64,000 nt of DNA from Macrostomum lignano (taxonomy: Eukaryota): NCBI GenBank assembly GCA_002269645.1, contig NIVC01000922.1, positions 186,001-250,000 on the forward strand, read 5' to 3'. A program made the position numbers and the translations under genes. Position 1 is the stretch's first letter; each line of letters begins with the position of its first letter. Positions 1-64,000 of the stretch are shown here, piece after piece. The notes under the pieces are model-generated. The model was not told the DNA's origin. It worked only from the letters and a program-made list of their open reading frames with translations, and ran no database searches.

Positions 1-45
1 TGGGGTTTGTGGGAGATTGGGGTTTGTGGGAGATTGGGGTTTGTT
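1..45. repeat. 17-bp G-rich minisatellite (GGGGTTTGTGGGAGATT), cut by the window edge
   Basis: About 2.7 tandem copies visible. Confidence 0.8.
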
Positions 46-108
46 TAGCAATATTTAATTGTTTATCACTACTATTAGTAGGTTAAAATGCCAGGATAAC
101 TAAATAAG

Positions 109-437
109 ACTTAAAACATCCGAACAACAACCTGCCCCAGGCTGCCGCAGGGGAGGGTCGACGAGGTCAGCAAGAAGCCGACGGCGACGGCACCGCCGAA
201 GGCGACGACGCTGAAACCGGAGGCGCCGCTCCCAACGGCGAGGACGGTCAGGGCGGCGGCGGCGGCACATCCAGACGGGCAGAGCCGACCCCCCTGGGCA
301 AGTACACCCGGCCTCAGTCGGCTCGCATCGCGGCCCTGCAGGACGAGGAGGATCTGGACCAGCTGTACCAGAAGGCCTCCGAGCTGGTGTACATCATGGC
401 TCCCGTGCCCAAGGCCAAGAGCAAAGCCAAGCATTAG
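109..437 (+). CDS. 3'-terminal coding exon of an unidentified gene whose upstream exons lie outside the window
   Basis: AG at 107-108, then a GC-rich open frame (LKHPNNNLPQAAAGEG...GKYTRPQSARIAALQDEEDLDQLYQKASELVYIMAPVPKAKSKAKH*) ending at TAG 435-437, inside AT-rich flanks. The listed minus-strand ORF 111-461 is its antisense shadow. Product not recognised. Confidence 0.55.
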
Positions 438-998
438 CGACTCGCTGCAGAATTTCTTCATTTGGACTGTTTTAGAGGCGAAATCAACTTCATTTTTTGC
501 TTTATACTACTGAGAGTAAACTGATTGGCCATAGACTTTTAAACCAGTTTCTATATTGTAAATGTCCATGACTAAAGGTTCCTGTGTCGAAACCGAATAT
601 AAATTGGCTTAAGCTGTTTATCTCGCTTTCCTTTGTTATTTCACCAATATGTTACTGACTAACAAAATAGCAAACTGAAGCCCTGTTCACCTGTTCTGTA
701 AAAGAAGCAGAATCTAGAGTGTATGGGTGCAAGAAATAAATTTATTGAAGTAAAAGTTTATACTATTATTAATTTCTATTTTCTGGCGCTTTTTAATCGA
801 GATTTTTGTTTCCGCATTTTTTCTTTAAAAATGAGCTTTTATTTTTATTCATTTGTGTTTGAAACAGGGTTTTATGTGTTGATTTGATTTCAGAATTAGT
901 GTGCATGACGATTTGATTTGATTTCAGAATTAGTGTGCATGACGATTAGTTCACCCTCCTGCTTTCAGTTTCACTCCTTATTGAACAGCCATGCCCAT

Positions 999-1750
<752 letters not shown>

Positions 1751-2691
1751 ATTGAAGATGATCATACGAGCGTATGTTATAATAATGCATTTTGAGAGAC
1801 ATGGGTTGACTCCACTTTTTATGCCTCTCCTAACTGCCGCTACTCGCATGAAAAATTGAATTCCCAAGGGTATTTCTTCGAAAAGCGTTTCGCTTGAGTC
1901 GATCTCCCAGCTGGGTGACTGGGCGGCAATGTTTTATTGCTTTGCTCACCAAAAGTCACCCGCCTCTCCTGGGAGAGAGGAATCTTTGATCGGAAAAAGG
2001 TAGAAATTATATAGAATTTAGGAGCCATTTTTCAGAGAATTCCCTTGCTGAGGGGGTTAGTTAAGCCAGTGCTAACTGTAAGCTTCGGCAGACAACAAGC
2101 CAAGCCACTTAGGCAACCGCAAGCGAGTTCTAACAAACAGACCCCTAATTGGAGTTAACTGCCTGCCTGCAACCGCCGCACCGCGTTTTGGCCCTTCTGT
2201 CAGCCTTGCTGTCGAATTATGGGCCAACTAGAAAATGGGTGTTAATTTGTTTAACTAACTGGACCCCCACTTCACTTCCCCCTCGGTTTCCTTATTTCTC
2301 GTCGCTGGGGGGGACGCTGAGGGTTAGGAGTATAGGGAATAGATATCATGATTAGCTGAAATGGCATTTTCCCTGGCAACAGGGGGCTAGTGGGGTGTAT
2401 CAGTTTCTAGTTATTGCCCATCTATACCCACACAAGAAATTAACCAAACATGACTACCGAGGCACGAGTCCCCCCCCCCCACGGCCCTAAGCCTACAAGC
2501 TGTAAAAACGAAGACTTTACTGCAAACGAAAGTCAAGCTGAAAAACCCCAGGCCCATAATGTGCTTTCCCCTGCAAGTTCCTACCGCCAGATGGCTCCAA
2601 AAACCTAGCAATCCGGTTTGGAAACCTGTCCGCCTCCTCGGTTTCCCATCCAAGATGCACCGCGTTTTACCAGATTACCAGATGCGTTTTA

Positions 2692-3190
2692 CCATTTTAG
2701 CGCCGCGGGCACTCATTTTAGCGTCGCAGGCACTCATTTTAGCGCCGCATGCACTCATTTTGGTGTCGCAGGCACTCATTTTAGCACCGCAGGCACTCAT
2801 TTTAGCGCCGCAGGCACTCATTTTGGCGCCGCAGGCACTCATTTTAGCGCCGCAGGCACTCATTTTAGCGCCGGAGGCACTCATTTTAGCGCCGCATGCA
2901 CTCATTTTGGTGTCGCAGGCACTCATTTTAGCACCGCAGGCACTCATTTTAGCGCCGCAGGCACTCATTTTGGCGCCGCAGGCACTCATTTTAGCGCCGG
3001 AGGCACTCATTTTAGCGCCGCAGGCACTCATTTTAGCGCCGCAGGCACTCATTTTGGTGCCACATGCACTCATTTTTGCGCCGCGGGCACTCATTTTAGC
3101 GCCGCGGGCACTCATTTTAGCGCCGCACGCACTCATTTTAGCACAGCAGGCACTCATTTTAGCACCGCAGGCACTCATTTTGGCGCCGCA
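2692..3190. repeat. 21-bp minisatellite GCAGGCACTCATTTTAGCGCC
   Basis: About 23 tandem copies; explains the ORFs at 2559-3290. Confidence 0.95.
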
Positions 3191-4104
3191 AACCCTACTT
3201 ATTACACTCAAAACTCGAATTAGGAAAAGTTTCTCTCTAACTACCCCGTTCAATCCAGATATTGTATCTAGAACGCCACGGTCGAGCTGAACACACAGAG
3301 ATCAGTATCAGGCCCATGCAGTCAAAGCTTGGCGAATCTCCCTAAAAACTCTGCCGCTATTGAATTGGCTAATGAGGCTGCCCCAACCCCCCAGCACCTG
3401 CACCCCCAGCGATAATCTCCCACTAATTTTCTGACAATCTTTCTTTCATACTTCTTCTTCATTCTTTCATACTGACGGGAGGAATCTAATTAAAGCAACA
3501 GTCGGGCCAACGCCAAGCGGCATTAACCCTATAGGATGAGGATAGATGACAGCTACTACTGATAGCTAATATATAAATTTCCTTACGGGTTACTGGGGTC
3601 TGCCGGTCAGTGTAGAATTGTGCAGTTTTGTTTTAGTGCTGGCTTTCTTTTGCCTTGGAGTTGCCAGGCCCGCGGAGGACCTTTGCAAAAATAATAATTG
3701 GACTAAACTGAAAAAGATGCATTGAGGGTTTAACACGATTAGTGACTTCCGAATAAGCTTTAGAAACAGCTTCAAAAACAGTTTTAAAACAGCTTTAAAA
3801 GAATTTCAAAACATCCTCAAAACTGCTTCAAAAAATCTTCAAAACAACTTTAAAAACAGCTTCAAAACTGCTTCAAAATTTAGCGCGTCTAATTATATTT
3901 AAAAATTTCTAAAAAATGATTTGGACGAGAGAAATTTTGACAGCAGGTTGAGCGTTCTAGCCAAGGAGATCTTTAAACCAGAATCTGGAGCGGCCAGCTC
4001 CTCCAAAGAATCTTCATTATGAGGAGAGCTTCGCCTTATCTAAAAGCTAAGAGGATTTCGGCAGAAGTCTTAAATAAATGAACAAAATAAAAAAAACGGT
4101 GCAG

Positions 4105-4412
4105 CTAAGAAAGCACCAAGGGGCGCCATGAGCACCAAAGGGGCGCCATGAGCAGCAATGGGCGCCATGAGCACCAATGGGCGCCATGAGCACCAATGGG
4201 CGCCATGAGCACCAAAGGGGTGCCATGAGCAGCAATGGGGTGCCATGAGCACCAATGGGCGCCATGAGCACCAAAGGGGCGCCATGAGCAGCAATGGGGT
4301 GCCATGAGCAGCAATTGGCGCCATGAGCAGCAATGGGCGCCATGAGCACCAATGGGCGCACCATGAGCAGCAATGGGCGCCATGAGCACCAAAGGGGCGC
4401 CATGAGCAGCAA
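4105..4412. repeat. 20/21-bp minisatellite GGGCGCCATGAGCACCAAT
   Basis: About 15 copies, ending ~330 bp upstream of the Tlx ATG. Confidence 0.93.
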
Positions 4413-4743
4413 GGGGACCAACAACCCCTAAAGAGTTGGCACACCAAATTCTAGTTCGAAGTGTCCCTGGCTATCCCCCCCCCCCTAATGAGGGGTTGAA
4501 TAGCGGGGAGGGGAGCGAGTTCACAGATTGAATCGGATTGGCTGCCCGAATGGGGAATCGGGGCCGCAGACTCCCATCCCCAACCTCTCCCACTGGGATT
4601 CCTGCCGCACCAGTAGAACTGGGCTTAGCTTACTTATATACTCCGGACAAGTCTGAATAGTCACCAACGAAAACAAACAAACCCTTAAAAAATATCCACA
4701 CAAAGAGATCTTAGATCTTAGTATCTTAGAAAATACCAAAAAC

Positions 4744-6932
4744 ATGTCCCAACTGGCAGCAAGCTCGGGGACTACTAAATCCAATGGATTTCGAATCGAT
4801 CAATTGCTTGGCAACAGCAAAAATAACAACAATATTAATGAGGACGATGTCGAGTCAGCGCAGTTGCCTGTACAGCAGCACCTGCCGTTGCACAATCACC
4901 ACCAGCTGTTCTACAATCCTTGCTCCGCGGCTGTGGCGCCCCTGATGCCATCTGGAGATCTTGGAGCTGCTAATCTGTTTATCTGGAGTCTGCTCAGGCA
5001 GCAGCAGCAGCAGCCTTCAGGTCAAGCGACACCGCAGCAGCAGCTGCAGCAGCAGCAGCTGCAGCAGCAGCCACCACCGCCGCCTCCGCCACCGCCTCCG
5101 CAGTCGCAGCAACAGCAGCCCAGTCTGTCTGGCTTGCAGGCCCAGTGGCTGGAGGCTCTGCGCAAGGAACGCCTGCTGTGTAAGAGAGTCCTCGTATTAT
5201 TAAATCATTCTCTAACTTCATTTCGTGTCATATGCCTAATTTATGCAGTTATGCGTGCAATTTGCTGTTGATGTTGTCGATTATGTTGTCGTTGGTGATG
5301 TTGCTGCTACTATTGATAGTGTTGTTGCTGTTGTCGATAATGTTGTTGCTGTTACTGATGATGTTGTTGCTGCTGATTTGATGTTTTCGCGACTAAATTT
5401 TCCCGAAAAAAATCAATAAAAATCATTTCAGATCCCAGACGAATCGGTCATCCCTATCAAAATCGGTCACCGCCAAAGCGAAAGAAGCCTCGTACATCGT
5501 TCTCCAGATTTCAGGTAACCCCATTGTAGACATCGCTCTCTTATCTCTCCCCGTGGGGGGGGGCAAAATTACTAGTCCTACATGTATATACTAAAATATA
5601 AACCAATGTACATGCGAATACCCTAATTGCAGGTGATGGAGCTTGAAAAGCGATTTCATCAGCAAAAATATTTGGCTTCGTCTGAACGGGCCACTCTGGC
5701 CAAAGGCCTCAAAATGACTGACGCGCAAGTGAAAACTTGGTTTCAAAATCGCCGGACTAAATGGCGGTGAGTTGAATCTTTCTCGACGGAAATCTGGATA
5801 ATAAAATATTGTACAAGGGGAACGCATCTCCCCCTCCCTCTCACCGCTCTCCCTCTCACCGCTCTCCCCCTCCCTCTCACCGCTCTCCCTCTCCCTCTCA
5901 CCGCTCTCTCTCTCCCTCTCACCGTTCTCCCTCTCCCTCTCACCGCTCTCCCTCTCACCGCTCTCCCTCTCCCTCTCACCGCTCTCTCCCTCCCTCTCAC
6001 CGCTCTCCCTCTCCCTCCCACCGCTCTCCCTCTCACCGCTCTCCCTCTCACCGCTCTCCCTCTCCCTCTCACCGCTCTCCCTCTCCCTCTCACCGCTCTC
6101 TCTCTCCCTCTCACCGCTCTCCCTCTCCCTCTCACCGCTCTCCCTCTCACCGCTCTCCCTCTCCCTCTCAACGCTCTCTCCCTCCCTCTCACCGCTCTCC
6201 CTCTCCCTCCCACCGCTCTCCCTCTCCCTCTCACCGCTCTCCCTCTCCCTCTCACCGCTCTCCCTCTCCCTCTCACCGCTCTCCCTCTCCCTCTCACCGC
6301 TCTCTCTCTCCCTCTCACCGCTCTCCCTCTCCCTCTCACCGCTCTCCTCTCCCTCCCACCGCTCTCCCTCTCCCTCTCACCACTCTCTCTCTCCCTCTCA
6401 CCGCTCTCCCTCTCCCTCTCACCGCTCTCCCTCTCACCGCTCTCCCTCTCACCGCTCTCCCTCTCCCTCTCAACGCTCTCTCCCTCCCTCTCACCGCTCT
6501 CCCTCTCCCTCCCACCGCTCTCTCTCTCCCTCTCACCGCTCTCCCTCTCCCTCTCACCGCTCTCCCTCTCCCTCTCACCGCTCTCTCTCTCCCTCTCACC
6601 GCTCTCCCTCTCCCTCTCACCGCTCTCCCTCTCACCACTCTCCCTCTCCCTCTCACGGCTCTCCCTCTCCCTCACCGTCCGGCCACAGACGGCAGACCAC
6701 TGAGGAGCGCGAGGCAGAACGTCAGGCTGCCAGCCGCTACTTGATGGGCATCCAAGCCGCCGCCGCGGCCGCCGCTGCCGCCTCCGTCAATCCGCAGCAG
6801 CAGCAGCCGCCGCCGCCGCCGCCAATGCCGACAAGTTGGTCGGAAGTTGTCGACGGAAGTCTGCAAGACGATGACAGCGCTGGCGAGGATGGGGAAAACG
6901 CCCATGACGGCTGCGGCTTTGATGAGGAATGA
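4744..6932 (+). CDS. TLX: Tlx/Hox11/C15-class NK-like homeobox transcription factor, 4 exons, 298 aa
   Basis: Exons 4744-5179, 5432-5514, 5633-5766, 6689-6932, all GT-AG and in frame. N-terminal eh1 motif FRIDQLL; Tlx-diagnostic [21 protein letters not shown]; homeodomain ...[15 protein letters not shown] with Thr47; post-homeodomain [12 protein letters not shown]. Confidence 0.95.
5826..6677. repeat. Pyrimidine-rich CTCTCCCTCTCACCG satellite filling Tlx intron 3
   Basis: 15-23-bp unit variants; ends about 10 bp before the exon 4 acceptor. Confidence 0.95.
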
Positions 6933-7194
6933 ACTGTCTTTGAGCAAGCGGAATTTAAATTTTGAGTGTTCTTAGTTATGTACAACTTCGCATAAAATTT
7001 GTACGCTTCTAAAATTGTACTAAATGGCACCAAAAATGCTCCTATATCTACTATTAAGGCTTCAATTATTTTGTATATTGATTACTGGGTCAGATTTAAC
7101 TCTGTTCAGCATAGTTCATTTTAGTCGATAACATTAATACATGTATATTCAAGTGTGTTTATTGAAAAAATATGTTTTCTGAACATTCTCTCAA

Positions 7195-7525
7195 CACACA
7201 GACAGAAAACACAGACAGAACACACAGAAGCAGACAGAAACAGACAGAAAACACAGACAGAAACAGACAGAAAACGGACAGAAACAGACCTAGACAGTAA
7301 CAGACAGAAACAGACAGAAACAGACAGAAAACAGACAGTAACAGACAGAAACAGACAGAAACAGACAGAAACAGACAGAAAACAGACAGTAACAGACAGA
7401 AACAGACAGAAACAGACAGAAACAGACAGAAAACAGACAGTAACAGATAGAAACAGACAGAAAACAGACAGTAACAGAGAGAAACAGACAGAAACAGACA
7501 GAAAACAGACAGAAAACACAAGAAA
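7195..7525. repeat. ACAG-derived satellite (AACAGACAGA)
   Basis: Tandem 10-bp core with higher-order variants. Confidence 0.93.
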
Positions 7526-7930
7526 ACATTAAAGAAATGATCAAAGATAATGAGATGAAGTTCAAGAGAAAAGCAGACGTGCAGTCCATAATCCAGCATC
7601 AATCGAATTGTCATTCAATGATGGATTACCAAAAGCAATTTAATAGCTCTCGAAGCATCTTTTACAGAACAGATAGAATTTGACGTGGCGGGCAAGCGGC
7701 AGCTTATGGGTGAGAAATTAACTCTCCATTGAATTTGAGTGAATTGAACGATCTGAGGCCTGGGCCCGCATCAACATTAAGATGGAGGCGGAGAGCTTGG
7801 GGAGATTAACTGAATGACCGCCCTAGGGTTGGGGGCTATAAGCCATTGGCCAGGGACCCCTCGGAGATCTCCTTCGCGGACTGGAAGCCCCCACTGGAGG
7901 GATAAAGTAGTTTATGCAAAAAATACACCT

Positions 7931-8968
7931 TCTGACACCTCGATTTTGTTCCTGACATCTGAATTCCATTCCTGACACTTGGATTTTGTTCCTGACACCT
8001 CGATTCCGCCCCTGACATCTCGATTCCGCCCCTGACACCTCGATTCCGCCCCTGACACCTCGATTCTATTCCTGACGTCTCTATCCTTTCTTGACACCTC
8101 GATTCCGCCCCTGACACCTCGATTCCGCCCCTGACACCTCGATTCCGCCCCTGACACCTCGATTCCGCCCCTGACACCTCGATTCCGCCCCTGACACCTC
8201 GATTCCGCCCCTGACACCTCGAGTCCGCCCCTGACACCTCGATTCCGCCCCTGACATCTCTATCCTATCTTGACACCTCGATTCCGCCCCTGACACCTCG
8301 ATTCCGCCCCTGACACCTCGATTCCGCCCCTGACACCTCGAGTCCGCCCCTGACACCTCGATTCCGCCCCTGACATCTCTATCCTATCTTGACACCTCGA
8401 TTCCGCCCCTGACAGCTCGATTTTATTCCTGACATCTCTATCCTATCTTGACACCTCGATTCCGCCCCTGACACCTCGATTCCGCCCCTGACACCTCGAT
8501 TCCGCCCCTGACACCTCGATTCCGCCCCTGACACCTCTATTCCGCCCCTGACATCTCTATCCTATCTTGACACCTCGATTCCGCCCCTGACACCTCGATT
8601 TTATTCCTGACATCTCTATCCTATCTTGACACCTCGATTCCGCCCCTGACACCTCGATTCCGCCCCTGACACCTCGAGTCCGCCCCTGACACCTCGATTC
8701 CGCCCCTGACATCTCTATCCTATCTTGACACCTCGATTCCGCCCCTGACACCTCGATTCCGCCCCTGACACCTCGATTCCGCCCCTGACACCTCGATTCC
8801 GCCCCTGACACCTCGATTCCGCCCCTGACACCTCGATTCCGCCCCTGACACCTCGATTCCGCCCCTGACACCTCGATTCCGCCCCTGACACCTGGATTCC
8901 GCCCCTGACACCTCGATTCCGCCCCTGACACCTCGATTCCGCCCCTGACATCTCTATCCTATCTTGAC
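7931..8968. repeat. 20/21-bp minisatellite GACACCTCGATTCCGCCCCT
   Basis: About 50 copies with a recurring CTCTATCCTATCTT variant unit. Confidence 0.95.
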
Positions 8969-9871
8969 ACCTCAACACCGCATGTCAAAAACACTTGGAC
9001 ACTTTCCAGAACCTCTATTGGTAACTTTATTACATTTCATCAAAAAGGTTCTGCCAAAATTTCATTCGGAACGGAGCCCCTTTTCAATTTACAAATTTAG
9101 GACATTTTCCCGCCCAGTCCAATGCTCCAGTTCCAAGGGTCCTTGGCCATGACCGTGGGGTAGAAGAGAATAATCAGTGTTAAGAAGATGAGCGGTATAT
9201 TATAGTAACAGGGTGCAGGGCCGCCCCCCCCCAAAACCCTCTTTCCAATAATGAAATTATAAAACCGTTTCTTCAGCCAAGCGCCGCCAGCCATTTCGAT
9301 GTAATCTCGAATGACACGTTAAAAATGAAAATTGCCGGCCACAGAGAGATAAACTGGTTAGCATTGATCGGGGCGGGGGGAACCAGGCTGATGGGGACGG
9401 GGATGCTGGGACGCAGCGGAGGGAGCCGCCATGTGAAACAGCATTTAGTTAAAAAGTCATTTCTCGCCTCTCATCTCACGGGCCATCCAGCGTTGGCAAC
9501 ACAGGCTGAGCTGATAATGGCCTTTTAAAGCGATTTTTTCTTTGCAAAATTTATTTAATACTTCATCAACACGCGTTGCCAAGGGGCTATTAAGGATTCT
9601 GGATGATTGCGCGAAGAGGATATTCAATTAGGCTGGGTTATGGCCGCCACAGCTCCGCGGATGAGCTGAGTGCCCCGGCTCCAGCTGTTTCTATTAGGGT
9701 TGGTTCTGACAACTTGGATCCTTGATTCTTGACAGTTAGTTCAGCTGCGATGTGTTATGCAAGCTGGAGACTGAGCTTGGTTTGTTTTTGAAACTAAAAG
9801 TGTCGCTTGATCTTGCTCCATTGCCGGCATTAATATTCAAGCTTTTATACACGTCATCGCCTTCCGTCACA

Positions 9872-10237
9872 CCTCATCAGCCTCCCTGACTCCTCATCAG
9901 CCTCCCTGATTCCTCATCAGCCTCCCTGATTCCTCATCAGCCACCCTGATTCCTCATCAGTCTCCCTGACTCCTCATCAGCCTCCCTGATTCCTCATCAG
10001 CCTCCCTGATTCCTTATCAGCCTCCCTGATTCCTCATCAGTATCCCCGATTCCTCTTCAGCCTCCCTGACTCCTCATCAGCCTCCCTGATTCCTCATCAG
10101 CCTCCCTGACTCCTCATCAGCCTCCCTGATTCCTCATCAGCTTCCCTGATTCCTCATCAGCCTCCCTGATTCCTCATCAGTATCCCCGATTCCTCATCAG
10201 CCTCCCTGATTCCTCATCAGCCTCCCTGATTCCTCAG
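9872..10237. repeat. 20-bp minisatellite CCTCATCAGCCTCCCTGATT
   Basis: About 18 tandem copies. Confidence 0.95.
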
Positions 10238-10691
10238 CATTACCCACCATCACACTCCATTGACGTTTCCTGCTATTTATCATTTTCAAAATCCCACGCT
10301 ACTATGAATACTATAAGAGATCTTGATTTTTATTTTTTTTCAAAAACAGTTCCTACGAGTAACTACAGAATATACACAAATAGTAAAGTTTCTAAGTTTA
10401 TCGGTAATATTGTTTATGACAAGTAACTTTTAATAAGGTAAGTCTCAATTATTGATTATAAGCAAAAAAGAAAGATAACTCTGTAATTGAAAGTAAAGAT
10501 TGATCAAATTAATAAAAAATACACATTATGATATATTTTTAAAGAGTTGCCGGCGTGAATAATTACCCAACAAGAATAAACTAATCTTCTATGATGCAAG
10601 TGTTTTAACAGCTATTGGGAATACATAAGTACAAAGAACAAGACTAGTAAATATTGAGGTTCATCTACTTCGAAATGAAAACAACATTAAT

Positions 10692-11323
10692 TAGTATACC
10701 CTTTTGCGATCTAGTCTGTCAAAGCTGCAATCAATTTTGCCCGCGGAAAAATATCACTTATAATTTTGCTGTCCATGCCAAGTCTGCTCAGTCAGGACCA
10801 GAGTTTCAGCCACAGACAACTCTTTGAAAACTGCAATCAATTTTGCCAAAACTGCGACCTTAGTTTGCCCATAGCAAGCCAAGAAGAATTTTTATTGAGA
10901 ATCAATTCGGAAGTGTGACGAAATAAACTGTAACAGTGAACAATAAACAGCGAGTTTATAATGGCAGACGTAGGCACAAATGCTCATCAATCATAGCATT
11001 GTTAAGGGACCTCCGCTTGGCACCTCCGCGAGGCAGAGGCTCTATACGACCGGTTGCGTTGAATTATCCAACTATGTAAGTCACGGTTCTTCGTGAGATG
11101 CCCAACAGCCTACCGAAATCTTGCCAGTCCTCTCCATCCTGATATGCTTGAATCAATCGCTGCCGGTCCTTCGCTGAAATCCTGTTATAAGGTCCACGCT
11201 GGGCCATTCTTTGATCTTGCTATGTACGTCTGTGGTGTTTTCTTTGCTATGAGCAAACTAAGGTCGCAGTTTTGGCAAAATTGATTGCAGTTTTGGCAAA
11301 CTAGATCACAAAAAGGTATATTA
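10692..11323. mobile_element. Non-autonomous MITE-like element with nested inverted repeats
   Basis: Outer TAGTATACCCTTTTGCGATCTAGT pairs with ACTAGATCACAAAAAGGTATATTA. An inner ~50-bp near-perfect inverted pair lies at about 10827-10878 and 11243-11294. No coding capacity seen. Confidence 0.6.
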
Positions 11324-12215
11324 AAGTCTGCATAGACAGTTGCAGTACAAGCATCATGCTTCAGCCGTGGATTTTCTTACAAATGAATGATTCCTGCACG
11401 GTCACAAGTGCACGCGATGTCCTTCACGCACGAGTGGTCATAGACATATTTAAGCAAGAAAAACCAACTATCAGATTTTTTCTCACTGAAATCGTCTATG
11501 GCAAAACCCTGGTCAGAGCTATGCGTTCTCTATTAGAGAATACTAAATATAGTACACCAGCGACAAGACAAATATGACATTTCTTACAGGCTTCAGTCTC
11601 ATTTCTAAGAAAATCCTTCTACTGCAACTGTCAATTACAGCTGTAGACACAACGATTGATAAAAATACAAAAGTTGCAACTTCTTCTAATAAACAAATAT
11701 ATACGAGACACTAAAATTACTTCAACTAGCTACTGTTTCTTATCAGGAAAACGACGAAAATACGACAACATGCAAACTACTCTACTTTAAGTACCGATAA
11801 GCAGACCTGATATATTCCAGGTCGTACAGTGCTCGCCATGTGAGGGATCGCAGCTCCTATCTTGTATATCTACGGCAGCTAACATAGCAGCTTAAAGCGA
11901 CTGCTTAATTATAGTAATGTTAATTCGGGCGGTGGGCACCCGGGTGCAATGTCTTCGTCGACATTGTGACACACCAGCGCTGAGGCAATTCTGCCCCACT
12001 CCGCGGACTCTTGAGCACATACAGCACACACACATAGTATCTAACCGCGGTCAATTCAGCTTAACTCGAAGCACTCCCCCTTCAATACTGCACTCTTCAA
12101 GCCTTCAAAACGCAGATAAACGCTATGAATGAATGTATGTGAAGCTAATCGGTGTAAAGTGTGCAAAAACGACACCAATATTGTTTCAAACAGATGCCCA
12201 GTGAAGCCAGTTCAT

Positions 12216-25676
<13,461 letters not shown>

Positions 25677-27149
25677 GCTTAGTTACTAACTTCTAGTTGC
25701 TTTGAATAAGCCTATCTTGGAATGGGATTCGCGGAGAGGGATTTCAGTCTTAGCAATCCAGCAGGCGTGGAATTTAAATATACGCCAAAAATAGAATCTC
25801 CCGCGTATTCGCAATCGTGATTAACGCGATTTTCCGGATTTATTTCTGAGCGGGTAATATTTGAGAAGCGAGGCGAAATTTTAGTTAATTCGATGAGCTT
25901 GTGGTTGTGTAATTTTTTACGAAATTACAATAAACAACCAACAGAATTTTTTCTTGAAATGGGTGAGGGCTCTTACAGAAACATTTAGACTCACCCAAAA
26001 AAGGCTATCGAATTAGTTGGAGTGTCAATGACTCGCTCGGAATGACACTGGTGGGAGTCTCTCAGTGAGACACTGACTCACTTAAAAATTCACTGGTGAA
26101 GAAGTCGGTGAACTAGTGAACTGGTGGACACGCACCATGTAACAATGATAATGAAATGAAAGGTTTGCTGTATTTTTTCAGAGTAATTGATCGATTGCGG
26201 TTGCAATATAAAAACAAGGCACGTACAGAAGACTAAAAAAGCTAGCGAGATGATGTACTGTAGAAAGATTTGGCCAAAGCAGTAGCAATCAAAATAAAGC
26301 AAGAATAAAATTGCTACGCTTTTTTGCGTTTAGTTGTAACTTTAATTGTAAAATGTAATGGAAATGTGCTTAAAAGGACCATGAAACACTGAATTAGTGA
26401 AGGTAAAAATGGACAAATTTGTCCTGTACTTTACAATCTATGTAACACTCAAACACAGTTATACACAACAAGTATAATTGGAAAAAAATGTTAGGATTCG
26501 TTAGTATCGGGCGGGGAAAATTTCGATAGTAAACTTATTGTTTAAAAGTTAATAAAAGCGAATGATAAAATGGATGGCAAAAGTTCTCCGCCCCCCCTCA
26601 CGGGACTTTACCTTCCAGAATCCGCCCCCCCCCTCAAAAAATTTCTGGTTGCGCTACTGTCTAGCCCCACTCTAGACTCAGATTATATGATAGGTCTGCC
26701 CGCATGACCGCGTGAGGTGGGTGGGTAAGGTTTAATGATTTTCTGGCCGACCCTCTAACCCCCAACTCCTCCCCGCTCTAGCCCTTCCGATATCGCCAAA
26801 TCTCTCTCTGCCTTATGCGTGTGGGTTGGAATGAGTTTATCGATTTTTTGGTCGGCCTTCAACCCCCTACCCGGCCTTTTTTCTTGTCCCTGCAACTCTT
26901 GATTACCTCTGCACATATTTTCGGCTATCGAACACTTGTACACGGCTATTTTATGGCTAGCTTTATCTGCAAATAGAAAACTTAAGTCGCAGGATATTAA
27001 ATGAGACTTTAGTCATGAGATTCGTGAGACTTAATACTCGTACGTAACTCCCAAATTATTTTTTTGGATTAAAAACTTTTTTGTTGGCCAAAACAATCGC
27101 TGACTTGGCTTGTTCTGAGCTGAATTGGTCTCTTAAGTATTCCTCATAA

Positions 27150-28899
27150 TCAGAGCTCAGCTTTGCCAGACTCGTACTGTCTGCCTTCTCGTTCTACTTG
27201 ATCCAGAACATCCTTAGTTGTAGCGGCAGCTTCGGCCATAGCCGATGGATACAGTCGAGCCAAACACTCTTGAGTCTGCTTTGCAGGTGACAAGCTTTCA
27301 AAATTAGCCGGATAGCCATCTCGAGGAAAATTGCCAGCTTTAGCTAACTCTTCTAGCACAGCACGGTAGTTGCCTCGGTTCATGAGTTGACCAGAGATCG
27401 CTAGAGTCGGTTCCTCATTGAAGGCTTGATGAAACCAGCCGGTGGGTATAATGAGCAGTTCTCCCGGCTGTTGAACAAATTCCAGGCATTTGGCTTGGGC
27501 CAACAGGGGAAATCGATCGGCGGCTTGAGGATCGAAAGCATCCGCATAGCTATTGTACTTTCTCGATCGCAGGGGATATTTTCCGGTGTACACTCCTCTA
27601 GGATAGAGCAGGTGGTCCTGGCCTGGCGGATACAATTTCCAGCGTTTCCGGCCTCGCAGTACAGCGTTGGTTCCAGTCCAGTTGTAGGGGTCGATATGCA
27701 GCTGGGAGCGTGAATAGCGAGTGCCCCAGAGCAGGAAGGCCCACCAGGGTCTGGTGGTCTCCGGATAGAGGCTGAAGAAGTCCTCGCGCAGCGGCGCGCA
27801 GGTGCCCACTTGTGCCAGCAGCTCCGGCCGGGTGGGCAGGAACAGCTCGTCCTGACGTTGGTGTGGTATTTTTTGCAATTAAATTCATTATCTGATATCA
27901 TATTTCCTTTTGAAGTTCAATGTGCAAGATCCAGATAGATTCGCCACAGTTAATCTCAAGATCCCACAGTTGATCTCAAGGAACCCAAAGTTGATTGAAA
28001 GACCCCGCAGTGATCTTAAAAACCCATGGTTGATTTCGAAACTCCACAGTTGATCTAACGATCCTACAGTTGATCTCAAGATCCCAAAATTAAGCCCAAA
28101 ATCCTACAGTTAATCCCAAAACCCACATTTGATCTTATAGATCGTACTAACTCTTCCGATCACTACAGACAAACCCTTATCTGTACGCACTCACCTGCAG
28201 ATAAGTCCATGACGTCGGACTAGACTGATTAAGGTGACTAATAAACATGCCAAACGGCAGGGCCAGTTGCTGGGCATTGTCCAACCGGCCCGACACGGCG
28301 GACATTGTGACCCGAGCTGATCCGTAGCGCGTGTTGAAAAACTCCTCATTCCATAGTTGAGCAGCCGGCCACTCCGGCACGCAGTCGGCAATCAGGACAG
28401 GCCATTTCGCGTCGTAGTCTCGATAGAACTCCTCCAAACTGAGTCCGTTACGTCGTTCGATTCCAGCCGACAGTCTCGCGTCGGTGTCTGCTGGCAGTGT
28501 GGCAGCGTGAACGTACTCCGCCAGACGGTAGGACGCCTCTGATTGGTTCCTAACCGGCAGCATAGCTCGGTGATAGATGGCATTGCAGACGTTAAACAGG
28601 CCGTAGATGGCCGGAATGCAGAATCCGATGAAGAATATCGTATAGGCTTCCCATTTTTTCTCCGGCGGTATTTCAAATCGGCGACGTCGCTTCTTGGCGA
28701 CAGCAGTCGGGTCAGTGGACGAAGTTTTCCGACGCTTTGGTTTATCCTCGCCGCTGTTGGACGTTGGCGGCTGCTTCGGCGGTTTCCGCTTTTTCTCCTC
28801 CTTGCGTCGCTTGCGCCGTTCCTGGCGTTCTTTTTCTTCACGCTCGAGTTCAGCCTCCCGCTTCATCTTGTTGTGCCGGTAGTTGAGCAGCAGTAGCAT
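27150..28899 (-). CDS. JmjC-domain 2-oxoglutarate/Fe(II) oxygenase (JMJD6/JMJD4-like) with a basic N-terminus and one transmembrane helix, about 468 aa
   Basis: Exons 28899(ATG)-28195 and 27851-27150, phase-0 GT-AG intron. JMJD6-like JmjN/JmjC motifs LSLEEFYRDY..PVLI..W, HID...NAVLRGRKRWKLYPP and QQPGELLIIPTGWFHQ give an intact H-x-D...H triad. Hydrophobic stretch YTIFFIGFCIPAIYGLFNVCNAIY. An acceptor AG lies 3 nt before the ATG, so a further 5' exon is possible. Confidence 0.85.
27945..28140. repeat. Degenerate ~20-bp repeat GATCCCACAGTTGATCTCAA in the JmjC gene intron
   Basis: About 9 diverged copies. Confidence 0.75.
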
Positions 28900-29539
28900 T
28901 TCCTGGAATGCTCCACTGGAGTTTGGTTTGGGCCAAAAGCAAAAGCAGAAACAGGAGTATTGTCGCTTTTCAATGTTGCAAATCAATATTTCTTGTCTTG
29001 CCGGTAGAGGAAGCTTTTAGAAGAGCTGGGGTAGAGAGTAGAAGGAAGGGAGTGAGGGATTCAGTGTTGCAAGAGACATTGGTGACGGGGTTAGGGGCAG
29101 CTGAAGGATGGTTAGGCTGGAGAGAAAGAGAGCAGGAGGGTTGAGCTGGGGGTTGGGGAATGAGCATCCCAGAGGAAGACAGTGGGTGTGTACATGTGGC
29201 CCAGCTGTACTCAGGGGAAGGCTTGGTCTATCCTGGATGGTTAGATCTTCCCACTCTCGGGCAGTGTACAAGGCTGGCATAGAGGCAAAGCTAATAAAGC
29301 TCTCGTTCTCTCACAAGCTACTTTATTGCGTGGGTTGAATCTGCATTGCATTTCTTTCAAAGCCATTTTTGTACTACAGCTAGCTGACTTACTTAACTGG
29401 ATTAAAGTCCTATAAGATAAATAAACAATAATCATGTGAGGAACTTTAAATGTAAGTTTCTAGAGATTTCGACAGGGCAAATTTTCAGAAAATATTCATA
29501 AATAAAGTGAAGCAAAAGTTTAAAAAATCGATGAAAGCA

Positions 29540-29690
29540 AGCAAAATCAATGACCACAATAAAGAAATCGATGATCACATTAAAGAAATCGATGACCACA
29601 TTAAAGAAATCGATGACCACATTAAAGAAATCGATGACCACATTTAAGAAACTGAATACCACATTAAGGAAATCAATGTTGAAATTCGTC
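29540..29690. repeat. 21-bp repeat AAAGAAATCGATGACCACATT
   Basis: About 6 copies. Confidence 0.85.
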
Positions 29691-29984
29691 GAAGAAATGA
29701 AAAAGCCTAAATATAAAAGTCTATCATAGATCAGTTCAAAAAGTACTTTACAACTTGGAAGCAAAAAAGTTTCACTCGAATGAGTAAGACACTGATGTGA
29801 AGATTTTATACTCCCAACGAACCCACGCAGCTAAAAAAATAATCAGAAGATTTGCACAGACAAACCTATACGTGGTTGCTATGACAACAGAGAATACACA
29901 TTTCTCTCTATCTTTCTAATTCTAAAACTCCCTAGCCATGCGCTATAGGAATACATTATTGGCACAGTGGACAATAGACTGAGT

Positions 29985-30078
29985 GAGCGAGAGTCATGCA
30001 TGAGTGGGCGAGAGTCATGCATGAGTGGGCGAGAGTCATGCATGAGTGGGCGAGAGTCATGCATGAGTGGGCGAGAGT
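29985..30078. repeat. 21-bp repeat GAGTGGGCGAGAGTCATGCAT
   Basis: About 4.5 copies. Confidence 0.9.
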
Positions 30079-30479
30079 CCCACATAGTTTTCATAACCTT
30101 CTCCCACTACAGAGTTAGAGTTGGATATCAGCTTTCCAGAAAACACTTCTAATCGAACGGCGAATTTTACAGACACGCAGCTCATTTTGAGTCTCTTTTC
30201 TGGTCGTTCTGGGCTGGGGAATCGTCTGTGTTAGAGGGAAATGAACAGGAAATTTGCACGTTGGGAAGAGCTCATTTTGTACAGCAATAGAAACGCCTGG
30301 GTCGTTAAGCTTCCAGGGGAAGAAAGAGCCAAAAAATTGGTTTGAGCGGGGGTGAAAAAGAGGGGAGAGTCGAATATTGAGTCAAGGAGATCCTCGACGC
30401 AAAATCTGGAGCGATCGGATACATTTTTTATGTTAAGAATTTCGAGACCTGAAAATGTGAAAACATCCCGTTTCCCGCC

Positions 30480-30915
30480 CTGCGCAGGGCCCTGCTTGGA
30501 CTCAACCGCAGGGACATCAGGGCGGTGACCATGGCCTCTCGGGTCATGGCTGTTTTGCCATGGGCATCGCCACCTCCAGGGAAAAATCCGTAGTGAGGAA
30601 TGTCCCTTCTGCCTCTCCAGTGTCGAGAATGCGGAGCACTTCATCTGTGAATGCCCCGCCTTTACTCAGGACAGTTTTCAGGCCCGAGAATCTCTGCCAG
30701 CTCGTCCGCTACCTAAGGTCTAGCAGGCGAGCGACCATCCACCTTCTGGACTCTCCGGTGGGGGACCGCGCTGCGGACACCGGCACCATCGGAACTCCCT
30801 GCGCGACACCGCAGCACCAGCTGCCCGTGGTCGCCAGGGGTTAGCGGAATGGGCGGTAACGCCTCCTCGCTGCATCCGGATGCACGGAGCCCCCTGCAGC
30901 TGAGTCAAGTAAGTC
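30480..30915 (+). mobile_element. Degenerate 3' fragment of a non-LTR retrotransposon (R1/Loa/I-like)
   Basis: Frameshifted remnant LRRALLGLNRRDIRAVTMA-(L)SGHGCFA followed by a CCHC finger CPFC-LSSVENAE-H-FICE-C, stop at 30721-30723, a GC-rich 3' UTR and a short AAGTC/AAGT tail. This order is typical of LINE ORF2 C-termini. Confidence 0.7.
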
Positions 30916-31771
30916 AAAATCCTGTTTGATTGAGTTTAAATTGTCTTCAAATGCTAGAGCGACTTGAAACTTGCTGGAAATTTAAGGAAACACGTAAAAT
31001 TAGTTGAATCGCGTTCATCAGCAAATCAAAAAACCCTCAAAAAGTAATTAATTTTGATAGTTGTCGATAGTATAATATTAATTGTAAGCTTTATTAAAAC
31101 AAATAAGTTCCGATTCCACGATTAATCTCATTGATTCGCTAAAACACAGTACGAGCCAGTACAAGACGCAAAAAAATCCTGGATTTCAAAGTTCTCGGCC
31201 CGCCTCTCCTCACGGTTTGGTTTAGTTTGCTCAAACACTGTTTGGGATTAGGTCTCTTCTCATTCTGGTTGGGAACCTTGGCCTCTAGCTTAGCTTTGCA
31301 TAGCAGATTTGAGGGGAGACAGGGAGAAGAAGGGAGAGGAGAGAAGGAGAGAAACACTAGGGAGAAAGAGAAGGAATGCAGAAATAAAACTGGCACTGTA
31401 TTTTCTGACAGGCCATGCTGCGCCAACCCCATGTTGAAGTAGCACGCACGCGCAAGCGCGCATTCTGGAGCTGTAACACGCTCGGGAGAATTCTCTGCGC
31501 TCTCCCTACTCGCACTACTGTGAGCGGCGCTACCCTATTGAGCCTTTTCTTACCCTTATTTTGGGCGTCGCCGCTTTCCTCACTCCACCACTTCCCCTCC
31601 CTACAACTCGTTAAAAATTAATCCCCCCAAGAACCACCCTCCCACAGTCCTTGAGACAATAAATAGATAAGCTAGAATAGCGGCGGTCAGAAGGCTCAAG
31701 AGGAGCAGCTTTAGTCTGGGGGTTGCAGCCGCTTAGACCGCTGAGTTTGGAACCCCGTGCATAATTCAGCA

Positions 31772-34700
31772 ATGCCCGGCCGAGACCAGTGGCCCGAGTT
31801 CTACGGTTTCGCGATCTGGGGCGGCGGCCCGGCCTACGTGATCTCAGTTGAGAAGGGCAGCATTGCAGATGAAGCCGGATTGCTGCCTGGCGATCAGCTA
31901 CTCGAGCTCGACGGAGACGATGTGTCCGGCTGCTCAGCCGAGGAGATCAAGCTGGCCGCTCGGCGTCGCCGCCTGCCCGGAGCTCCCACGGTTGGCGTGG
32001 TGTCCCGGATCCAGACTATGGAGATACCGTTCAACCGCCGACTGGGATACGGGTTCGCCATGCACGGCAGCAGGCCCATTGTGGTCAGCTCGGTGAATCC
32101 CTATGGGCCGTCTTACCAGGCCGGACTGAGAGAGGGTGAGCGGCGGTTTCATTTGCTGAAGGGAGGCTGCTGACTGTGACAGCATTGGGCGTAGCGCTCT
32201 CGGCGACATGGTGGCATAACGTGGGCTGATCGAGGCAATTCTGGGTGGATGTGAATCGTGCAAACTCCCCAAATTAATGTGCCCGAATCGAGCCAAAGTT
32301 CGTAGCGGTATCACAATTAAACTATACTGCATTCTGAATCTTACATGTACAATATGTACAATAGGATTTTAGGATCAATTCAAAATAATACTCATCTGGC
32401 CGCTTATATTGATAAATCCCAGGCGATGTTGTCCTTCAAATAAACGGCTACCACGTGACTTCACCGGACGTGGTGGAAACCATCTTGGCCAAAGCAGAGA
32501 AGATCGTGCTTGGCATTCTGGTGACGGCTAAAGGCGATGGCAGCGTAATTAGCAGCTCCGCGCATCACGGCAGACGATCTAGGGACAACAAAGCCAAGGA
32601 GCTCTTCACTAAGGTCAGCTGATTGACTATGAAATGTAGCTTGTACATTCAGGCATGTACATTTCAAGACATAGGATCTTAGACCCTTATCAAGTCGAAT
32701 TAAGTTAAATCAAGAGAATACTAATAGCTATTGAATCGATGCTATAGGTCAAAGTACAGACTCAAATGTACAATACGGATACATGTACAGGGATTGACTT
32801 AAATGGTGACAAAGGTAGTAGTTGAGTAACAGGTGAGATTGGAGTTACTCAGGATGGTACCGGGAGACTTGGATGAAAGTACAGTTATAGAGGGAGTTAT
32901 TGGTGCGACAGAAATCCGGATAAAGTGACAATCAAACTCAACTGAGCTTCAAGCGACCAATATGAATTTTCTAATCGATTAAAATTGGCTTGAATAAAAT
33001 TCCAACCAACAGTTAAACGGAATCCTGGGCGGCGATCAAGACAAGAAGATGTACGTGGTCGGCTTGATGAAGCAGTACGCCGAGGACCGGAATGTGCACA
33101 AATTTGCTGGCACTCTGCAGTCGTTGTTGTCCGCTCCGGAACATCGACCGATTGTGCAAGAGATTCGTGCGTTCGTGCCCGACAGGCATCTGCCGGTGTA
33201 CGACAAGATGCTCAGCCAGGATCCTCTGATGCGGGCGAGCACTGGCTCGATGGAATCGCTCAAGTCTACGCTGAAGTCGGCCTATCAGCCAACTTTGATG
33301 TCCGAGATCCCTATTCACTTTGATCCTGCCGACAGACGGTAATACGCCTGTCTGTTAGCCAGTGTCTTAGCCAGTGTCTTAGCCAGTGTTTTAGCCAGTA
33401 TCTTAGCCAGTATCTTAGCCAGTGTCTTAGCCAGTGTCTTAGTCAGTGTCTTAGCCAATGTGTTAGCGAGTGTCTTAGCCAGTGTCTTAGCCAATGTGTT
33501 AGCCAGTATCTTAGCCAGTATCCTAGCCAGTATCTTAGCCAGTGTCTTAGCCAGTGTCTTAGCCAGTGTCTTAGCCAGTGTGTTAGCCAGTGTCTTAGCC
33601 AGTGTCTTAGCCAGTGTCTTAGCCAGTATCTTAGCCAGTATCTTAGCCATTGTCTTAGCCAGTGTCTTAGCCAGTGTTTTAGCCAGTGTCTTAGTCAATG
33701 TGTTAGCGATTGTCTTTGCCAGTGTCTTATATATATATATAGCCAGTATCTTAGCCAGTGTCTTAGCCAATGTGTTAGCCAGTATCTTAGCCAGTATCTT
33801 AGCCAGTGTCTTAGCCAGTGTCTTAGCCAGTGTCTTAGCCAGTGTTTTAGCCAGTATCTTAGCCAGTATCTTAGCCATTGTCTTAGCGATTGTCTTAGCC
33901 AGTGTCTTATATATATCTTATATATATCTTATACTGGTATCATGAAGTAGAGGGATGTTCCATAAGTACTTATACTTTTGCATGCTGCTCAGGAACTACG
34001 CAACCAATCATTGTAAGTTTTATGTCGCTGGAAAGCGGCTTTACTCATCTTTAATCTGTCGCCAAAATCATTTCGTTCTGTCAACTATGTCAAAAGTTAC
34101 AACAAAAAACGTAGTCAAAGGTCACCCATAGACTTACAAGAAATTTTCAAAATCAAAACTTCAAAGTTCAGCACGCAGAGTTATTTCGGATTCTACATAA
34201 TGCATTCTTTTTTGCTTCATAAGCGAATGCCGCACCGTTTTCGTCTATGGAAAATACTGGCCTAAGCTTTCACAGCATCTTAATCTTAAGATCACAGCAT
34301 CTTAATCTTGTAAAGTTTCACCACCTTGGCTGCTGCTGCATCACCATGGATGTGAACTCAAGGGAAGGACAGCGCGCTGAAATTTTTACCCTCTGGAAAC
34401 TCGGAAAAAAGCGATCAGAGATTTATGCGGATTTATGCAACATTCATGGAGCTAATGCGGTGAGCAGGATGACCGTCTACAACTGGGTTGAGCAGTTCGA
34501 AGCAGGAAGGACCAATGTTGCTGATTTGCCGAGGTCGGGCCGCCCCTGCACATCAGGCTCTGATGCTCTCACCGATCGAATTCTTGATCTGCTGGACGAA
34601 GATTGTCGGCTAACGATTCGACAGATTGCAGATAGACTGGACACGCCGAGCACAACTGTGCATCGCTGCTTGTCGCGCATGGACTTTGTCAAGCTGACTG

Positions 34701-37700
34701 CTCGTTGGGTGCCACGCCTACTCACCTCGGACTTGAGACTGCAGAGGCAGCAGATTTGTCAGGCCAATATTCGGATGATGGAAGAATACGGTGGTTGGGA
34801 TCTCTTCCATCGAATGATAGTCACTGGAGATGAAACCTGGATTCCCCATTTTGATCCACCAACGAAACGTGATTCCCAGGTCTGGATGCTGAAGGGCTCT
34901 GATCCTCCGGTAAAAGCTCAAAGGGACGCACATGGAAAGAAGATCATGCTGTCTCTGTTTTTCGACTGCAATGGTCCTCTAACTGTCGAGTTTTTGGAGC
35001 CAAACACTACAATAAACTCTGAGCGCTACGTTGAAACGCTAACAAAGCTGCATCATGACATCCAGAACAAGCGTCGTGAAAATCCCAGACCTTTCATTCT
35101 TCATCATGACAATGCAAGGCCTCATACAGCACAAAAGACAGTTGAGGCAATCAGCAAGCTGAAGCTCCATCTTCTACCTCACCCTCCTTACTCTCCAGAC
35201 CTGGCACCAGCAGACTTTGCTTTATTTCCAGAGTTGAAGCGCCATCTGAAAGGACGCGTGTACGAGACCAGGAACCAGATCGAGGAGGAAGTCCGCAGAA
35301 TTCTGCTGTATGTCATCCCCCGACAGCTGTACGCAGAAGCCATCAAAAGCATTTTTAACAGGTGGACCAAGTGCATCAACTCCGGTGGAAACTACGTTGA
35401 GAAGGTGTCGGTACCGACTGAGGATGAGTGACAAAGAAGTCAAACTTTCTGTCATCAACAACGCGCCTCTGTTTTCATGCTTGCCATTGTAGTTGTTTCT
35501 CTTTAAATTTCTTGTAAGTCTATGGGTGACCTTTGACTACGTTTTTTGTTGTAACTTTTGACATAGTTGACAGAACGAAATGATTTTGGCGACAGATTAA
35601 AGATGAGTAAAGCCGCTTTCCAGCGACATAAAACTTACAATGATTGGTTGCGTAGTTCCTGAGCAGCATGCAAAAGTATAAGTACTTATGGAACATCCCT
35701 CCACGGCTGGCCTATCGTATATATAGGCCAGTGTCTTAGCCAGTGTCTTAGCCAGTGTCTTAGCCAATGTGTTAGCCAGTATCTTAGCCAGTATCATAGC
35801 CAGTGTCTTAGCCAATGTGTTAGTGATTGTCTTAGCCAGTGTCTTATATATATACATAGCCAGTATCTTAGTCAGTATCTTAGCCAGTATCTTAGCCAGT
35901 GCTAAGACACTCGCTAATGTGTTAGCGAGTGTCTTAGCCAGTATCTTAGCCATTGTCTTAGCCAGTGTCTTAGCCAGTGTTTTACCCAGTATCTTAGCCA
36001 GTATCTTAGCCATTGTCTTAGCCACTGTCTTAGCCAGTGTCTTAGCCAATGTGTTAGCGATTGTCTTAGCCAGTGTCTTATATATATATAGCCAGTGTCT
36101 TAGCCAGTGTCTTAGCCAATGTGTTAGCCAGTATCTCAGCCAGTATCCTAGCCAGTATCTTAGCCAGTGTCTTAGCCAGTGTCTTAGCCAATGTGTTAGC
36201 CAGTATCTTAGCCAGTATCCTAGCTAGTATCTTAGCCAGTGTCTTAGCCAGTGTCTTAGCCAGTGTCTTAGCCAGTGTGTTAGCCAGTGTCTTAGCCAGT
36301 GTCTTAGCCAGTATCTTAGCCAGTATCTTAGCCATTGTCTTAGCCAGTGTCTTAGCCAGTGTCTTAGCCAGTATCTTAGCCAGTATCTTAGCCATTGTCT
36401 TTGCCAGTGTCTTATATATATATCTTAGCCAGTATCTTAGCCAGTGTCTTAGCCAGTATCTTAGCCAGTATCTTAGCCATTGTCTTTGCCAGTGTCTTAT
36501 ATATATATATCTTAGCCAGTATCTTAGCCAGTGTCTTAGCCAATGTGTTAGCCAGTATCTTAGTCAGTATCTTAGCCAGTATCTTAGCCAGTGTCTTAGC
36601 AAATGTGTTAGCGAGTGTCTTAGCCAGTATCTTAGCCATTGTCTTAGCCACTGTCTTAGCCAGTGTCTTAGCCAATGTGTTAGCGATTGTCTTAGCCAGT
36701 GTCTTATATATATATATATATATATATAGCCAGTGTCTTAGCCAGTGTCTTAGCCAATGTGTTAGCCAATGTGTTAGCCAGTATCTTAGCCAGTATCCTA
36801 GCCAGTATCTTAGCCAGTGTCTTAGCCATTGTCTTAGCCAGTGTCTTAGCCAGTGTGTTAGCCAGTGTCTTAGCCAGTGTCTTAGCCAGTGTCTTAGCCA
36901 GTATCTTAGCCAGTGTCTTAGCCAATGTGTTAGCCAGTATCTTAGCCAGTGTCTTAGCCAATGTGTTAGCCAGTATCTTAGCCAGTATCCTAGCTAGTAT
37001 CTTAGCCAGTGTCTTAGCCAGTGTCTTAGCCAGTGTCTTAGCCAGTGTCTTAGCCAGTGTCTTAGCCAGTGTCTTAGCCAGTATCTTAGCCAGTGTCTTA
37101 GCCAATGTGTTAGCCAGTATCTTAGCCAGTGTCTTAGCCAATGTGTTAGCCAGTATCTTAGCCAGTATCCTAGCTAGTATCTTAGCCAGTGTCTTAGCCA
37201 GTGTCTTAGCCAGTGTCTTAGCCAGTGTCTTAGCCAGTGTCTTAGCCAGTGTCTTAGCCAGTGTCTTAGCCAGTTTTTTAGCCAGTATCTTAATTCAATG
37301 TCTTAGACTTATCTTCTAACCTGGGCGTGTCTTAGCGTCTTTTTTAGCTTGTGGCTTAGTGGGCCTGTTCTCAGCGTTAAAGTTGCAGATAAAAACTTAT
37401 GTCCATTGTCCATAGCAATGTCTTTTCCGGTTTTCTTTGGTTGGTCTTTGCGAGTATTTCGTGACCCGAGCATGCTTATCTGTCTATCTGTTCGAGCACC
37501 TCTGAGCCCAGCATGAGCACGCCTCAATCCCTTTGCAGCACCATCACGATCGACCGCAGCCAGAGCGGCAGTTTTGGCTTCATCCTACGCGGCAATCGTC
37601 CGGTATTCGTGGAATCCGTCGAGCACAACGGCTGCGCCGCCCGTTCGGGACTGCAGCCGGGCGACTGTATACTGAGGCTCAACGGACTGGATGTGTCTCA

Positions 37701-39265
37701 GTGTGGCCACAACCACCTGGTGGAGCTGCTGCAGAACAGCGGCTCCAAGCCGACGCTAGAAGTTTGCCAAACTGCTGAACTGGCTGCAGGTTCGTGCTTC
37801 ATGAGTCCGGGATCAGTGGTGTTGAAGAGATTCGGCAAGTAGATTGAATGATCTAGAACTAAACTGAAATGGAAGCGAACGAGGGAGCTAATAGATGGAA
37901 GGGACTGAACGATCGATAATCAACGAATTGTTTGTTCACTTGATTTTTTGTTTCATTGATTGGTTGATTAATCGATCGATTGGTTTATTAATTAATTATT
38001 GTTCGATTGATTAACACCCTCAGCCGCGGCCAGTCCCCAGTCGAACGGCCACTCGCATCAACCGCGCCACCAGAAGGAGCCCTCCTTCTCCAGCATGGAC
38101 TTCCACCTGGGCCCGGACGAGTCGCCAACCTCCGGGCACTCCCTCGGCTACGACGAAAGTGGCAAGTCGTTCAAAGAACGAGTCGACGAATTGCTAACTA
38201 AAACCGAGAAAGTGAAGCTCAAGGATGCATTGGAGGTCTATAGAAAGTCTAAGTGAGTTCCAAAATATCCGAGGAATTCCTGCAATTCACACGTGTACTA
38301 TCTGATAGTAAAATTGTTTCATCGTAGGCATCCTTAGTGTGGAATGCCATGAATATGCCTACAAACTGTTTGTTAGACTATGAAGGTAATTCCGATTGAC
38401 CTATAGTAGCTTAAAGTCAGGTTTTCACTCAATAAATAGTAGCCATTCGTAAAGGTTTTTTATTGTGTATCCTGCATTGCAGCCAGATGACGACGTTATC
38501 TTACTAATCTTAGAGCCTTATAATCGATTGTGTGCGAAGGCTGTGGGGGATCAGTGGAAGCAGCCTTTTTATTGATGGAAACGTTTGATACGAGCTAAAC
38601 TTGACTGACTGACTTCACTGCTGCGGTGCAGTGCAGAAGTGCAGAATATGGGACTAAGAAATATTTCTGTAAGGTTCCTACCCGTGGCGTTCTGTGTTTG
38701 TGTTTGTACCGGATACTCGTCCATAGCTCTCAGCTTCCAGGAAAGGATTGTGTGTTATTCTTGGAATCTAAATGTCTGTTTGACCTTTGCTGGCAAAGTT
38801 AACTTACTGATTTTGTATCAGTAAGAAACTGATTCGTACCGAGACGTTATCATAGTTTGAGAGCGTATCCGTTTTACCGTTACGTACTGATGTATTGGTC
38901 ATGAGAAACTACGCTATTCTTTAATTAAGCTTGTAGTAACATCACTAGTTCAATAAAGTTTTAAACGGCAATTTTACGCTCAATTTACCCTATGTAGAGA
39001 CATCGAGCGCTTTGCGGTTGATCTCAGTCGACTCTTTGACACGCCGAGCAAGCAGAGTCTGTGGCCCTATCTGCTGCCCAAACTGCCTAGAGAGCATCGC
39101 AATTTCTGCGCTCAGCACGCTCCAATGTCCCAGATGAGCTCGGCTCAGCTCAAACAGCTGGCATCACCTGATCGACAGCTGCCCAGAGCTCATTCGACAC
39201 CGTCACTGCAGCAAAGAGCACAACAGCAGCAGCAGCAACAGCAACCCAAAGAACAACAACAACAG

Positions 39266-39297
<32 letters not shown>

Positions 39298-42200
39298 ACA
39301 GCTACAGCTTGACCATCTGACTTCGTTCAAGCACCAACTCGAGTACTTGCTGACATCGCGGGAGAGAGCCCGACTCAAAAAGGCCCTCCAGCACTACTCA
39401 ACTCATCGAGACGTCAACGGCCTTATCGTTGATGTCTCGGAAATTCTGGACACTCCATCCAAGAAATCATTGTGGATGTACATCGTACCGCTGCTGTCTC
39501 CACATCATCAGAACTTCTGCAGGGAAAAGCTCGGCCTACCAGTCTCGGTTGGCACCTCCAGGCAGCCTGGCCGATCGGCTGACGGCGCTGGCGGAGGCGG
39601 AGGCGGTGCAAGGCCGAGGTCCTCCAGCCGAGGCCGAGACAATGGCACGCCACAGAGACGCCGCGCGCAGCCGCAGCACGCCTCCACCAGCAGCCTGGGC
39701 GGTAGGCAGCAGCCAGTCAGCTACAATCCGTTCAATCAGCCGCAGGAGGAAGTTGGAATTGAGGACGAGGATGAAGAATTTAGAATCTGTAAGGGTAGAT
39801 TTTCTTTAACTATTAAGCTTTAGTTTTTCATATTTTAATGCTTAGTAAACTATGATTAATGTTTCAGTTGGCAGAGCTGCTTCGCTGTTGCGAGATGGGG
39901 CCAGCTCGCGGGGACCCGCCAGTGTCGGGGTGAGTAATGATCCTTAAACATGTAGACGATTTTTCTGAGCATAAGTTGGTTTGTCCAAATATTTTGAGAG
40001 ATAGCTAGTGACTCAAAAAGTGACCCATCTAAAACCATAAGAGACGTTTTTGGAGACGCACCTGGTACCGGAAACTATGAAAGCCTGGCTTGATTCCACC
40101 TGACTCATATCACAAGTCGTAGCTCAGCGATGAGAAAGTCATGACAGCACTGAACATTGTGCACATTTAGGTAGTTCGTCACGTACCAAATTCACCATCA
40201 ACCTCAGCATACGCCCCATTCTCTCCAGCGTGACTTCACCTCGTCGAGTGACGACGAATTCCGTCGGTCGATCTCGCCGCCACCTCGCCAGCCGGGTGCC
40301 GCAGCGAAAAGTCGCGGCCGAACGCCTCAACGCCTTCGACAGGGTCAGCAGCGGCAGCAGCCGCAGCCGCAGCCGCAGCAGCGACGCCATCAGATGCGTA
40401 AGTCAAAGCAGCTTCCTACCGATGATGCAGACTCGCCATCTTCTGGCGCTGCGACGGCAGCAGGCAATCGACGCGCTGCCGACGGCAAAGAAGCCAAAGA
40501 GACGACTGTGGAGGAGGCGCCTCAAGCTAGGCTCATCAAATTCCCCAGCTACGCCTAATTTATCCCTTATGGCTGATAAACTTAGTAGCTAGCAACTATA
40601 GGGATGTTTCCTAGAAATGGGACTCATGCATAAGACGTTAGAAGGAGTCGATTTTATTCAAAGTGTCATTAACCCAAAGCCGCCGTCACCTCTATTATCG
40701 AAGTTTTGTTCAAGAGTAAAAAAATTCGCGCGAAAAAATCACGCAGCACGGTCACTCGGGTGTAATTTTTTACCATTCACGGATACGCAGTCACGGTACT
40801 AAAAGTAGAGTGTCACGATTAGTAAATGAGTATTTATGTTAAAAATATCAAGTGATTTTAATATTTTTTAGATTACTTGAGTTTATTTCTCTAGTCACAT
40901 ATTTTTAAAAAAATTTATCTTTTTATCACTTTAAAAACATTTAGTATGGAAAACATTTTTATAATATTTTATATAACATAGGGCATCGACGAAATGGCCA
41001 AAGTTGATTTTAGTAAGCAACGGAAGAAAGAGCTAGCTAAATTTCAGGCTTGAATGGTTTGTTCATTTGTCAGTGGCTTTTGTGGTGGGCACTTTTTATA
41101 GGAAAAACTCCTCAGTTATTTTTAATTGATCGTTTAATTAGAAAAATATAGGATTTCAGAACTAGAAAAAATTTAGAATCTTCATGCAGGCTCGTACAGC
41201 ATCTTGTATTTCGTTTTGATCTTCACAGAACCTCACTGGTAGTGACTGGCAATTTTGCGAAGGTTTTGAAACTTTGTTAAAATCGACACTTTCGGGTTTA
41301 AAATGTCGCAAAAATCACTGGATGACTGCGCAAACGAAAGCCATTGACAGAACAAGAAAGATGACCGCCTTCAGGGCTGTTTTAAAAAAATGTTAAGGAA
41401 AAATCAACTTTGGTAAAATTTCGATTGAAGCTCAAATCTTACGTCACAAAAATCATTTTGTTTAAATGTTTAAAAACCTTTCCTATTTTTAACCATTTCA
41501 AAACAAAACCCAGTTTTCCACTCGCATAGAATTTTTAAAAACTACAAAATTTCCGTCCTTGTAACATTCTATGTACAGAAAATACTCGCAGCTATAAACT
41601 GACAAACGCAAATTTAATTGTCATTTTCAATATTTTCCAATAAACGAGATTTACTCCTGACGGAGTAAAACAAAAATTCACAGAAATAAATAAAAGTTAT
41701 AAAAAATGGCAATGTTGCTTCAACCGAAATCCTGCAATACTTATCTTTTCAAATTTATTTTGTACCGACATATTTGGTTATTTGGTTCAACCTGTAAATG
41801 GCTTTCGTTGTGCAAAAATTAACGAAATTGTTTTAAATAGTTAGAGAAGCATTATAACAAAACCTTCTACTTCGATTATAGTCTTATGAGCTACGTGCTT
41901 GCGCAAATTATTTGTGAATCTGCCTGATACTACAGAGTAAACACTTAGAATACCCGAGTGACAGCTGCGTGGTTTGTTCTTATAAAAAACTTCCTAGTCT
42001 GGGTCAGACTGGTGGAGAGATGTCGCGATGCCGTACGGTCGTATTAATTTTTTTAATACGCTTACGGTATTTGCTTCTGAATCTTGTGCAGTTTAACATA
42101 CAGAGGGAAAGTTCGTGAATTTCCCTCTCCTCTCTGTCTAGAAATGGGGATATTGAAGAGCAAGTGTAAGCATTTATATGTGCATAGCGACTTTTCGAGT

Positions 42201-45200
42201 TAACGCGTGAACCAAGGATCTCACTAGAAGTTAATAAGGACAGGAACTTTGATTCTTGGAAAGATTGAAGGCCTATCCCTTTCTTTTTTAAACTTAAACG
42301 ACAAGGTCTTTTAAAGCTATGAAACTGATGGTTGATCTCGAGCTCCATTTGGTAGTTCGTTCCAACTCAAAGCTGGACGAGTTGACTAAATGGGCCTTAT
42401 GCCAATTTTTGCTTTAACCTAGAGGACCTCGAAAATTTGAGCCACAAAGCTTCAGCAGAGCCTTAGAAGATTCTATTAGCTAAGAGTCATCGCAAATAAG
42501 TCCACAGCAAAAACAGACAGGAAGCGCTCTGACACGTGCGATAACGGCTCGCAACTGTAAATGCACATGCATTTGATATCTTTCATGCATAGCCACTCTA
42601 TGCTATGAACGCTGAGCATGACTACAGCTTGACTTCTGGCTGGCTCCGGGTCGACTGTCACCTTGATTGCGGCTGAGCCCACTGGCCGATCAAGAGGGGG
42701 GTCAATGGGGTCGGCTGACCGCCCGGGAAAAATCATGGATCCGCCTCTCTCTGAGTTCAATGCCTCGCCGAGACTAACAAATTAATACACCTTAGTACCC
42801 TCAATTCTTAGTCCAAAATCTCCTTGAAGTAACAGACCTCATCAGACTCTCACTCAGTTGATCTAATCTTGCTGCGACTGACCTTTTGGGTTTCCGAATT
42901 GGGGACGATTTTGTTACTCACGCTTCAGGCTCAAACTAAGATCAGTCTCACTAGAAGCGAGCTCAAACCAATTCAACCCCACGCGCAGATTTCGGTGTCA
43001 ACCAGCCGGACAAAGGTGACAACGTCGTTGAGGCCGTCCTGCTGACCGACAGCGACTACGACGGCTACGACTCCGACACTGATGACGAAGACTTCGACGA
43101 CAATGAAGAGGATCGAGAGTCGATTGTGTACGACCTGCCTGCTAGGAGTCTGCGCGACGAGGACGAGCTGGACGATGAAGAAGGCGGCCCTGCCGCAACG
43201 TCATTCGGCGTTGCCATGGCAAGACGGCGACGTCGGGAGAACAGCGATTTAATTTTCCGAATGAACGGCGAGCCGGTTGATCGAAATCAGCTGCCGCCGA
43301 ATGCTAGACTAGTCTTAGTTGATCCGGACAAAGACTGGCTATTGTTCACCGGCAACAATGCCGAGAAGGCCAACGAAATTCTACGCGCCCAGGAATCGAT
43401 GGACGCCCGGGCATTTCGCGCGATGAAGGCTTTAGACGATGTTGTTGATGGAGCCGAGGATGGCGCTGCTTCGCCGGCTGCAGGGACGGCGGCTGCCGCT
43501 GGCGGTGCACGAAATTCTCAAGCTGCACCGCCACCGCCGCCTCCTCCACCACCTCCGCCTCCGCCGCCACCGCCGCCGCCACCGCCGCCGCCGCCTCCGC
43601 CGCCGCCGCCGCCAACCTGGCTGGAAGCCGGCAATCCGGGCCAGATGAACGTCCGCCGCCTCAACTGGGAGAAGCTCGAGTTGAACAACCTCGGCGAGAC
43701 GATCTGGGGCCAGATCAGCGCCGATAGGGCGCTAAGCGAGGTGGTGAACTATCTGGACATTGAAGGCCAGTTCGCTGTGAAGAAGCCGAAACACACTCCG
43801 TCTATTGTTGACAAGCACTTGGCCAAGAAGGATATCTGCATACTGAATGGCAAAAAGGCGCACAACATCGGTAAGTTGGCTGCTGTCTCAACATGCGGCA
43901 GAAGGATTACCCTGAAATGCTGATCACCGCGCCACATTTCAGCCATTCTTCTTGGCCACCTGAAACTGCCAATAGCTGAGCTAAAAGCTGCCCTTTACAA
44001 CATGGACGAGAGCATCTACACCGCCGAGTTGCTGCAGCAGATGATTCGATTTGCGCCAAGCTCAGACGAGGTAAAAACATCGATTTCTTTTCTCGCTCGT
44101 TAGGTCTCTGGAGTGCTCAAGTGAACTCTGAAGTGCTTTTGGAAACTTAGAAGGGCTCTTCTTCTGCAGGACTCTGAAGTGACTTTAAAGGGCTCTAGAG
44201 GACTCTAAAGTGCTCCTGGAGACTTTTAAGTGCTCTACAGAGGACCCTGGATTGCTCTTGAGGAATCCGAAGTTCTTTTGAGACATCTGAATTATTGCTT
44301 TTCGGTAGAAATGCGTTGTCGGTAGAAAGCTCTGAAAGGTTTTAGAATCATCCAATGGGCTTCTGTTTCTCGAGTACTTTGAGCTCCTTCCAACCAACGG
44401 CAACTATTAGAGTCACTCTCGATTCCAGATTGAAAAATACGACAACTACAACGGGCCGGTGAGCAAGTTGAGCAAGCCGGATCAGTTCGCCTACGAGATG
44501 ACTCGCGTGCCGGGCTACGAGCAGCGGCTGCGAGCGATGCTGTTCAAGCTGAACTTCTCCGAGAAAGTCGAATCGATTCGCCAGACTCTGCTGACTGTTC
44601 AGCGGGCCAGCAGGGAGCTGTGCCACAGCGACAAGCTGGCCAGAATTCTAGAGATGATTCTGGCGATGGGGAATTTTCTTAACCAAGGCAACAACAGGAT
44701 CGGTGGCGCTCAAGCTATAAAGATCTCGTCACTGGCTCGGGTTGGTTCAGTGCTGGGTACTTGAGTTGGTCGGTTCCTTGTAAAAAATGAGTGTGTCGGA
44801 CATGCGGAATTGAAAAACTCCCGGTCTACGATTCCGAATAGGGCAGTCCCAATCTCAGGTGTTTAATAAGGGAAACCTTTCTCTCGTTCAATAGGGGAAT
44901 CCCAATCTCAAGCGTTTGATAGGGGCAACCCCTCTCTCGTTCATTAGGGGAATCCCAATCTCAGGTGTTTAATAAGAAGGGAAACCCCTCTCTCGTTCAG
45001 TAGGGGAATCCCAATCTCAGGTGTTTAATAAGAAGGAAAACCCCTCTGTAGTTCAATAGGGGAATCCCAATCTCAAGTGTTTGATAGGGGAATCCTCACC
45101 TCAATCATCCAATAGGGCTATCCAATCTCAGTTGTTTCATAAGAGAAGTCCCTCTCTCGTTGTTCGATAGGGGAATCCCAATCTCAAGTGTCTAATAGGG

Positions 45201-48200
45201 GAATCCAAATCTCATACTTATAAGGGGAGTCCCAATCTCAAGTTTAGAGTTCGAATGGGGAATCCCTGCATGAAAATTTTTAAATCCGTACCAGTCACTA
45301 TCTCATTGGGTGGGAAATCCCTATTTCTATTTTTAGAACAGTAATTCTATTTTAGCCAACTATTCCATTCGTTTCAATTTAAAGCTGGAGATCACTAAGA
45401 CCACGGACGGCAAGTCGAACTTTCTACACGTGCTGGCTGAGTCGGTGCAGAAGCGCTGCCCTGAGGCGATCCACCTGCGCGAGGACTTGCCCTCAGTGCC
45501 CGATGCGGCTAAAGGTAAAACATATTGAATTTTCTGTTCGTGCAACTGATTGCAAGAATAACTTTTAAGTGCACTACTGACACTCACAAGTAGTAGCATC
45601 ATAAGTCTCTTTTTTCTTTTTTTAAACCATTCATTTAGCCGAGAAGATTGGTAAGTAGGCTTGATTCGACATTATTTATATTCTCGAAAGTTTTTTGAGC
45701 TGGCCTCCTGTATTTAGCGTTCTGGTAACTGGTATAGTTACTTTTTTATGTAATTTGGTTCGCGAAATTGCATGCTTAATTCCTATGACGATGTTTTACG
45801 TTCTTCCGGACTCTGGTGTAGTGAGTACTTGTAGTTTGTTATGCAGTGGGAGCTCTGGAATTTAATGATTACTCACAGTCTCGCTCGTGTTGCTGAAACA
45901 ATAAAATGGATTGCTAATCTAGCCAATACACACTGATGCAGGAATAGAATGAATTGCTAACCTAGCCAATACACACTGATGAAACAATAAAGTGGATTGC
46001 TAACCTAGCCAATACACACTGATGCAGGAATAGAGTGGATTGCTAACCTAGCCAATACACACTGATGCAGGAATAGAGTGGATTGCTAACCTAGCCAATA
46101 CACACTGATGAAACAATAAAGTGGATTGCTAACCTAGCCAATACACACTGATGAAGGAATAGAATGGATTGCTAATCTAGCCAATACACACTGATGCAGG
46201 AATAGAATGGATTGCTAATCTAGCCAATACACACTGATGAAGGAACAGAATGGATTGCTAATCTAGCCAATACACACTGATGAAGGAATAGAATGGATTG
46301 CTAATCTAGCCAATACACACTGATGAAGGAATAGAATGGATTGCTAATCTAGCCAATACACACTGATGAAGGAATAGAGTGGATTGATAATCTAGCCAAT
46401 ACACACTGATGCAGGAATAGAATGGATTGCTAATCTAGCCAATACACACTGATGAAGGAATAGAATGGATTGCTAATCTAGCCAATACACACTGATGAAG
46501 GAATAGAATGGATTGCTAATCTAGCCAATACACACTGATGAAACAATAAAATGGATTGCTAATCTAGCCAATACACACTGATGAAACAATAAAATGGATT
46601 GCTAATCTAGCCAATACACACTGATAAAGGAATAGAATGGATTGCTAATCTAGCCAATACACACTGATGAAGGAATAGAATGGATTGCTAATCTAGCCAA
46701 TACACACTGATGAAACAATAAAATGGATTGCTAATCTAGCCAATACACACTGATGAAGGAATAGAGTGGATTGCTAATCTAGCCAATATACACTGATGAA
46801 GGAATAGAATGGATTGCTAATCTAGCCAATACACACTGATGAAGGAATAGAATGGATTGCTAATCTAGCCAATACACACTGATGCAGGAATAGAGTGGAT
46901 TGCTAATCTAGCCAATACACACTGATGCAGGAATAGAATGGATTGCTAATCTAGCCAATACACACTGATGAAACAATAAAATGGATTGCTAATCTAGCCA
47001 ATACACACTGATGAAACAATAAAATGGATTGCTAATCTAGCCAATACACACTGATAAAGGAATAGAATGGATTGCTAATCTAGCCAATACACACTGATGC
47101 AGGAATAGAATGGATTGCTAATCTAGCCAATACACACTGATGAAGGAATAGAATGGATTGCTAATCTAGCCAATACACACTGATGCAGGAATAGAATGGA
47201 TTGCTAATCTAGCCAATACACACTGATGAAACAATAAAATGGATTGCTAATCTAGCCAATACACACTGATGAAACAATAAAATGGATTGCTAATCTAGCC
47301 AATACACACTGATGAAACAATAAAATGGATTGCTAATCTAGCCAATACACACTGATAAAGGAATAGAATGGATTGCTAATCTAGCCAATACACACTGATG
47401 CAGGAATAGAATGGATTGCTAATCTAGCCAATATACACTGATGAAGGAATAGAATAGATTGCTAAAGAAGAAATATCGTAATGACACAATATAAACGGCC
47501 TTTAACTTTAAGTTTCTACTTCTTTCGTGATAAATTTGAAATTAAAATTTGTTATTGGCCATGCTCAGTTGAATCACGTGCTTGCATCGCTGATTTGCAC
47601 TTGTAAAACGAGTTATCAATCAATATTTCAGTTTCAAACGCGGCCCTTGCCGAAGAAGTGAACGAACTGCGAAAACTGCTTCAGGTGAGGGTTTTGACAA
47701 TTTTTCAAACTCCTATCTAAAATATAATTTATTCTGTCCTCATAATTTCGAAATCGAATCATTAATTCTAAGGAAACGGCGTCTACACTGAAAGAGCTAG
47801 TTTCCCTGCAGAATCCGAAGGCATTTGAGAATTTGGATGTCCGGGTGAGTCCAAAACTTTTGAAATTGAGGAAGTTTAGGGATTTTGAGGATTTGAACAT
47901 TTATGAATTAGGATTTTAGGATACTAAAAAAGCTTGGGGATGGAGAAACTTGGGGATGGGGAAGATTGGGGATGGGGAAGAATGGGGATGGGGAAGATTG
48001 GGGATGGGGAAGAATAGGGATGGGGAAGATTGGGGATGGGGAAGATTGGGGATGGGGAAAATTGGGGATGTGAAAGATTGGGGATAGAGAAAATTGGGGA
48101 TGGGGAAGATTGGGGATGGGGAAGATTGGGGATGGGGAAGATTGGGGATGGGGAAGAATGGGGATGGGGAAGATTGGGGATGGGGAAGAATAGGGATGGG

Positions 48201-49533
48201 GAAGATTGGGGATGGGGAAGATTGGGGATGGGGAAGAATGGGGATGGGGAAGATTGGGGATGGGGAAGAATAGGGATGGGGAAGATTGGGGATGGGGAAG
48301 AATAGGGATGGGGAAGATTGGGGATAGGGAAGATTGGGGATGGGGAAGAATGGGGATGGGGAAGATTGGGGATGGGGAAGAATAGGGATGGGGAAGAATG
48401 GGGATGGAGAAAATTGGGGATTGGGAAGATTAGGGATGGGGAAGATTGGGGATGGGGAAGAATGGGGATGGAGAAAATTGGGGATGGGGAAGATTAGGGA
48501 TGGGGAAGATTGGGGATGGGGAAGATTGGGGATGGGGAAGATTGGGGATGGGGAAGATTGGGGATGGGGAAGATTTGGTATGGGAATATTGGCGTTGAGG
48601 AAGAGTGAGGATGGGGAAGAATGGGGATGGGGAAGATTGGGGATGGGGAAGATTGGGGATGGGGAAGAATGGGGATGGAGAAAATTGGGGATGGGGAAGA
48701 ATGGGGATGGAGAAAATTGGGGATGGGGAAGATTAGGGATGGGAAGATTGGGGATGGGGAAGATTGGGGATAAGGAAGATTTGGTATGGGGAAGATTGGG
48801 GATGGGGAAGATTTGGTATGGGAATATTGGCGTTGGGGAAGAGTGAGGATGGGGAAGATTGGGAATAGCACTGTAGTCCCAAACTCTTCTCGAATAACAT
48901 TTCAAACTTCACGTCAGCTCTTTCAATATCTATCAGAATTCCACTATAGCCAGTCAGTCCCTGCTGTCTGCCGCGCTGTCGAGCAAACATCTCACTCGCG
49001 CATTCTGGGTGACGAACCACACGATGATGAAGGAGGCTGGGAGAGCGGGCGGGACAGAGACACGAGACAGAGAGAGACAGAGGTCGCGACCAGGCCGACC
49101 AGATAATAAACTTTTCTGCTCTGAGACCCTCCGCCAGCTGTCTCTCGCAGAGGCACGGGCGGTCTCTCCTGTCTTCATCGCCTCATCCAGCTTCCCCGGA
49201 CACGGCATCTCTGCATCCCAATCTTCTCCCTCCAACCCGAGCGGCCTCCACGGTTCTGACTTTTTTCCCTGAGCGGCCGACATCGGGGCAGAATTTTTTC
49301 CTCTCCGCAATGAATTTTTCTCGCGACAAGCCGGAATTCCTAATGCGGCTGGGCTGCAGTTGTCTATCTATCTATCTATCTATCTGTCTATCTATCTGTC
49401 TATCTATCTGTCTATCTATCTGTCTATCTATCTATCTATCTGTCTATCTATCTGTCTATCTATCTGTCTATCTATCTGTCTATCTATCTATCTATCTGTC
49501 TGTCTATTTGTCTATCTATCTATCTATCTATCC

Positions 49534-49591
<58 letters not shown>

Positions 49592-49903
49592 TATATTCTA
49601 TTCTATTCTATTCTATTCTATCTTCGCTCGCTCTTTCTCGCTATCTACCATCTATTGCCAGGACCTGCACCGGAGCGGTTACGAAAATTAGATTTCTCGG
49701 TAGTTGCTCGCACTCTTTTGCACGACTTGAATAGTCTGATTTTCGTTCGGCATAGCTGGTTCCAGCAGGTAGTTCCTCTGGATAAAAGCGCTTACGGCGC
49801 CCATTGGCTTTCCAGCTGCCTTAATCGTTTCCGGTGATCTTGTGTGCGTGCTTTCAGCTTGATTGGCTGCGGCAAGCAAGCAATCTACTATCCATCTATC
49901 TAT

Positions 49904-49951
<48 letters not shown>

Positions 49952-51570
49952 TATATTCTATTCTATTCTATTCTATTCTATTCTATTCTATTTTATACTA
50001 TTCTATTCTATTCTTTTCTTTTCTATTCTATTCTATTCTTTTCTTTTCTATTCTATTCTATTCTATTCTATTCTATTCTATTCTATTCTATTCTATTCTT
50101 TTCTATTCTATTCTTTTCTATTCTATTCTTTTCTATTCTATTCTTTTCTTTTCTTTTCTTTTCTATTCTATTCTATTCTATTCTATTCTATTCTATTTTT
50201 TACTATTCTATTCTATTCTATTCTATTCTTTTCTATTCTATTCTTTTCTATTCTATTCTTTTCTATTCTATTCTTTTCTATTCTTTTCTATTCTATTCTA
50301 TTCTATTCTTTTCTATTCTATTCTATTTTATTCTATTCTTTTCTATTCTATTTTAGGATATCGACGGCACTGTGGCAGCCCTGACTCGGCTTGTGAACAG
50401 CGGTCAACATCAGGACCGATTCCAGGAGTCCATGACGGTACGGTTGGGGTCCCCACAGTAGAAAGGAATCATATGAGCCATATTGTGGTCTTTGTTTTAG
50501 ATTGAAGAGGCTTGATCAATAATAAAGTTCCTATTTGTCGCTGTACAATTGCTTCGCATCTAGTGTAACTTCTTTTAATATTCAAGTAGACTAGACTAAT
50601 ACTAATACTAATTTGATACTAAAACTCAGAGAGAATAGATCAAATATGTTTGGGACTAGACCAAATCTCAGGGAGACAAGACCAAATCTCAGGGAGACAA
50701 GACCAAATCTCAGGGAGACAAGACCAAATCTCAGGGAGACAAGACCAAATCTCAAGGAGACAAGACCAAATCTCAGTCTAAACCAAATCTCAGTGAGACT
50801 AGATCAAATCTCAGTCAGACTAGACCAAATCTCAATGAAACTAAGACCAAATCTGAGGTAGACAAGGCAAAATCTCAGAAGGAATAAACAAAATCTCAGG
50901 TAGACAAGACCAAATCTCAGGGAGAATAAACCAAGTCTTTATGAGACTAGATCAAATCCCAGTCAGGCTAGACCAAATCTCAATGAAACTAAGACCAAAT
51001 CTGAGGTAGACAAGACCAAATCTCAGGGAGAATAAACCAAATCTTTTTGAGACTAGACCAAATCTCAGTGAGACTAGACAAAATATCAGTGAGACTAGAC
51101 CAAATCTCAGTGAGACTAGATCAAATCCCAGTCAGACTAGACCAAATCTCAGTGAGACTAGATCAAATCCCAGTCAGACTAGACCAAATCTCAATGAAAC
51201 TAAGACCAAATCTGAGGTAGACAAGACCAAATCTCAGGGAGAATAAACCAAATCTTTGTGAGACTAGACCAAATCTCAGTGAGAACATGTAGACCGAATA
51301 AGCGATTCGGACTATTAAATACTGCTCAAAGCAATCCGACCACTTGACTTCGAAATCTCCCAGAAATTCCTGTCCGAAGCGAGCGGCGAGATCCAGGCTC
51401 TGTACGCCCTGCAGTCGGCCAGCGAGGCCCAGTTCCACGGCATGCTGAAGTTCTTCGGCGAGAACCCGAGACGGGTGTCCACAGACGAGGTGTTTGGCAC
51501 CTTCGCCACTTTCATGTTCCAGCTGGAGAAGGCGCATAACTATAATGTGGAGCGGCAGAAGAAGCTCTGA
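31772..51570 (+). CDS. GRID2IP: Delphilin (GRID2IP)-type formin: 3 PDZ, 3 harmonin-N-like domains, FH1, FH2; 15 exons, 1391 aa
   Basis: Exons 31772-32135, 32423-32613, 33013-33338, 37539-37789, 38024-38252, 38998-39788, 39868-39929, 40229-40397, 42989-43870, 43943-44070, 44429-44740, 45385-45514, 47632-47684, 50357-50437, 51364-51570. All GT-AG, total 4176 nt in frame. Delphilin-like start [17 protein letters not shown]; PDZ motifs YGFAMHG and FGFILRG; poly-Pro FH1; FH2 motifs [32 protein letters not shown]. Confidence 0.92.
33355..33933. repeat. 12-bp satellite TTAGCCAGTGTC, left of the mariner
   Basis: Tandem copies with interspersed (TA)n runs. Confidence 0.95.
33950..34146 (+). repeat. 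Left 197-bp inverted repeat of the mariner
   Basis: GAGGGATGTTCCATAAG...CTTACAAGAAATTT; reverse complement of 35505-35701 with no mismatch found by eye. Confidence 0.92.
34346..35431 (+). CDS. Mariner transposase, intact, 361 aa
   Basis: ATG at 34346 in good context (caccATGG). N-terminal HTH region (RSGRP), WVPRLL linker, [16 protein letters not shown] and [10 protein letters not shown], with 34 residues between the second and third Asp. No stops or frameshifts. Confidence 0.95.
   Translation: MDVNSREGQRAEIFTLWKLGKKRSEIYADLCNIHGANAVSRMTVYNWVEQFEAGRTNVADLPRSGRPCTSGSDALTDRILDLLDEDCRLTIRQIADRLDTPSTTVHRCLSRMDFVKLTARWVPRLLTSDLRLQRQQICQANIRMMEEYGGWDLFHRMIVTGDETWIPHFDPPTKRDSQVWMLKGSDPPVKAQRDAHGKKIMLSLFFDCNGPLTVEFLEPNTTINSERYVETLTKLHHDIQNKRRENPRPFILHHDNARPHTAQKTVEAISKLKLHLLPHPPYSPDLAPADFALFPELKRHLKGRVYETRNQIEEEVRRILLYVIPRQLYAEAIKSIFNRWTKCINSGGNYVEKVSVPTEDE
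35505..35701 (-). repeat. Right 197-bp inverted repeat of the mariner
   Basis: AAATTTCTTGTAAG...CTTATGGAACATCCCTC; reverse complement of 33950-34146. Confidence 0.92.
35718..37290. repeat. 12-bp satellite TTAGCCAGTGTC, right of the mariner
   Basis: Same unit and orientation as the left block, also with (TA)n runs. Confidence 0.95.
44830..45270. repeat. Degenerate ATAGGGGAATCCCAATCTC repeat in Delphilin intron 11
   Basis: Repeated GGGAATCCCAATCTCA motif with variable spacers. Confidence 0.75.
45895..47465. repeat. 43-bp minisatellite CTGATGAAGGAATAGAATGGATTGCTAATCTAGCCAATACACA in Delphilin intron 12
   Basis: About 36 copies. Confidence 0.97.
47935..48865. repeat. 15-bp G-rich minisatellite GGGATGGGGAAGATT in Delphilin intron 13
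   Basis: About 60 copies. Confidence 0.95.
49363..50355. repeat. Two (TATC)n-to-(TATTC)n microsatellite blocks separated by ~260 bp of unique sequence
   Basis: Blocks at about 49363-49620 and 49885-50355; the second runs into the exon 14 acceptor. Confidence 0.93.
50650..51290. repeat. 21-bp minisatellite AGACTAGACCAAATCTCAGTG in Delphilin intron 14
   Basis: About 30 diverged copies. Confidence 0.9.
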
Positions 51571-51697
51571 CTCATGGAGAGGGCCTTTTTAGTAGCTTCA
51601 CTTGCTGGTGCTCTGTGAAAATTTTCCTGCGATTTTTTCTGACTGTGTAAACTAATTTTAATGCTGCAGAAACTTTCTGCTCACTTCCTTCTATTGC

Positions 51698-52063
<366 letters not shown>

Positions 52064-53254
52064 CCTCTGCTCTGAGTCTAGCCCTCTTTCCTGCCCAATG
52101 CTCACTGCCAAACGCTGCCCAGTTGCCATCGATCATTTGCAGTCATAAATCATATCCCCATGCACCCAAGACTCAAACATGTCTTCTGTCTAAATAGGCT
52201 CGTAAATCAAACAGGTATGATTTAGTTGTCACCTGCCGAATTCGGAGGCTCATAAAGAATTAGTAATTATGCGAGTTCGATGCTTGCAGCATTTCGCTTC
52301 ACCTCTCTTTTTGCTTTTTTTCCACCGGACCAGGAAGAGCAGATCAGATTTCCAAAGTGTGAGTTGTGTGCTTGGGCCGTTCTTCCTTTTTACTAATGAT
52401 GCTCGCTAGCAGTGCTGGCAGTGTAGAGTCACTGAGTTCTTTGCATGACTTTTAATCATTTTAAAAAGTATAATGACTGTACATACAGTTTTGTCGGGCG
52501 CTGATATGTGTTCCTTTTTTGGAGTTTTTTATGTCAGGGTGGCGTCACGCAAACAAAGCATGAAGTTATCTGTATTTTTTTAAATATTAAGACTTCAAGT
52601 GTGTACAGGAAGTGTACAAGCGGTGTACAGGAAGTGTACAAGATATTATTAGACAAGTACAATCTAGAAATTTGGAATGCGTGCAAAAAAAATATGCATA
52701 TTAGATGTGTGCAAAACAAGATTTGTACACGATATTCCGAGATATATACAGTATATTTTCATGATATGTACAAGATAGGAACAAGATGTATAAAGGTTTT
52801 GTACAAGTAATATACAAGCTGTACCTGGTGAAAGAAGTTTTGTAACCTTTTGGTAATTTTTATCACGATAGGTACAAGAAAGGGGCGTTATAAGTTCACG
52901 GAGAACTAATTAGGCCTGAAAGTTCTGTACATGAAGTGAGCATCGAGTTTTACTAGCAAGGACTGTTGCTCTTAAAATCTTCTCACAAAAAATAGCTCTA
53001 CCCTAACAGCCAGAAAGTCCATCCCAAATTTCCTGACTCATTTACTCAACCCTGCTCGGCAGAGCACGGCAAATAACATGCGCGGCCGCACTTTCTTGGC
53101 ATCATCGTGCACAAGAGGCCGTCGTTATCGAGTGGAGAACTCGGTCAAGGGTGTATGATGCATGGCAACACGCCTCATCCTCTTCTCCGTCTCTCTGTCT
53201 GTATTCGGTAAGCACTGCTTTTTAATTGAATATGTGCGTGAGTTTTACATCCCA

Positions 53255-55135
53255 CTCGCTGTCTACCCCTCTCCCTTACAGTCTACCCCTTCTCCCTTAC
53301 AGTCTACCCCTTCTCCCTTACAGTCTACCCCTTCTCCCTTACAGTCTACCCCTCTCCCTTACAGTCTACCCTCTCCTTCACAGTCTACCCCTTCTCCCTT
53401 ACAGTCTACCCCTCTCCCTTACAGTCTACCCCTCTCCCTTACAGTCTACCCCTCTCCCTTACAGTCTACCCCTCTCCCTTACAGTCTACCCCTCTCCCTT
53501 ACAGTCTACCCCTCTCCCTTACAGTCTACCCCTCTCCCTTACAGTCTACCCCTCTCCCTTACAGTCTACCCCTCTCCCTTACAGTCTACCCCTCTCCCTT
53601 ACAGTCTACCCCTCTCCCTTACAGTCTACCCCTCTCCCTCACAGTCTACCCCTCTCCCTTACAGTCTACCCCTCTCCCTCACAGTCTACCCCTCTCCCAC
53701 ACAGTCTACCCCTCTCCCTCACAGTCTACCCCTCTCCCTTACAGTCTACCCCTCTCCCTCACAGTCTACCCCTCTCCCTCACAGTCTACTCCCTCTCCCT
53801 TACAGTCTACCCTCTCCCTTACAGTCTACCCTCTCCCTTACAGTCTACCCCTCTCCCTTACAGTCTACCCCTCTCCCTTACAGTCTACCCCTCTCCCACA
53901 CAGTCTACCCCTTCTCCCTTACAGTCTACCCCTCTCCCTTACAGTCTACCCCTCTCCCTTACAGTCTACCCCTCTCCCTTACAATCTACCCCTCTCCCTC
54001 ACAGTCTACCCCTCTCCCTTACAGTCTACCCCTCTCCCTCACAGTCTACCCCTCTCCCACACAGTCTACCCCTCTCCCTCACAGTCTACCCCTCTCCCTT
54101 ACAGTCTACCCCTCTCCCTCACAGTCTACCCCTCTCCCTCACAGTCTACTCCCTCTCCCTTACAGTCTACCCTCTCCCTTACAGTCTACCCTCTCCCTTA
54201 CAGTCTACCCCTCTCCCTTACAGTCTACCCCTCTCCCTTACAGTCTACCCCTTCTCCCTTACAGTCTACCCCTCTCCCTTACAGTCTACCCCTCTCCCTT
54301 ACAGTCTACCCCTCTCCCTTACAGTCTACCCCTCTCCCTTACAGTCTACCCCTCTCCCTTACAGTCTACCCCTCTCCCTTACAGTCTACCCCTCTCCCTT
54401 ACAGTCTACCCCTTCTCCCTTACAGTCTACCCCTCTCCCTTACAGTCTACCCCTCTCCCTTACAGTCTACCCCTCTCCCTTACAGTCTACCCCTCTCCCT
54501 TACAGTCTACCCCTCTCCCTTACAGTCTACCCCTCTCCCTCACAGTCTACCCCTCTCCCACACAGTCTACCCCTCTCCCTCACAGTCTACCCCTCTCCCT
54601 CACAGTCTACCCCTCTCCCTCACAGTCTACTCCCTCTCCCTTACAGTCTACCCCTCTCCCACACAGTCTACCCCTCTCCCTCACAGTCTACCCCTCTCCC
54701 TTACAGTCTACCCCTCTCCCTCACAGTCTACCCCTCTCCCTTACAGTCTACCCCTCTCCCTCACAGTCTACCCCTCTCCCTTACAGTCTACCCCTCTCCC
54801 ACACAGTCTACCCCTCTCCCTTACAGTCTACCCCTCTCCCTTACAGTCTACCCCTCTCCATCACAGTCTACCCCTCTCCCTTACAGTCTACCCCTCTCCC
54901 TTACAGTCTACCCCTCTCCCACACAGTCTACCCCTCTCCCTCACAGTCTACCCCTCTCCCTTACAGTCTACCCCTCTCCCTCACAGTCTACCCCTCTCCC
55001 ACACAGTCTACTCCCTCTCTCTCAGTCTATCCCCTCTCCCACACAGTCTACTCCCTCTCTCTCAGTCTATCCCCTCTCCCACACAGTCTACCCACTGCCC
55101 CTCACTGTTTATCCCTTCTCCCTCACAGTCTATCC
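53255..55135 (+). repeat. 20-bp minisatellite ACAGTCTACCCCTCTCCCTY
   Basis: About 93 copies, degenerating at the right end. Confidence 0.97.
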
Positions 55136-55549
55136 TCTAACATTAACAAACTTATCCTTCTCCGCTCTAGCCGCAAATACTGAGTAAATATTCTTGGACT
55201 TTAAGAAGCCCCAAACAAGATTTCTTCTCGGCCGAGTGGGCTATCATCGCGGATCTGTGTCTGACCCCCTGTCCCCAGCGTCCCCAATCCGTCGGACGGA
55301 TGGGCTGCGCCTATTTTGATTAGAAGCTTAAGATCCCTCCCGTCTCCGGGATCTGGGATCAAGGCGGTATCGAGGGGACACTCATCAACGGCCGAAATCT
55401 TTTCTGTTGGGCTGTGATCTTCCAAACCGTGACTCTGAATCCTTTCGTACTTTCGTCTGTGGCGTTTGCTGTTTTGATCGTCTGAATTCAAACCGAACTT
55501 ATAAGCAGGATAGGTTTAAGAGTAGGGTTCAAAGTATTAGTAGACTTTG

Positions 55550-55850
55550 AGAGAGAGAGGGGTAAGTTGTGAAAGAGAGAGGGGTAGGTTGCGAGGGAGA
55601 GTAGTAGATTGTGAGTGAGAGTGGTAGATTGTGAGGGAGAGTGGTAGATTGTGAGTGAGAGTGGTAGATTGTGAGGGAGAGTGGTAGATTGTGAGGGAGA
55701 GTGGTAGATTGTGAGGGAGAGTGGTAGATTGTGAGGGAGAGTGGTAAATTGTGAGGGAGAGTGGTAGATTGTGAGGGAGAGGGGTAGATTGTGAGGGAGA
55801 GTGGTAGATTGTGAGGGCGAGGGGTAGATTGTAAGTGGGAGAGAGGGGGA
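55550..55850 (-). repeat. 20-bp minisatellite GTGAGGGAGAGTGGTAGATT, an inverted relative of the 53255-55135 array
   Basis: Reverse complement ACAATCTACCACTCTCCCTC matches the neighbouring unit at 18 of 20 positions. Confidence 0.92.
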
Positions 55851-56087
55851 GATTGGGAAGAAGAGTGGCAGATTGGGCTTTTTTCCAATGACAAAGAAAC
55901 TAAAACGCTGATTCACACGGGCGGATAGTACGAAGTATAATCTGAAAACACTTTAATCATATAAAAATTCTTAAACGACATTAACACTGAAAAAAATTTA
56001 ATCGAAGCAAAGGTGACTGGACAAAGTTGCATTGAAGATTGTGTACCACTCTACTTATTGGTCATGCAGTTGGGAAACTGAATTGGA

Positions 56088-57633
56088 TCAGTAGTCAAAC
56101 TGATTTGGTTGAAACGGCTGCTGCTGCTGCTGTTGAAGATAAGGTTGATGAAGCTGATTAAACTGTTGCTGCGACCAAGATTGCAACTGCTGCTGCAGCT
56201 GCGGCTGCCGAGTCTGCATCTGCATCATTGGTGGTAGGCAGAAACTCCTGCTGTCCTCTGCCGCCCCCTGCCGATCCGTCTGCGCCTGATGAGCGCCACT
56301 TCGCTGCGGTTTGCTGTCGAAATTGCCGATCACTAAAGCCGACGACTCCTCCTCGCGCGGATCTCGACGGTGGCGTTCAGTCAGCGGGATGCTCTCCGAC
56401 CGGTTGCGTCTGTCGACGTCCTCTTCAGCGTCGTCTTCGTCGTCGAGTCTACCGATTATCTTCCGATCGTCCGGGTTGCCAACGAAGTACAGATAGCGCT
56501 TGAAGGCCAGCACCGACTGCAGGCAGCTGGCCGCGATCTGGGAGCTGTGAGCCGCCACGGAGACCACGTGCAGGAAGATTCGCTTGTCCGAGCCGCGACA
56601 GCGCTCGTCGCATCCGGTTGTGTCAGCCGCTGCGGCGTAGTATCTGCGCAGGAACGTGCAGATTGTGAGAGAGCGCATGCTTAGCGAATTGTACGTAAAG
56701 TACGTCGAGATTGCAGGAAGCGATTTAGTATAGGTGGACTAGTACACTCTGGCCCCCCTTTGGGAGCGGAACTGAATGAAGCCAGAAAATTCAGCACTTA
56801 TCCCGCAAGAAATTGATTTGAAATGCAAAACTTTTCTAAATTACTTTACAGTGATTAAGACACATTAAGTGACTAAGACCCGTCTTACTTAGAGGGGCAT
56901 TAACAACGACGACAACAACAAAAAAGGGCACTAAGACGCAACACTTAGACACAGTAGCGCATCAGCTACGAGCTAGTTCGCATAGGTCAATGAGGCATCA
57001 AAGCCCTTAAAATCAGTCCGTTTAAATGCTGTCACGCTTCGGGTCAATGATGTAATATCGATTTTCAGAACTGTAAAACTTGGTGTCAAAAACATGGCAG
57101 TGAGTGCTAGAGCCGTCAAAAAGGGTATCATGACTATTCTTCGGAACAAAGTTGAAAATGCGTCAGTAAAACAAACTCTTAAAAAAAACAAACCTTTTCA
57201 AATCGGACTCGACCAGAATGCCAACCACAGACATGCCGATAGCCATGAGGCCCAGCATCGCCGCCAGCAGGCTCAGCACCATGCCGCCGATCGCTAGTCG
57301 CGCCTCCGCCAGTCGCATCCTGGCCGCCGCCACCGCCAGCAGCCCATTAGCCGCGTAGAAGGCGCCGGTCCAAGCGCCGACAGCCAGGAATCCGGCGAAG
57401 CAGAACTCGAACCGGCAGGCCAGGGAAGCCGCCACCGCGGCGCCGCCTGAGGCCACTTGGACGAAGCCGGCGGCTTGTGCGCGACGGGCGAACGGCGTCC
57501 GGCGTCTGCTGGCGCCTCCGCGGCGTCGATGCTGACGGCGGCGACGTCGGGCGGCGGCTGCGCCGGCCGAGCTCGAAGAACCTGCCGCGTCTGTTGAGGA
57601 ACCGCAGGAAGCGGAACGGAGAGTGCGGCACAT
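56088..57633 (-). CDS. CD20/MS4A-like four-transmembrane protein with Gln-rich C-terminal tail, 2 exons, 331 aa
   Basis: Exons 57633-57194 and 56643-56088, phase-2 GT-AG intron, total 996 nt in frame. TM1 GFVQVASGGAAVAASL, TM2 GAWTGAFYAANGLLAV, TM3 GMVLSLLAAMLGLMAIGMSVVGILV, a Cys-containing loop, TM4 IFLHVVSVAAHSSQIAASCLQSVL. Family assignment rests on motif pattern only. Confidence 0.65.
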
Positions 57634-58429
57634 GACTGCCTGTCTGTCCTTTTGCCTGTTTCAGTGTCTTTCGTAGCGTCTGTGTCTTTTGTTTTTTCAA
57701 GGGCCGTTCCGTTAGATTCTTCTCTCAACGTTCGCAGCCTCAGAGTGATTAATATATGAGTAGTTCTTTCAACTTTTTGCAATTCTCTGTCATTCCTACG
57801 AGTACCTTGATGCTACCGTTTTAGCTAAATTAACCTTGTTTGTTTCCACCAGTCTGTTCCTCGCAACGAACGATATTTTTGTCTTTAGTACATTTCTCCA
57901 GCTTGAGTCGCTTGAGCTAATTGACGTACCAAATGCGCTTTGCACTCTTTGCTATCGGCGGTGAAACACGCAAAGGACAGGAGGCCAGAGCAGAGGCAAA
58001 TCGTGTAGGTTAGAGAAAAGGTCTCACAATTTCTGCCCTCAAAAATGGGGAAGGAATGAAAAATTAACTAAAAAAGATGAGGCGGATCTGTTCCCTCTTC
58101 TTCGCAGGCGGCAGGAGTTTGGGATGGGGAAAAGTGAGAATTGAGGATGCGGGAAGACAGCCATGCGCGTTCTGGGGATATATGGCCGTCATAAACCACC
58201 CCATCTGGGAAGATAGGCCCAGAGCGACCCAGATTTGTCAGCTAGAGGTTCTTCTTCTCTTCACTGACTTTCTCACCCTCCGTCTTCTCCTGCTGTGTGC
58301 TGCGTCTTCCCGCCAAAGCTTTCGATTGGCTAAAAACTGAGTCCGTATGCTCACGTATAGCTTAATGGAATAAATTACTGCGGCAAAAAAGAGACTGGTA
58401 GAGAAACAATTATAATGATATGCTGCAGG

Positions 58430-60325
58430 GTGGTTTCTGAGATTCCAATGGGCTCAATGGTGGTTTCTGAGCTTCTAATGGGCTCAATGGTGGTTTCTGA
58501 GATTCCAATGTGCTCAATGGTGGTTTCTGAGATTCCAATGGGCTCAATGGTGGTTTCTGAGATTCTAATGGGCTCAATGGTGGTTTCTGAGATTCCAATG
58601 GGCTCAATGGTGGTTTCTGAGATTCCAATGGGCTCAATGGTGGTTTCTGAGATTCCAATGGGCTCAATGGTGGTTTCTGAGATTCCAATGTGCTCAATGG
58701 TGGTTTCTGTTATTCTAATGGGCTCAATGGTGGTTTCTGAGATTCCAATGGGCTCAATGGTGGTTTCTGAGATTCTAATGGGCTCAATGGTGGTTTCTGA
58801 GATTCCAATGGGCTCAATGGTGGTTTCTGAGATTCCAATGGGCTCAATGGTAGTTTCTGAGATTCCAATGGGCTCAATGGTGGTTTCTGAGATTCTAATG
58901 GGCTCAATGGTGGTTTCTGAGATTCTAATGGGCTCAATGGTGGTTTCTGAGATTCCAATGGGCTCAATGGTGGTTTCTGAGATTCCAATGGGCTCAATGG
59001 TAGTTTCTGAGATTCCAATGGGCTCAATGATAGTTTCTGAGATTCCAATGGGCTCAATGGTGGTTTCTGAGATTCCAATGGGCTCAATGGTAGTTTCTGA
59101 GCTTCTAATGGGCTCAATGGTGGTTTCTGAGACTCCAATGGGCTCAATGGCAGTTTCTGAGCTTCTAATGGGCTCAATGGTGGTTTCTGAGATTCCAATG
59201 GGCTCAATGATAGTTTCTGAGACTCCAATGGGCTCAATGGTAGTTTCTGAGATTCCAATGGGCTCAATGGTGGTTTCTGAGCTTCTAATGGGCTCAATGG
59301 TGGTTTCTGAGATTCCAATGGGCTCAATGGTGGTTTCTGAGATTCCAATGGGCTCAATGGTGGTTTCTGAGATTCTAATGTGCTCAATGGTGGTTTCTGA
59401 GATTCCAATGGGCTCAATGGTGGTTTCTGAGATTCCAATGGGCTCAATGGTGGTTTCTGAGATTCCAATGGGCTCAATGGTGGTTTCTGAGATTCCAATG
59501 GGCTCAATGGTGGTTTCTGAGATTCCAATGGGCTCAATGGTAGTTTCTGAGATTCCAATGGGCTCAATGGTGGTTTCTGAGATTCTAATGGGCTCAATGG
59601 TAGTTTCTGAGATTCCAATGGGCTCAATGGTGGTTTCTGAGACTCCAATGGGCTCAATGGTGGTTTCTGAGATTCCAATGGGCTCAATGGTGGTTTCTGA
59701 GATTCCAATGGGCTCAATGGTGGTTTCTGAGATTCCAATGGGCTCAATGGTAGTTTCTGTTATTCCAATGGGCTCAATGGTAGTTTCTGAGATTCCAATG
59801 GGCTCAATGGTGGTTTCTGAGACTCCAATGGGCTCAATGGTGGTTTCTGAGATTCCAATGGGCTCAATGGTAGTTTCTGAGATTCCAATGGGCTCAATGG
59901 TAGTTTCTGTTATTCCAATGGGCTCAATGGTAGTTTCTGAGATTCCAATGGGCTCAATGGTGGTTTCTGAGACTCCAATGGGCTCAATGGTGGTTTCTGA
60001 GATTCCAATGGGCTCAATGGTAGTTTCTGAGATTCCAATGGGCTCAATGGTGGTTTCTGTTATTCCAATGGGCTCAATGGTAGTTTCTGAGATTCCAATG
60101 GGCTCAATGGTGGTTTCTGAGACTCCAATGGGCTCAATGGTGGTTTCTGAGATTCCAATGGGCTCAATGGTGGTTTCTGAGATTCCAATGGGCTCAATGG
60201 TAGTTTCTGTTATTCCAATGGGCTCAATGGTAGTTTCTGAGATTCCAATGGGCTCAATGGTGGTTTCTGAGACTCCAATGGGCTCAATGGTGGTTTCTGA
60301 GATTCCAATGGGCTCAATGGTAGTA
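58430..60325. repeat. 30-bp minisatellite TCTGAGATTCCAATGGGCTCAATGGTGGTT with a 150-bp higher-order period at its right end
   Basis: About 63 copies; variant units recur every 150 bp from about 59750. Confidence 0.97.
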
Positions 60326-60619
60326 GATCGTTTGCACGCCTTCACACCAATGTAAACTAAGCAGAAGGCAGGTTTGAACTGGTCCAGGAAATCACGAGTT
60401 AGCTAAAGCCATCCGAGTTTTTTTATTTGATATTACGATGTACGCTAGCGAATGTACGCCTGAGCATGATACGCCTGAGTACACGCGTACGCGAGAGCGA
60501 AACTGTACAACTGGGATTTCTATGCTCAAAGAGAGAGAAGAATTATCAAACCTATTAGCATAGGCACATACATGTAAGTGTAGTAAATGAAGAATGAAGA
60601 AAGAAGCCATTACAGTGGC

Positions 60620-61455
60620 ATGACATGGCTACATCCACATTGGAGATCAAGGATGTTAACATGGCTACATGCACATGGGAGATCAAGGATGTTAACATGG
60701 CTACATGCACATTGGAGATCAAGGATGTTAACATGGCTACTTGCACATGGGAGATCAAGGATGTTTACATGGCTACATGCACATCGGAGATCAAGGATGT
60801 TTACATGGCTACATGCACATCGGAGATCAAGGATGTTTACATGGCTACATGCACATCGGAGATCAAGGATGTTTACATGGCTACATGCACATCGGAGATC
60901 AAGGATGTTTACATGGCTACATGCACTTCGGAGATCAAGGATGTTTACATGGCTACATGCACTTCGGAGATCAAGGATGTTTACATGGCTACATGCACAT
61001 CGGAGATCAAGGATGTTTACATGGCTACATGCACATTGGAGATCAAGGATGTTTACATGGCTACATGCACATCGGAGATCAAGGATGTTTACATGGCTAC
61101 ATGCACTTCGGAGATCAAGGATGTTTACATGGCTACATGCACTTCGGAGATCAAGGATGTTTACATGGCTACATGCACTTCGGAGATCAAGGATGTTTAC
61201 ATGGCTACATGCACATCGGAGATCAAGGATGTTTACATGGCTACATGCACATTGGAGATCAAGGATGTTTACATGGCTACATGCACATTGGAGATCAAGG
61301 ATGTTTACATGGCTACATGCACATCGGAGATCAAGGATGTTTACATGGCTACATGCACATCGGAGATCAAGGATGTTTACATGGCTACATGCACTTCGGA
61401 GATCAAGGATGTTTACATGGCTACATGCACATCGGAGATCAAGGATGTTGACATA
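60620..61455. repeat. 36-bp minisatellite ATGGCTACATGCACATCGGAGATCAAGGATGTTTAC
   Basis: About 23 copies, ending ~150 bp from the TRP-like stop codon. Confidence 0.97.
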
Positions 61456-61600
61456 TAAATTTGGCAAACTTTTGGAGTGGAAAAGCTTGTGCGTTAAACT
61501 ACTTCTAGTAGCAATCTACCGTAATGAATTGCAGCACGCAAACAGGAAAAAGTAGTCTAAGTTATTAAAACTCAAGGAGTTGACGTGGAATATTTAAAAA

Positions 61601-63508
61601 TTATACAATCACGTTGCGAACGCCAATCCTCGTTCTCGCCTTCTTTACCAGCAAAGTTGGTCTCTGCTTCAACCGACACAGCCGCTTCCTGACAATGCTC
61701 ATTGCCAGACAGTGCAGATGCCAGTAGCCAAGCAGCTGCATCTTCTGACGATAGACAATGTTCTCGTCCAGTTCGGATATCTTCTGTGTGATGAGGGCCA
61801 CGCAGAAGTTCAATAGAAACACGGCGATAAACACATAGTAAACTGGCTGCACCCAGACCAGCAGTGTGGCGCCGGAGCCCACAAAATCAGCCTGACCGAA
61901 AATGAACCGACAAGCCGATGCGAGGTACTCAGCTAATATGGAGACAAAGCTGGCGTCCCGCGGCACATAAGGATAGCAGATTAGCACGGTGAGGCTGAAC
62001 AGGAACACGGGAAAGAAGCTCATGTAGAGGATCTTGATAGACTGCTGCATACCGATGAGGATGTGAGCAAATAGTTCATAGTAGTAAGACAAGCAGCTGA
62101 CAGCTAGGATGAGAACCTGCTGCAGTATGAGCATGAAAAAGGTGTACATGAACTTCAACGAGTCGGCAGAAATGTACAGCTGTCCGTTCTCAACTGTGTA
62201 GAAGTAATCAGTGTAGATGAACATCGCCTCTATGAACATCATCAGCAGGTGAAAGAGGAGACTGCCAGATATCAGGCTGTCGGTGGCGTTGCTCAACGTC
62301 ATCACGCTAGCAATCCACTGGAGCAGCAACCAATTTCGACGCACTGTCGGTGGCAGCAGACGGTTGGTGTAGAAGGACACCGCTAGGAAGATTATAAAGA
62401 TAAACAAGAATACGAGTTGCAGAGCGAATCGCGCGTAGAACAGACCGCGCATAGCCGATAGAGCAGCCTGAGGCATTTGGGTCAGGTACAGCACGTGCGT
62501 CTCATTTAGCCCGGCAACCTGAGCTATATTGCTCGAATTGAACTCTCCTCTAGTGAACACTCTGGCCGTCAGAGTGAGCACGTTGAGAAAATAGCAAAGA
62601 ATCATGAGGAAAATCTGCGCGAATGCGTGCTTCGACTTCAGCGTCCACTCCCCCATTGCGTTGAAGTAGGCCTGGGCCGCTGGGCTGTGGTAGAAGTTGC
62701 GCCAACTGCCCGGAATTCGTCTGTCCTTGGCGGCCTTCTCGTTCGCCATGGCGAAGTAGAGAAACGGCGACTTGCTCATCCGCGGCCCGCCGGCCCAGTG
62801 GTAGGGAGTCAAGTCGAACTCTTCAATGGCAACTCGTTCGGACTTAACAACAGTCCTCACGTAGCCAGGCGCCTCCAGGTAGACTCTGGCCAGGTGGAAT
62901 TTGCGCCACAGCGCCGCGTACTCCACCGGTCGCAGGCGGCTTGTCGTCGCCTCCTGGTTGAGCATCTCCAGGCACCGGCTGGGCTGAATTGCAGCCAGCT
63001 GAGCGAACAGCTCGGCTAATTTTAACTCAACCTGCTCAGACTCGAAACTGTCTCTATCGTCAAAACTGTCGGAAGAGTTCCTGTTGCAGCAGCAGCAGCA
63101 GAAGTCCACCAGTTGGAAGAGGGTCGGCCTCAGGACTCGACAGGCGTCAACTGCAGGCGATTTGGACAGCAGCTCCACGGCTGCGGACACCACCTGGAGG
63201 TTTCCTGTGATGAACAGTTCCAGCATGGGCGTTACAGAAAGGCTTTCTAGCTGATTAGGCGTGTCGGCGACTCTCAACGGACTGCTGAGCGAGTAGGTGA
63301 GCAATGATGAAGCAGACGGACTCAGTAAGATTATTAGTTGATGCGAGGTCAGCTTCTCCATGCTGACGACAAACTCGTCATAGTGCTTCGTGTACAGAAG
63401 CTCCATCATCTCGGGCCGGAAATGCCCCGCCTGCCAAATTATCCTTGGCTGCTGACTGTCCATCAGCAGTGGAGCGACGCGGTTGAAACTTCGTGGGATT
63501 TTTGACAT
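61601..63508 (-). CDS. Divergent TRPV-like cation channel, single long coding exon (about 635 aa from ATG 63508)
   Basis: Uninterrupted ORF with an ankyrin-like LRPVEYAALWRKFHLARVYLE, an EFDLT motif, about six hydrophobic segments, S5 ILYMSFFPVFLFSLTVLI, pore helix/filter YLASACRFIFGQADF (compare TRPV1 LFKFTIGMGDL), S6 YYVFIAVFLLNFCVALIT (compare LLLNMLIALM) and TRP-box-like ENIVYRQKMQLL. Upstream exons cannot be excluded. Confidence 0.72.
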   Translation of the reverse strand: MSKIPRSFNRVAPLLMDSQQPRIIWQAGHFRPEMMELLYTKHYDEFVVSMEKLTSHQLIILLSPSASSLLTYSLSSPLRVADTPNQLESLSVTPMLELFITGNLQVVSAAVELLSKSPAVDACRVLRPTLFQLVDFCCCCCNRNSSDSFDDRDSFESEQVELKLAELFAQLAAIQPSRCLEMLNQEATTSRLRPVEYAALWRKFHLARVYLEAPGYVRTVVKSERVAIEEFDLTPYHWAGGPRMSKSPFLYFAMANEKAAKDRRIPGSWRNFYHSPAAQAYFNAMGEWTLKSKHAFAQIFLMILCYFLNVLTLTARVFTRGEFNSSNIAQVAGLNETHVLYLTQMPQAALSAMRGLFYARFALQLVFLFIFIIFLAVSFYTNRLLPPTVRRNWLLLQWIASVMTLSNATDSLISGSLLFHLLMMFIEAMFIYTDYFYTVENGQLYISADSLKFMYTFFMLILQQVLILAVSCLSYYYELFAHILIGMQQSIKILYMSFFPVFLFSLTVLICYPYVPRDASFVSILAEYLASACRFIFGQADFVGSGATLLVWVQPVYYVFIAVFLLNFCVALITQKISELDENIVYRQKMQLLGYWHLHCLAMSIVRKRLCRLKQRPTLLVKKARTRIGVRNVIV

Positions 63509-63854
63509 TGGGGAATGTAAAATTATGCTACAGAGCAATAGGACAGTGTCTGGAATTGGGAAACTTCTTCAGGATCGTTGCTTTATCAGCAGCTTCGAGA
63601 CCAGAAATTTATTGGATTCTGGATTTACATCATCCTTTCGGAAAGCCTTATCTAAGTTCTTTTGATTGCTGCTCGGATTATTCAGGTACTTCTAACTGTC
63701 AGAAAAGAAGCCAGGGGCACTGATAGTATCCCAAGTGAGGGGAGGTAATCGTACGCGCACTGAGACAGACTTTGATATTAGAGTTAAAGCGACATTGCTT
63801 GCATGGGAGGGAGAAGGCACTGGAATATCAGGGGTCAGTGTTGTGACGAGGGAA

Positions 63855-64000
63855 ACAGTGGAGTGATGAAGGAGACAGTGGGGTGATGAAGAAGACAATG
63901 GGGTGATGAATAAGACAGTTAGAGTGATGAAGAAGACAGTGGGGTGATGAAGAAGACAGTGGGGGTGATGAAGAAGACAGTGGGGGTGATAAAGAAGACA
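63855..64000. repeat. 20/21-bp repeat GACAGTGGGGTGATGAAGAA, cut by the window edge
   Basis: About 7 copies visible. Confidence 0.85.

Follow-up and report, generated by a model that had tools for sequence, protein, structure and literature searches.

The locus studied here lies on contig NIVC01000922.1 of Macrostomum lignano, where a 64-kb window (the whole stretch of DNA that was analysed) contains a mariner inside an intron of a delphilin-like gene. The insertion site is a (TA)n run within a 12-bp host satellite (unit TTAGCCAGTGTC), which Tandem Repeats Finder places at 33355-33909 on the left (period 12, 46 copies) and at 35727-37292 on the right. The left flank (33906-33933) consists of two copies of CTTATATATAT followed by CTTATA and ends in the flanking TA (33932-33933); when the TA runs of the array were listed, this 11-bp tandem duplication was absent from every other one. 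The right flank (35718-35731) begins with TA (35718-35719) and a (TA)n run and continues into ATAGGCCAG, the putative template of one of the spacers described below. It carries a GG variant of the satellite (TAGGCCAGT) that occurs once, versus 119 copies of TAGCCAGT in the array. A unit of 1784 bp is bounded by TA on both sides inside a TA run. In-silico removal of 33934-35717 joins ...ATCTTATA to TATATATAGG..., the same satellite-like junction that the first-pass annotation had obtained, and the rejoined (TA)n run resembles the eight other runs in the satellite array.

The transposase gene (34346-35431, plus strand) is intact and encodes 361 amino acids followed by a stop codon. Its product matches HTH_48, HTH_32, Transposase_1 and DDE_3, with the N-terminal bipartite helix-turn-helix of Mos1 type represented by Pfam HTH_48 (residues 13-54) and HTH_32 (43-106), both over their curated cut-offs. 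Mos1 transposase (3hos) can be aligned with it from end to end (E=1.4e-41), and the catalytic aspartates D162 (34829-34831), D255 (35108-35110) and D290 (35213-35215), counterparts of Mos1 D156, D249 and D284, are invariant in alignment A1. Counted on the translation, 34 residues separate the second and third Asp. The element shares with Mos1 and other classical DD34D mariners this full-length alignment, the HTH_48, HTH_32 and DDE_3 domains and the DD34D spacing, as well as a WVP(R/H)(L/E)L linker motif (here WVPRLL instead of WVPHEL), a TA-run target and terminal inverted repeats around the transposase gene (197 nt perfect, 227 nt at 94%). It differs in that Mos1 has repeats of 28 bp and the terminus CCAGGT, while those of the window element are ~200 bp long and of the CGAGGG type, and in that the TA of the window copy stands 16 bp from the repeat at both ends. 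The earlier description of the element as an intact DD34D mariner is therefore upheld by reading frame, domains, Mos1 alignment and catalytic residues. Judged from its sequence, the element is autonomous and belongs to a clade of DD34D mariners whose terminal inverted repeats are ~200 bp long and whose canonical terminus is TA|CGAGGG.

The left arm of the inverted repeat (33950-34146, plus strand) corresponds to bases 2-198 of the family terminal repeat and is homologous to the repeats of the three relatives introduced below; the right arm (35505-35701, minus strand) was delimited by comparing the arms with each other. They show no mismatch over 197 nt, the first one inward falling at 34147/35504, so that 394 bp of paired arms contain zero mutations relative to each other. 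A repeat search lengthens the arms to 227 nt at 94% complementarity, and the left repeat persists in degenerate form as far as 34173. The repeat tip occurs at only these two places in the window, against 0 expected by chance.

Neither repeat is flush with a TA target-site duplication; a TA sits 16 nt outside each of them. On the left, the order is TA (33932-33933), C (33934), 15 nt (33935-33949) and GAGGG; on the right, it is the mirror image, namely CCCTC, 15 nt (35702-35716), G (35717) and TA (35718-35719). The C on the plus strand at 33934 is probably base 1 of the canonical CGAGGG, left on the flank, since relatives read TA|CGAGGG, and the G at 35717 is, on the minus strand, the complement of that base; each adjoins its flanking TA and is set 15 nt off GAGGG or CCCTC, rather than being contiguous with both. 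Directly outside the repeats stand TA on the left (33948-33949) and CA on the right. The left spacer is TGGTATCATGAAGTA (plus strand) and is not complementary to the right one, which reads CACGGCTGGCCTATC on the plus strand and was assigned to the minus strand. Outward from GAGGG, the spacers agree at 4/15 positions, which is chance level, and agreement resumes at positions 16-20 (C, TA and AT in this order). In the inward direction, the right spacer together with 35717 reads CGA-TAGGCCAG-CCGTG, and 35715-35717 (TCG) is identical to the three canonical bases that close the element. The first-pass annotation had reported the perfect 197-bp repeats with TA-C-N15-GAGGG at both termini, the repeats that are not flush with TA on both sides (the right one being followed by CA) and the 16 non-complementary bp between each repeat and its TA; our reading of the sequence and the arm comparison agree on every one of these points.

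The closest relatives with visible ends are unnamed long-repeat mariners on metagenome contigs, L001 and L003 (JGI 3300059358) and L002 (ENA ERZ23496033), whose transposases are 69% (L001), 62% (L002) and 61% (L003) identical to that of the window copy. They share with it inverted repeats of 120-200 bp and conserved blocks at the tip, at GAAAGCGG and, further inward, at CCCATAGACTTACAA. In alignment A2, homology between the window repeat and theirs runs inward from GAGGG for ~205 nt; invariant columns span the tip motif GAGGG.(T/C)GT(C/T)C.A.AAGT, GAAAGCG and TTACA blocks add to them, and the spacer is absent from the relatives. Their repeats are 93-97% complementary and flush at TA|CGAGGG, in contrast to the perfect arms and the 15 extra nt between C and GAGGG of the window copy; a flush TA|CGAGGG[GC].GTCC is found at 5/5 visible ends (both of L001, both of L003 and the left one of L002). 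Among 30 more distant mariners, 53 of the 60 ends show a CGAGG-like terminus immediately after TA, which bears out the earlier remark that many mariners start TACGAGGG, and a set-in repeat was seen at none of the 60. A scan of metagenome, viral and prokaryote collections for the exact repeat tip gave 0 matches, and the exact transposase was absent from the protein records searched. The highest identity of any protein found was 69%. Because the relatives are flush, this comparison demonstrates, at the level of sequence, that the spacers are 15-nt insertions relative to the normal end of the family, separating base 2 from base 1 (C) at the left and right termini alike. The missing flush TA is an anomaly of the junctions of this copy and not of the transposase family.

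Long inverted repeats as such have precedents. Mcmar1 of Meloidogyne is a mariner-like element with inverted repeats of hundreds of bp. The LTIR-like elements of aphids are also mariner-like with inverted repeats of this order, but they are DD40D/DD41D and related to rosa/maT, in contrast to the DD34D signature and CGAGGG-type terminus of the window element (PMC5490172). A terminus of this type, like that of the window element, is found in the terminal repeat of the aphid irritans-subfamily element Dnomar3.1 (PMC5490172).

Within the right spacer, CTGGCCTAT (35707-35715) repeats flank positions 35723-35731 (ATAGGCCAG) exactly and in inverted orientation. This flank segment, the reverse complement at a distance of 7 nt, is the single other occurrence of CTGGCCTAT in the 64 kb, and the copied segment includes the satellite variant private to the locus, found once in ~120 units. 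A match of 9 nt was equalled by 11/20000 shuffled spacers and 19/20000 random 16-mers (p ~0.001); there are 11 local palindromes of this kind in the whole window. These matches indicate that the right spacer is of local origin, made at this locus. For the left spacer, a search within +/-2 kb gave no significant template, 180/200 shuffles scoring equally well. The first-pass annotation had compared both spacers with inverted satellite: the resemblance is borne out on the right and fails on the left, where the 7-mer ATACTGG leans on flank bases and is not significant. Its preference for filler from junction repair likewise holds mainly for the right junction, given the flush relatives, the inverted copy of a private flank variant and the CGA start, and lacks a significant template on the left. 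The two spacers have CTGG(CC)TATC in common in direct orientation (p ~0.09). Elsewhere in the same array, a snap-back-type scar with 17-nt inverted arms (35901-35917 and 35922-35938) stands by itself, with no transposon; it indicates that inserts of such size and kind do occur in this array.

The balance of this evidence tips towards a history in which transposase cut the ends of the element and the host then rejoined each of them in place, adding templated filler. The mariner would first have entered a TA of the (TA)n run in the Macrostomum satellite by ordinary insertion. Later, its ends would have been cleaved by its own transposase or that of a sister copy, either as two single-end breaks or as one double-end break; the intact ORF with all catalytic residues makes such a source of cleavage plausible. 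The cut would have been staggered, the transferred strand being cleaved at the junction itself and the non-transferred strand 3 nt into the element, leaving the flanks with TA and up to CGA as a 3' tail and the element ends with a 3' tail of bases 1-3. Instead of transposition, each element end would have been rejoined to its own flank by error-prone end joining of the polymerase-theta type: tails trimmed by 0-2 nt would have been lengthened by brief, aborted copying of nearby DNA, the flank tail on the right snapping back onto itself as template, before a final annealing through ~1 nt of homology. The element would thereby stay put, with ~15 nt of filler separating base 1 from base 2 on either side. 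The CGA at the inward start of the right spacer, together with the GAGGG kept on the element, would reflect survival of both 3-nt tails of the staggered cut, with bases 2-3 present twice. We infer that transposase was the maker of the breaks and that this pathway repaired them.

The intermediates and the type of repair that this history calls for have counterparts in studied systems. Mos1 makes a staggered 3-nt cut and reads the terminal bases and the flanking T sequence-specifically (PMC4344528). Single-end-break intermediates of Hsmar1 accumulate at physiological pH (PMC2800235); these and its nicked intermediates (Claeys Bouuaert & Chalmers 2010, PMC2800235) resemble the proposed lesion, with a double-strand break at one transposon end and the other end attached, but were obtained in vitro on plasmids, and that paper describes no repaired in vivo product of this kind. 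In the germ cells of C. elegans, polymerase-theta end joining repairs Tc1-induced breaks, and 24% of the deletion products carry templated inserts from nearby sequence, with junction homology of mostly 1 nt (PMC4490562). The polymerase-theta excision footprints of Tc1 and Mos1 (van Schendel et al. 2015, PMC4490562) are similar to the window junctions in keeping TA and terminal transposon bases on the flank and in having inserts copied near the break with ~1 nt of junction homology. They differ in being what remains after the element has departed; in the window the element is present and each junction has its own scar. The C. elegans repair data concern element loss, unlike the element kept here (PMC4490562).

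Several points weigh against rejoining in place. If the two repairs were independent, net insertions of exactly 15 nt at both would have to coincide by chance, at odds of roughly 1 in 15-30. For the left spacer, no significant template was found nearby, so that the evidence for templated filler comes from one side. Complementary 3-nt tails should usually religate precisely, and a single copy with two imprecise rejoinings is expected to be rare. The right-junction palindrome may also be older than the insertion, as the array has another without a transposon. We know of no documented case in which a Tc1/mariner element was retained in place with filler at both ends.

An unlikely alternative is that a linear mariner excised elsewhere was captured: host end joining would have ligated it into an unrelated double-strand break within the (TA)n run, each junction receiving filler. 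On either side the element begins at GAGGG, short of exactly base 1, as would an excised fragment with its 3' tails trimmed by 1 nt (PMC4344528); a right filler templated by the local flank fits any end joining at the site, and the TA run masks whether a TA was duplicated. However, capture would make the TA-C/G-TA symmetry accidental, although the C beside the left TA and the CGA beside the right one match the canonical terminus (chance ~1/4 x 1/64), and it leaves the equal 16-nt spacing unaccounted for.

We consider it very unlikely that, as in the other option offered by the first-pass annotation, the spacers are intrinsic and present in every copy, either as outer 16 nt that differ between left and right or through cutting 16 bp outside the binding motif. 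The exact symmetry, with 16 nt and then TA on both sides and C/G outermost as in canonical termini, would fit such ends, as would the position of the whole 1784-bp unit between TAs of a TA run, where a normal mariner insertion would lie. Yet every relative is flush, and the tip motif GAGGG.TGT.CCA.AAGTA is intact but displaced, so that bound transposase should cut at its edge and not 16 nt off. The 197-bp arms are identical, yet the outer 15 nt are unrelated; their agreement at 4/15 bases argues against recognition of both by one homodimeric transposase, and Mos1 reads its terminal bases and flanking T sequence-specifically (PMC4344528). Imported spacers, moreover, should not mirror a flank variant private to the locus, as the right one does (p ~0.001). 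We give little credence to the particular version in which the spacers are working ends, of a lineage that cuts at TA|C 16 bp outside a conserved binding motif and carries two unrelated captured 16-bp flank fragments. If it were true, a mariner could change the register of its cleavage and transduce DNA from its flanks, which would revise the assumed strictness of cut-site choice by mariner transposases.

It is also quite improbable that an island of ~32 nt of rearranged or inverted satellite (CTGGTATCATGAAGTA/CACGGCTGGCCTATCG) already lay in the TA run and that the mariner landed near its middle, non-canonically. The second inverted-satellite palindrome in the array without a transposon (35901-35938), the TA directly preceding the left repeat and the direct-orientation motif shared by the spacers would agree with an island. 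This history, however, treats the equal distances to the TA runs as coincidence, and the right repeat adjoins CA instead of TA while both ends are without base 1; a missing C, a missing G and an altered duplication would be needed in a copy with 394 mutation-free bp of repeat, and 0/8 other TA runs of the array hold such an island. An artefact of assembly or consensus building where a long inverted repeat borders on satellite is scarcely credible: satellites and long inverted repeats do assemble poorly, and Logan contigs of the relatives break within repeats, but the structure is internally coherent and its spacers, which lie at two separate sites, are 15-mers of complex and non-repetitive sequence, neither homopolymer errors nor chimeric joins to other window sequence.

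In conclusion, GT-A on the left and GT-G on the right now occupy the cleavage positions and the bases next to them, in place of the canonical TA-C, and with this replacement the window copy should be a poor excision substrate, yet one that still encodes transposase. In Hsmar1, changing the flanking TA to TG stalls cleavage after the first nick (PMC2800235). We further infer that the copy has become immobile and that its spacers are unique to it. The element adds a long-repeat DD34D mariner to the catalogue from a regenerative flatworm model, and its ends offer a defined junction pair for the study of templated end joining in Macrostomum. If the ends were indeed cut and rejoined in place, the copy would be a natural record of abortive mariner excision whose end breaks were repaired in situ, an event that has been inferred from single-end-break intermediates in vitro and is rarely seen in genomes. 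It would also illustrate one route by which an intact, transposase-encoding copy is locked in place, having lost the flanking TA and the terminal base that second-strand cleavage requires. Such a locked copy could still supply transposase to others, which would bear on the self-regulation of mariner invasions.

The element at 33934-35717 is an intact mariner, as the first-pass annotation had read it: an open reading frame at 34346-35431 encodes a 361-residue transposase with HTH_48, HTH_32, Transposase_1 and DDE_3 domains, which aligns over its full length to the Mos1 transposase (3hos, E=1.4e-41), and its catalytic aspartates, D162, D255 and D290, make the element a DD34D mariner. An in-frame ATG upstream, at 34247, would add 33 residues, and an 18-bp direct repeat of period 22, TCACAGCATCTTAATCTT, is found just ahead of the transposase start, in the 5′ untranslated region (34270-34309). 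Position-by-position comparison of the arms also bore out the description of 197-bp perfect inverted repeats set 16 bp inside a TA at both ends. From GAGGG at 33950 to its complement ending at 35701, the arms run for 197 nt without a mismatch, the first falling at 34147/35504; a repeat search lengthens both to 227 nt (94% complementary). The left end reads TA (33932-33933), C (33934), 15 nt and GAGGG, and the right end is its mirror image, with CCCTC, 15 nt, G (35717) and TA (35718-35719). Outside the arms, 4 of positions 1-15 are complementary, which is chance level, and positions 16-20 (C, T, A, A, T) are complementary again. Neither the window element nor its relatives contain a significant direct repeat of the Sleeping-Beauty-like IR/DR type, in which the tip motif has an inner copy.

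The nearest proteins among 5.8 billion clusters searched are 57-69% identical and lie on short metagenome or Logan contigs. Element ends are visible on three metagenome contigs: L001 (repeats of 120 nt, 97%), L003 (200 nt, 93%) and L002, which shows the left end only. At all five of these ends, TA is followed immediately by CGAGGG[GC].GTCC.A.AAGT. The window arms are homologous to those of the relatives for ~205 nt from GAGGG inward, the relatives having no spacer, and the tip, GAAAGCGG and CCCATAGACTTACAA are conserved blocks throughout. A further 30, more distant mariners were recovered together with flanks; at 53 of their 60 ends TA is directly followed by a CGAGG-like terminus; a set-in repeat is present in none of the seven exceptional ends, all of which look like point changes. 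Since close and distant relatives alike are flush, the canonical end is TA-CGAGGG. Compared with this terminus, the window copy has gained a net 15 nt between base 1 and base 2 at each of its ends. The element itself is a DD34D mariner of a long-repeat, CGAGGG-terminus clade. Logan unitig contigs with related long-repeat mariners (L085-L090 and L004) all break off within the inverted repeat, their arms reaching both contig ends, so that such assemblies systematically lose transposon flanks.

Within the window, the 26-nt repeat tip (at most 3 mismatches) occurs only at the two ends, with 0 matches expected by chance, and a blastn comparison with the whole element returned only itself, with no further copy or fragment. 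The exact tip had no match in metagenome contigs, viral contigs or prokaryote genomes, and exact-sequence look-up found neither the 361-aa nor the 394-aa product on record. Protein-pattern scans yielded only mariners of at most 43% identity in the metagenome, none in viral contigs, and in genome contigs only relatives of at most 43% identity, representing eukaryote contamination in MAGs. Short contigs in bacterial MAGs labelled Chromatiales, Sedimenticola, Vampirovibrio, Leptonemataceae and Bacteroidetes (L091-L094, L096 and L098) carry full-length mariner transposases 34-37% identical to that of the window; these are most likely animal DNA binned into the MAGs. The literature yielded nothing usable on a described Macrostomum mariner or on the string TACGAGGG.

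The mariner interrupts a 12-bp satellite (33355-33909 and 35727-37292) that is punctuated by (TA)4-12 runs. It is inserted in one such run, and deleting 33934-35717 does restore a (TA)n run, as had been claimed. Mariner and satellite are intronic in a delphilin-like gene, whose orientation the mariner shares; its plus-strand exons (31745-44761) encode PDZ, harmonin-N-like and FH2 segments and are 96% identical to a Macrostomum lignano UniRef protein, which assigns the window to this flatworm or one closely related to it. Minus-strand exons at 13100-19963 encode the kinase and C2 segments of a classical protein kinase C. Between and within introns, the window (1-64000) has over 30 distinct arrays of mini- and microsatellites, with units of 4-60 bp and many of them 0.3-2 kb in length, a density that fits the very repeat-rich Macrostomum genome. 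M. lignano is a hidden tetraploid (PMC5704211).

On balance, the odd ends are probably one-off repair scars. The right spacer (35702-35716), taken inward with 35717 included, is CGA-TAGGCCAG-CCGTG. The 9-mer CTGGCCTAT within it (35707-35715) recurs just once in the window, in reverse complement at 35723-35731, on the far side of the TA run and 7 nt off; the satellite variant at that match, TAGGCCAGT, occurs once, against 119 copies of TAGCCAGT. A match this long to the adjacent 30 nt arose in 11 of 20000 shuffled spacers and 19 of 20000 random window 16-mers, and only 11 local palindromes of like quality exist in the 64 kb. The flank match, the private variant and the rarity of such palindromes together argue that this flank, at this locus, was the source of the right spacer. 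The spacer opens with CGA, equal to bases 1-3 of the canonical terminus, and as the element side still starts with GAGGG, bases 2-3 are present twice.

The left spacer (33935-33949), TGGTATCATGAAGTA, has no template above shuffled controls within 2 kb on either side, by k-mer and Smith-Waterman comparison of both strands. The earlier leaning towards junction filler is supported mainly at the right, where the spacer matches its own flank; the satellite resemblance proposed at the left (ATACTGG against CCAGTAT) relies on flank bases and is not significant. A patchwork of CTGG..TATC, taken from the extended right tail, and AT(G)AAGTA, taken from repeat bases 13-19, is statistically unsupportable as the source of this spacer and is not claimed. 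The left flank (33906-33933) contains an 11-bp tandem duplication, CTTATATATAT twice plus CTTATA, which the array's eight other TA runs all lack; it may have arisen during the same repair or by ordinary slippage.

Mos1 cuts the transferred strand precisely at the junction and the non-transferred strand three bases into the repeat (PMC4344528); a staggered cut of this type leaves the flank with TA plus a 3′ tail made up of element bases 1-3, and the element end with a complementary 3′ tail. Single-end-break intermediates of Hsmar1 accumulate at physiological pH (PMC2800235). In germ cells of C. elegans, polymerase-theta end joining repairs the breaks that Tc1 induces; 24% of the deletion products have inserts copied from nearby sequence, and junction homology is mostly a single nucleotide (PMC4490562). 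We propose that transposase cut both ends of an originally canonical insertion, which was then resealed in situ with filler. At the right junction, the flank tail ...CTGGCCTATATATACGA-3′ would have snapped back onto its own TA run, copied TAGGCCAG and re-primed once, adding CCGTG; the extended tail would then have paired through ~1 nt with the 3′ tail of the element, whose terminal base was lost as a flap. At the left, TA-C would have been kept and followed by 15 nt of filler. The right junction fits mariner cleavage chemistry; we infer that transposase made the breaks and that a polymerase-theta-like pathway repaired them.

The scar model has no explanation for the equal net insertion of 15 nt at the two ends; were the repairs independent, such equality would be a chance event at the level of a few percent. 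Should CGA have been kept by the right flank and only C by the left, the new filler is 13 and 15 nt, and the equality may be only apparent. To our knowledge, no documented Tc1/mariner copy has stayed at its site with each of its ends carrying filler.

Capture of a linear excised copy, ligated into an unrelated break in the TA run, would account for the trimmed ends and local filler but leaves the C and CGA beside the TAs unexplained, and we consider it unlikely. Intrinsically asymmetric ends or offset cleavage are improbable, given that the relatives are flush, the conserved tip motif, though displaced, is intact, the outer ends do not resemble each other, and the right spacer corresponds to a flank variant that only this locus has; a shifted cleavage register in this mariner is likewise improbable. 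Equally improbable is a pre-existing 32-nt island in the TA run into which the mariner landed, as this needs a non-canonical insertion, with base 1 absent from both sides and no proper TA duplication. An assembly artefact is very improbable for two complex 15-mers. Point mutation of TA-C to GT-A and GT-G was rejected, requiring six substitutions beside 394 bp of unmutated repeat. A degenerate 18-bp target-site duplication was rejected too: the TA-plus-spacer segments are 9/18 identical in direct orientation, and 436 of 5000 shuffles equal their local alignment CTGG(CC)TATC.

A perfect palindrome also occurs in the satellite 180 bp downstream, at 35901-35938, with 17-nt arms (GCTAAGACACTCGCTAA and TTAGCGAGTGTCTTAGC), a 4-nt loop and no transposon nearby. 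It repeats the neighbouring satellite unit in inverted orientation and looks like an independent templated insertion of the snap-back type. Inserts of this kind and size therefore arise in the array, and the right-junction palindrome could in principle predate the mariner.

The bases now at the cleavage positions are GT-A and GT-G, in place of the canonical TA-C. For Hsmar1, changing the flanking TA to TG stalls the reaction after the first nick (PMC2800235), and by analogy the window copy is predicted to excise poorly. Such a copy would still encode an intact transposase.
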